A stretch of DNA of 62,878 nt, the filler included, from Hyphochytrium catenoides (Eukaryota; Protista; Hyphochytriomycota): NCBI GenBank assembly GCA_900088475.1. It is 8 parts of 8 records of this genome, joined end to end, with 100 filler letters (N's around TTAATTAATTAA, not from the genome) between each part and the next. Parts side by side here need not be neighbours in the genome. Positions count along the whole stretch, not along the records: positions 11,596 to 42,160 come from FLMG01003532.1; 7 more parts are not named here. The stretch is one strand, 5' to 3'. The notes beneath the pieces were generated by a model. That model made no database searches. It was not told the DNA's origin and saw only the letters and a program-made list of their open reading frames with translations. Below are positions 1 through 62,878 of the stretch, in pieces. Numbering within the stretch: position 1 is the stretch's first letter; every line of letters begins with the position of its first letter. The translations under genes and the position numbers were made by a program.

Positions 1-328
1 GAGAGAGAGAGAAGCAAGAACAAAGAAAAGAGAGACGGACAAGATGAACCAGACATGGTTCTAGCTATGCATTTAGAAAGATTGAGGCCAGGTATCCTTT
101 CACAGACTTGAGAGAAAGTGAGAGAGAGAGAGAACTAGGTGAAGAAAGAGACAGAGAGAGAGAGAGAAACAGAAAGAAGCGAGGGGGAAGCTAATGAGGA
201 AAGTGCACTAGGGAAGGAGAGAGGGAGGGAGCAGAAAAGAGCAGTCGAAAGATAAATGAAATCTTGTATCCCCACAAGGATGCTCTCTCTCTCTCTCCCT
301 TTCTCTTTCTCTCTCTCCCTTTCTCTTG

Positions 329-359
<31 letters not shown>

Positions 360-948
360 TTTTCTCTTCTTGCTCTTCCTAAAGAATCCCTCTTTACCTC
401 TGCATATTCCTCTTCTGTTCCTCAATAGACTTTGTGATCTCTGCCAGCTGCTCTTCGAAATCTAAGCGCTTCTCTCTCAGCTCGATGACCTTATTATAGA
501 GATTCTGACGAGTAAAATAAGAGAGAGAGAGAGAGAGGACAGTGGGAGAAGAGAAGTAGGGATGAGATGATAAGGGAGGAGAGGGAGAGAGAGAGAAAGA
601 AAGAGAGAAAGAGAAGGAGGTGAGAGAGATCCAACAGGATTGTTCAGTATCAGGGTCCTCCCCTTTCATCTCTCCTTAAGCACCATGGCACATTCCTCCT
701 AGGTATGTCGTCTATCTCTTTCTCCCTCTCTCCGCAATCCTTATCTCTCTCAGTCTCTCTCTCCCTCTTCTCTTTCTTTTCTTCTCCTCTCTCTCTCTCT
801 CTCTCTATCCAGCTTATCCGGCAAGGTCCTCTCGATCTACCTTGTCCCGGAGCTTTCTTTCTCCCACACAATTAACTCCTCCTTCTTCTGTCTCTCTCTC
901 TTTTTCTCTTTCTCCTTTTCTCCTCTCTCTCTCTCCCTCCTCTCTCTC

Positions 949-982
<34 letters not shown>

Positions 983-1572
983 CTGTGCATTACCTGATCG
1001 CATCCAGTCGGGCATGAGTCATCCTCAATGTCATCTTCCTCGTCCAGATCCTCATCGTCAAAGTCTTCCTCCGATAGCTCCAAGTCATCGTCCTCGTCCA
1101 CCTGCACCCGAGGGAGAGAGAGACACAGAGAGAGAGAGAGAGAGAAAGAGAGAGAAGGAGGGAGAGATCGTGGTGCGGAGAGAAGGGGAGGGCTTAGGGT
1201 CTGTGACGCTGCATATGTACGTCCTGGTCACAGTTTGTTGTCCTCCTCTTTCTCTCCCTCTCTCTTTTCTCTTCTTTCGCTTTTATCCCCTCTCCTCTCT
1301 ATCTATCTATCTTCCCCGCTCGCTCTCGTTATGTTTGCTCTCCCTCTATTTTTGGTCCTCTCNNNNNNNNNNNNNNNNNNNNNNNNNNNNTTCTTAGCTC
1401 TCTTAATCTTCTTTTTATAAATCTTCCAGAGAATGCTCTGGAACTGATGAGAAGCGCCTACAATCTTATGAAAATCTTCGGTGAGCGTTCTCCCTACGAC
1501 CTGAACTTTCTCCGCCTGCCCCTGCTGACCCTGCAGGAGACGCTGGCACTCGCTCAGCTCGAGAGACACCTG

Positions 1573-1605
<33 letters not shown>

Positions 1606-1606
1606 C

Positions 1607-1642
<36 letters not shown>

Positions 1643-1739
1643 AAGAAAGAGAGAAAAAGAAAGAGAGAGCGAGAGAGAAAGAGAGAGAGAGAGAAAGAGA
1701 GAGAGAGGAAAAGAAAGAGAGAGAGAGAGAGGAAAAGAA

Positions 1740-1772
<33 letters not shown>

Positions 1773-2303
1773 TCGTGAGAGAGAGAAGTGATGGAGAGAG
1801 AGAAAGAGAAGGAGAGACTTCAAGCTATGCAGCACCAAACGGAAATGTGTTTAGAAGAAGAGTAAAGAGAAGTAAACGCCATGACCCCCAAGTGAGAAGA
1901 TATGCGTTGGGAGAAGAGAGAGAGAAAGAAGGAGAAAGAGGGAGAGTGATACGAAGAGAGAGAGGAACAGGGAGAGAGAGAGAGTAAAAGAGAGAGAGAG
2001 AGAGAGAGAGAGCGGCTGAAGCGCGAGTAAAAACCAAGAGTGAAGGGAAAGCGTAAAGCGAAAAGAAAGAAAGAGACAGAGAGAGGGGGGGGGAAGAAAG
2101 AGAGAGAGAGAGACCTGGCGGAGTTCCCCTTGGGAGCGCTGGAGCTTAGCAATGAGGGCTTGGTCCTTTGGCTCACACTCCCGAAGGATCTGGAGCTCCT
2201 GTTCGGGGAAAGGAGAGAGTCACGAACACAGAGAAGAGGAGAGAGAGAAGAGGAGGGAAGACCGGTTTATGGATCCACAAAGATAAGAGGAAGGAGACAT
2301 ACA

Positions 2304-2338
<35 letters not shown>

Positions 2339-2729
2339 AAGAGTGAGTGAGAGAGAGAGAGAGAGCAAACAGGGAGATGGTAAATCAGAGAGGAAGAGGA
2401 AGTAAGACTCTGTAGTGAAACCAGAGAGAAAGAGAGGAATGTAGAGGGAAGAGAGAATTTAACGGCAGCAGCCAAGAGAGAGAAGAGGAAGACGACAGGA
2501 GAGCGTATCCGGTGATGATGACGCCAAAAGATAGGAGAGAGAGAGTCTCCGGCAAACGACTGAGGAGGAAGAGGCAAGGCTATAGATTTGAGAAGAAGAG
2601 AGAGAAGGAGAGAGAGTTGGGCAAGCAAACTAGAATGGAATAGAAAGGACTGGAAATTAGAGAAAAAGACAAACATATAGACAGGTCAGAGCGAGAGAGA
2701 GACGGAACGGAGAGAGAGATGGAGAGAAC

Positions 2730-2769
<40 letters not shown>

Positions 2770-3313
2770 GTGCATGATCAGTAGTTTAAGCTCTGCGGCT
2801 TTGACTTTGCACTCCAGGAAGATCTTCTCTCTCCTTAGAGCAGAAAGATTTGAGTCAAAGTCCTTCATCAGCGCAGTGTTCCTGGAAGACAGAATTTGCA
2901 TATTCAGGTCGTTAGCCGCCGTGCGCCGAAAGGTAGAGAGAGAGAGACAGAGACAGAGAGAGACAGAGAGACAGAGAGAGAGAGAGGCAGAGGGAGAGAG
3001 AGAGAGAAAGGAGACGTGTCTGACTGGCGCAAATGAAACGAAAGAGACGGCACAGTTGCAGAAGAGATGGTCTGAAAAAACTATCAAAAGACGGCCATCG
3101 GCAGCCATCGGGGAGAGAAAGGACAGAGAGAGGGACAAAGAGTGGAAAAAGAGAGAGAGGAGAGATAATCTTGGACGGCATTAAAAAGTAGTAGAAGACA
3201 AAGTGAGAGAAAGAGAGACAACTAGGGGCGGGACTAGAAGACGAGAGAGAGAGAAACAGAGGAGGAAGAGAGAGAGAAGAGAGGGGAACAAATATATGGA
3301 GAGAAAAGAGAAA

Positions 3314-3354
<41 letters not shown>

Positions 3355-3559
3355 ATGGCAAAAAGTATAGGACCCTAGAAGCATAATAAGAGAAGAGGAA
3401 GAGCTAGAATGGAAAGGAAGAGCTGCTGTTTGACCTGGCAAGAAGGACGTCTCTCTCTGTCCGCAGCTGTTGGTTCTTTTTCGACTCTTCCTGCTGAGCC
3501 GCAAAGGAAGCATTGGCCGCTCGGTCTTCCGCCTCTGCCGGAGAGGTGCGGAAAGAAGT

Positions 3560-3639
<80 letters not shown>

Positions 3640-3877
3640 ATGGCAAAAAGTATAGGACCTTAGAAGCATAATAAGAGAAGAGGAAGAGCGAGAATGGAAA
3701 GGAAGAGCTGCTGTTTGACCTGGCAAGAAGGACGTCTCTCTCTGTCCGTAGCTGTTGGTTCTTCTTCGACTCTTCCTGCTGAGCCGCAAAGGAAGCATTG
3801 GCCGCTCGGTCTTCCGCCTCTGCCGGAGAGGTACGGAAAGAAGTGAGAGAGAGAGAGAGAAAGAGAAAGAGAAAGAG

Positions 3878-3916
<39 letters not shown>

Positions 3917-5008
3917 AAGGACGAGTAAGGAGTATGTCCTGAGAAGAAGGAGAGGGACGAGAAAAGAACCTGAGAGAGGAAAGAGAGATTGAAGAAAGAA
4001 AGAGAATTGAGAAAGTAGAACCAGTTTGAAAAGGGAGAAAGAGAGTAGAGGAAAGAGGGTACCGGGAAAAGAGAGAAAGAAAGACGGAGAGACAGGAGAA
4101 AAGAGAGTGAGAGAAAGAGAGACAAGAGACAGAGAGAGGCAGAGAAAAAGAGAGAGTTAGGATACTTACTCCTCTGGAGAAGCTTCAGGGTGGGAAGAAA
4201 GTTGAGAGAATCTGGAATGTCTTCCTCTTCAGAAGTGGGAGAGGGAGAGAGAGACTTGCTACCCTTCTCTCCTCCTCTTCCGGACTGCAGCGCTGACAGC
4301 TGGCCGGACTCTGCTGCCGCCGCGGCAAGACGCAGATGCTCCTAAAGGAGAGAGAGCGTTTAAAAATACTTATTCAGGAGAGAGAGACCGCGAGAGAGAG
4401 AGAAAGAGAGAGGGAAAGAGCCTACTAAACAAAGGTCAAGGAGTAAGGCTGAAGAGAAACAGAATAGAAAAATGAAGGATTAAGCAGGGCCATTCTCAAG
4501 AGACAGTGTAGGCAGCAAGAAAAGAAGAGAAATAAGGATGGCGGTTTATCTGGAAGAACGCAAGCTATAAGAGGGAAAGAAAGGGAGACAGGGGAGAGAG
4601 AGAGAAAATAGAGAGAAGAAGAAGATGTAGCGAGTGGAGGAAGAGAGAAGATGAGAAAGAGAAAAACAGGGAGAACGTGGTAGAGAAGGCAACTTGAGGA
4701 ACACGAGGGAAGGAAGAAGAGAGGGAGAGAGTGGAGAAAAGGAAGCTAAGAGAGAGGTAGCTAAACGGTAAGAGAGAATGGGAGAGAAGAAGAGAGAGAG
4801 AGAAAAGAGAGAGCTTCTCCCTACCTGTCTCTCGGTGTCTTCTGTCTCTAGCTGTGCGGCTCTGAGGAGATGTCTCTTTATATCTTCTCTGCTCACTTCC
4901 TGACGCTTCTCCGGCCACTCCTGGGGATCTTCTGAAGGATCGAAGAGGACGCTTGTCTCCCCGAGCTCAGCGTCCAGACGACGGATCCGAGCGTTGTTGG
5001 CGCAGATC

Positions 5009-5046
<38 letters not shown>

Positions 5047-5514
5047 NNNNNNGGGGGAGGGAGGGAAAGACAGACACAGACGAGAGAGAGATGGAGAGAG
5101 AGAGGTGGAGAGAGAGGTGAAAGAGAGAGAGAGATGGAAAGAGAGAGAGAGATGGAAAGAGAGAGAGAGATGGAGAGAGAGAGAGGGAGGAAGAGAGAGA
5201 CGTAAGAGTAGCGAGAGAAAAGAATCAAAGGAGATCGAGAGAGGGAGAAAGAGGGTAAGGGAACAAGAGAAAGAAGTAGCAGATTGAGAGACAAGTAAAG
5301 AAAGTTGGAGACAGAGAGACAAGAAGAGAGGGAAGGGAGGAACAGAAAGGCCTCTTCTTCCTCTCTCTCTCTTTTCCGTTCCTCTTTTCCTTCACTGCAT
5401 GGTATCGCTCCGCCACTAGTTCTCTACTAGCTTGTTTTCCTCTATCTCTCTTCCCACCACCTCTCTCCTCTTACTGTGTCTATCATTTAACCCTCTCCTT
5501 CTGGAAACTCTCTC

Positions 5515-5566
<52 letters not shown>

Positions 5567-5772
5567 GTCTTCGTGCCACTCACAAGCTTAATGACTGCTT
5601 TCTTATTCTGGCGGAAAGCAAGAAACTTCGCGTTGAACTGTTTCTTTGCGATTCCGATCGCCTCTTCCAGGAGAAGCATCTGCCGCCTCTTTCTCTCCGC
5701 ATCGACCCGCTGATCCTCTGGAACCACGTAGTCAGGCGCTGTCTTCAACTTGTAGTCGCCCTTAGCAAGAGA

Positions 5773-5804
<32 letters not shown>

Positions 5805-6068
5805 AAGAGAGAAAGAGAGGAAGAGAGAAAGAGAGGAAGAGAGAAAGAGAGGAAGAGAGAAAGAGAGAAAGAGAGAAAGAGAGAAAGAGAGAAAGAGAGA
5901 AAGAGAGAAAGAGAGAGAGACTGTGTCAAACGACTCCTGGGGTGAACTCGGAAGAAAGAAAAGAAAGGAGGACAGACACAGAAAAAGATGATGAAAGACA
6001 GATCGATGAGAGAGAGAGTCTGTTTGGGAACAAATGCTGGACAGACCTTGGCACAAGAGAGAGGGAGG

Positions 6069-6100
<32 letters not shown>

Positions 6101-6101
6101 A

Positions 6102-6142
<41 letters not shown>

Positions 6143-6641
6143 TTACCATGGTAGCTGCTGCGAGAGCAATCATTTGAACATCCCGCGGGTCATCAGCATC
6201 CTCCGCTGGCTTCTGGGCCAACAGGTGAGCCAACATGGCCTTCCGAGCCTGGGCAGGAGAGAGTGAGGTCAAGCAGCAAAAGAGAGAGAGGAAGAGAGAG
6301 AGAAAAAGAGTAAGTCAGAGATAGAGAGAGGGAGAGGGAGAGAGAGAGAGAGGCCACTTGTTCGGAGCTCCTCCAAGGAATACCAAGGAAAGGAAACCAG
6401 AGCTAACAGTACCCTGCCGGCTTCGGCCCCTCCCACTTCATAAGTTGTCATGTCCTCTCTCTCTTCTTTCTCTCTCTCTCTCTCTCTCGTTCCCTCACTC
6501 TTCGTCTCTCTCTTTATTGTCATCATTATCTTTCACTTCCTCCTCATCCTCTCTATCTATTCGCATCTTCTTATCACAAAGAGCACCCTCTCTCTACCAT
6601 ATACGGCTTCTCTCTTCTTTCTCATTCTCCATAGACACAGA

Positions 6642-6719
<78 letters not shown>

Positions 6720-7344
6720 TATCTACCTTTCTGTGCTCCATGCGCGAGAGGAATCCTGAGGAGGTGACGGCGTTGGAATGTGTGACTTCTTCTTTTGCCT
6801 TTGTCTCTCCTCCTCCTCCTCCCGCTCCAGGAGAAGGAGACGAGCTCTGCGCCTTTGACTCTCCAGGGCTGACCGTACTGCTCCGCCTAGAGAAAGCAGA
6901 GAGAGAGAGAGAGAGAGAGAAGAGAAGAGAAGAGAAGAGAAAGAGAAAGAGAAAGAGAGAGGCAGGAGGAGCGAGAATGCGAGAGAAAGAGAGAGAAAAG
7001 AGGGAGAGAACACAGAGAGAGAGAAAGCAAGAGAGAGGGAAGAAAAGAGAGCACGAAAACGAGAGCAAGAGAGAAAGAGAGAGAAAGGGAGAAAAAGAGA
7101 GAGGTCAGAGCTGGAGAGAGAGTAAAGGAAATTGGGGTGAAAGAGGAATCAGAGAACCAGGAGAAAAACCTTGGAGACGGACTTGTAATGAGAGCTTTCT
7201 CTCTTTCGCGTGTCACCTTTTACCCTATGGTTTCTCTCTCTCCTCCTCCTCCTCTCTCTCCTCTTCTCTGTCGTTCTCTATCGCTTGTCCTCTATGTCTC
7301 CGTCTCTGTTCTCCTCTCCGTTTCTCTCTTACGTAGTCTCGCAT

Positions 7345-7382
<38 letters not shown>

Positions 7383-7960
7383 CCCTTACTCTGTCGGTTT
7401 CTTCTTCTCTCCTTGTTCTTGGTGGATCCTCTGCAGCTCTCTCCTGAGCTCTTCAGGAAGCTTGGTCGTGCGGAAAGAGAGAACACTCTCTCTCCCTCGG
7501 AAAGCTTGAAGACGAATGCTCTCTAACTCCACATTCTCTAAGAAATAGGAGCGAAGCTTCGACAGTTGCACCGCAGCTGAGAGAGAGAGAGAGAGAGACA
7601 TGGGGGAGGGAGAGAGAGAGAGACAGAAAGAGGCATAGAGAGAGAAAATAGAGAGAAGAATCAGAGAGACACGAGGAGAAAAGGGGGAGGAAGGAGAGAA
7701 ACAGAAACAGAAAGACAGAGGAAGTGCGAGAAAAAGAGAGAGAGGGGTGGATGCGAGAAGAGAAAGAAAAAAGGTGTGAGAGAGAGAAAGGGAGAGAGAG
7801 AGAATGGGAGAGAGAGAGAAAGGGAGAGAGAGAGAGTGTTGAGGGAGTTGTAGTAGAATGGAGAATATTAGTTGAGGGCTCGGCCTTGGACAAGTCCCGG
7901 GGAAGAAAGAAATATTGGGATCTCAAAGAGGGAAGGAAGAGGTGCATCAAGACAGGGAGA

Positions 7961-8006
<46 letters not shown>

Positions 8007-8360
8007 GCAAGTACAAACCAGAGATAGAGGGAGAAAGAGACCAAAAAAGGAATCCGGTTCTTTTTCTCTCTCTCTCTCTCCTCCTCTCTCTTTGCCTTAC
8101 CTTTTTCTGACTCATACTCGAGTTCCTTGAGCACCTCTCGGCACTGTTCTCTCCCTCTCTCTCTCAAAACTTGAGAGTACTCTGGGTCAACATCAAACTC
8201 TTCAGGAGAGAGTCTCTTCTCTGGCGGCCGCTGACTGTTGAGAAGGACCAGCGCCTCGTATTCCTGCCGAAGAGAGGCTATTTTCTTTCTAACTTCCTCT
8301 CTCTCTTTCTCTGCTTCTTCTCCTTTGATGTCCTGGACAAGGAACAATACGTTATTCGTC

Positions 8361-8401
<41 letters not shown>

Positions 8402-8614
8402 GGAAGGGAGTAGGAAGAAATAATAAGAGAGAGATACCACTTAAGAAAAGAGGGAGAGAAAAGAGAGAGAAGTAGGAAACAGGAACGTGCATAGAGTACG
8501 TATGAAGAAGAGAGTCTAAGAGTAGGCTGACATATGTGCAAGCGCAAGATAAACTAAAGAGAGATGAAAGAGAAGGAGACAGGAGAGAGTGAGAAAGACA
8601 AAAAAGCCTGGGGG

Positions 8615-8645
<31 letters not shown>

Positions 8646-9643
8646 GAAGACGGAGAGAGGAAGCGATTAATGAGAGATCCACACTTGGAATGAGACACAG
8701 GATGGAGAGACCAACACATGCGAGAGAGAGAGAAACGGATGGAAGACGAAACGATGAGAAGGGAAAGAGAGAGATTAGAAAAGGAGAGAAAGAGGGAGTG
8801 AGAGTATGCGCGCGCGCGAGAGAGAGAGAGAGAGGAGAGAGAAGGGGAAGTAAACCCATTTAGAGTCCAATTCACCTCATCCATCTTTTGCCTTGCATCC
8901 TCGAAGCTGTAAGCCTTCTCGTCCGTAATGTCCTGAGCTTCTGGTGCTTCCTCAGGAGATTCTTTCTCTCTCTCTCCCTCAGTCTCTCCCTCAGTCTCTC
9001 CCTCGAGAGAGGCCTCTTTCCTCTCTCCTTCTCTCTTCGTCTCTCTCTCTCTCTTGAGAGCTGCTCGCGGATCCTCATGAGGAAGAACGACGTCCACAAC
9101 TTTCCAGATTCCTCCTCCGGTTCCTTTTGTTACACTCTCTCTCTTCTCATTGCCGAGAGGGAGAGACTCTCCTCCTTCAAGAGAGAGAGACACCGTTTTC
9201 GCCATCATTTCTTTCCCTTCCCCATTGGCTCCCTCACTCTCTCTCTCTATCTCTTCTCGAGAGAGAGAGAAGACAAAGAGCTCCCCATCTCCTCCACAAG
9301 AGAGAAGAAAGTTCTCATCATAGGAGAGAGATAGTCCTCTTACAGCTCCACTGTCTCCGTCATGAAGAGAGAGAGAGAGAAAGGCATGAGGTTTCTCTCT
9401 CAGTCGCACACGGACCAGTCCATTTTCACTGGCAGAGAGAAGATAAAGAGAAGAGGGAGAGAGAGAGAGAAGAGAAGGACAGCCTGACGTGTCACTGTAT
9501 GTCTCCAGAGGCTCTTCCTTTTCAAAGGAACAGAGATAGATCTTGTCTTCTCTTCCTTTCCCTTCGAACTTTACAAAGAAAGACTCGCTCTGGGAGTGGT
9601 AGACCGCACACCTTGCAGGGGAGGGAGACGAGTCTTTGGGGAT

Positions 9644-9688
<45 letters not shown>

Positions 9689-9986
9689 AATGAAAATGAG
9701 AGGAGAAAGAGAGAGATGGAGACGAGAACAGTGTGAACGACGAAGAGAGAGAGAGAGACAGGACACAAGTTAGACAACACTAACCTCTCATTGAGCAGAG
9801 GAGAGGATAGTACGAGAAAGACGCAAGCAGAAGAGAGAAAGAGAGAGAGAAAGAGAGACCCAAAGCCCATTTGCTAGCGAGAATAAAGTCTGTAGAAAGC
9901 TCGATTTTGTTAGCTGAGCAATATATGTTAACACGGAAGGGAGAGAGAGCCCTCGGCAAGGCTAGAAGAAAGAGACAAGGGAGAGC

Positions 9987-10017
<31 letters not shown>

Positions 10018-10826
10018 CAGAGAGAGGAGACAGAGAGAGAGAGACAGAGAGAACACGTTAGTCTCTCCTACCAAATGCTTTCATCTTGAAGACCCTGCTA
10101 TTAAGCTTGAGCTCAAAGGTTGAGGAGGGAGAGACGAAAAATATCTCTCTCAGGTCAAACTCTCTCACTTGCCCGTCCACAGAAGAGAGAAGAAAAGCGA
10201 GAGAGTCGTCTCTCACGGAGAGAGACGTGACAGGAGAGGGAGCAGTGATAAATCCTAGGGGAGAGGGCTCAGGAACGGAGAGAGAAGAGAGAGAAGCAGT
10301 TGAAATGGGAGAGAACTGCAAGAGGAAGACTCTCCCGTCTCTCCCAGCCGTGAAGAGATATTTCCCATCCTTAGAAAACTGAAGGAGAGAGAGAGAGTCA
10401 CTGTGCGGCTTGCACGCGTGCAGGAGAAGGAAAGACTCTTCCTCGAGCCAGAGAACACGCAGAACCCCGTCTTTAAACCCTACAGCCACCGCTCTTCCCG
10501 AGGGAGAGAGAGAGAGAGGAAGCCATTGTACCGCTGTGACAGAGGAAGAGAAAGAGCGAGAGAAGAGGAGAGAGCGATCGAGATAGCTCCAACATCGGAC
10601 AGTACAGTCTCTCCCTCCCGTCACTGCAAGGTGATGGAGAGGAGAGAGAGAGAGAGAGAGAATCTCTCCTGCGTGGTGCTCCAGCAGAACTTCCAGGCGA
10701 TCAGAGGCTGGGAAATACTTCAGAAGCTCTCCTCCCGTTGTTTGGACCAGGTAAAAGTCTTTCCGAACCACGAGGGAACGGATCCCGGCGCCTATAAGAC
10801 CAAGAGAGAGAGAGAGAGAGTGAGAA

Positions 10827-10859
<33 letters not shown>

Positions 10860-11217
10860 GGGGGGAAAGAGAGAGAGGGGTAGAGAGAGAGGTAGAGAGA
10901 GAGACAGAGAGACAGAGAGACAGAGAGACAGAGAGACAGAGAAAGAAAAGACAGAAAGCGCGGGAGAGAAAGGAAACAGAAAGAGACACCGGTAAGAGCA
11001 AGAGAGAATGAGAGAGAAGGGGAACGGAGGGAAGGAAGGAGAGAGAGAAAGAAAGAGCGGGAGAGAGAAAGAAGAGACAAATCCAGTAGGTTGACAGACA
11101 GGGAAAGGAGAGAGAGAGAGAGACAGAGACAGAGAGAGAGACAGAGAGACAGAGAGACAGAGAGACAGAGAGACAGAGAGACAGAGAGAGAGACAGAGAG
11201 AGAGACAGAGAGAGAAC
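1..11217. repeat. (AG)n/(CT)n microsatellite-rich introns of CFAP44
   Basis: Every intron, mostly about 350-580 nt long, consists largely of imperfect AG/CT, AGAC and AGAAAG repeats. Confidence 0.97.
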
Positions 11218-11495
11218 CTGGTGCAACGAGCGCCTCTCCGATGGGATCCAGCTCTACGATGAGCTCTTCATGATGAGAATCTGCCCGATCGATCGCTTCC
11301 AGAGACCAGCGCCTCACATAGCCGTCCATACCCGCCGTGACAACCTCTCTTCTCTCTCTCCCTCCCCGCCTCTCTCCCCCATTTTTCTCTTCTTTCTTCT
11401 CGTCCCCCGTCTCTCTCTCTTCTCTCTCTCCTAATTCTATATGGATGACCGTGATTCTCCCCTCATGCGCGGGGCGGCCAAAGGAGCGGACGATC
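398..11495 (-). CDS. CFAP44: Cilia- and flagella-associated protein 44 (WDR52), partial multi-exon gene, open at both ends
   Basis: GT-AG exons read by hand, phase-consistent except one junction hidden by an N gap: 11218-11495, 10072-10791, 8876-9633, 8101-8332, 7390-7576, 6727-6886, 6147-6248, 5584-5760, 4825-5007, 4170-4341, 3720-3819 (duplicate at 3435-3534), 2767-2881, 2115-2198, ~1391-1569 (donor in N gap), 994-1101, 398-504. WD40 blades (EVVTAGMDGYVRRWSLEAIDRAD; HAGEI..SPLHHLAVTGGRDCTVRCW; AVGFKDGVLRVL) are followed by coiled coil with CFAP44-type motifs GDYKLKTAPDYVVPE, KKKIKR and an acidic tract leading to DDSCPTGCD..LREKRLD. Confidence 0.9.
3346..3855. repeat. Tandem duplication (285-nt offset) containing a whole 100-nt CFAP44 exon
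   Basis: 3346-3570 and 3631-3855 are near-identical. The exon copies 3435-3534 and 3720-3819 differ by two synonymous changes. Confidence 0.9.
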
Positions 11496-11595
11496 NNNNN
11501 NNNNNNNNNNNNNNNNNNNNNNNNNNNNNNNNNNNNNNNTTAATTAATTAANNNNNNNNNNNNNNNNNNNNNNNNNNNNNNNNNNNNNNNNNNNN
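11496..11595. other. Artificial contig linker
   Basis: 44 N + TTAATTAATTAA (11540-11551, stops in all six frames) + 44 N. Confidence 0.97.
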
Positions 11596-11809
11596 AATCT
11601 CTCACAAAAATCAAGAACCAGCATAATGACAAGTTTATTTGACCGTAAGCTTCTTCTTGTGCATAATAATTACAAATAATACTACTTCCCCACCGACCAA
11701 ATAGTTGTAGCTGGCGCAACAGATGATGATAAAAGTGAGGAAGGGGCTTTATTGTCATTTGCCACGATAACAACAGGAAGGCCAGCTAGAACTACAACTA
11801 CACTAGTAG

Positions 11810-12090
11810 AATTAACTCTAATAATTACATGTCGTGTTTTAGCTGACGAGAACTTCTTTGTCAATTTCCGAAAATTATGGCCAGAACTAATTAACTCTAA
11901 TTTAATTTTAGTTTTCGACGCTTAGGAAAATTTGACTTGCCCAGACCACCTCAAGACCCGCAAATTTAACTACAACCGAAACTAGCTATAACTTGCCAGA
12001 ATTAACTCCAGGGGAAATTGACACAAACACAAAAATAATTTACCTTGGAATTAACTCACAGAAAGTTATGGAGGCGATAATTTAACCTAT
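11810..12090. repeat. AT-rich cluster of short dispersed repeats (AATTAACTC x4 plus variants)
   Basis: Exact AATTAACTC at 11810, 11889, 12000 and 12049, with AATTTAAC/AATTTACC variants between and after them. Confidence 0.55.
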
Positions 12091-13153
12091 GGCCATTGCT
12101 GAGAGAGTGGCCCTAATTGCCCATCCCTGATCACAATCATAATTTCTACTCTGAATAGAATATTGACATCATGATAATGGAGGGCCATTATCTAGATAAT
12201 TTTGCCCAAAGCGTGAATGCAAACAGAACAGGAAATCCGTCAATTTCACGTTTGGCCATTTATCACAAAAAGTACCCATATTTTCATGATATTTTGGTGA
12301 ATCCAGACAGGCCCTAAATAGTAATGCAGCTGAATGCTGGTAGGGCTGGATCCCCACCTACATTTGGGCATAACTTTGTGTGAGCCCTACTCTAAACAGC
12401 GATTGGAACTAAGAATAATGAAGGCAGGTTAAGGGAGAACATTGGGCTTCCCACCCATAAAGCCAGGTTGCTCTACCAAGTAGGAACCTACAGCCTGTTC
12501 TGGTACCTTGAATGTACAAAGAAATAGAACAAAAGTAAAGTTAAACGGGAAGGAGAACCGGAAGTTCTAGATTCTAGACTTATCCTAGATATTTGGCCCA
12601 TCAACCACTTCCGGTTGTCATCCCTCCGGATTTTCATTCTCCGAAGGCGGAAGAAAGTGGACAGTCACTCATCATCAGAGATAAACCACACACTCAGGCA
12701 CACAGCGTTTGATGGCCAGAGCACTGACCTCATCCTGCCAGTCACACTTCGGGACTGAAGATCCGGTCTTCCCGCTACTTCGGCGTTAGTTGGTCACCGT
12801 CAATCGCGACCAAGGGGATCTTAGACGTGCTAGAGTTGCTCCTCTGATGACAAAGTGTCTTCTCTCTATCTGTCGCTCTCCTCCCGCCCTGCTTTCTCAG
12901 CAAATGCCCTGTATTATGATTAGTGAGAGCAAGGAGAAGTGGGGGAGGCTGGTGACGGAGCAGTGGACAACCAGAGCGGAGGAGGTAAAAAAAAGATAGG
13001 GTTGCTGATTGGGTCTGGCATGCGATCACTGAGGACAAAGACGGACCTTGTACTCTCACACTTTGCAATCTTCCTCCTCTGGAGCACTCAACAGATACAG
13101 GGCTGTACGTCTTCCTGGTACTTTGTTCGACCGCTTATCGAACAAGAGCAAAG

Positions 13154-14335
13154 ATGAGGTCTCCGCTCTCCTATGGCACTACCTCTTCCATCCTTCTCGG
13201 ACTGTCGCGACGTCTTCAGCAGACATCAGAAGATTTATTAAGCTTCCACGCAGGAGGAGGAGGCGACCACGACGAGGAGCATCACCATGATGATGAGGAA
13301 AGCGACAAGCCCGATGGAAGTGTCGGGGCAGCCTTTGCGCTTGCATTTGGTGCTGGTGCATTTTCACTCATGGGTGCAACAATTATCTTCTGCACCAAGC
13401 ATTTCGATGCAAAGACGTCAGGGTCCAATGTGTTTGTTGCAGGATCGTTAGCCTTGGCCGCTGGGGTGATGCTCTATGTTTCTCTCGTGGATATTGTCGG
13501 TCACTCGGTAGAGCACTTTGAAGCCCATGGGTACTCTCACGGAAAGTCTGGGCTCTTCTCATCTATTTCCTACTTCCTGGGCATGCTGACGATTTATCTG
13601 CTGGACCTGGTGATCCACAGGTTCATTACCCCGGATGCAGAGCATGGTCATGCACCAAGAATTAGCGGCGTCCTTCTCTCCCCACTAGCTTCTGCTGCCG
13701 CTACCACCAACCCTGCATCTGAGGGAACGTCTCCCCGGACGGGAATTTGCTATCAGCAACAGAAAGAAGATAATGGTGGGCTTGACCAGAGCGAGGCAGG
13801 ATATAGCTTATCTAAAAAGGAGCTAGAGGAAACAGAGAAGGAGAAACACTTTGCTTCTTTAAGGCGAGTAGGCATAATGTCAGCCATAGCGATCGGGCTT
13901 CATAACATTCCTGAAGGGTTCGCTACCTACGTGGGTGCTATTCATGACTTCAACATTGGGGCTGCTATCGCACTGGCCATCGCGGTTCATAATATTCCTG
14001 AGGGCTTCGCCATCGCTGTTCCGGTCTACTGCAGCACGGGCAGTAAGGCAAAGGCCTGTCTTTGGTCGCTTATTGCTACCTTTGCAGAACCTTTCGGGGC
14101 CTTTCTGGCCTGGATAGTTCTATCTGCTGAGGGCGACGGCGACACCACCATCAGTGAGGCTACCTTTGGTTGGCTTTTTGGTCTTGTTGGTGGGATGATG
14201 ACAATGGTGGTGCTGCACGAGCTGTTACCCTCTGCCTTTGCCCTCGATCCTCATAATAAGGTCTCAACATTTGGGATTGTACTAGGAATGTTTATTATGG
14301 CAGTCAGTTTGGTGCTATTTGCTTACACTGAGTAG
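13154..14335 (+). CDS. ZIP family (ZupT/GufA-like) zinc/iron permease, intronless
   Basis: 393 aa. Contains LALAAGVMLYVS, twin metal-site motifs IGLHNIPEG and IAVHNIPEGFAIAVP, AEPFGA, GGMM..VVLHELLPSA and a His/acidic N-terminal segment. Confidence 0.93.
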   Translation: MRSPLSYGTTSSILLGLSRRLQQTSEDLLSFHAGGGGDHDEEHHHDDEESDKPDGSVGAAFALAFGAGAFSLMGATIIFCTKHFDAKTSGSNVFVAGSLALAAGVMLYVSLVDIVGHSVEHFEAHGYSHGKSGLFSSISYFLGMLTIYLLDLVIHRFITPDAEHGHAPRISGVLLSPLASAAATTNPASEGTSPRTGICYQQQKEDNGGLDQSEAGYSLSKKELEETEKEKHFASLRRVGIMSAIAIGLHNIPEGFATYVGAIHDFNIGAAIALAIAVHNIPEGFAIAVPVYCSTGSKAKACLWSLIATFAEPFGAFLAWIVLSAEGDGDTTISEATFGWLFGLVGGMMTMVVLHELLPSAFALDPHNKVSTFGIVLGMFIMAVSLVLFAYTE

Positions 14336-16331
14336 CTAGGGCGAGGTAGTAGAGATAGAATGACCTTTTCACTCTAGGCACACATAAAGTTCATACTGCT
14401 TCCTACGAGCTCATCTGCACTGGGTCGTTGCACTGACGGTCATCATTTAAGAGTTACAGAGGCCGTCTTTAAGTGTCTTCATGAACTAACCAACTCTCGT
14501 GAAGGATCAGCACATCTCGTTAGGGAGCCGCACATAGCGTGCCTGGTGCATTGGTACTCTAGAGTGGTTAGCTTATAGCTCTTCCGCCTCTTGTGCTCCT
14601 GCCGCACAGTTGTAACTTTGGGTTTACTAGAGAGGAGACACCACTTTTAAACCTCTACTTCGCCATTCCTCTCTGTATGTCATGATATTGATGACATATC
14701 CCTCTATAATTGTGCATGCCCCCATCAATAGGCGTCTTCGTTCCCCATGCCATGAGCTGTCGACTAGAAGTGCTGTCCATTTTATTTGCCTTGGACGTCC
14801 TCCTCCAACGCTGGAGCCTATCTTGCTGCATATCCCAGCATCCCACCGCCACCTACTAAAATGTCAAGCCTTGCTGTCATCACCCTCTAGGACACTTGTT
14901 TGCCCGTCACCTTGCATCAACATCATTCTCACTGCTACAAAGGACAGTAGGGACTGTCCAGCTCAAAGTCATCAGAGCATCATCATCTGGGTGGCCTGCT
15001 TATGGGCCATACGTCACAATAGCAATCGAGAAAAATCCTACTCCTCCCAGAACTATCATAGTCCCTGATCTGAGGGCCATGCTGTACCTCGCAGGAAGTT
15101 GGCGCTGTACACAGAAAGTGATGATTCCTTATTCGGCCTGTTGTCGACAACCAACGGACGAGCAAGCATTGTGTTGTGCCATCTCTACTATTAGAACGTG
15201 TCTGAAGAAGTTATCAAAAAGGTGGTGATAAGCGTTTCTTCGGCAGACATGACATCAGGTGCTCGTTCTGTCAGCCAAGGGTATAAGCGACAGCACCGAG
15301 TTGCTGGGCCGAGGTAGTAGCCTACGCCTTCGTCTAACTTATAGTAGTATTAGCTGGACAGAGGGAAGAAGCAGTGAGCGCCTTGGGCAGCGACGCCAAC
15401 ACCTATAATCAGCTGCCGCCTGCTGCATCAGGAAACAGATGGACGACGAGCCGCTTCCCCCGTCGTCGGCCATAAGAGGACTGAGCAGAAGAAGAAGTCC
15501 TTCTCCTCTGTCATCTTCCCTTCCTTCTCCCGACCTCCAGGCTCTTGAGGAATGTAACCTCCAGACCTGAGTAAGGGGACCAACAAAGCAATTAGCTCAC
15601 TCTCAGTAAAATGCAGGTGGTCCTAGGGAGAGTAGAAAGAGAGATAAAGTGGGCCTGGAGAGAGAGACAGAGCCCATGGCAGAGAGGAGGAGGGCCAGGA
15701 GAGATACCTCCAGAGTGGTCGAAGAAAGCATATTAAGCGTTTGAGAGGCGAGACAGAGTTATTAGAGGCAGAAACAGAGCAACGGAGAGATAACTGGGAG
15801 CTGGGGTGAGAAGAGCCATGGATGGGACCAGCTTTGGAACCCCAGCACTGGCCCGACCTCCGCCTTCCGTCAACATTGAGAAGACTTTCGATGATGGAAC
15901 CTCTTGCGCTGGCAGGCGCACTGCGGCGACAGAAGCAGTAGAAAAGGTCATCATAGAGACTGATGGTACCGCCGGCCGCCCGCCTTTGCTCTTGACCCTC
16001 TTCTTTCTTAGCAAGCTATTATGGTGGATACATCATTCAGTGGAAAAGCAGCGGAAGGAAGCACGAATGAGCTCCCAACAATGAAAGAATCGATCTCATA
16101 GTTTTTCTAGTCATGGCCCTAGTAGTAAAGACCAGTGAGTCACGCTGGTCCACAAGTTGGAGGCGGAAGCAGCAAGCTTAGCGGCACGGGCTGCGCAGTA
16201 ACCGCAACCGCTGGCAACAACGTACTGGACAGGCGACACTACTCAGCAACGTGCAGAGTGATCATCAGTGATTGGCAATGTGAGTAGATTGCCCGCTGGC
16301 ACGCCGCTGTCTACGGCCCGCACGGGAGCTG

Positions 16332-17183
16332 ATGGTGATGAATAGCCTTTACATAGGAAAAGAGCGGGTGTCGCTCACCGGCTGGATGCGTAGACCCCTC
16401 TTGCCCCGTACGAACGAAGCACAGCTCAATGAAGTTCTGACTGTGGACTTCGCCAATACTCTCTGCAGAACGTTCTTTGGCCTTCGGACGCAGGAAAGAC
16501 TCTTTCTAGCCTTTCAGGAGCGAAAGAAGCTTTTCAGTGTATGCTTCTAAGGCTTCATGCTGGGAACGTGGGCCTTTGGAGCCACATTCTTTGTCGACGA
16601 AGGCCCGGGCACCATCCTATCGGGCATTTCTCTCTTCTTGTCCCTCCCTGTGTACGCTATCAACATTCTGTGCGTAAATCCCAAGCTTTTAAGCCTACTA
16701 CGGAAGAATCCAGAATGCTGGGCTCACTTTGCTGTCATCGTCATAGCTTGGGCCACTGCAGGACAGATGCTGGGTGGCCTACGAGGCCTCTTTGTTGCCT
16801 TCAGTACTGCCGTTCTAGGTGCTGCCTGCGGTGGATTGGTAGGCGATGTCGTACACGCCTCGCTCCGCGTGTATTCCTCTAGCTTCTGTGGCTACCTCTT
16901 TGCTCTGCTCTCTGTCTGCGTGGTTGCCCTTAGCCTGACATTAAGGCTGTTTAAAGGTGGACGCACATTCTCCTGGACCATCGGGACGAGGAACCTGCGT
17001 GGAGAGGATATTGTGTTGAACGCTATGGCCACGATCATCTTAATTATGCTTCATCGCCTCTTTAGCTCTTATTCGTCGAGCTCTTCCTCTAACCGACAGA
17101 GGCTTGGCCCTCAAGAAAGCCCTCCCAGCGCGACTAGTTTACCGTCCGAAAGCGAGAAAAGCCTGCCAAAAGGTAGGCCCTGA
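16332..17183 (+). pseudogene. Multi-pass membrane protein interrupted by one in-frame TAA (16548-16550)
   Basis: ORFs 16332-16550 and 16557-17183 are in the same frame (KKLFSVCF*GFMLGTWAF). Several hydrophobic helices follow. Confidence 0.5.
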
Positions 17184-19579
17184 GAAAGATATTCCTTGCT
17201 TCTCTCTACTTTGGCCACTGGTGCTGTAGCCAGTTCAACGGCCGCGGGAGGAAACGGGCCTCCTCTTTCAGGGTAAAGTTGGAGGTGAACAGACTGACAC
17301 AAGGAGCCAGCAACCCTTGGACGACCTAGCCACTAAGCTTCCTGAAAACCTATCAACTGCTCGCTAAGCTTCCTGAAGACCCATCAAGTGCTCATCAGCT
17401 ACCGATTGGGACAGGGCTACGACGTATGCCCCCATCCAATGCTGAGAGGCGCCAAGATGATGACGTCTACCCGGTCGTTACGTTGATCATCTCCGCCCCT
17501 ATGAGCCGCAAGAGGATCATCCAGCCAGCAGACAACGCAAGAGCTTACCTCACAGGGCAAGAAAAGAAGATTTCAGGGCAATCGAACCTCATTATGGCCT
17601 CCCCTTGATGAAGTCACCAGAAGAAGTTCTCCTTGCCTTCCCGGAGCAGAGACCTCAATAAATGAAAGAGGAGGAGAGACAAATGGGAGCGACAACAGGA
17701 AGATGGTGACGGGCCTTTGCCATTCTTCACCATCTGTGGCCCACGCTCCGTGCGCTAGTAGGAAGAAACATGGCATCTCTTTCAACATACTGTGTCTCAG
17801 GCTTTCCACATTATCGGTGCAGTAGGACAGATACCAGTCGCACTGTCCCTAGGCAATGAAAAGAAGAGACTCTCCGCTGATCAAGAACTAGCGGCAGATC
17901 TTTCTGCTCTTTTCCTCTTGTCTTGGCTGTCACCTTTAGTCTCAGTCGCCAGCCTTCTGTGGACGCTGGCTTCCGTGTATTTGTTCTGCTCTGTATGGGA
18001 CCTGCTTTGGTTGCCTGGCTCCTGCTCTATGCTTTGTGCCTTTTAAGTGAATGCATTCTTCCCACTCATCGAAGCAATCAAGGACTTTGGAGCGCAGCTA
18101 GGGTAGAAGCGATTAGTAAGCGTTTCTAGGGTTTCGCTCTACTCTTCCTCTCCTGATTGTTCAAGGTTGGCTCTTTACATCTTGACGTTTACGAGAGAAG
18201 AAGCTATGCCACTCCGACTGAGGACAATGATGCAGCTAACACGTGGCCGTCTAACCCAGGAGGGATCGCGATTAGGCGGGGGGCAGTTAGTCCTTCAGTT
18301 TCGTACAGACAGCTTCATCATTGCCAGACAGACCTCGCTGATACTCTATTCCCTGTCTATCGTCTATCATCTCGGCGTTCTATGATCGGCCTCAACTCCT
18401 TGTTCCTTTATTTCCTCTGTCGCTTCCAGGTCATCGGTGGCCTCTAGACGAAACGGAGGGCTGCCCAACAAAGGTTGCGGTGGCAGCACAGTCACTGCTG
18501 TCCTGCCCTTCCCCTCACCTGCCTCAACCAGAACCCTTAACAATGAATCTCTCAGGCGCGAACGATAATAGAAGAAGCCCACGACCGCAGATTGATGATT
18601 AAGGCGACTCTATTTTTTAACGGGCTCGGTCTCTTATCAGGTCCCTGAGGATGATCTTGCTACTCCCTCAGACAAGCGAGAGAGTAAGCCTTCTCGACCA
18701 GGAGGAGTTTAGAGGTTGTTGCTGGTGATGAACCAGGCTAAAGCGGGGCAGATGGGAGGCGATGAGTGATAGACATAGGTAGGAGATCGATGAAAGAGGA
18801 CAGAGCATAAGCAGATAAGGACCATGCATAAGAGCCTCTACTACTGTTATCATCACCCGGGTCAACGACCTTGTTGCCTTCTGCCAGCGTTCCTTGTCAT
18901 TCAGTTGCCAACAAAGCTAATGGTAAGAACGACCTTATGATCCAGGGTTTAATAGATAAAGGACCTCCTCCTTGCTGCCTCCTCTCCGCTTTAGACAATA
19001 TGTTGATGCCTCTACTAGCTACCTTGTAGGTGGAGTTGTGTCTTCCTGCAGCCCCTTCTACTCCTAGATTGCCCGTCAACTGCAGTTCCCTAGCTCTGTT
19101 GACCTTCTCCCAAAGGTCTTCTGAGAAATAGGAGCTTGTGGAGTAAGAACAAGCCACACAGAGCGGACAAGCAGTGGAGAAAGTAACAACAAGAGCTCCG
19201 AACGATCTCATAAGTCTTTTGTTAGACCGCTGCTTCAGTAAGGAGCTCGACGAGAACTTCGCCAAGAGGAAAGGCTGGCAATAGGGAAAGAATTGCAATC
19301 TACGCAAGTCAGATCTGCCGCCCAGACTTCTCTATGGGGATGAAGGATAAAGGCTGTCAACAGCATCTACAGTCCTGCAGACCAAGGTTAGAACGATATG
19401 CACTAGCTAAAAAAACAAGCTTCCGTGGCATTCAGAGAAATGCCTAGTTAGGCCACACAGGAGTCGAGCCAGTAGCTATTATACCTTTCTCCTTATTACT
19501 TCGTTAATATAAATGATAGTTCCTAATATATCGCAGTGGGATGGACCCACAAGCAGTTTATCACTCTGTCCGACGGCAC

Positions 19580-21047
19580 TCATGTCGTGAAGTTCCATCC
19601 TTCTGAAGTATAGAAGGACGACCGGACAAAGGTGACTCTATTTTCTGGAGAGAGCACAAAGATAATCACACATTGACAACGAGCAGGAGTGATCAACGGC
19701 GGCAAGACCTCCTCGACGCCGTCCTCTCCACCATCTGTCAAAGCTTTGATCTCTGTCACGTCCTCCTGATCAGCACCGTCTATCTTTGGGATAAACTCAA
19801 ACTTCCCGGTGATCATGAAGCGGTCTCCTCTTGGATCCATTGGCTTTATATCAATGTCCTTCCAGCCAAACTTCTTATAGAGCTTGTCGCAGTTGCGCCT
19901 AATAAACAAGAATCGAGACCAGTGAGCCCTGTCAGTCTAATCCGTCAGCGGTAACGCAAAGAAAGGAAAGACGAATAGATAGAGGAGCACAAAGGCAAAG
20001 AGAAAGCTAATAGCATGGATGTCCAAGGTGCTTTGAGAACGAGTACCTTGCTTCAACGCATGCGCCAGGACCACCGAAGGCCTCAAGCGGTGCGTCAGAA
20101 AAGACTTTCTTCCCAATCTGGATCTTATCGCAGACAAAGAGAATGCTGTCATGATAACAGCCCAACGAGCTCTCAAAGTCTGTTGCACCGCTGAAGCCTC
20201 CAAGGCACTGTGTAACCACCATTTTGCGGAAGTTCATCTGAGACTTCAGCTCCATCTCTTTCCCTACTGTGCTACCTCCACCATCGGTAGGGCACGACTT
20301 GATGGTCAGCAGCTGCTGCATCATCTGATAACGCCTCTCGGCTAAAGCCAGACGCTCCTCCATCATCATGATCTTCTTGGTTGGTTGGCTGGCTGTGTTG
20401 GCCACTTTTCGTTTCTCACTCAGCGTGGCGGAGGATGCAGATTGATGTCCAGCCACAGCACTCTTCCTCCTTCGTTTTGGGCTGGTTGTGGTTACCTTGT
20501 TGCCGGTTTTGACGGAAGCGTTGGAGGACGCCGCAGGTCTTGTTGCTTTGTTCTTCCGGCCGTCCTTCTCGTCTTTGTTCTTATCGCTGCGTTTGCACTG
20601 TGGCCTTGATGTGGATGATGGAACACAAGCAGGAAAGTCGCGGACGGTAGCGTCATTGGAAGGCATCTTTTCTTCTGGAGGTTCGCTTTCTCCTTCCTCT
20701 CTAACAACTATTATCGCTTCTTCTTCTTCCTCAGCTACTACGGCTCCGCTGTCATCATCATCGGATAAACCTTCTTCTAGGATGTCCCGCAAGCAGTCAA
20801 TGACCGCGGTGTCCTCTTCGTCTTCTACTGAGGGATGACTAGCGCTAGAAGGAGGACAGGAATAGTAGTGCATTGGCAGGCCACCCGCAAAGGAGTCTGT
20901 CTCTTCTAAAGGAAGAGTAAACCTTCTCCCTCGAGGAAACTCCGCACAGTTCTCAGATATTTCTCTTCTGCTGCAGTCCTGACGAGCATCCATAATTGAG
21001 AAAGTGTCAGAGCTCCCTGGGACGATTTCTACTCTAAAGCGCTTCAT
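19580..21047 (-). CDS. Hypothetical two-exon protein (acidic/low-complexity middle, globular C-terminus)
   Basis: Exon 20047-21047 (ATG of MKRFRVEIV) and exon 19580-19928 join in phase through AG|GTACTC...CTGACAG|G, giving ...CVEAR-AHWSRFLFIRRNCDK... Confidence 0.6.
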
Positions 21048-24000
21048 GGTAGCTGTATAAGTCCTTGCCGTCAGAAGCTTCCCCCTCCTTATGGCGAGCT
21101 TGTAGTACCGTTCTCTCTTATTGGACTGATGGATAGCTCGGTAGCCTGCCCAGCAAGACACAGCAGAGAAGGAGGCGAGAAGCCGGGAAGCGGAAAAGTG
21201 ACGAAGGAGAGCAGGCAGCAGGCAATGGAATGGAAACAGCAAAAGAATCGAGCAGGGAAGATCGATGTGCGATGAGTATGGAAAGTGAAAAGCTGAGAGT
21301 GGACTTATCGCCGAGTGAGCGGAGGGCTAGCAGCTACTACTATTGGGAGGGATGAGGCGGGACCTGCTTGAGGCTACGGAATGTTGCCAACCAGCGCCAG
21401 CAGTAAGCAACAACCAAGCAGTCAGCAGCCAGCAGGCACGCCACAGCGGTTCGAAGACGACGACTGGTTGGCTCCTTTGGAGGAGGAGCAGGACGATGTT
21501 AACAGAATCTACAGCTGGGAGTATCAGACAGAGGATAGCCCTCTGCACTGGTCACAGACTGGTCGTAAAGAAAGGAAGCCGAAGAGGGAGACCCAGCAAC
21601 CACGACCGTCGCAACCTCTGCCAAGCCCAAGCCGGTTTATACATTGGACAGCAGCGTTGCCCCTACAAGCTACAAGGCCAGCAGCAGGCAGGCCGGGCAG
21701 CCTTGCCAGCTAAAGGGTTGTGCCACATATTTTGCCCAGTCTTGAAGCAAGAGCCATTGGCGTCTGATCCCACGACACCCCATGGACAAACCGTCTTGAG
21801 TTCTGCTAGCCATGTACTTCAGGGTCAACATATTTCAAGGGCACCTTCTAACTCCCAGCCGTCGAGGAGTTATGTCTAAAATGGTGAAAGCTGTTCTCTC
21901 CTCTCAAAAGAGCTGCATTACTACTTGTAGCTGGAATGGTCAGACACACTGGATTCCCACCCAACACACGTAGAGCATTATGTTAGGGGTGGGCATAATT
22001 CTACAGGTAGCAGGGCAGAATAGTGGCACATACTATCATGGCGCTATGTTTATTTATCATGAGGCAGGAGGCAAAGAACGTGGCTCGATTGGCGAGGAAA
22101 GTTAAACTTCCATCTCCTTTTTGGCTCTCGTTAGTCCTAAATAATATAAGGGGGACAGGGGGGCGGTCTCAGGGCCGCAATTCTAGGGAATGTGAGCGAG
22201 TGGCTTGTGGGGACATACAGGAAAAAGGTGGGAAGCACCATACACCAAATTTAGAGACTCATTCCATGTCTTTGACGATAAGTCTATCCGAAGGTTAAGG
22301 TTTTGGCATGTTTAAGAGAAACACTGCTGGGGTAACCACTTGCCTGTTATAAAAACAATACAATACCGTGTATAGAGGAGACCAAGCATGACGGTTTGCC
22401 GAAAATAGTAGGTTGAAGTGTGAGAACTATTCGACACCCTTTGTTGTAGTTTCCTTTATGGGTGAGTGGGGAAAAAGACGGCAAGGGGTGGGAAGCCTGA
22501 GGTTCAACATCCAGTTCAACATACAAGTCACAGGCTGAAGCCCTGAGCAAGACTCAGAAGTCAGACCATACATTCCAAAAACTTGAAAACAATAGCTGGA
22601 ATATTACGGTAATGAAACCTTTGTATCTTATGACTCTACTCTATAAAGAAAAGATTACAAGGAAAGGAAAGGTACATTTGCCAGATTTCTTGAACCTTTT
22701 GGCCATAGTGAGTAAGGGGATGGGTGGGCGTTTGATGCTTTTGGCGGTTCGGGACCGAGAAATGGTGGGGCCAGGGACCACAAGTCTCTTTTTGTGAGGT
22801 ATCTGGCGATGGGGTTATCTATGATAGAAAGATACCAAAGCAGCTGCACAACAATAAACGGCAGTGATAGACAAGGGCCAAGAAGGCTCAAGTTCACTCT
22901 TTAGCTTGCCCATTGAGCCTTCATTTCGTATAGTAATCAGGGTCTTGGTCGTTGTGATGGGCTGAATGGTGTGCACTGCTGCGTGTGGTGGCTCTCTGCT
23001 GCTGCTTGTTCATGGCCTGTGCCGCCCTCCTCTTTCTTCTCCTCCTGACTAGAAGAAGGGAGGGCAACGATGACGTTAATCTCGTTCTTCATCATTTTTT
23101 CATCACCATTCACCCTAGATGGTTCATGATGATGGGAAACAGAACGGCCTGATAAGTCTGATGTTGGCTTATTTAGAGATAGAGCAGCAGGATGTAGGAC
23201 AACGTCGCTTCGTTTATCGTCGATCATCCGCCGGTTGCAGCGTGTTTGCTTTCTGCTTTTATTATCACCAAGGCGATCTGGTTTATTAATGACCTCAACA
23301 AGCGAAGGATTGTATCTTTTGTTGCTGTTCGTGGTACTTTGCTCTTCTTCTGCAGTCCTTCTCTCCTCTCAGGTCGCCATACCGGGTAGCCAGAGTAACA
23401 AACAAGCGAAGAAGGGGAAGCGATAGGAGAGAACGGGACCGTATAGATGGGCAAAATCCAAGACCGCACGTCGAAGGAGCTCGCAGCGGCTGCCTATTTT
23501 TCTCCTCCCTGCGGTCGCTCCTCCCGGACAAGCTGTGATATCTTGGACATGGATGGTCATAGCTAGTAGGGGATGAAGAAGAGGGCAGCATGTAGCAAAC
23601 CATGATGTTGCTTCTTGCCTACGTCAGACGGACAGAAGGCGGATAAAAGGATGTTGGAGCGAGCCACAAAGGCCATGACATGGAATAAATACAATCACCG
23701 CTGGCGAAGACAGAAGGGCTGTAAATGTAATAGAAAGAGGGATGGAGTGCCTCTGGACAGCCATCCTTGCTCAATGCAATAAGCAGCCAGGTGCTACGTC
23801 GTCAAATGTAGGGTGGCTCCTTACATCATTGAAAAGTCGTAATGTGCCTTCAATGTGGACAAGGGATAGGCGGAGATAGAGAAGCAATGCTTAATGAATG
23901 ATAGCGAAGCCTTCTTTTAGCGCCACTTCTTTTTGGACTTCGCTTATATGACAAGAGATCGGACGGTGTTGGCTTGCTAGCGTGTAAGGTCTGGCAGTCA

Positions 24001-25271
24001 CTTGTAGGTCGAGGAATAAACATTCCTGCGGTCTTTGAATGTGAAAGCTTACCATCTGGCCTGGCACTCTACCCGAAGGCCCATCCTCCGTTTAAGTAGG
24101 GGCTGTTGGTGCTGTTGATAATGGTGATAATGAGAGTTGAGGAGCGAGCATTTGATGACAGATCGTATCTTGAATAAACGGGCTGCTGCAGCGGGAGGGG
24201 CTCTATTGCCCCTTCTAACCTGATCTATGTCGTCCCGGAAGGGTGCAGAGGATTAGCCTACTAATAACAAGGTCCTGAACCTCCTCCTGGGTGCTGCTCC
24301 GGCTGACAGCAGTCCGCATCCTTCATCCCAGAAGACAGGGCGAGACTACGAGCCTACTAATTACTAGTCTTGCGGCTGCGCGGCGGCTGGGACGGAGTGG
24401 TAGATTGAAAGCAGCAGCGGCAGGGCCGCCTGACGGCCCGACGAAGGGGTTTAGGTTTGACCATTGGCCCATTCATTCTTCATATACCATTCAGCAGGCT
24501 GTTAATAGTTCAGTCTATATAGGCCTCCTTGGTCGGCCCCTTCATAGAGAACTTTGAAGCCAAGAGGAATAATAAAGAAGGTGAGATCGACGGCATAGAG
24601 GCTCTGTTTTGACTCTGAAAGACCACCGCTGCTATTACCTCTGAGACAAAAAGCTTCTGGACATCCTCGCGACAATAAGCTTTCTAAAGTATGAGGATCA
24701 TCACGCAGCTTTTGCGAATCCATATGACTATCCTACTATCTTGCTTGGACCTCCACGGGGTCTTATCGAGGTTGTGGGAATGAACTGACTAGCGAGGTGG
24801 CTGGTCCTCGTAAGCAACTACATCACTTGGTCAGCTGAAGCAAACTCTAGCTACACCCAGAGAAGCCTTTTCAGACTAAACGTCAGTCCCTAGCACTTGT
24901 TCTTCTGGAAGATCAAGTAAGGTGGGTGCCAGCACTGACCCTCGGACCACAGAGCTGGTTCTGTTAACAAAAACTTCGTGCTGCTCGAGGCCGTTCCGAC
25001 AGTCAAGAGCAATGCATAAAACTGTAGGTACGCTGCTGCTGAACAATTAAAGATTCCTGACAAATCAAGGCTCCGACAGCCAATTAAGTAAGAAGAAGAA
25101 ACCACCCGGGATGGCGCGGCAAGGAAGTCTCAAAGTGCAACAACCGCCTAGAACTAATCAAAGAAGCGAAAAAACGAGAAGTCAGGACAGCTTTGACAGA
25201 CCAGCCGACGCTGTCAGAAGCGCTGCACCAGCCAGTAGAAGCCTGAGCAATAAATATGATATTGAAGAACT

Positions 25272-26789
25272 CTATTGGACCTGCACCTTCTTTGGCTTAG
25301 CAGTCACCAACATGGTCCGCGAAACAAACTGCGCATCTGGACGAGTAACGACGGCCAGACAATGTACACAGTGAATAGTACCCAGAATGACCCAAGCCTT
25401 CTTTGGATCCTTCTTCTTCCAGCGGAGGAGACCGCCCTGGATTACGAGCGTTAATAGACACACGTAACAGGCTGAGAGAGTATGAAGGACCAGGTCACCT
25501 CGCATCCAAAGACACGGTGCGCTAGGCATGCACTCTGGGAGAAAGAACCACCACCAAGACTTAACCACCCAGGTAGTTAAGGCAAACAACCCCAACAGGT
25601 CAAAGTTGAAGAGTTGAATGAGTTGCGTCGCGACGCAGAGAAAGATGACGGACAGATATCCAAGGACTCCTACGTCTCGTGCAACACTAAGCGAGGTTTT
25701 CTCTCTTGCCAGCACGCTAATCCCCGCAAAGATGAGATGCACCACGGCCTCATGATAGACAACCATACTGAATGCCTGCCATAAGGTCAATGGACTGGTA
25801 AGTGCCGCCGAGATCAATATCTCTGAAAAGGCCGAGCCCATGATCTGCCTCAGCACTGCCAGAACCAAGTAGCTTCTATCATTGTTAGCGCAAACCAGGC
25901 CCATGGATAGCGCCGCTAGGATATCTATTTGCGTGACACCCTCGTCGTCGGGTTGCTTGTCACACTGAGTGCTGAGATGTAACAGACAACTCTGGGTGCT
26001 TCTCTTGAATGCAAGCCAGTAAGCGACGCGCATGGCAATGGAGAGGGTAATCCAGAGAACGCCAGAGTATTGGATGCGTTCCCAGATGATCTCTAGCTGT
26101 GAAAGAAGAAACTTCAACTCTTCTCTGTGAAGGTCCCTCTCCCCAAAATGAATGCAGATTGCAGAGCTCCCATCTATATGAGCGCCATTATCAGAAGGTA
26201 TGTAGCTGTAGATACAGACTCCCCGAACGCCTGACACCTCCAGATGATAGCGATACTTCCCAGTCTCTCTACAAAGTCGTAGCTTTGAAAGTGTATCTGA
26301 AAGCATCGTGGGACCCAAGCAGGGCTGCGAGTTCTTCTTCATAATATATCTCTGATCAAACAGTGGCTCCGTCCTGTCGCATAATAGCATGCGGAGGGCG
26401 TTCTCGTCATTGCTCCTGGGCACTCCGGTTCGAATTGATTGAGTGTTCAGGAAAGTGAAGTACGTCGTCCCAGGGATAGGCCCACAGTAGTCCATCCGCT
26501 CGTCAAGCTCTAAAGTTCCCATTGATAAAGTGATGATGGAGTCTGTTTCCCAGCTGATATTCATCGCAAAACTCTTCTGCTCGGCCATCAATAGCATCGG
26601 GGTGTCTACATCTTCAAAGGAGTAATCTGTCTGCGCCAACGCGTATATAAAGATGACTAGCTCAACGATTGCCCACACCGCACCCAGTAAGTGCACCCGC
26701 GGAAGAGAGATGAAGAGGAGGCTCTCGTCTGCATCGTGAAGGTTGTCACGTCGGATAAGAAGAGAGCGTAGCCGCCTTGTTCCCCCCAT
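25272..26789 (-). CDS. Hypothetical multi-pass membrane protein, intronless, 505 aa
   Basis: Long uninterrupted ORF: N-terminal TM helix, a ~180-aa Cys-containing soluble loop, then several hydrophobic helices. No family recognised. Confidence 0.65.
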   Translation of the reverse strand: MGGTRRLRSLLIRRDNLHDADESLLFISLPRVHLLGAVWAIVELVIFIYALAQTDYSFEDVDTPMLLMAEQKSFAMNISWETDSIITLSMGTLELDERMDYCGPIPGTTYFTFLNTQSIRTGVPRSNDENALRMLLCDRTEPLFDQRYIMKKNSQPCLGPTMLSDTLSKLRLCRETGKYRYHLEVSGVRGVCIYSYIPSDNGAHIDGSSAICIHFGERDLHREELKFLLSQLEIIWERIQYSGVLWITLSIAMRVAYWLAFKRSTQSCLLHLSTQCDKQPDDEGVTQIDILAALSMGLVCANNDRSYLVLAVLRQIMGSAFSEILISAALTSPLTLWQAFSMVVYHEAVVHLIFAGISVLAREKTSLSVARDVGVLGYLSVIFLCVATQLIQLFNFDLLGLFALTTWVVKSWWWFFLPECMPSAPCLWMRGDLVLHTLSACYVCLLTLVIQGGLLRWKKKDPKKAWVILGTIHCVHCLAVVTRPDAQFVSRTMLVTAKPKKVQVQ

Positions 26790-29419
26790 CGTCCTATCGT
26801 CCTGCTGCTTCCCACCGTGTACTTAGGACCACAGCAGACTAGCGATCCTTCTATTTATGTGTGACTTCTCCTAACCTGGCCGTCGTCCCCTGATGAACAG
26901 TGTCCATGCTGCCTATAATCTTCTTAAAGAAAGCTAATGTGAGCAGCGGGACCTCGGCAACCGAAGCGTGGGACGGTATCATCTCTACGATCGTCCTGCT
27001 TGCCGCTGTTTACCGCAGATGACTGCAGCTGGTGAACAACAACAGAAGACAGGAAAGAAAGAGAAAGTCTTCTATTCTTCGTAAGACCTTTACTCCCCAA
27101 GAGCCTTTGTCCGTTTCAGGACACAGCTGAGGCGTTAGCGGCTGTGTGGCTACTATAAGGACACAGGTTTGCGGTGGATGAGGGTCACCAAACAAACTCC
27201 TTTTACAAAAGGCCAGCCCAGTGAGTTGGAACGGACAAATAAGTCAGCCCCAAGCGCAACTCCACTTCTTACCCAGGAAACACTGGCGACTGCAGCGGCG
27301 CAAACGAACAAGAGAGCTGAGCGGCAAGTTGGTTGTTGAGCATTGCTCTCATCAAAGAAGAGTCGTCGTTCTTCTTTCTACTACTACGTTGTTGAGAAGC
27401 GTAGTCAGTTCATCTTACAGAAGACAAGGCTTTGAAGCTTCTTGTTGGTCCTGGTGCGTCACTTCTCCTCTCAATGAGGTGGTTGTCACTCAGAAGCTGC
27501 TGTGGTGTGGTGAATGATAGAGTTTGATACTTCTGAACAAAGCGCTGGCCCCAGGCTAGCTGGAAGTCGATGGACTACTTTTTTCCTTAGAAAACTTCTC
27601 AGTCTCTCTCCTCTCTCTCTCTCTCCCTGCCTCTTCTGTCTATCGCTACTGCAGGACCCGATCAGAGATCGAAGCCTGATACCATGCCTTGCCCCGGCTA
27701 GCTGCTTGATGCATGATTGGTTGCTAGGCAAAGGACTACGATTTACTCAGTCGGGATACTTTTTTGCGACTGCTTTTCCTAGTCTTTGCAAGAACGTAAT
27801 GGGGAGGAGCTCTAGTATCCAGTCAGGTTTGGCGCAAGAGATGATAGACTGCGCGATGCTCTGAAGAGCAATCGCTTTATAGAAAAAGAGGAAAGCAGCT
27901 ACGATTCAGCGTTTGCTTGCTAGTTGTTAAAAGGAGCCGACGGCGTGTTAAACACAGAGAAGAACTTCATGCTCGCCAACGTAGTCTTGCCCTGGGAACG
28001 ACTCTGAAACTGATCTGCTGCCACAGCCACTCTCATACATCAAACTCCACATACCAATACCTCCTCCTCCTTTGCAATCTTTTTCAGAAAAATGTGAACA
28101 TCCTTCCGGGTTCTTGGCTTCCATCATGGTCCAGAATGATGGGTCCATGTTCTCTGCTTTACTCATCATGCTGGCCTTGATACTATCAGATCTCCCAAAA
28201 GGGCTCAGAGGACGATGAGGAAGAGGAACATTCATAGCGATTCGCTGCACTCGACTCGCAACAGGTGTCGTCACAGTCCCTGATCCTGATAATAACAGCG
28301 TTGGAGCGAAGGAGACAGAATGATAGGAGTATGATCAAGGGCAAAATGCATTCCTCCTCAGCGTCTTCGTTCCTTTTCTCTTCAGCCCTCTCTCTTCTCC
28401 CTCTCGCAGAATGTCCTCCTCGCTGTCGGCGATATCTCCTCTTGTCATCTTCTTCCACAGACATACAATTTTTCGCACCAGGAGAAAGCCCTTGAAACCG
28501 CTAATGCAGGACCAGCATCAGCAAATGGCGGACCAGCCTCCGGTCCCAAGCCTCGCAAAACCAATCGCTAGACAGAACGAGACCTGAGAGCCCTGGACCA
28601 TTGCCTTGTGTTGGCACGGAGGAATGGGGCGTTCGCCTCCCATAAACGCCTTTGCCTATCAGATCCTTCTCCTCTTTCTCCAACCACCTCGTCATCATTT
28701 TCCTGCTGCACTAACCTAAAGACCTTAGTATTCTTGTTACTCTTGTGAATCAGCCACTACTACCTCCTCGGAGATCGTATTTATTGTTGGATGGGCCCTT
28801 GCCAGTCTCAACTTCCTAGGGTTCCTTCCCATAGCAGCAGCGCGAATCCAGAGGACGAAGACTGAGGAAGATGATAATGCCCGCTTTTACGACCATTATT
28901 TGTTATCCTAGGAACCAGAGGTACTCAGTCTCGTGATGTGAGAGACACTGGGGCGCTCTGGCAATCCTCGTGAATCTGCCGCAGCATGTGAATGAGCACG
29001 AACATTAGATATGTGCTACTTCTGTTGATAACTCAGACCACTGCAAGGGCTCTGCCGTCGCTACAAAATAACCCCTCTATCTCTGTGCCTCTTCATTGCA
29101 TCTACAGTTGCATAACCCTAGACTGAGTCCATGTAGTCGATGTCTCAACTCACTCCAAACTGTTGCTCCTCTTCAAGATTGCCCTCATATTACGGGCCGC
29201 GATCGTAGCAGAAGATGCTTGATAACCAACCGTATGGCGCTGTGGGCCGAGGACTTCTATGGTTCCTACCTTCTCAGGGCTGTGATGAACAGCAGAGTCT
29301 AATAACGAGTTTACTCGGTACTAGTGACCTGCCCCCATAATAGTGCTGTGAAGTTGTGTGAGACACAAGCAACAAGATGAACCCTATTTCTCTTTCCTCT
29401 TGCGGAGGTTATGTGATCC

Positions 29420-30815
29420 TTCTTCCACGGACCGAGCCTGTTGGCGCCCGTCTCTGGAAGCGCGCTCACCTCCGTCTTCTTTCTCTTCCTTCTCTTGCTC
29501 CTCGGGCTCGTCTTCGTTCTGTTTCTCTCCCTCATTGCTGGGGCTTTCCTCACCGCTTCTCCCTGCTGTGGGGCGCTACTGCATAAGGCTCAGTCCTCTG
29601 TTTTATTTCGGGCTATGCTTCGACGTTTCTTGGTCTTCCTTTTCTTCAGGCCCCTGTGGTATGCGGGAATTGTCGAAGAGCTGAAATGGATGCCTATGGC
29701 GACCATGCGATGGTCTGTCACACAAGTGGAGGTGCCTCTCGTCGTCATAACCGGGTTCTTTCTCTTTTGTCCTCTGCAGTATCGGACGCCGGATACTGCT
29801 GCTCTCGGGAGCCCCTCCACTTGCTCTCTCGCTCTCCCTTCTCCCGCCCTGCTGACCTAGCTATCCCTGGGTATGGCAAACGGTTCCCAGTCACAGCCTT
29901 TGATCTCTGGGTCACACACCCGCTCCAACATAATATCCTTCGTTATGCAGCGGAACGGTCAGGATATCACATGGCGGTGGTTGAGGACCGTAAGCGCCAC
30001 ACATACCTAGCTCCTTGCAATGCCCATCAGATCGACTTCCTCCCTCTAGTTTGGGGATCTTTTGGTGGAACTCTGCCACCGTTGCAGCGTTTGTCAATAC
30101 TACTTGTGCTGCTCAGGCTGATCGGTCCGTTGCTCTTGAGCGCGATGTACACTTCTTTCGCCATCGCTTATTGAGACAGGTGTCTTTGGCTTTGCACGAA
30201 GAGGCCGCCCGTATGATAGTTTCTAGATTGCCGCCTTCTGCGCCTTTCCTTGCGGCCTTTCACGCTTCTACTCCCCTCTCTTCTTCTTCTGCACTTTTTT
30301 CTGCTTCTCCATCTTCTCGTGCTCCTGCCGCTGCTGCTGCTCCTGACAACGCCCTCTCGGTTGATAAACGTGAGCAGGATCAAGACTTTTTCCTCTCTCG
30401 CATTATTAGAGGGGAGGAGGACGATCTCCCCGCCGCCTCCTTGGTGGCCCCATAGTTCTCTCTTCGGTCTATGCTCAGCCCTTGGGGCCCGGGTGAGATC
30501 CTAGCTACTCTGCTCTTCTTTGCTCTCTGGCCTAATATAGCTCTTTCTTCATTCTCTTTTGTTGCTTCGTAGTACATATTTGCATCTCTTCATCTTCTTC
30601 AAAACAGTGTACACTCTTTTACTAATATCTTGATAATAAAGGTGTTTACTGAGGAAATCAACTATGATTCTTCCTTTACTGATGATGAACAGGCAGCAGC
30701 AGATCGAGCTGAGGTGGAAGAGCCTATGGCTTGTTAGCTCTTCTTCTCCTTCTCTTCTTCTTCACATTCTTCTTCTAGATTAGTTTGCTAAGGAAAAAGA
30801 AAAAACAAAAAGAAA
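29420..30815 (+). mobile_element. 5'-truncated, frameshifted non-LTR retrotransposon with restriction-like endonuclease (CRE-like)
   Basis: Reads across frameshifts at ~29536, ~29627 and ~30070: RARLRSVSLPH-AGAFLTASP...FRAMLRRFLGLP, CCHC finger (CGNC..MDAYGDHAMVC), RHNRV, REP, RPADLAI, AFDLWVTHP, KRHTY, FLPLVWGSFGG, QVSLALHEEAARMIVSRLP. A-rich tail at 30794-30815. Confidence 0.8.
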
Positions 30816-31395
30816 GCACAGAACACATACCAATAACTGTCTCTCCTCCCTCTCTCCAGTATAATATTCCTCCCCGCGAAACCAACAAAAAACTTATGAA
30901 ACGGACTCACGGGGCACTTGGCACAGCAACAACAAAACAAGACAAGCTTGTTCTCCTCTCAGAACACGACTTCTTAGGCCTTATTATTATCACACACCTT
31001 GTTAATCTATTACCATACCTGCCCTCCAGGCCAGGAGCATGATGGTCGTCAGGAACAGAAGAACACGCCCTTCTTCTTGCCCTTCGCAATGGGACCACAG
31101 GCCGTAGTCTTCCTTGCCTGCCGCCGCCAACGAGGAGTTGCTGAGGTCTTGACTTCCGGGATTGCAGCCTGCGCGTCTGCCCTTGTTCCCGGTAATTCTT
31201 CTCGTTGGTCTCTTCTTCGGCGTTCGCATTTCAATCGTGGTCGTCCGCTGCTCATCATCAGGCAGTTAGACGCGGGTACTATCGCTCACTGTCAAGAAGC
31301 AAGGTATCATCTCCGGCTAGGAAGAGCCTTTACTATCTTGCTAATCATCTCAAGCGGGCAGAATAGCTCTTCGTCCCTTCTTCGTCATCGTTCGT

Positions 31396-31821
31396 ATGGT
31401 CTTCACGAATATCCACGTGGTCTATATCCCGGTCAGTGATGTGGACCGCTCCATACAGTTCTACCAGGAGTGCTTGGGGATGGTGATAAAGGAAGATGAG
31501 ACCTTTGAGATTAGCCACCGCCCCGATGACTCTGCAAAGGAAATCCAAGGGAAGAAGGCCCGCTGGGTGGAGCTCGCTACCTCTACTGACGACAAGGCCA
31601 GGATCGGAGTCTGCAGCGTAAACTTCAATAAGGACCTGACACCAGGCAAGTTCAACGACGTCGTCACCTTCGACACCGATGATCTTGATGGAGATGTTCG
31701 TCGCCTGAAGGCTCTCGGTTTTGACATCTCAACGCCCGAAGTGCTGCCGGGGGGCCTGCACAGCTATGTCCACGATCCCGACGGGAATAACATCTGGTTA
31801 CATCAGGCTGGAAGCGACTAG
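31396..31821 (+). CDS. VOC family (glyoxalase/bleomycin resistance) protein, intronless
   Basis: 141 aa with HVVYIPVSDVDRSIQFYQECLGM, RWVEL, FDTDDLDGDVRRLKALG and YVHDPDGNNIWL. Confidence 0.9.
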   Translation: MVFTNIHVVYIPVSDVDRSIQFYQECLGMVIKEDETFEISHRPDDSAKEIQGKKARWVELATSTDDKARIGVCSVNFNKDLTPGKFNDVVTFDTDDLDGDVRRLKALGFDISTPEVLPGGLHSYVHDPDGNNIWLHQAGSD

Positions 31822-32549
31822 CCCCAACGATGATGATGAAGACAGAAGCACCTGGGTCGCTTTTTGGCTTCTCATGCTACTATGATGACTTGGTTGTTAC
31901 GTTATTCTAGGGTTGCTCTGTCTCCTCTCAGACATCGTCATCATTGTCTTTATCTCGTAAAGAAGTCTTTGTCATCTCTTGCCATCATAAATAAGCTCCC
32001 CTTTAGCTCACTTCACCTGCTCTCGCTCTCTGCACACGCCGTGGACTTCTTGATGGTTTTGCTCTTTCTGCCATCCAATATTTTCTGGATCTTGTAGTTG
32101 CTTGGCAACATGTGCTTATAGGACAACAAGCAGCCAAAAACGGAAAAGTCAGCTTACGGGGAAGAAGTGTGGTGAGGAAGGATTTGCGTCGTATCATCAG
32201 TTGGTCATCAAGAGATAAGAGTTGAAAGCGCCCTGCTGCAAGTAAGTTACCTACTGCTATTATATAGTCACCATAGTCCAAGCCGTACATCGCCGAACCA
32301 CAAGTAAAACATGTATTGAATTATTAGGCAGTGGTGTCACGGAGCACGAGAGTACCACCAACAACGGCATAGAAAAAGATCTTCTTGTCCCAAAAGGGCG
32401 CGGCAATGGATTATATCCTTTTGACACGAAAGAGAGGAAGAGAGTACTTCCCTCTATTCCGAGGAAGGACCGCCTTCATCTACGATTCCCCACGGCGAGA
32501 GTTAGAGAGAGCGATTCTCAAGAACATTTTGCAATAGGGCAGCTTGAGC

Positions 32550-32862
32550 TTCGAGATGGGTGGAGGAGACGTCAAAGAGGATCTGACGTAGGGCACAGCG
32601 TCAAAAGTCATCAAGAGCTGCTTGTTCGCAATTGCTACCACCAAGACAAGACGATGAGGTAAGGTGAACAAAAGACTGGAGTAGTAGAAGGGTGTGTCTT
32701 GACCTTCGAGATGGGTGGAGGAGACGTCAGAGAGGATCTGACATAGGGCACAGCGTCAAAAGTCATCAAGAGCTGCTTGTTCGCATTTGCTACTACCAAG
32801 ACAAGACAATGAGGTAAGGTGCACAATAGATAGACTGGAGTAGTAGAAGGATGTGTCTTGAG
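32550..32862. repeat. Diverged tandem duplication, ~155-bp unit x2
   Basis: TTCGAGATGGGTGGAGGAGACGTC...GTGTCTTGA begins at 32550 and again at 32705, with several substitutions and a small indel. Confidence 0.9.
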
Positions 32863-32989
32863 AGTTTTTTTCTGAGAATGGAGTGGTGAGGAGAGTTCAC
32901 ACTATCGGTCCTATGCAGAAAGTCCAAGGTAAGTAGTAACTTCGATCGAACTTCTACTACGTTGTCACTGACCTTCGGACGGAGCTGGT

Positions 32990-34371
32990 TTACCTACCCA
33001 CTGTGGCGTCTGCCGGTTGTAAAATACTAGTATGAACCTCGCTTTGCTTCCTCTTTCTCTTTCTAGACCGCCGCCGAGAAGCGCCCAGTCTACGGGGTGG
33101 CCGCGACCACTTAGCGAGCTCCCAAAACTGTCCTAAGAGGAATGTACCGATAACATTGCAGACATCGGAAGGGATTCCTCTCAATCGGCATAAGGCAAGG
33201 ACATCAGCTGCGGGTGTTTTCCAATCCTCCTGACTCCACGCACATGCTAAGGCAGATGCAGTCTCGTTTTCTGGTGTCGCTTCATAGACTGTATTCATGG
33301 CCACCGCTCCTACCTGAAGATCCCAGGCTCTGAGTGAGCCGTCTCTACACACAGCCACCACGTTTTGTGAGTCCGGCGTCACAGCTACCAGGGTTGCAAG
33401 CCTGGTAGTGTCGTAAAGAGGCACCATGCTCGAAAGAATATCATCTCGATCTGGCTCTCGATAGCCCAGACGAATTCCCAAGCGCTTGGTCCAGCTTTTG
33501 GGGTCATGTACGAGGATGGGCCCAGAAGAGCAGACGGCCTGCTTCCCGTCCGGAGTAAAACATAATGTGCCATAAAGTAATCTCTTGTCATATAAGATGG
33601 CCTCAAGTCTGCCAGTGTAGAGGTTCCATACTTTCCCAGTCTCCTCCATCACAGTAAGGTTATCTCCACGGGAAATCAGATGTTCGCCGTTTGGCGTCAA
33701 TGTGCAACGATAGCCTCCTTGCTCAATTTCAAGAGGAGGACCTAGAAAGAAGCATTTTGCGATGGATTTTCCAGGCAATCTGGGGAGGTTCATTCAGTCC
33801 AACAACGCGTATCGGAGCCCATCATCGGGTCCGCCTCCATATGCACATACGAGAGACCGTCCATCAGGAGTCACCATCAACATGGATGGGTAGAAGGGCA
33901 GTCGTAAGGTTCTCTGCCGTTGCAAAGTTCTGAGATCCCAGAGTGTCGCGCAAAGGAAGTCATCCCGTGATTGCTCACTACGTACGGTGCGCCAAGAGCT
34001 ACTGATGAGTCTTGAAAGGCCTGTCTTTCCATCTGGAAATTGAACGAATCTACCCGTTCGTCCCCTTCAGAGCAATCTTCAACAGCTTGTAGCTGACCTT
34101 CACAGGCACCCGTCATAAGGTTCCATATTCTAATGGCCGGGTCACCGACCGCTGTTGAATATAGCCTGGTATGGTCCGCGGAGACAACCAAGGCGCGAAT
34201 GGCAGCGGACATGTGGCGCTTGATGAGACGGTTCTTCACATGATGCCAGCGGTGGTGGTGATGCCTTGCTGCTGCATCATCGGTGGGCTGAATATGCGCA
34301 CTCTTCCTATCCTTCTTCCTTGCATCATGGTAGGGAAGGGTAAGGCTACGAATGTGCTGCCCGGTCCGCAT
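32990..34371 (-). pseudogene. WD40-repeat protein, disrupted (frameshift ~33950, in-frame TGA 33794-33796)
   Basis: WD blades IRALVVSADHTRLYS..DPAIRIWNL, TLWDLRT..VTPDGRSLV, LTPNGEHLIS..KVWNL and VAVTPDSQNVVAVCRDGSLRAWDL. Continuity needs one frameshift and read-through of LLD*MNLP. Confidence 0.7.
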
Positions 34372-36131
34372 ATCAAAGACTCTGATGAAGCCTTCGAATC
34401 GCCTACAAGGATGATCATGATGCTGCTGCTTCCTTTCTCGCTGTGTCCCAATGCCTCTTACCTTCTCCAGAGAAGTAGGTCTGAGAAGAAAGAGTCCTGG
34501 GCCGGGGGATGAGTAGTAGATGAGAAATGATAGCGTCAGATTGGATGCTTTGACTCTTCGAGATGCACAGGCTTGGCCACCAGGGCCAGGAACTATTATT
34601 ATGGGGCGATCTCTGAATGAGGGTCATACCTCATACCTTGATAGTGGAGGTGGTTATCATGTTAGCGGCGGGGTTGTCAAGGCAGCTTCTTGACGACGAC
34701 TGACTCTGGTTCTTTCTAACCATCACACATCGTAGAGAATGCGGAAATATGAAGCCGATTGGTGACGAATAACAACTCTTTTATGGAATGCCTGACGGTT
34801 AGTGGCAGCTTCACCTCGAAAATATCTGCTTACAGGAGTGCAGGTAGCAGAATGAGGATGCCAGTTCCAACCCTCAAGAAATTTTTATTGTGGGAGTGAA
34901 TGTGTGAGGCAGTAACGCACATCATCATCATCAGGAGGAGGAGAGCTGGCAACATCTGATAATTGATGAAGAACCAAGGACGGAGATGATCCATTATCAT
35001 GCATGGGCAAGAGGACAGGCAGCGCTCATAGCAGAGCGAAGAGCGAGTGAGAAGAGCAGCTACCAACTATAAGAGCTACTAGAAAGCCAACAGGTTGTTA
35101 ATATTATGATGGTAGTAGTAGTAGGTAGGGTGCAACAACAGCAGCTGTTATGGAGGAAGCGGGGGTGATGATGTGCAGATAATGTTACGTTGCAGGGAGG
35201 AGGATAGTGAAGAAGGTAATGTGTAGGATGATATGGGTCGTCACTGCCAGCTGTTGGTCATGAGCGGGGTCTCGTCAACAAGATAAACCTTGGTAACGAG
35301 AGTCAGGGGATCCAAGGAAGAGGAGGAGGGCTTTTGGGCCTCTGGCCAATTGGCCTATCACCCACTTCTGCAGGAGACAAACCTGCGCCATGACCTAATA
35401 AGACCTTTTCTGGACTGATGAGGAGAGTAGAATGGCCCTGGTTCTTTCCACAAATCATGCTATCAGATACACAGCCGTCTGACAGACAGGAAGAGGTTGA
35501 TTGAGTGACTTTTCCAGGTTAAGGCTGACACTACGTCAAGTCATTGCCAGTTGAGTCCCTGCAGCAGTAGTAGATGATCGAGAACGCTTACTCAAGCTAG
35601 CTCATAAACTGGAAGAGAAGGGAGGACAAGGAGAATGATGAAAAGTTTTATTGTTCGTTCACTAGTAGCTTCCTCTGCACGTGAAGAAGAGCCAAGCAAG
35701 GTACGTAACCCTCCTTGTGCCAGATGATCTATAGCTCGCTCGGGTTAGAAAGACGGGGGCCATGAAGGTACCATGGCTCAGGTGTACAGTTCCTCAGAAG
35801 AAAGAAGACCTCCACATCTCTTCTCTCAGTGCATCGTCCTTGACCATAGTAGTTTTCCAATCGCATTGAAGGGGAGTACTTTACATTGCTTCTGAGGCCA
35901 AACATCAGCAACTAAGGTCATGACGACGGTAATGGGACAGAGAGATTGTTGAGATGCATCATTTTTCCGAAGGTTTATTGCTGAAGGTATTTTGAGCCAA
36001 TATTCTGTCATACTCAGGTGCTATTATAACCCTGCTTTATCAACGCCTGATGCTCTGTCTTGCCTTCATCGTGACAAGCGGCCCCGCCGACACATAGATC
36101 TTCTTCTGCATATGATTATCCCTACACTGGC

Positions 36132-39100
36132 TTACTCGTCATCTTTCCCTTTAGTGGAGCTTCCTGCCAACTGGGACTCCGGGACCACAACGCCCTTCAC
36201 TGCCAGGAACAACGGCTTTCCAATCAAGACCGCAAGCACCACCGTGGTGTTTAGGATTATGAAGATGGAGTTGAGGACAAAGTGAGCAGTAGGTGGAAAG
36301 TCCAGGAAGTTAAGAAAGACCAGAAGAGCACCCAAGAAGCTCGTGTTATAGATTGCAAAGCCAATCTGCCGACTCTCGTTGAATCGCTGGAACTTGCCTG
36401 TGACCGCGCCTTGTACTCGGAAGCATAACAGCGAGCCCCATAAGAGCATCACACCTTCAGCGGCGACGATGCCCCATGGCGTCCACGAATATTGAGAAGC
36501 ACAAGCTTCATAGCGCTCTCCAGAGCCCGAGACCCAAGTTTCCACCATCCGTGGAGGATCAAGCAGTGTCCATAGTGTCATATAGAAGACAAAGAACGAT
36601 AGAATACCCGCAAAGAACTTCATCACCTGAGAATCTGTGATAAGGACCTTTGTGAGCTTCTTCTTACTGAATATCAAGGCTACTCGACGGGTCTTGGCGA
36701 ACAGCGGGCCGAAGATGAAACAGAAGGATAGATGGCCTATCCATGGCTGCGCGACGCAGACGGCATTGGTTGGAAGGGGATAAAGGGCGAAAACAACGGC
36801 ATAGCACATGATGGCCCCGAAGCACGTCACCAAGGTGAATTTGAAGCTGCCGCGGAGGAGAACATATTGCCGGTGATAGCACAGGAGAACCACTAGTACC
36901 AAGGCAAGAGCCGTGAACACCGCTGCTAGGATGGCCACTGCAAGCCTCGTAGTGCCAAGCTCAAAGTCCACGTTTAGAGGGGCACGGAAGCCACACGACT
37001 CAAAATTCAGTCGGCTCTCAGGAAGGTCATACACAGAGCCATTGCGAGATAGCCCTGTCAGCCAAACGTTCTTCATACATTGATTGCATGGTTCGCCCTC
37101 GTCGCTGGAATCAATGAAAGGTCCGCACTGTAGATCCCCAAACGAGAAGCTTCCCGAGTCATAAAATGCATTCAACAGCTTCTCGCGACTATCGAAGCTC
37201 CCTGCCAATCGCTTTAGCCCGCTAATTAGCATCTGTGCAGTTAGATAACCTTCCAAAGTCGCAGCGTTCCTCTCAGCGGTCTTATTAAGGCGGTCGACAG
37301 AGCTATGAAAGTCCCTGACGACCTTTAGGTCGGTGTTGGTTGGCAAGGGAACAACCGACGAGAAAAGAAACCTGTCTAGGGCAGAAGGGGAGGCAACGGC
37401 CGCTGCTGCCAGCTGCTCGCCTACTTCAGAGCTTTCCACAGTGGAGAATGCCAAGAACCAAAGGTCAGGGAATGAGCTCCCCCATGATCTAATGGCCTCA
37501 GTCACAAATGCTATCAACACATCGGTAGGCACGATCATAATAATAGCTTCAGGTGCCTGGCCCGAAGCTTCACCACCTTCCATCAAGTGCCTCAATGCCT
37601 CGTTAAGACTGGATGAGGAAACAGCGTTATAGGCGTACTGAGAAGCTGCCGACAGGCGCTTAGTAGCTAAAGCGTCCCTGACGACTCCACTAAGCTCTTG
37701 GCCAAAGCTGTCATCTGTATATAGTATGGACACCCTGGTAACTGCATGTGTCTCATAAAGAAACTTGATCATGGCCATTGCTTCGTCATAGTAGGAAGCC
37801 CTAAGATTTATTGCCGTCCTGTCAAACGGTCGTCGGAGATGAAGAGACCCATAGGGAGATCCAATAAATGGAAGCGGTTGTCCAGAGACTGTTTTTGCGA
37901 GATCAAACGCTGTCCTGCTGTCCCAGGACGAACCTAGAATGGCAAGAAGGTCAGGGTTACTAACAAGGGAGAGCACTGCATTGCTCTGTGCCGCTGAGGA
38001 GGAGCCGTCAGAAAGGTCGTCATACACAGACGTGAGATCTAACTTGATGCCCAGCAAGCCACCAGCGTCATTGATATCCTGAAACGCGGCGCGGAGACCA
38101 GTGTTGAAGGCGATACTATTGGCTACATGCATGCCTTTCCTAGGTAAGATTTGACCAAACTTAAGAAACGTCCACGCTTTCGGGAGGTAGCCACAGCTGT
38201 CAAAGCTAAAGTATGGCTGGTCTTCTAGCTTTTGATAGCGACCCTGCGGAGCAATACTGGTGAGGCCGATCGTCCGCATGCAGATGTTACACCCGCCGTT
38301 CAGGTCCTTAGGCAATAAAGGTCCACAGCGTAGCCCATCAAAGTTGAAAGAGCCTGAGTCATATATCTCCTCAAGGAACCGCTCTCGGGTAAACGTGTTG
38401 GTTCCTATGCGTCTGATGGCGTCGACTACCAGGCGCCCCACCATATATCCCTCGATCGCAGCCGAGGAATCGTATGATGTAAGGTTGTTCGTGCCAAGAG
38501 GTGACGATGGTGAGGCCGCAGCCTGGTGCATTGCCGCCTGGTAGCTCATGACAATGGGCTGTGAGGTGTCGTGTGCTAAAGGCACCACCTGGGTGACGAC
38601 GATATTTCTAAGCACTGTGGCCGGCACCCCAGATTGGTTGTTGGCAAGTATGTCCACAAAGGGTTGTGCCACGTTTGATAGCGCCGCATACATCGTTGAA
38701 AGGGGCAACACCTTGGCTGCCTCCCTTATAAACACTGCACTAGCTTCACTGACGCCGCCCACTATGACGGCCTCTGGCTTCTGATCAGAGTGGTTTGCTA
38801 TATATTGAAGGGCAGCGCTAATGTTGCTCGTGCCTCTGGGATAGCGGCCTTCGCTATGTAGGCGCAAGTTGTTGGATTCTAATGCCAACAGAAGCCCCTC
38901 TCGACAGGCCTCCCCAAATGAGTCATTTTGCATCAGAAGTGCTATTCTTTTGATCTTCTTTACGTTGATCAGATATTCAACCACCGTTGCCGTCTCATCC
39001 AAATAGGATGGCCTTAAGTTGACGATATGCTTGCTAAAGGGCTTACTGAGGAAAGGTGCTCCAGTCAGAACACCAATAAAAGGATAACCACCCGCAGTAA

Positions 39101-39491
39101 TTGATGGTAAGGCAGCTTCTGCCGTCGCTGTACCAAGCCATCCTATCATTGCGAAGATATCACTCCGGTTGCTTAGGGCTTCTGCGTATTGCCTAGCTTT
39201 GGCGGGAAGATACTGATCGTCATACGACTCCAGTCTAAAGGACAAGCCAGGGATGGCCGCGGTGACATTTGCCTCGTAGAAAGCGGCCTCAAGACCATAG
39301 CGGATGCCAAAGCCTCTAGAAGAGAGTTGACCACTCTGCGCAGAAGCCTGCGCGAAGATGATGGTTGCATTTAAGCCGCAGACGTTGGATCCGAACAGGG
39401 CGGGTGGTGAGGAGCCAAGTGCCTCCTGACAAATGGTGGACACTGTCAGCATCATTGACAGCCATGCTGCAGATGGATATGGCAGCCACAT
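36132..39491 (-). CDS. Class C (GABA-B/Grl-like) GPCR with two tandem type-1 periplasmic-binding (Venus flytrap) domains, intronless, 1119 aa
   Basis: Signal peptide; two ~400-aa repeats (NLRPSYLDET / NLRASYYDEA, QNDSFG / TDDSFG, EGYMVG / EGYLTA). 7TM with VCVAQPW..LSFCFIFGPLFAKTRRVALIF, LWTLLDPP and FNESRQIGFAIYN. Confidence 0.9.
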   Translation of the reverse strand: MWLPYPSAAWLSMMLTVSTICQEALGSSPPALFGSNVCGLNATIIFAQASAQSGQLSSRGFGIRYGLEAAFYEANVTAAIPGLSFRLESYDDQYLPAKARQYAEALSNRSDIFAMIGWLGTATAEAALPSITAGGYPFIGVLTGAPFLSKPFSKHIVNLRPSYLDETATVVEYLINVKKIKRIALLMQNDSFGEACREGLLLALESNNLRLHSEGRYPRGTSNISAALQYIANHSDQKPEAVIVGGVSEASAVFIREAAKVLPLSTMYAALSNVAQPFVDILANNQSGVPATVLRNIVVTQVVPLAHDTSQPIVMSYQAAMHQAAASPSSPLGTNNLTSYDSSAAIEGYMVGRLVVDAIRRIGTNTFTRERFLEEIYDSGSFNFDGLRCGPLLPKDLNGGCNICMRTIGLTSIAPQGRYQKLEDQPYFSFDSCGYLPKAWTFLKFGQILPRKGMHVANSIAFNTGLRAAFQDINDAGGLLGIKLDLTSVYDDLSDGSSSAAQSNAVLSLVSNPDLLAILGSSWDSRTAFDLAKTVSGQPLPFIGSPYGSLHLRRPFDRTAINLRASYYDEAMAMIKFLYETHAVTRVSILYTDDSFGQELSGVVRDALATKRLSAASQYAYNAVSSSSLNEALRHLMEGGEASGQAPEAIIMIVPTDVLIAFVTEAIRSWGSSFPDLWFLAFSTVESSEVGEQLAAAAVASPSALDRFLFSSVVPLPTNTDLKVVRDFHSSVDRLNKTAERNAATLEGYLTAQMLISGLKRLAGSFDSREKLLNAFYDSGSFSFGDLQCGPFIDSSDEGEPCNQCMKNVWLTGLSRNGSVYDLPESRLNFESCGFRAPLNVDFELGTTRLAVAILAAVFTALALVLVVLLCYHRQYVLLRGSFKFTLVTCFGAIMCYAVVFALYPLPTNAVCVAQPWIGHLSFCFIFGPLFAKTRRVALIFSKKKLTKVLITDSQVMKFFAGILSFFVFYMTLWTLLDPPRMVETWVSGSGERYEACASQYSWTPWGIVAAEGVMLLWGSLLCFRVQGAVTGKFQRFNESRQIGFAIYNTSFLGALLVFLNFLDFPPTAHFVLNSIFIILNTTVVLAVLIGKPLFLAVKGVVVPESQLAGSSTKGKDDE

Positions 39492-40802
39492 TTTGCCACT
39501 AGAGGGAGCGGGCCCTCTGAGTCCGTCGTTGTCGGCTCAGGATCGCATGATACCAACTACTACTCGAAGCGCTGACAAGGCGGGCGTGAAGTTTTACAAG
39601 TGAACGGCAATGGTGATTGACATTAACCTTGTTTTTATCTGTTTAGTCCACATACCAGACGGAGGTCAAGCCATGTCATACACCAGGATTCAGGGCTATT
39701 TTCTCTACTTCTCTCTCTCTCTCTCCTGGAGCGCTCTGTTGCGCGCTCCAGCTAAGTACATGAAGAGTCGAAGTTGCGGTTAGTACCTCCCAGCTATCCT
39801 TAGCTTATAAGGAAGCATCATCTCCTACAAGGGACTCCACAGATGGTGGAGAGGAGGTTTAGCGACAACATAGCCAAGGGAGTCCATTATAGGTTCTGCA
39901 GTCTTATTTCTCTTCCAAAGAGAGCAGTTTTTATGTGAAGTCTAACATGAACTGCACTTCCCTCTTCTTCACAACTGAAGGGCTTGGCACTACTTAACGC
40001 CCAGCTGTTCGTTGCATCCTCTCCCATTACAAGGAAGAGTGATGGTGATGGGCACGGGCAGCAGCGCGGAACAGCTAGGTAGAACAGTCCTTTCCTACGC
40101 TTCTTGAGACGTCTTCGTGGCAGTTGACCAGCACCCAGCCTAATAAGCAGTAGCCAACAGCGCTGTTGCTCGGAGACAGTGCACTGCTGGTCTGAGATTG
40201 TGATGTGGGGTGTGTCTTGATAACTAGGAAATAACGGTTGTTACAATCTTGGAAGATCCTTGAATGAGAGTGAGAGAGAGGGAAATGTGGCGTGCTTTCT
40301 GACAGCATCAGAGGTATTGGGCCGTCCCACTACCTGCTATGTTATCCTCTGCGCTATCCAGAATGATTCTGTCCATTATTGACCTTATTTCTCATGATTC
40401 CACAATTTTATCTAGAATATCAAGGTATATTGGTTCCTCTACACCCAACCGATCGACCTCGAGTTGCTATCAGAATCTGCCTTCCTTACCCCCCTCTGCT
40501 GAGGGTTCGTCTTATCGGTGGGACGAGATGGTAGGACGGAGTGGTAGGACCGAGGTCGTTAGCGGCTCAATCCAACCAAAATGGGAGGCTTCGATAAGAC
40601 TCCCAAATTACCTGCTGGTGGGTGGATGGAGGGAAGTCAAGCTTCTATTACGAATCCTCCAGCGTTATAAGGAATTTTGAAACCTACATGTAGATGAGAA
40701 ATGTTTCAAGACCAGAAACGAACCGCAGATGTGAAACACCTTGTGCTGCAATAGTAGTAAGAAGATAAGGCCTTAGTAGGATGACGATACCGCAGCAACC
40801 AG

Positions 40803-41532
40803 CAAATGAAGCACAGAAGAATCGTTTTCTGCAGATAGACTACCGGCAGCTGCAGCGTAACTTGAATCTCGAGCGCGGCAGATTTAATACATAATTCGTA
40901 TTCGTATTCATCCGACCCGCGAATGATGAGGGGAAGAAAGAGAAGAGCTGGCTTATCTATTATTCTTCTGCTTCCTTTTTATTAGCCTGCTGGCTTGCTG
41001 TTGTTGTGTCCACTTCNNNNNNNNNNNNNNNNNNNNNNNNNNNNNNNNNNNNNNNNNNNNNNNNNNNNNNNNNNNNNNNNNNNNNNNNNNNNNNNNNNNN
41101 NNNNNNNNNNNNNNNNNNNNNNNNNNNNNNNNNNNNNNNNNNNNNNNNNNNNNNNNNNNNNNNNNNNNNNNNNNNNNNNNNNNNNNNNNNNNNNNNNNNN
41201 NNNNNNNNNNNNNNNNNNNNNNNNNNNNNNNNNNNNNNNNNNNNNNNNNNNNNNNNNNNNNNNNNNNNNNNNNNNNNNNNNNNNNNNNNNNNNNNNNNNN
41301 NNNNNNNNNNNNNNNNNNNNNNNNNNNNNCAAATGAAGCACAGAAGAATCGTTTTCTGCAGATAGACTACCGGCAGCAGCAGCGTAACTTGAATCTCGAG
41401 CGCGGCAGATTTAATACATAATTCGTATTCGTATTCATCCGAATGATGAGGGGAAGAAGGAGAAGAGCTGGCTTATCTATTCTTCTGCTTCCTTTGTTAT
41501 TAGCCTGCTGGCTTGCTGTTGTTGTGTCCACT
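40803..41532. repeat. Near-identical ~210-bp segments flanking a scaffold gap (probable two alleles)
   Basis: 40803-41016 and 41330-41532 match apart from a few SNPs and indels, on either side of an N run. Confidence 0.8.
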
Positions 41533-42160
41533 TCTTGAAAATGGACAGAAGAGAAGGCGACGGGAAGGTGCAGACCGGCGGCAGCGGCAATCTTCTTCTT
41601 GGCTCTTTTTCTTTGTTTTTGGTGGAAAGGCAGACGGTGAGAGTTTGATGCTTCTTATTATTTTAGCGTAGTCGCCATAGAGGAGCTCTCTTTGCATGCA
41701 GCAGCGGCAGAACAGCAGGTGCATCAACACTGGGATCCATTGCTTGCCGCGATCAAAGAACAGAAGAAAGAGGAGCGCTCCTCGTTGTTGTTGCTTTCTT
41801 CTTCATTCGCCTTTGAACAACGGCCTCATCTAACTTTTTGCAGTGCCCACCAGGAGGAGGAGAAGAGCGCCGCNNNNNNNNNNNNNNNNNNNNNNNNNNN
41901 NACTTTCTTCGCTTTTACAACAGGAGTGCAACAAGAAGAAGAGAGATTGACACAGAGCCAAAATAATCAGTTTGTTTCATCTAACAGTTCTAACAAGCCC
42001 CCGATGGGAATTGCATTTCGAAGTCTTTGGAGCTTGAGAGGAGCTTGCCGCCCAACGTTCTTCTCTGATCTACACCCCTAGTGGTGAGCAATAACTGCTA
42101 ATAAGAGAATCTAGAGCTATTCTCCGAAATTCTCATGATGGAACTTGCAATTCTACGGCC

Positions 42161-42260
42161 NNNNNNNNNNNNNNNNNNNNNNNNNNNNNNNNNNNNNNNN
42201 NNNNTTAATTAATTAANNNNNNNNNNNNNNNNNNNNNNNNNNNNNNNNNNNNNNNNNNNN
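42161..42260. other. Artificial contig linker
   Basis: 44 N + TTAATTAATTAA (42205-42216) + 44 N. Confidence 0.97.
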
Positions 42261-43400
42261 TATTATAGGCGGCGGCACGCCGCTGATGCTTGTTGCTGCC
42301 GATCGTCAGCGAGACCTCACCACCCCAAACTACGCTAAATCTAATGTTTACTAGCCTGACGGGTTGGTCATAGGCACCGAAATCATAATAAAAGGGACTG
42401 TCGTAGTGAGGCGGGCGACCAATATCCGTGGGAGCCGCAGCGATTGAAGCGTCAATTTGCCGCAACAATTCCACTCTCTTTTGCAGCAGAGAATGCTGGC
42501 TACTACTCTCTATAGTTATAACCAGAGGAGTCTCACACCCAGCCCATTCCGGCAGCACGAGCGCCCTCACGAGGTCAAGATTATTCTTTCAGACCATTTC
42601 TTGCCAAGTAAGACGTTTGAGGGAGCAACCAAGCAACAGCGAGGCTCACAAGGCAGGATATAAGACCTTGGGTCAGCGCGACACGACGTCGTGACAAAAG
42701 ATGAGGTGCAGCAGGGGTATCATGAAATTACCTGCCCTCAGCTTACCCTCGCTCACTAACAGCCGTCTCGGTCATACCTCCTTCTTGAGGGCTTTGCCTC
42801 GATGGTAGTGTCCCAATAATGCAGCCTTCGGTGGGTTCTGTTGCAGCATGTGGCTCTCTCACACTTGGGATACGATGATCAATGGGGCAAGCTGACAGGC
42901 ATTGTTGACTGGCAGCCAGTATTATAGGAGTCACAAGATTTATGCCGCATGCAAAGCCTAATCGTATGACCACGCGGCATTCGTAGTTCTCCTCGTCTCC
43001 TTCTTTATCTTCTTGCTTCTATCAACTCTCTATGAAGTAGTAGTAGGTACCATGAGTCCTTAGGTATAGGGACAGTGAGGTTACTAGTTGTAGGTCACTC
43101 CACTACTTTCAATGACATCAACAGTGTCACACCATTATTTTTGACCTTAAGAAGATATTCTACAACCTCTTACTAGCAAGAAGCTTGGCTTACTCTGTGC
43201 ACTCGCTTCGTAAGAACCTTATTTACTCTTCTTACAGGTTCACATACGAGATACTCTCTTTCCGCATCTTAACTATTCTGATAACTACTGGTACTGAAGG
43301 TCATCTATCACCAGTAGGGTAGTATAGAGATTTGTAGTAGTGCTCTTTAATGCTTTCTAGTAGTAAGAGCTTTCTAAAAGTGGCCAATAAAAGTAGTTGT

Positions 43401-43500
43401 NNNNNNNNNNNNNNNNNNNNNNNNNNNNNNNNNNNNNNNNNNNNTTAATTAATTAANNNNNNNNNNNNNNNNNNNNNNNNNNNNNNNNNNNNNNNNNNNN
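43401..43500. other. Artificial contig linker
   Basis: 44 N + TTAATTAATTAA (43445-43456) + 44 N. Confidence 0.97.
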
Positions 43501-43799
43501 GGTTGACGGAGTGGTTCGTGTGTTCTATGGAAGAGACTTCATATCTATCACAAAGAGAGAGGATGTGGGCTGGGAGGTAAGCTCTGGGCGATGTGGATGC
43601 CGAAACCTACTTCTAAACGCTACAAAGCTTCTGTTTCTGAATGTTTTGATACTCGATGTCGTTGGCCATTACTTGCAATTGCGATAAACTATGGCGGACC
43701 CTCGTTGGCCTCAGCGACTTCAGGATTGTACCCGACCTAGTCCAACCCTGTCGTCGTCTTGCGGCGGTAGGCAGCTCTGGTGACATTCTTTGAGTTGCC

Positions 43800-44885
43800 C
43801 TGCATCGACTAAGCTCTTCTATTCTCCTTTGCTCTTCTAGGATCTCAAACCCTTTCTCTTCTCCATAATAATGGATTATTACGCAGAAGGCAAGCCCATC
43901 GTCACAGAACCTACTAGGCCTCCTGCGGTAAGTGTCGGCGCTAACCTCTCTCTCTTATGCGTCCATTTCTCGGTTTAGTTGGAAGTCGTGAACTCCCAGC
44001 TCTCCTAGTTGGTGCTTTATGGAGTCTGCACTTCAAACTCATCTTTAGCAACTAATGTTCATCACGCCGTGCACGTTCCGTGTTTGTTCTATCCCTATGG
44101 TCGGCTCTGATTCTTTGCATGTTCCTCCGTCTAAAGGTGCTCGAAAGCCGAAGCACGGTTTACTTTGAGCTCTTCCAATACTTGGATCCCTTGTTAGACA
44201 CTGTAAGGGCCGTCAAGAAGTATCTGTTCTAGAACGAAGGGAGCTGGCGCTGTCAAGCACGCAGACTCGCCCTTCGTTGATGTAGAACAGAGTAAAATGC
44301 TTCCGCTCTGCGTCAGCCTCCGAATCAGCCTCAGACCCAGAGCTAGTCTCAAGATCATTGTCTACAAGAATGACTGGAACGATGATCCTGTCAGAGTCCT
44401 TGTAATTAACTTCTGGCAGCGCATTAGAAGGATGAACCCTATAGAAGCGGATATCGAGATAGTACTCGGCCAGCATGACCATCCAGGCGTTTATGACCTC
44501 TGCCTCTATCTCTTGCAACTTGAGCCCTCGCCCCTCTGGCCAAAAACTCTATAGTCCTCGTGATGAGGAGTCAATAAATAGAAAGTAAGCGAGAGGCTGT
44601 TGAGGAGGACGATCAGCTACCGTAGAAAAGCGCCGCGAGCTCTCGCGGGATGTTGTCATTTCTAAGCTCTGCTCTTATTCGCTTCTCTCGCCGTTTTTCT
44701 CTCCTCTTCAGTCCGCGATGACGCTGCCTTGACAAGTTGTGGATGGAGGGCGGTTCAGCTTTCCGATGTCTCTCCTCTTTGTACGCTCGCTGAGCGCTAC
44801 TGAGACCATCCTTGGAACGCGAAGCCTCATTCTCGTTGTGAGGAGGGAAGTGCGTAACCCTCTTTACCTCTCTCCCAAGACCCAA
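43800..44885 (-). pseudogene. Ulp1/C48 SUMO-protease-like relic
   Basis: 44213-44518 reads EAEVINAWMVML...RIIVPVIL...KHFTLFYINEGRVCVLDS, the Ulp1 pattern (IN.., iivP, H(W/F).l, lDS). Flanking frames are broken by stops. Confidence 0.55.
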
Positions 44886-46062
44886 ACCCCTTCTATCTCT
44901 TTTGAGATGTGTAGATACAGGTTCGACCCGCCTTAGCCATCACCTGCCACACTGAGCTTCTCAGCAGCTGGTTGACCGGTTGTTGACCTCATTGGCGATT
45001 CTCATTGAAGAGCTCGCATGATCTGACTGTTACGGACAAGGCGCTCTATCATTGATAAAGCCCCTTACCGCAACGTCGCTAACGGCAAACAGAATCATGC
45101 CGCTTACGACAAGGCTGAAGAACAAGCACATGATGCCAACTCTCCCTGTCTCAACTGCGAGAGCAGCAACTTCCTCTTCCTCTTCTTTCCCTCTGGACCT
45201 CGGCATCGATCAGCAGGAAGAAGCAGTTGACGCACTCATTATCATCTTTGAAAAGACACAAGGTGCAGGACGTTGAAGAAGTGCAAGCCGTTACTCCAGT
45301 CGTGCCTACGGCCGAGCCTCCTGTAGACTCTCTTCTTCCTCTTTCGTCAGACCCCATCAGTCCAGCAACAGATAAGGAAGTCTACCTACACAGTTCGGCT
45401 CTCTGGAGGAGCTCTAGACTCTTAGAGCGTGGCAGGCGCATGATGCCTCAACCGAGCATCATGATGCTATCACAACTTCCAACCAATGAGAAGCGTTAGC
45501 TCACTGGAGTTATTCAGTAGCAAATTCTGATTGGCACTTCTCTCTCTCGTCAGCAAACCTTCGACCGTGCCACGTGTCAGGAGTGCTGCTGGAGCGTGCC
45601 GCTTGGCAAGAAGCCTCCTATCAAGACCAGATTCTCTTAGCAGCTTATGCTTCTCTCCTCTTCTTCTCTCGCTAACTACTGTCCCAGCTTTGGTTTCCCT
45701 AGTGAGACTCCATCGATAGTAGTCAGCTCTAATTCTTTATGCTTTAGCTTAAGAAGTAGGACTTAGCACTGCTAGACACCGTAGTAGTAATAGACTTAGC
45801 AGAATAGCAAGTAGGTAGATTCTCAAGCTTAGTCGAGCTCGTGCTCTTCTTCATAACCCTTCATCAATCTCACTCTCAAATTTCCCGGCTTCATCAAAAG
45901 CTCTATCAACTAGGCGCACAAAAGAGAGTCCTACACTGTAGACCGTCATTAGGAATCCAGTACTCCCAACCGCTTGCGTTCAGAATAGTCACACTGAGCG
46001 TAACATGGTGAGGCTTGAGCGACGCGAAGCCTAAACGTCAGATGCCATCCATCACTATCAAC

Positions 46063-46162
46063 NNNNNNNNNNNNNNNNNNNNNNNNNNNNNNNNNNNNNN
46101 NNNNNNTTAATTAATTAANNNNNNNNNNNNNNNNNNNNNNNNNNNNNNNNNNNNNNNNNNNN
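46063..46162. other. Artificial contig linker
   Basis: 44 N + TTAATTAATTAA (46107-46118) + 44 N. Confidence 0.97.
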
Positions 46163-48444
46163 CTGGTCTGAGTTTACGGAGCCAGATGATGTTCCGCCGG
46201 GAGTCAAATTCATTGGTCCTGTACCGCATGACTACCTTTTCCCGGTAAGGTTATAGCACTGAAGTGAGAGGTCGTGGGGTAGAAAGTTGGACAGATGAGC
46301 TATTTCAAGAGATAGAGAAGCGAGACACAAGCTACTATAACGTTAGTTAGGTAGCAGATGGGCAAGCCTAAAGGGCCTCCCAGTACCCGCCATGCGAACT
46401 TAGGTGTACAGGGATTTTGGGCTTCTTTCCTAGTTGACCTTCCCTTGATTGGTGCTCTTGGTACCCTCTCGCAGCTCGTATCGGCGGTTGTCCATCATGG
46501 AGGCGCGGGCACAACTGCTACGGGTCTTAAGTTCGGAAAACCGACTCTGGCTATCCCGTTTTTCGGGGACCAAGTACGTCATGCTCCTGTGCTCTGAAGT
46601 ACAGTGATAGTCTGATGAGGTTGCCGTAGAAGCGTGTCTTAGAGTGTCACTTCCTTCATGCCCGGCTCTCTTAGTACCAGTCCCGGTCTCCTCCGTTCAT
46701 TTTGGACATCCTGTTGAGAGGACTCCTCCCAAGATGACCGTGGCGACTTTCTCTGCTTTTTTGTGTTACGTTACTTGGGCTTGTTCATATCGGTATCCGG
46801 GAACTGGCTCTCTTTATCGCTAGATGTTGACCGTCAAGCGAATGCTTTCCTTTCCCTTCCTTACTAACTTTTGCCCTCTGCTACAGTTCTTTTGGGGTCA
46901 GATGTTGGAGGAGATGCACTTAGGAGCCTTTGTCCCATACAGTGAGGTGCTAAAGAAACAAGGAACGCGCTTTGTAGAGGCTCTCAAGACCGTGCTATCC
47001 CCAGAGGTGGCCGCAAATGCCTCTCGGGCAGCAGAGGCTCTAGCGCGAGACAAACCAATGGAAAGGTCAATCAGGTCCTTCCATAGGTAAGAAGGGAGAA
47101 GAGTAGCGGAAAATGAGAGAGGGCGCTTTAGAGGAGGAAGCAAGCAAACCTGTATAGCCGAAGGGTGGCGGTGTAGTACTAGGTAGACATGAGGTTAAAA
47201 GGAAGGCATACATGGGAGATGTGAGCCTGTTAATGACGAGGCGCCTGGTGTTAACCGACGAGGCTGGCGAAAGAAAGATTGCGTGTGGACTATCCGGACG
47301 GGTTATAAGTAATCTACCCGTGGAAGAGACTTAGTTTCTTCTCTCCCTCTCTCTCTTCCCCCTATTGTTGCCTCTCCGTCTTTTCTTAACCCTAGATATC
47401 TTCCACTGGCTCGCCTGGGCTGCGACATATTTCCTGAGAAGGTCGCTGAATACTACGATCCAGAACATAAGGTAAGGACAGCTCAGGACGCTTTGTTGTT
47501 TGCTTCACCCTAGTTTTTTTTTTGCTCTAAAAAATCACACCGTGGGAGGTCCCAGAATCGCTGGTCAATGCTAGGCGCCATCTTGATGGTCCAATTGGGG
47601 AGAGCTTCAATATGACCAACTCTTGTCTACTCCTTCCCTCCTCTACAGCTAAAATTGTCAATGGAGGCAGCCGTGATACTGTTGAAGAGTGGAAAAGTTC
47701 ATTCTGTTGAGATCTATCACCCTGTAGACTGGAGTCAGGAAGCCATGGGATACAGCCAGTACGAGAACAAAGTAGCGCTAAGCGTTTTATATCTGCCGCG
47801 ACGGAGCCTTTTAGTGGCTCTCTTTCCCGTCTGTCCTTATTCCTCTAGCCAGCGATGCTCCTTACTGATTGCTGTGTTGCCTCTTCATGTAGCGGTCTGG
47901 ATAATGTCCGGAGCTGGACTACGCCGCTCAGCGAAGAAGAGAAGCAGAGACTTCTGCATAGCGAAGCTCAGCATGAGCGAGATGTGCTCAGGGAGAAGCT
48001 CGCAGCCAATGAGTCAGTACCTTTTCTCCCTGGTTCTGATGTAGATCGATTGTTACCTCTTGTTCTCTAGACGGGCCGCATACCTGGACATTTCGGATTA
48101 AACTCTATCTCCTCTGCTTCCTCCACTTTGGTTGGCTTTTGCCGTCATCCCCTCTCTCTCTGAGTGCTCTAACGATCATTGCTCTTAGAGAAGCCGTCCG
48201 TAAACTCCTTGAAGAGCAAAAGACGCTCCTTGAAAAGCTTCATTTGGCGGAAGGTCGCTTTCAAAATGATCCACTAAGACACCCTGAGCTCATAGCCACA
48301 TGCGAAACAAGGTTCTCATCCCTTCAAGCTAAAGGAGAGGAGAGTGTAGAACCTAGGGACTCTTTCTCCTCGTCCGAGAATGACGGCGGACGGCAAGACA
48401 GTTCTGCTAACGCCTGGCGATGGTTTCCGCATACAAAAGGATAG
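46163..48444 (+). CDS. Sterol 3-beta-glucosyltransferase (GT1, UGT80/Atg26-like), 3' part
   Basis: Exons 46163-46244, 46475-46573, 46887-47086, 47396-47471, 47649-47758, 47893-48012, 48189-48444 splice in phase: [49 protein letters not shown]...SFHR-YLPLARLGCDIFPEKVA...-LKLSMEAAVIL. The last two exons are less certain. Confidence 0.88.
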
Positions 48445-49451
48445 TGCCCGCGGTTGTTAGCTTTGCACAGCCATTATTTATGAGAAGAGTATAAGGACAA
48501 TGGTTGGTTTCTGGTCTTTTGACTCAGGCTCTCCTCTCTATTATCTATGTGTCTACATCTATGTGTATATATTGCCAGTGCCGAGGATACAGAGACGCAG
48601 AACCAATACCTTCTTATAGGACGGCTGTCTTTGGTTCAAAGAAAATAATAAAGACGTTAAGAGGGAATGAGAGAACACGCGAGAATGAAACTTTATCAAG
48701 AGCTACGTCGTGCCTGTTCCTTTCAGTCCTCTCACGTCCCTCCCTCTGCCACTGTCTGTTTCTTCCACTGTCTGTCTCTTCCACTCTCCACTCGTCCTTG
48801 ACACATGGGGTGACATTCATCGTCTCCTCCCACTTTTCAGGACCATGACCGCTAAGAAGACTTTTTCATGGTCCTCACGCACAGCGAGGGAGGAACTCAA
48901 CAGATTAGCCTCGTGCACAAATGTAGAACTACGGAAGGAGCGAGGAAGACCTCGTTCTGAGGGTCAAACAAGAGTTGCGATGAGGAGTGAAGCTTCAGGG
49001 GAGCAGCCACACAGCCTTGCACGCACGAACTTCTAAGATACCTATGAACTTCATCCCCATAATCCTAGCACTGATCAACGGTCACGGGACACAAGGAGCA
49101 TGGTTTGGGGCAAACCGAGAGGAGGTTTGGCCTTGCTACGCTGTTAGACGCTGAGAGAGGTTGACAGGCGAGAGATGGAAGTAAGAAAAGGCATGTCTCT
49201 CGGGCTGTTGTTGCGTGGCCGCTGAAGATAACTGCGAGAGAGCCGCAGCAGAAAGAAACCCTCTACGGAGCTTGCCATCTCTCGTCCGCTCATCAGAAGC
49301 CATCTTCCGTCTCTAGGTGTGCATTCGTGAGTTTAATCTGGAGCTTACAGCCCTTGTAGAGAGCATTGCAGCGCTGCCCTAAGAAGTCTTTAGTCTTTCT
49401 CAGCTTCTTCCCTTCACACCATTGCTTAACTTCTTACTGATGTCGTCTTTG

Positions 49452-49471
49452 GGAGAGAGAGAAACAGTGAA

Positions 49472-49520
<49 letters not shown>

Positions 49521-49708
49521 AGAGCGAGAGAGCGAGAGAGCGAGAGAGCGAGAGAGCGAGAGAGCGAGAGAGAGAGTGAGAGAAGAGAGAGAGAGAGAGC
49601 GAGAGANNNNNNNNNNNNNNNNNNNNNNNNNNNNNNNNNNNNNNNNNNNNNNNNNNNNNNNNNNNNAGAGAGCGAGAGAGAGAGAGAGAGGAGACAAGAG
49701 AGAGAGAG
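49452..49708. repeat. (AG)n / (AGCGAGAG)n microsatellite with internal gap
   Basis: Directly visible in the sequence. Confidence 0.9.
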
Positions 49709-51178
49709 CGTGCTGCATGGTGACTGCAGAAGCCAAGGAAGGCCGAAAGGTTCCACAGTCCGAAAGAAACGCTATTAACTCCCACACTAACAAGGGAGCA
49801 CTAGCAATAAATGAAATATTCGCTCTGTATCTTTCATTGCCGGACAGACCAAAAGGCATAGAATTTATAAGGGCCCTCCTAGTAGTTCTACACTACAGCA
49901 GAGGAGAGAACACAGGAAATGTTTTACGCTGAGCCCACACAGGAAAGAGAAAGAGAGACGGGCAGGAGAGAGAGACAGTGGAGGAAGAGATGGAGACAGA
50001 GAGAGAAGAGGCAGAGAACCACTTTGTCGACCATAAAAAGCCTTCTATCTGGAACTCTGTCTCTTTGTGCTTGTCCTTGGTGTACTTCTCTCTCTTTCCT
50101 CTGCACTCTATCTCTCAGAAACAGCTTCATTTACCAGGGAAACTCTCTCCCTCTCATAGACTCTGTCTTGCAGCGGGTTGGTTTGTGAAAAAAGCTCATT
50201 GAGTGATTTGAGAACAAAACAGGGCTGAGAACAGCGGCCTACATTCAGAATCTATGAGGAATACTCTCTCTAGATTACGAATGAGCGTTTGACATTCCAA
50301 ATATCATCGCACCTGGGGGTGGGCATGTGGACATGACAAGAAAGAGGAGAAACTTGGAGAAAAGGAAGCTTCAAAATAGCGGCGCCATGCGTGGCTTCCT
50401 TCCCCTAATGAACTCATCTCACAACCCAGCGACGAGCTTTAAAGGCCTATTAATGAATCTGCAGCCGCTCTCCAGAGTCTCAGAGGTCCGTCAGGACGCC
50501 AACCCAATCTCAAGACCGTGTTGAGGCACTGACTGGGCTATTGATAAACGCCATCCTTCATGGAACTAAGGTTGTCGTCCTAGGACTGTCCACCTGTTTC
50601 CAGGCAATGGAAGGTGTGCTGTACTCCTGTGTAAACGAAGTTTAGAAGAGAGTCTAGGGCAACGATCCGGCTGAAGGACGAAGCACATTTACTCTTCTCA
50701 CAGATCAAAGTCGGCCAGCCCTTCCCCATTACTTGTAGTGGAGGTAGGGCCCATTCATCTCGCCCGACGTTGTCATGTACGCTGGGTAGGGAACTTGGTA
50801 ACTGATAACGAGTATCTAGGAATTATGAGACCAGGTGGTCGCAACTGCCTGGGATCACAGAGGAGGAAGACCATTTACAAGAACTAGAGATTGCCTGAGT
50901 GAGGTCCTGAAGGCCAATATGCAGGTGCGGACCTCGGAGAGTTCTGATTAAACTGCTTACCACTGACATCCCACTGATACGTTCACAGACTCCATCCTTG
51001 GAGGAGCAAAGGCTGGCCCTTCTTCGGGAGCGGCGGAAGCAGCAGGAAGCCAATGTGACGAATGGTGGTAAGTGCAGATTGTTAACCATAAATCTGCCAA
51101 GTCTTCACAGCTCTGACTCCTCGATTTCTGTTCTGTCTCTCTCTCATAGCTACTCAGGGTCCGCGGGGCCGATCGTAT

Positions 51179-51278
51179 NNNNNNNNNNNNNNNNNNNNNN
51201 NNNNNNNNNNNNNNNNNNNNNNTTAATTAATTAANNNNNNNNNNNNNNNNNNNNNNNNNNNNNNNNNNNNNNNNNNNN
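51179..51278. other. Artificial contig linker
   Basis: 44 N + TTAATTAATTAA (51223-51234) + 44 N. Confidence 0.97.
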
Positions 51279-51613
51279 GAGAGAGAGAGAAGAATCAATT
51301 TGCTTCTTGAAGCTCACCACTGTGCCGGCGATGATGGCCCCCAGCTTTCCTTTATGATTAGCGTCCATACTTCCAATGAAGAAGCAAAGAGAGAAGACTT
51401 ATAGAAAGAGAGAGAGAGGGTGAGAGAAGAGAGAGACAAACTCACAGCGGACTATGAAGAGCTCTATGAAGCCGCTGGTCGCGGAGGGGCAGATGTCGAA
51501 AACCGAAGGCTACTGCCAGCTAGCGGCGTCACAATCTTCAAGAGCTTGGAGAGAAAGTGATGAGAAAAGAAGCAAGGATCTTTGAAAGCAAGAGATCTGG
51601 GGGAGAGAGGAGG

Positions 51614-51651
<38 letters not shown>

Positions 51652-52476
51652 AAGAGAGAGGGAGAGAGAGAGAAAGAGAGAGAGAGAGAAGAGTCAACTC
51701 TACCAGACAGCCCCCTGGACTAGAGCGGGTTCTGAAGTTGAAGATTCTCAAAAAAATAGCGCGCCAGAGAAAGAGAGAAAGAGAGAGAGAGGAAGGAAGG
51801 GAGAGAGAGAGAGAGAGAGTAGAGGTTGTACACTCGCAGCTACTGCTCCTTTCCCTCGCCATCGCTTTCTCACTCTCTCCTGTCTCTTGCTAGAGCGCTT
51901 TCAAACTCTGTCGTTTCGTCTTCTTTTCTCTCGCTTCGCCTATCCCTTGGGCTGACACCTTCCTCTCCCCCTCCTGCCTCCCTAGCGCCTGAGCTGTATG
52001 AGAGCAGCTTCAAGCCTGTCCTCTCTCTCTCTCCTTCTCTCTCCCCTGCGAGAAAAACTGGCAAGGGCTGTGTCTGCTAGAAGAATGAGCGCGGGCAGGA
52101 CCTCGAAGCAAGGCGGCGGGCGAGCCTGGTGCCTTCGGAAGGAAAAAGGTTCCTAGTGGACTTTCTTCTACTTCCTTCCCTCTCTTTTGCTCTCTCTCTC
52201 GCGCGCGCGTCGCACACTCTCTTCTCCTTTGCGTTACTTTCCGTGTCTGTCTTCTTTGACTAGCCTCCTAGACAGTTTCCAACTTCTCTCTCTCTCTTTC
52301 TCTCTCGCTGTCTTTCTCTATCTTCCTCCTTCCATACCGTTGATCTTCTCTTCAGTGCATCCTCACGCCAGTTCCCTCTTAATTGCTCTCATTCCTTATT
52401 TCTTGGGGGTCTCCTCTCTCTCTTCTCTTGTTGTTGCTCCTCGTTAGCCGTGTCTCTCTCTCTCTCTCTCTCTCTC

Positions 52477-52576
52477 NNNNNNNNNNNNNNNNNNNNNNNN
52501 NNNNNNNNNNNNNNNNNNNNTTAATTAATTAANNNNNNNNNNNNNNNNNNNNNNNNNNNNNNNNNNNNNNNNNNNN
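52477..52576. other. Artificial contig linker
   Basis: 44 N + TTAATTAATTAA (52521-52532) + 44 N. Confidence 0.97.
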
Positions 52577-55500
52577 GCCATGTCCTTTTCTCTCCTGCGG
52601 ACTGGGAGCTGCCGCGGTCTATCACAGTCTTGGGTACTACTTTAGAAGAGTTCCCCCAAGGAAGAGATTTGGAGGTGCATTTCTCTTCCGAGAGCTTGGA
52701 TCCATCTTTCAACTTTAGTTCTAGTCAGGATTGTCCCGTCCTTCCCACTTTATCTCCCTTTACTTCTGAGGCCAACGGCGATGATTCACACGAGGACGTC
52801 ATTTTCGGGTGTCCTTTTCTGTCCTCGCATGAGCAGTTAAGCCCTTGCTTGATGGACTTGTGCGGAAATGGGACGCATTTCTATGATTCTGCCTACTGCC
52901 GAGACTACGCCTTAGACTATTGCAGAGAGGTGCCCGACTCTGGCTGCGCCTCCTTTGTTGCGGAGACTGAGCTTCAGGGAGAAGAACAGACCGACGTATG
53001 TCCCAGCCAGCCTCCAGTCCTCGTTTCCTGCCAGGAGCCGATTATTTTGCGCCTGCATCATCTCCANNNNNNNNNNNNNNNNNNNNNNNNNNNNNNNNNN
53101 NNNNNNNNNNNNNNNNNNNNNNGCCAACTGCAAGCCCCACCCCTTCTCCAACCCCTCAACCTACACCCCTCCCTACACCGCAGCCCACTGTTGCTCCTAC
53201 CCTGGCTCCCACGATAGCGCCTACCGTTTCACCTACATGGCAGCCAACACCAGTACCGACACCGGCACCAATAGTCAGCACTGACATCCCCAAAATAAGT
53301 AGGGCGGTGGTCTCAGACACTGAGCGCGTAGTCAACATCCAGTTCGACATGGACGTTAGACTTACGAAAATGCCCTGCGACCCGGCAACAGTCTTCTTAA
53401 CCACTACTTACGAAATGCTCGGCCCAGATATAGTATGCAGCTTAAAAGACGCTAAGACCCTTAGGGTCTCAACGGCAACCGCCACAGACGATCTTCCGAA
53501 CGTTGCTCGTGACGGCCCAGCCTTGACACTGACTCTTAATGCCAACCAGATCGTAGCTGTCACATCAGGCAACGGACTGGCTAGTGGAGCCGTGACTTTG
53601 GAGAGACGGAAGGCTGCCCCCAGACTTATCTCTGCACGGTTCCAGAATACCGGCGCTTCCGTCACCATTTCGTTCCAGAATCCCTCTGATTTTTCTCTAT
53701 CCACCTCAACCGGAGTGGTAGACTGCGCCCTGGGTCTACACCCTGAGACTGTAAAACTGCTAGGCGGAGGAGCCCGGTGCGGTTGGGAATCAGCAATTTC
53801 TCTAGTGGTGCGCCTAGGAGTGGGAGCAACCCTTCAGCCCACAAGCATTGCTTCTCCTGTGGCGCAACACAATAGCTCAAACTGCCTGCAAAGTAGCTCC
53901 ACTATTAATCTTCTCCCCGGATCTATTAGACCAGTCAAAAACAGCGTATTGTCCAGTTCTGGGTGTGTGGAAGTCCAAGCACCTTTGGATCCTCCTCGCG
54001 TGGAGGTTTCCCTCATTGCACCGACCATGCTCTCAGATTGTGAAGATTTGATAGTAGATGGATCCCTCACCCAGGGCAATGCCGGGCGCAAACTATTGTT
54101 CATCTGGACGATGACTAGCAACGCCACTGTAAGTCTCATTGGGCTGGTTACTCATTTGGCGTTGTCTGGGTACTTTTCTTGTCATCTCCCTTCGTTCTAC
54201 CCGCTAAGCTATAAGTTTCCATCTTTTCTTACTAGGCTTCTAAACTCTGACACTGTGATCTTTATGCAGATCTCGGCTACCTTAAGTGCGTTAGTCTCAG
54301 AAACAAACTCTGCGCTACTGAAGATCCCGTCCTCACTTCTTGAGGCCAACAGCAGATACACCTTCACAGCCGTTGGCACAAATTACCTTGGTGCTGCCGG
54401 AAATGCATCTGCCGTGGTGATAAAAAAGGGCCTTGACCTTCCCAGCATTACTCCTGTCACAGCTCTTGATAGGTACGTCTTTCATACCGGGACATGCTGG
54501 ACCAGGGTAGCAAGTAGTAGGGGACAAAGGGTTTCGGGCACAGAGATAGAGAAGAGAACAGGAGGTCGGAACATGGCAAGAACACCTCTTTGAGGATGAA
54601 TAGGAGTCTCAGCAAGAACGTATAAACTAGGAAGAGAGCGACAAGAGCAAAAGAAGGACAAGCTCAGAGGTGTCATAGATAGGACAGTCGGTAGCGCCAC
54701 AGCTCTCATAGCAATGCATCCAATTCCGCCTCTAACTTCACCTCTTGGTATCTCTCTCGTGATCCCAGAACAATCCTTCGGCATGAAGGTTTACTTCTCC
54801 GGGGCCTTGGCCGCATGACACTATGCGACCCCACACTGAACGCCACGGACTTGACATTGATGTACAACTGGACCCAGGAGGAAGGGGACCTTGCACAACT
54901 CCAACTCGAGCCCTTCCGGGTGGCTGATCCGCGGTCGCTACGACTCCTCCCAGGTGCGCTAATGGCTGGGAATACCTACAACTTTGTGCTCACCGTGACA
55001 CACGGGGCCAAGACAGCGAGAGTCATACAGAACAGCCTAAAGTTTAAAGTCAACGTTGCCCTTGGTAATGTTGTCGCCAGGTAGGAGCACTGGGCAGCCA
55101 AAGTAGTCTTTCCGACTAAACATCAATAGCGGATTGGCTACTATTGATATCTTCTCTCTTCATTTATCTCGTTCCTCCTCACTCTTTTCCTCTCCATTTC
55201 TCCTTAAAGCACCTGTTAGGCCTTACTCCCTGGAGGAGAGCGACTTCCGGGCTCTTCTTTCCTTAGTCTTACACCCCATACGTCACAGGATGATTGGCGG
55301 CAATAGGACAGCTTCTGCCAGCCAGGATGTCTTCTTCTACGGCAACGAGTCCTTCGATCCGTCAGGTGTTGACGCTACCGAGTCAATCTACAAATGGACC
55401 TGCCTCATGGGTCCGGACATCACTAATCGCACACCCTGTCAGAGTGGAGGTCGCCTAATAGCCATCGAAGGCTGGCTGTACAATGAGGGCAAGAGTGTGA

Positions 55501-56367
55501 AGGTTCCAGCTGGCATCTTTATAGGAGGCGAGCAGGTCTGGATGGAGCTCAACTACACAGTGACGTCAGTGAACCCCCGGATAGGAAGCCGTTGGTCTGT
55601 GGTGCGATCTTTTGTGAACTATGACGTAACAGAAGGGCCGCCAAAAGTATTAGCAGGGGTCGTCAACCCTCTAAAGCTTAGAAAGATGGACCCGCAAAAG
55701 CGGCTGCATCTTAATGCTAGTGTCGAGCCTTTCTGGTCAGGTTTGACCCTCTCCTGGACCATTGTACGTGCCCCAGCAACCATGTGGCGGTGTTTCTTCC
55801 TTCCCCTCTCTATCCCTTTCTATGTATATATTCTCTTTCCTTGCATGTACCTCAGAATGGTTGGTGAATCTTGGTAACGTCTCTCTTTCTCTTATCCAAT
55901 TATCAGAGTTTAGAGTCCTCGCTCTGCGGCCCTACTGCAGGAATGTCGTTTGGCTTTCACTATTTCTCTTCTCGATCTATCTCCTTCCTCTCATCGGCCC
56001 TTCTCTCACGTCTGTCATATAGGATGAGCTTCTAGACCAACCCATTGCGGAGCTTTTCAGCACTGCGATGAACAGTAGGGATCTAGTGGTCAGGCCAAAT
56101 GTGCTGGTACCTGGCGCAGTTTACACCTTCTCTCTAAGCGCCGTGACGCCGAGAAATGAGGTGGGGCGCGGCTCTGTGACAGTGGTGATGAATGCTCCAC
56201 CGAGTTCAGGGTACATCTCCGTCTCCCCTCTCAGTGGCACTGTGCTTAGCACCTCCTTCACTCTCAGCGCCTCGAGCACATGGACGGATGATGTGGCGGA
56301 CTACCCTCTGAAGTACTGGTTCAAGTACATCCCGGGCAACAGGACAGAGACTGTTACTCTGGTAGAT
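52577..56367 (+). CDS. REJ/PKD-domain large surface protein (polycystin-1-like ectodomain), partial
   Basis: Exons ~52577-54128 (N gap inside), 54270-54472, 54769-55080, 55289-55763, 56023-56367. P/T-rich stalk (PTPQPTPLPTPQPTVAPT), then REJ motifs CEDLIVDGSLT, LKIPSSLLEANSRYTFT, LPGALMAGNTYNFVLTV and LVPGAVYTFSL..VVMNAPPSSGYISVSPLSG..WTDD..DYPLKYWF. Confidence 0.85.
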
Positions 56368-56467
56368 NNNNNNNNNNNNNNNNNNNNNNNNNNNNNNNNN
56401 NNNNNNNNNNNTTAATTAATTAANNNNNNNNNNNNNNNNNNNNNNNNNNNNNNNNNNNNNNNNNNNN
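56368..56467. other. Artificial contig linker
   Basis: 44 N + TTAATTAATTAA (56412-56423) + 44 N. Confidence 0.97.
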
Positions 56468-57048
56468 GATCTCTCTCGCTTCTCATGACTCTTCGACCCA
56501 GTGTCTCTCGCTACTCATGACTCCTTGACCCAGTGTCTCTCTCGCTTTTCATAACTCCTGGACCAAGTCTCTCTCGCTTCTCATAACTCCTTGACCAAGT
56601 CTCTCTCGCTTCTCATGACTCTTTCAGATGTAGGTCAGGATCCCAGCCTTGTAACCGTTGCGCTATACGAGTTATCCTTTAAGTTATGGAGTTTGAGAGC
56701 TGGCTGAGGTATGTTGGCGAGCTCAAGTCCTTTGATGCGTTGGATAAGGGTATGAGGTCATTATAGTCAGTCTTCTGAGCCCTTTAACCGTCTCTCTCTT
56801 CCTTCTGATGACTCCTTCTACATGTAAGTCAGTGTCACAGCCTAGTTCGCATTGCTCTATTGGAGAAATCCTTATCTGTCCTGACTCTTGAGGGTTGCAT
56901 GAGGTATGCTAGCGAGCTCAAGTCTTTGTTAGATAAGGGTATGAGGTCATTATAGTCAGTCTTCTGAGCCCTTTAACCATCTCTCTCTTCCTTCTGATGA
57001 CTCCTTCCACATGTAAGTCAGTGTCACAGCCTAGTTCGCATTGCTCTA
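56468..57048. repeat. Nested tandem repeats: ~31-34-bp unit x5 grading into a ~189-bp unit x2.4
   Basis: TCTCTCGCTTCTCATGACTCCTTGACC-like units run over 56468-56625. GATAAGGGTATGAGGTCATTATAGTCAGTCTTCTGAGCCC recurs 189 nt apart (~56743 and ~56932). Confidence 0.88.
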
Positions 57049-57276
57049 ATAACAAGTCAAGAATTTGAGTGCATCTCAGAATTAATTCATATATGGAGTT
57101 TGCTAGTCTGCCACGCCCGGTTCTTACATTTGCAAGGTATCATACCCAGCGATGGTTCTTGGGAACTCGAGGCTACGGTCACCCATGCGGCAACCATCTC
57201 CGAGACTTCTGCATACTCCTTCGCCTCGCCCACTCTCTATGACGACGTCCCTGTGGACCTTCGTGGTGTATTCTCC

Positions 57277-60200
57277 TTACAGATGTTCTCGTAGTAGTGA
57301 GCATATCACGCATAGGCATTGCTCAGCCTTGTCCAATCCAAAGACCTCCGTCTGAATCATGGTAAGACTAGAATGAAGTTCGTGAAGTTTGCTCCGGATC
57401 GTAGGGATTTTCTTTCTTATACTTTCTAAGATGCGCATCTTCTTTTCGACATTCAGTTGACATGTTGCCAGTCGAACGAACAGAGTAAAATGATACACCG
57501 TCATAAAGGCGGCTTGTGTTTTTAGCCTATCTGTCTGGGCATTTCCTTGTTCCGACACTTGAGAGTTCAGACCCTTAGCCCACCAATAAGTGGAAATGTC
57601 ATGTCCTGACGGATGTAGGTACTACGTTAGTTGTCGTTACATGGTCGATGGATATGTGTACGAAATAGCAAATGCTTAGCTACCTGGAGTGCATCCTATG
57701 TGAGCTTTGGCGTGTAATCTGTCAACGAGAAACACCGTATCCCGGAAGTAGTGTGGTTCTCGGTTCATGCAATACTCAAGGAGTTTGCAGGCATTGTCGT
57801 AGATAACTACTCTTCGAGCGTGGGGGAACCTACTATACAAGGCAGAAAATACAGTCTCCGGGCTCTCAGGATGCGGCATCAGAGTGAAGCCTAGAAGGAT
57901 AACAGAGGAAGCTCTTTTGCATGAGCACTATCTTTGTATGAATTGCTGTCGACAACTTACCTAAGTAGAAACCATGAGGACAGCTGTAAGTAAACATCCC
58001 CGGTAGGAGACTGGCATGCCTTCCCTTATAGTCCTTGGAACAGTCAAACAGCTCCCAGTCCCGGGTGGGACTTAGATAATAATGAAAATGACGCTCTCGT
58101 GAGAGGGAAGGCAGCCAAATACCACGTGATATGTCATCTTCCACGGGAACCGGGTGCCATGTCCGGTCGTCTTCTCCATCCTCGCCAGGGGCTACTTGCA
58201 GGTTGCATTTCTCTACTAAGGACCTGAATAGCGGTTTCAGGCTCTCGATTGACTTGTCACGATGCTCCATCTCGTCAACAAGATCTCGCAAAAGAGGGAA
58301 GAACGCTTTGAGAGTCCACTTGTCCCGTCCTGTCAGCGTCTTGCCGGTCCCCATTCCTCCTATCACTTCCTGCACCTTTGCAGGATTCTTCACGAGCCCT
58401 TGATAGACGGAAGTAGTCTTGGTCAGTGCTCGCAACAATCGCCTCCCGGCTGGGGCATCCATGCGCAGATACATGTATCTATGTCCATCGACCTCCAAGG
58501 TTTCCCCTATCGCTTCCACTAGTGAACCTATCCCTTCCGGTCCTCGTTCGCAGGCTCTCATGAGCACCTGGCAAAACATCGACATATTAGTCATGGAAAA
58601 GGCGCTATGCTCATATGGATAATGGTTACTTCGCTTTCAATGGGTTCTGCTACGGTGGACTCTGCGAAGCGTCGGAGGCCGTTTCGAGCAAACTTATCTG
58701 ATATGAAAACCCTACTCTCTGATAGTGAACCGCGCAGTTTGCGCTGGTCATCGATCATTGGACGCTTCCTTATATGCTCAGGTTTCAAAAACTCTCTTCG
58801 GGGTGCCACTGTAGTGCCATCAACGATGATAACGGTACACTCAGATAATGTACCACAGTGAGGACAGGTTGAAAGCTCCGTCCACTTGTCAGTTAGACAT
58901 TCAATAAAGGACCAAAGAACCTTACTGAAAGTGGGCAGTGGAAGATCAAACCTCCCTTGATTTGATAGCTGGTACATATTATTCCAATGCTCAAGTACTG
59001 CGTTGAAAGACGTGCCCTTCACCGCAGACTTCAGGGATAGTACGCATAATTCGTAAGCTACTGCTGATTCACAAGAGACCCGGAAGATTCCCCAGCCGTG
59101 GCCGTCCCACTCCAGCACTGCGGAGCAAGAACTGCAAGGGATTCTAGGCGCTCTTAATTGGACTCTCCGCCTTAGACCCCAAAATGTACAATCAGTGTAC
59201 TGTGCAGGTGTTGGAGCTCGTCGCCACTCTGAACCACAATTCCAGCAAACGGCACCACACAAACATGCGTCGTCCGACCCTTTACCCTTCGACGGACAAA
59301 CACAGCCATGATATAGCTCCATTTCGGGAATCACTACTGATAGTTCTGATTCCAAAGCACTGGGACGCCTATTTATGAGCTCCAACATGCTGTCCTCGTC
59401 ACCCCACGCTATTTTTCTGCAGCCTTTCTTGCGGAATGGGTTATTTGATTCATCCTATGTATTCGAGCAAAAAAATAGACAAGTAAGAAGAGCCTTCCTG
59501 TAGCTTAGTGCGAGCCATCTGGTTTGGTCTAGTACGTACCCTTTCACCTTTATTTGGCCTTCCATCACCATTGTCTCGCCTGGCTCTATCGGCGGACTTC
59601 GGATCTTGACCGCCCAGTATCTGTTCCGAATGCCGACAACATGCTTGTGTCCGACACCTCTGACAAATAACAACTTCTCCTGATCTGGTCACCACAGCCC
59701 TGTCCCACAGCAACTCTCTTCCATCACTGGTGTTTGTTGAATGAGTACTACCGCTGACGCTAAATAATTGCGGCTCGCACATCGCCGGGGCAGTTAACGG
59801 TACAACTTGCCCTGATAACGTCCGGTAGAGGGAAGTGGTGGCACGGACGCTGTCTTCCTCATTTTACCGTGAAAAATAGCCGCAGCGCTTTGTAACGACA
59901 GGCATACAGTTAGACCTTACTACTATTATGTGATAACCAGTGATCATGAGCAACAACTGTTACCTTGCATGAAGACAGAGCTCGAAGTCCCCACACCTCA
60001 CTGTCTCCTGGTACATTTCAATGAAACAGGACCATGATGAAGCGTTATGCGCCTCTTGTAACAAGACTTGAGACAATCCTCTGTCTTCGCAGTCGCATAG
60101 CCACAGATCATCAACAGTTTGCTCGTGGCGAGTGGTTCCGGCCTTTGACCTCGATGGACACTCAACCGAGGCCTCCCCAGGCCAAACGTTCTTTGCCCGA

Positions 60201-61760
60201 AAGACGTGGCAGAAGGCATCTGGTGCAAGACGGTGGATTTTATCCCTGCGAAGGACCGGCTGTCTGAAAACGTAGAGGAGATCTGAAATAAAGGATAAGA
60301 AAGGGAAGGATTCAGCTTTCATCTGTGTGACAGAAGGAGGATTTTGGCAGACCTAAGTGGGTGGAGAATGCAAGAGCAACAAGGACATGCGGGAGCTGAT
60401 CGACATCAAATATAGCATAAATAGCTAATGAGGGGCCCTCAAGGTAGAAGATAACTCGTGCCACTAGACACGGAGCTGCCAGTTTGGGTGCGGATAGAGA
60501 TATTGAAGAAGACTTTAGAGCGGACCCTCCCTTACCTTCTTTCACAACAAAATATCCCTCCTGCTTTAGGAGTTCAACGGCATAAGCCATTGCCAGGGTC
60601 CTCTCCTCAGGACTAACATGAAGCCCAGTACCTTCATCCTGGCCCCAACCTCCATCAAAAAGATCCGTGGGCCCATTTTCCCAGCCTGCTCTCTCATCGG
60701 CCAAAGCTTCCTGAGCTGCCAAATCCGCTTCTGCTTTCCGCTTCTGTCTCTTTGCATCATCGGCTCGAGCCTGCTCCTCCAAGAATCGCCTTCTCCCTTC
60801 AGAGAATATCCACGGCTCTTTATCCATCTCCGGAAGCAACTTCTTCATAACCACGCCCCATATCTTGCTGTGCCTGTCACAGTCGCACCGGTTTTGGAAA
60901 GCGAACGGGACCCTCTCCTGATTGAAATTGATGCAGCGTTGCTATAGAGGCCATACATAGTATATTAGGGAAAGAAGGAAAGAGTTTTAGGACCATATCC
61001 AAACAGGTCAACGGTAGCACTTCTAACAGTGATTTGAACATAAGGGAATACCTCTTCACAATATCTCCTGGGACAGTGGTACAGTGGCTTCGTTTGGCGA
61101 CCGTGGAAGAGAGCGCAGGCAGGACAAATGTACCGGTTATAGAGTTCTCCTCGGGTTCCTTTGATGGATCTCGTATATGACTCTACGGTAAAGGGATGCT
61201 CCTCAACATACCGCTTGACCATATCAAACTGAAGATACCCAGGTCTGTAGAGCTCCATCATCTCTAAAAGCTGAACCTTAACACTGCCAAAGAATTCATA
61301 ATCATTTATGAACCCTTCTCCTGGACTTTCTCGGCGCTCGCGAGGGTTTAAGCTGAGCCACTTAATAACTCGACTCGAAAAATCGGATGTGAATTCCCGC
61401 TTGCTATGCGTAGCAGACGACGTCATTGATGAGGAGACATCGATAAGCAACCACTACGTTCTGGGACTAACGAGGGCAAGAAGCTCTCAAGAAAAAGAAA
61501 TGGTTTAGCGCAACAACTGATCATAACAGGGTTGAAGGTGAGCGGTTGGTATAGGGACTAAAGTCAGAGGTGGGCCAAATGGAATAGAATACGCCGCAAG
61601 GGCTACACGTAGCTCTGCAAGTTCCGGATGCAGCAAAAATGAGTGTCCCGAGGCTCAAATTGCAGCATCGGAATCTGCCACATGAGCACTCGACGAAGAA
61701 GTTGACGCCGCTTAGATCGAGCTTTGGGTCCAACAACTCAGCATATTTGACCCTTGGTCT
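57277..61760 (-). CDS. KDZ (Kyakuja-Dileera-Zisupton)-type transposase with CxC and SWIM-like zinc domains, multi-exon
   Basis: In-phase introns at 57606-57683, 57891-57960, 58568-58629, 59455-59539 and 60942-61051. Core motifs CPHCG..IIVDGT, GMFTYSCPHGFYLG-FTLMPHPESP, VIYDNACKLLEYCMNREP, VDRLHAKAHIGC and LNSQVSEQGN. Exon structure upstream of ~59860 is less certain. Confidence 0.8.
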
Positions 61761-61913
61761 GCGAAAGAATTGATGAAAGTTTGCTTTAAGTTACAAACTT
61801 TCATATACATAGATCCTTGGCTTTGTTTTCGTTTAACCGTTTTATTTTGTTGCCTTTAATCATGATGTCCTCGATGTCTAGAACTACCTAAGCAAGGACA
61901 TCACCTCCCGCCC

Positions 61914-62153
61914 TGATATTAAGACTGATCTCCCACCTGGGTAATATAAAGACTGATCTCCGTTTTTGCCTCTGCCTAATATAAAGACTGATCTCCGTTT
62001 TTGCCTCTGCCTAATATAAAGACTGATCTCCGTTTTTGCCTTTGCCTAATATAAAGACTAATACAAAGACTGATCTCCGTTTTCCACCTCTGCCTGGTAT
62101 AAAGGCTGATCTCCATGTTTGCCTCCGGCTCTTCTAAGACCGATCTCCGTTTT
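61914..62153. repeat. 35-bp minisatellite (TAATATAAAGACTGATCTCCGTTTTTGCCTCTGCC)
   Basis: Near-perfect copies at 61942, 61977 and 62012, with degenerate copies on both sides. The AAGACTGATCTCC-like core occurs about 7 times. Confidence 0.92.
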
Positions 62154-62376
62154 AACGTCTGCGTCTGCGCAAGTTTTCCACCGCTGTTATGTATCCTCTG
62201 CCCAATGCCCAATAGACCGCCTCTCTCCATGTACACAATGTCATCGGTACGTCTTCCCTCTTCAGGCTCCTACGACGTTCCCTGAGACGGAAGTGTAGGC
62301 TGATTATCAGGTCGATGCAAGAACTCCCTCGACAACAGAAGACGTAGCTAGCAGTAATATTCGTCCAGGTCAGGAA
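62152..62376 (-). CDS. Possible terminal exon of an upstream unknown gene
   Basis: A CTCCTCTCTTCAG acceptor is followed by 74 sense codons (FLTWTNITAS...YWALGRGYITAVENLRRRRR) and TAA. Confidence 0.3.
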   Translation of the reverse strand, partial: FLTWTNITASYVFCCRGSSCIDLIISLHFRLRERRRSLKREDVPMTLCTWREAVYWALGRGYITAVENLRRRRR

Positions 62377-62878
62377 CTGAAGAGAGGAGAAGGCTTCTTA
62401 GGGTTATTAGTATTGCTCTGATGTCCCTCCTGCTCCCCTGACCCTGTCATCCTTGTAGCACTAAAGAGCAGCCCTTTGCAACCTTCTTCTTTGGGTTTCA
62501 AGGTCGATTAATGTCAACACTTTGATTATTGGCTCACAAATTATCCGCCGCCACACTTCTCGTTGGGTTTGGGGACTGATTGTTACCACTTCTCGCAGTC
62601 CGATTTCATGAGGATTCCATTCACTACTTCCCCGGTATTACTCCCGTCGTCAGCTTGGGCTCCTTCTCAGGCTAAGTGTCTCCCTCTTCATAGCATGTGT
62701 CCTCCTCGGAGTGCATCCTGCCGAAAGCGACGCGGGCTGCTCCTGGATTATCTTTCCTGTTGTGAATGTAAGTGTGCTCCATATTCAATCCCATGCACTA
62801 CCCTTATTATCGTTTCAACATCCGAGTCTCTCTACTATAAGACCTCAGCTTCGTCCTATACTCATCAAAACTACCGCC

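What the first reader, a model, noticed from the sequence alone, without database searches (positions are those of the whole stretch)
36132..39491. Class C GPCR with a double Venus-flytrap ectodomain of bacterial-ABC / trypanosome-receptor type
Seen: signal peptide, two homologous ~400-aa domains (~39365-38190 and ~38175-36980), then directly a GABA-B/Grl-like 7TM with a very short tail. There is no Cys-rich linker and no intron. Each repeat resembles bacterial LivJ/LivK-fold ABC ligand-binding proteins (YDDQYLP, GWLGTAT, N.R.SY.DE, IA...QND.FG, EGY). Each ends in a matching Cys-rich motif (YDSGSF.F..L.CGP...CN.CM..(I/V).LT...F(D/E)SCG). Established: canonical class C GPCRs carry one flytrap per chain and work as dimers, while paired flytraps are known in trypanosomatid receptor adenylate cyclases (ESAG4/GRESAG4) and BvgS-type kinases. 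Inference: a double-flytrap sensor module was shuffled onto a G-protein output, allowing two-ligand sensing or an intramolecular flytrap dimer. This may be an undescribed receptor class.
Basis: partly seen in the sequence, partly recalled or inferred. Interest (0 to 1): 0.8.

Follow-up and report, generated by a model that had tools for sequence, protein, structure and literature searches.

The report
Class C GPCR with two flytraps
A soil eukaryote encodes an intact G-protein-coupled receptor of the glutamate/GABA-B class that carries two bacterial-type ligand-binding "flytrap" domains in a row instead of one; the same layout exists unremarked in amoebae, chytrid fungi and other protists, so it is a real but not unique variant of a known receptor class.

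Summary
ORF 36132-39491 (-) encodes 1119 aa: a probable signal peptide, two homologous Peripla_BP_6 flytraps (27% identical, E 3e-43), a 12-residue stalk, a 7tm_3 domain closest to GABA-B2, and a 21-residue tail. There is no NCD3G domain and no intron. AlphaFold2 folds every part confidently.

It is not unique. An exhaustive search found the same 2xVFT+7tm_3 layout in Ceratiomyxa, Clastostelium, two chytrids and unnamed metagenomic clusters. Paulinella has a 3xVFT version. I found no paper describing it.

The "Cys-rich motif" is a eukaryote-specific cysteine pair at the end of each flytrap (C401/C433), read as a disulfide. This lineage has a second pair (C389/C404).

The distal flytrap keeps the bacterial-type conserved motifs in every lineage and the proximal one has lost most of them (41 versus 8 invariant columns). 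The best reading is distal sensor, proximal transducer, like a GB1/GB2 pair in one chain.

Tandem flytraps of this type also sit on receptor kinases and on polytopic membrane proteins. In this gene's lineage the two copies group together in the tree. The trypanosome link is weak. The intramolecular dimer, the ligand and expression are untested.

The parts
36132..39491 (-). Whole intronless ORF, 1119 aa plus stop: the tandem-flytrap class C GPCR
39414..39491 (-). Probable signal peptide, aa 1-26. The hydrophobic core is aa 9-22, and A-L-G precedes the putative cleavage site.
   Evidence: Hydropathy and sequence. AF2 gives a helix at 9-22 with low pLDDT. No signal-peptide predictor was available, so this is inferred.
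38184..39371 (-). Flytrap 1 (membrane-distal VFT, aa 41-436), Peripla_BP_6 type. It keeps the bacterial-type conserved motifs.
   Evidence: Pfam E 9.9e-31. 4kv7 matches at E 1.6e-33, TM 0.87, Z 47. pLDDT is mostly above 90. 41 invariant columns fall here among 9 same-architecture proteins.
38193..38327 (-). Cys-stapled C-terminal beta module of flytrap 1 (C389, C401, C404, C433)
   Evidence: C401 is present in 57 of 63 eukaryotic domains and is D in bacteria. C433 is present in 51 of 63 and lies in an extension that bacteria lack. C389 and C404 occur only in this protein and P0001.
36984..38171 (-). Flytrap 2 (membrane-proximal VFT, aa 441-836), Peripla_BP_6 type. Most of the conserved motifs are degenerate.
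   Evidence: Pfam E 1.1e-25, plus PF25493 at 30 bits over its C-terminal third. 27% identical to flytrap 1. Only 8 invariant columns.
36993..37127 (-). Cys-stapled C-terminal beta module of flytrap 2 (C789, C802, C805, C833)
36957..36992 (-). 12-residue stalk between flytrap 2 and TM1 (aa 834-845). There is no NCD3G cysteine-rich domain.
   Evidence: Pfam finds no NCD3G. Secondary structure.
36198..36956 (-). Seven-transmembrane domain, 7tm_3 (aa 846-1098). It has the TM3-top Cys912, the ECL2 Cys997 on a beta hairpin, FAKTRRV in TM3 and NESRQIGFAIYN in TM6.
   Evidence: Pfam E 1.3e-35. Alignment to GABA-B2 at E 8.8e-13. Helices. C912 and C997 are invariant in A2.
36132..36197 (-). Short cytoplasmic tail (aa 1099-1119) and stop codon. 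No coiled coil.

Best explanation
This is a functional gene for a class C (glutamate/GABA-B family) G-protein-coupled receptor whose ectodomain holds two LivJ/4kv7-type Venus flytraps in tandem.

Shown:
- The domain order and a confident fold for every part.
- The class C hallmarks of the 7TM.
- The architecture recurs in at least three eukaryotic groups.
- A eukaryote-specific cysteine pair closes the end of each flytrap.
- There is a lineage-wide asymmetry. The distal flytrap keeps the conserved bacterial-type motifs, several of which align with ligand-contact residues of LivK. The proximal flytrap has lost most of them.

Inferred mechanism:
- The distal flytrap is the ligand sensor.
- The proximal flytrap acts mainly as a coupling module that passes the distal closure on to a GABA-B-like 7TM, through its own lobe 2, the 12-residue stalk and the ECL2 hairpin. 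The 7TM then activates a heterotrimeric G protein.
- In effect this is the GB1 (binds ligand) / GB2 (transduces) division of labour written into one chain.

The ligand is a small molecule of unknown kind. The residues that hold the alpha-amino acid in LivJ/LivK are not all kept.
For: Architecture and fold:
- ORF and Pfam domains and internal homology at E 3e-43.
- AF2 mean pLDDT is 85.9 for the full length and 87.4 for the ectodomain.
- Flytrap 1 matches bacterial binding proteins at TM 0.87-0.89 and Z up to 47. Flytrap 2 plus the 7TM aligns with full GABA-B, mGlu and CaSR chains.

The 7TM:
- It aligns with GABA-B2 through the TM3-top Cys, FAKTxRV, DPxR, the ECL2 Cys and N(D/E)S(K/R)xIGxxxYN.
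- C912 and C997 are invariant among relatives.

It is a real protein and not a fused gene model: transcript-derived proteins of Ceratiomyxa and Clastostelium have the same layout.

Asymmetry:
- 41 invariant columns fall in flytrap 1 and 8 in flytrap 2.
- The motifs GxxGTPT, TGA, QNDxFG, YxRNT, SFVG and TQVVP are kept in d1 and degenerate in d2 in all seven distinct receptors compared (9 rows, two pairs near-identical).
- Identity to relatives is 27-49% for d1 and 19-37% for d2.
- LivK S79, A101/T102 and Y150 align with T121, T143/G144 and F192, which lie inside these motifs.
Against: - No RNA run exists for this organism, so expression is unproven.
- Nothing here tests G-protein coupling, ligand binding or oligomeric state.
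- The arrangement of the two flytraps is not confidently predicted (pTM 0.53 and 0.67), and I had no coordinates or PAE to inspect.
- Loss of the conserved motifs in flytrap 2 could mean a new ligand rather than no ligand.
- LivK E226 and Y202 align with S272 and V247 (a weak 26-bit alignment), so even flytrap 1's ligand class is open.
- A second, diverged copy of the 5' third, with indels, is present in the reads.
Confidence: 0.6

Rival explanations
1. Two-ligand sensor. Both flytraps bind different small molecules, and the receptor integrates them as a coincidence detector or as agonist plus modulator.
For: - Both halves fold as complete bilobed domains with high confidence.
- Flytrap 2 keeps NLRASYYDE, PFIG and EGY, and it is under enough constraint to stay 37% identical to P0001.
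- Structural relatives of this fold bind very different ligands: amino acids, hydroxybenzoates, urea, acetamide, fatty acids and pyroglutamate.
Against: The proximal domain has lost most family-wide motifs in every lineage, and it has lost different residues in different lineages. That looks more like relaxed pocket constraint than a conserved second site.
Confidence: 0.22
2. Intramolecular pseudo-dimer. Flytraps 1 and 2 pack side by side like the two flytraps of an mGlu or GABA-B dimer, so a single chain with a single 7TM can signal without dimerising.
For: - The two flytraps are homologous, and only about 7 residues separate C433 from the first strand of flytrap 2, so they must touch.
- The asymmetry resembles GB1/GB2.
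Against: - Inference from type I PBP topology: the end of flytrap 1 lies in its lobe 2 and the start of flytrap 2 lies in its lobe 1. A very short linker therefore favours a head-to-tail stack over a parallel lobe-1-to-lobe-1 dimer.
- pTM of 0.53 and 0.67 gives no confident interface.
- No solved chain aligned across both flytraps.
- Class C activation as known needs two 7TMs.
Confidence: 0.12
3. The gene is inactive or decaying (a recent pseudogene or silent paralogue), or the ORF is an assembly chimera.
For: - There is no RNA evidence.
- A diverged second copy of the 5' third, with one-base indels, is in the reads.
- The gene is intronless in a genome whose neighbouring genes appear to have introns.
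Against: - A 3360-nt open frame is not expected by chance.
- It is colinear with relatives over its full length, with conserved Cys and motif positions.
- The 45%-identical relative is also a single open frame.
- Zero-difference contigs support the sequence.
Confidence: 0.04

Closest known systems
GABA-B receptor subunits (class C GPCR without a cysteine-rich domain)
   Same: - GABA-B2 is the best solved-structure match for the 7TM (E 8.8e-13), sharing FAKTxRV, DPxR, the ECL2 Cys and the N(D/E)SxxIGxxxYN motif.
- The flytrap joins TM1 through a short stalk with no NCD3G.
- One flytrap is conserved and one is degenerate, as in GB1 and GB2 (the GB1/GB2 roles are from established knowledge).
   Different: - Here both flytraps are on one chain with one 7TM.
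- The flytraps are Peripla_BP_6 type rather than ANF_receptor type.
- There is no coiled-coil tail.
- The cysteine staples are absent from GABA-B.
Bacterial Leu/Ile/Val-type ABC substrate-binding proteins (Peripla_BP_6; PDB 4kv7, 3lop, LivJ/LivK)
   Same: - The fold matches at TM 0.87-0.89 and Z up to 47.
- Identity to the nearest bacterial proteins is 29-39%.
- They share the motifs DDGYEP, GxVGTPT, TGA, NxRASYxEET, QNDSxG, YxRNT, TQVVP and LEGY.
   Different: - The bacterial proteins are single, soluble or lipid-anchored domains.
- They have D where the eukaryotic domains have C401, and they lack the C-terminal extension that carries C433.
- LivK E226 and Y202 are not kept.
Trypanosomatid receptor adenylate cyclases (ESAG4/GRESAG4), with two flytraps per chain
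   Same: - They have two type I flytrap-like domains in one extracellular region (PMC6027212).
- The Pfam model of their binding-protein-like domain (PF25493) hits the C-terminal third of flytrap 2 above its cutoff.
   Different: - The output is a single TM helix plus a cyclase, not a 7TM.
- The hit is partial (profile positions 230-340 of 373) and is absent from flytrap 1.
- Peripla_BP_6 scores far higher than PF25493.
BvgS/EvgS sensor kinases and CdgH (bacterial tandem flytraps)
   Same: They have tandem flytraps with a division of labour between the distal and proximal domains (PMC4352136, by title and abstract; PMC5431781).
   Different: - Their flytraps belong to a different binding-protein class (type II, from established knowledge). 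No such Pfam family hits this protein.
- The output is a histidine kinase or a diguanylate cyclase.
Unnamed tandem-flytrap class C receptors in public protein sets
   Same: These share the 2xPeripla_BP_6 + 7tm_3 layout and the cysteine staple:
- Ceratiomyxa fruticulosa P0007
- Clastostelium recurvatum P0015
- Lobulomyces angularis KAJ3390371.1
- Clydaea vesicula KAJ3226582.1
- Metagenomic P0001, P0018 and P0024
   Different: - They are 19-49% identical per domain.
- The Paulinella versions (P0005, P0008) and P0004 have three flytraps. P0004 also has an Ephrin_rec_like module before the 7TM.
- C389/C404 are found only in the window protein and P0001.

Membership tests
Class C GPCR (Pfam 7tm_3, glutamate family) | Match to the 7tm_3 profile above the curated cutoff | tested here: met
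   119.3 bits against a cutoff of 33.5, covering profile positions 8-248 of 251. 123.8 bits on the isolated region.
Class C GPCR (Pfam 7tm_3, glutamate family) | Seven membrane helices after a large extracellular N-terminus | tested here: met
   Hydrophobic segments. The AF2 helices run 846-872, 883-903, 909-942, 953-977, 1004-1029, 1040-1061 and 1067-1098.
Class C GPCR (Pfam 7tm_3, glutamate family) | Conserved Cys at the top of TM3 and in ECL2, a basic residue in TM3, and an acidic residue at the start of TM6 | tested here: met
   C912 and C997 align with the GABA-B2 cysteines. K933 lies in FAKTRRV and E1039 in NESRQ. C912 and C997 are invariant in 9 relatives. The functional meaning of these positions is from established knowledge.
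Class C GPCR (Pfam 7tm_3, glutamate family) | Extracellular Venus flytrap of the type I binding-protein fold | tested here: met
   There are two of them.
Class C GPCR (Pfam 7tm_3, glutamate family) | Coupling to heterotrimeric G proteins and obligate dimerisation | not testable with these tools
   This needs biochemical assays.
mGlu/CaSR/T1R subgroup | NCD3G cysteine-rich domain between the flytrap and the 7TM | tested here: not met
   No NCD3G hit at E up to 1. Only 12 residues separate C833 from TM1.
GABA-B subgroup | ANF_receptor-type single flytrap and a C-terminal coiled coil | tested here: not met
   ANF_receptor scores only 2e-14 against Peripla_BP_6 at 1.6e-56, there are two flytraps, and the tail is 21 residues. 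The 7TM is GABA-B-like.
Peripla_BP_6 (LivJ/LivK-like binding proteins) | Profile match and a bilobed type I fold | tested here: met
   E 9.9e-31 and 1.1e-25 for the two halves. TM 0.87-0.89 and Z 41-47 to 4kv7, 3lop and 4m88.
Peripla_BP_6 (LivJ/LivK-like binding proteins) | Residues that bind the alpha-amino and carboxylate groups of Leu/Ile/Val | tested here: inconclusive
   S79, A101/T102 and Y150 have counterparts (T121, T143/G144, F192), but Y202 aligns with V247 and E226 with S272. The alignment scores only 26 bits.
Trypanosomatid receptor-cyclase ectodomain (PF25493 / PF25495) | Full-length match of each flytrap to the cyclase binding-protein-like models | tested here: not met
   Only flytrap 2 hits, over profile positions 230-340 of 373, at 30 bits against a cutoff of 27.2. 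Flytrap 1 has no hit at E up to 0.1. There is no cyclase domain.

The most novel reading that the evidence does not exclude
A eukaryote-wide, undescribed family of disulfide-stapled LivJ-like flytraps is used as a stackable sensor cassette of two to at least four copies, and is plugged into at least three kinds of membrane output: class C 7TM, receptor kinase, and an unannotated polytopic domain that follows Ephrin_rec_like repeats. In the GPCR version the cis pair of a sensor flytrap and a degenerate transducer flytrap would replace the trans flytrap dimer of animal class C receptors. That would make it a natural single-chain test of the class C activation mechanism.
Probability: 0.2. Interest if true: 0.8.

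Novelty: new variant of a known kind. Interest (0 to 1): 0.55.

Why it matters
The textbook rule for class C GPCRs is one flytrap per chain, with activation by rearrangement of a flytrap dimer. Receptors that carry two or three flytraps in one chain break the first half of that rule. They occur in amoebozoans, chytrids, Paulinella and this soil eukaryote.

The consistent pattern of a conserved distal flytrap and a degenerate proximal one suggests that the GB1/GB2 division of labour evolved in cis as well. These proteins could serve as natural single-chain models for how flytrap closure reaches a 7TM. They could also serve as compact scaffolds for biosensors, and as markers for how bacterial binding proteins were recruited into eukaryotic signalling.

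The value is moderate, not high. The layout is already in public databases, its components are all known families, and nothing functional has been measured.

Tried and rejected
- **Word-index protein search.** I ran it three times: full length, a profile of 9 relatives, and the 7TM region only. It returned almost nothing beyond P0001, apparently swamped by single-domain binding proteins where those occur. The census therefore rests on the exhaustive HMMER search, which lists only the best 150 of 6703 hits.
- **Quick domain tree.** It was badly optimised. Forcing Q_d2 and P0001_d2 together gave a likelihood 83 units higher. I discarded it in favour of the careful tree. A second AU test did not finish.
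- **Rhizopus microsporus P0183 (1136 aa).** Its length suggested another double-flytrap receptor, but it has one ANF-type flytrap and a long tail.
- **ESM Atlas.** The search by features and the search by shape found only single-flytrap clusters.
- **VIA-align against 48,161 chains.** No chain spanned both flytraps.
- **Identifying the organism.** This failed. The run labels are coded, the window's proteins are not on record, the ZIP neighbour gave mixed algal and plant clusters, and there were no Rfam hits.
- **Bacterial contamination** is rejected. 7tm_3, the ZIP gene and the split WD40 ORFs are eukaryotic.
- **A fused gene model** is rejected. Transcript-derived relatives have the same layout.
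Full report
**1. What is in the sequence**

The minus strand carries one uninterrupted ORF from 39491 to 36132, 1119 codons long. An in-frame stop lies 16 codons upstream of the ATG, and there is an A at position -3.

Pfam on the whole protein gives Peripla_BP_6 with two stretches (E 1.6e-56), 7tm_3 at aa 849-1090 (E 2.9e-34) and weaker ANF_receptor. It also gives a partial match to PF25493, the binding-protein-like domain of trypanosomatid adenylate cyclases. There is no NCD3G.

The halves aa 31-440 and 441-835 align over about 400 residues at 27% identity, E 3e-43, including the terminal Cys motif.

Hydropathy shows an N-terminal hydrophobic stretch and the transmembrane cluster between aa 846 and 1098. 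Of the 18 cysteines, the 11 upstream of TM1 comprise three near the N-terminus (C21, C38, C196) and two clusters of four: C389/401/404/433 and C789/802/805/833. The tail after TM7 is about 21 residues.

**2. Is the gene real?**

The neighbours are eukaryotic. There is a ZIP transporter at 13154-14335, and WD40 fragments are split between two ORFs at 32990-34371, which implies an intron.

The protein is colinear over its full length with P0001. P0001 is 1171 aa, 45-46% identical, and also a single open frame on its contig. It is also colinear with transcript-derived proteins of two amoebozoans. Neither a fused gene model nor a missing exon is therefore likely.

Contigs of two runs from different samples of one study carry the ORF. 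Zero-difference contigs cover all of it in X1, which may be the source of the assembly, and most of it in X2. Soil and rhizosphere metagenomes hold 151-nt contigs with 0-2 differences, so the organism lives in soil.

No RNA run is available, so expression is unproven.

A second, 90-95%-similar copy of the 5' third, with one-base indels, is also in the reads. Its nature is open: it could be an allele, a paralogue or a pseudogene.

**3. Structure**

AlphaFold2 on a 41-row alignment gave mean pLDDT 85.9 for the full length. The ectodomain alone, on 35 rows, gave 87.4.

Each half is a complete bilobed alpha/beta domain that ends in a small beta module. Seven helices and an ECL2 beta hairpin follow.

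The pTM values are 0.53 and 0.67, so the packing between domains is not reliable. I had no coordinates or PAE to inspect.

Foldseek and VIA-align put bacterial Peripla_BP_6 proteins first: 4kv7, 3lop and 4m88 at TM 0.87-0.89 and Z 41-47. Animal class C, iGluR amino-terminal and natriuretic-peptide-receptor flytraps score lower, at Z 24-32. Full GABA-B, mGlu and CaSR chains align over flytrap plus 7TM. No solved chain aligned across both flytraps.

**4. The 7TM**

GABA-B2 is the best solved relative (E 8.8e-13). The alignment carries:
- the TM3-top Cys (C912);
- FAKTxRV in TM3 (K933);
- DPxR after TM4;
- the ECL2 Cys (C997);
- N(D/E)S(K/R)xIGxxxYN at TM6 (E1039).

C912 and C997 are invariant among nine relatives. 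Membership in class C is met on every feature I could test. The mGlu/CaSR-type cysteine-rich domain and the GABA-B coiled coil are absent.

**5. How common is the layout?**

The exhaustive HMMER search of 1.84 billion cluster representatives gave 6703 hits, of which 165 were at E <= 1e-30. I mapped domains with the query's own parts and with Pfam.

The following proteins have 2xPeripla_BP_6 + 7tm_3:
- P0001 (sequencing-run contig)
- P0007 (Ceratiomyxa fruticulosa)
- P0015 (Clastostelium recurvatum)
- P0018 and P0024/P0155 (metagenomic)
- P0046/P0156 (the chytrids Lobulomyces angularis and Clydaea vesicula). P0156 has the automatic UniRef name 'G-protein coupled receptors family 3 profile domain-containing protein'.

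P0004 and the two Paulinella proteins (P0005, P0008) carry three flytraps before the 7TM. P0004 also has an Ephrin_rec_like module.

So the layout exists in Amoebozoa, Fungi, Rhizaria and this unidentified soil eukaryote. It is not a one-off.

I found no paper that describes it. No paper holds both Peripla_BP_6 and 7tm_3. Surveys of fungal, amoebozoan, holozoan and pan-eukaryotic GPCRs mention diverse N-terminal domains, and N-termini of up to 1667 residues, but not tandem flytraps. Phrases for tandem flytraps retrieve only BvgS/EvgS, CdgH and trypanosome cyclases. This is absence in the library I could search, not proof of absence.

**6. The same flytrap type on other outputs**

Tandem flytraps of this family also precede:
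- a single TM helix and a protein kinase (P0075);
- Ephrin_rec_like repeats followed by six to nine hydrophobic segments with no Pfam name (P0009 of Cafeteria, and P0011, P0012, P0016, P0017, P0025).

Giant proteins combine a Metallophos domain with six or seven flytraps (P0003, P0006). The general idea of a reusable multi-flytrap cassette is therefore supported.

**7. The Cys motif explained**

In an alignment of 63 eukaryotic and 12 bacterial domains, C401 is present in 57 of 63 eukaryotic domains and is D in bacteria (CNQG against DNQG). C433 sits in a C-terminal extension, present in 51 of 63 eukaryotic domains, that bacteria lack.

C389 and C404 occur only in the four domains of the window protein and P0001.

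The co-occurrence suggests the disulfides C401-C433 (family-wide) and C389-C404 (lineage-specific). These pairings are inferred, not shown.

**8. History of the duplication**

In the careful maximum-likelihood tree the eukaryotic domains separate from the nearest bacterial proteins (100/100). The backbone inside the eukaryotic group is unresolved.

The window's and P0001's distal and proximal domains fall in one clade (99/96), together with the very long chytrid d2 branch. The amoebozoan d1 and d2 pairs are separate, and Paulinella's three domains scatter.

Together with the shared C389/C404 pair, this favours an in-lineage duplication or homogenisation for this gene, and repeated duplications overall. 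It does not favour capture of one ancient double module. The shared functional asymmetry described in the next section argues the other way, so I leave this question open.

**9. Asymmetry and mechanism**

Among the nine same-architecture proteins, 41 invariant columns fall in flytrap 1 and 8 in flytrap 2.

The motifs shared with bacterial proteins are DDxYxP, GxxGTPT, TGA, NxRASYxDE, QNDxFG, YxRNT, SFVG, TQVVP and LEGY. They are kept in the distal domain of every lineage. In the proximal domain most of them are degenerate, and in lineage-specific ways. Identity of the window protein to its relatives is 27-49% in d1 and 19-37% in d2.

By alignment with LivK, T121, T143/G144 and F192 correspond to the ligand-contact residues S79, A101/T102 and Y150. 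E226 and Y202 correspond to S272 and V247. The pocket is therefore conserved within the family but is not clearly an alpha-amino-acid pocket. Structural relatives bind amino acids, hydroxybenzoates, urea, acetamide, fatty acids or pyroglutamate.

My best reading is as follows. The distal flytrap senses an unknown small molecule. The proximal flytrap mainly transmits that closure through its lobe 2, the 12-residue stalk and the ECL2 hairpin to a GABA-B-like 7TM, which then activates a G protein. This is inference.

The rivals are two-ligand sensing, an intramolecular pseudo-dimer, and an inactive gene. The short linker joins the end of flytrap 1, which lies in lobe 2 by type I topology, to the first strand of flytrap 2, which lies in lobe 1. 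That favours a stacked arrangement over a side-by-side one, and it argues against the mGlu-like pseudo-dimer. I could not check this on coordinates.

**10. Verdict**

This is a class C GPCR variant with tandem bacterial-type flytraps. It is present but unremarked in several eukaryotic lineages, and it is not a new receptor class. The trypanosome link is weak: only the C-terminal third of flytrap 2 passes PF25493. Novelty is 'new variant of a known kind', and interest is moderate.

Noticed in passing
window 38614-39800: Contig depth about doubles here, and extra contigs at 90-95% likeness overlap the 5' third of the gene and its upstream region. One carries one-base deletions at 39433 and 39444. 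In run X2 the only contig over 38896-39424 has 7 differences, a one-base deletion at 39063 and an ATA insertion behind 39296. This points to a second, diverged copy, which could be an allele, a paralogue or a pseudogene.
   Followed up: partly
window 36398/36405 joined to 38323: A contig in both X1 (depth 396) and X2 joins these places and skips about 1920 nt. The shorter side is only 41 letters. It may be a repeat elsewhere in the genome. Unexplained.
   Followed up: no
window 13154-14335 (+): A single-ORF ZIP zinc transporter of 393 aa (Pfam Zip, E 3.2e-36).
   Followed up: partly
window 32990-33793 and 33877-34371 (-): Two adjacent ORFs with weak WD40 and beta-propeller hits, separated by about 83 nt. 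They are probably exons of one gene with a short intron, whereas the receptor gene has no intron.
   Followed up: no
window 25272-26789 (-) and 20007-21242 (-): ORFs of 505 and 411 aa with no Pfam match at E <= 0.01.
   Followed up: no
window 41017-41329 and 41874-41901: Runs of N (scaffold gaps) lie near the end of the piece. The 'ORFs' at 40982-41341 consist of X residues and are artefacts.
   Followed up: yes
P0075; P0009, P0011, P0012, P0016, P0017, P0025 (proteins): Tandem flytraps of the same Cys-stapled family are fused to a receptor kinase (P0075). They are also fused to Ephrin_rec_like repeats followed by 6-9 hydrophobic segments with no Pfam name; P0016 has a weak TRP PF06011 hit. 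This is possibly an undescribed flytrap-gated polytopic protein.
   Followed up: partly
P0003 (3020 aa) and P0006 (2821 aa): Giant proteins with an N-terminal Metallophos domain followed by six or seven Peripla_BP_6 flytraps and almost no hydrophobic segment. Their origin is unknown (sequencing-run contigs of 31 and 13 kb).
   Followed up: no
P0029 and P0044 (Cantina marsupialis): Receptors with one recognisable flytrap plus 7tm_3, preceded by about 365 residues with no Pfam match. This stretch might be a further, highly diverged flytrap.
   Followed up: no
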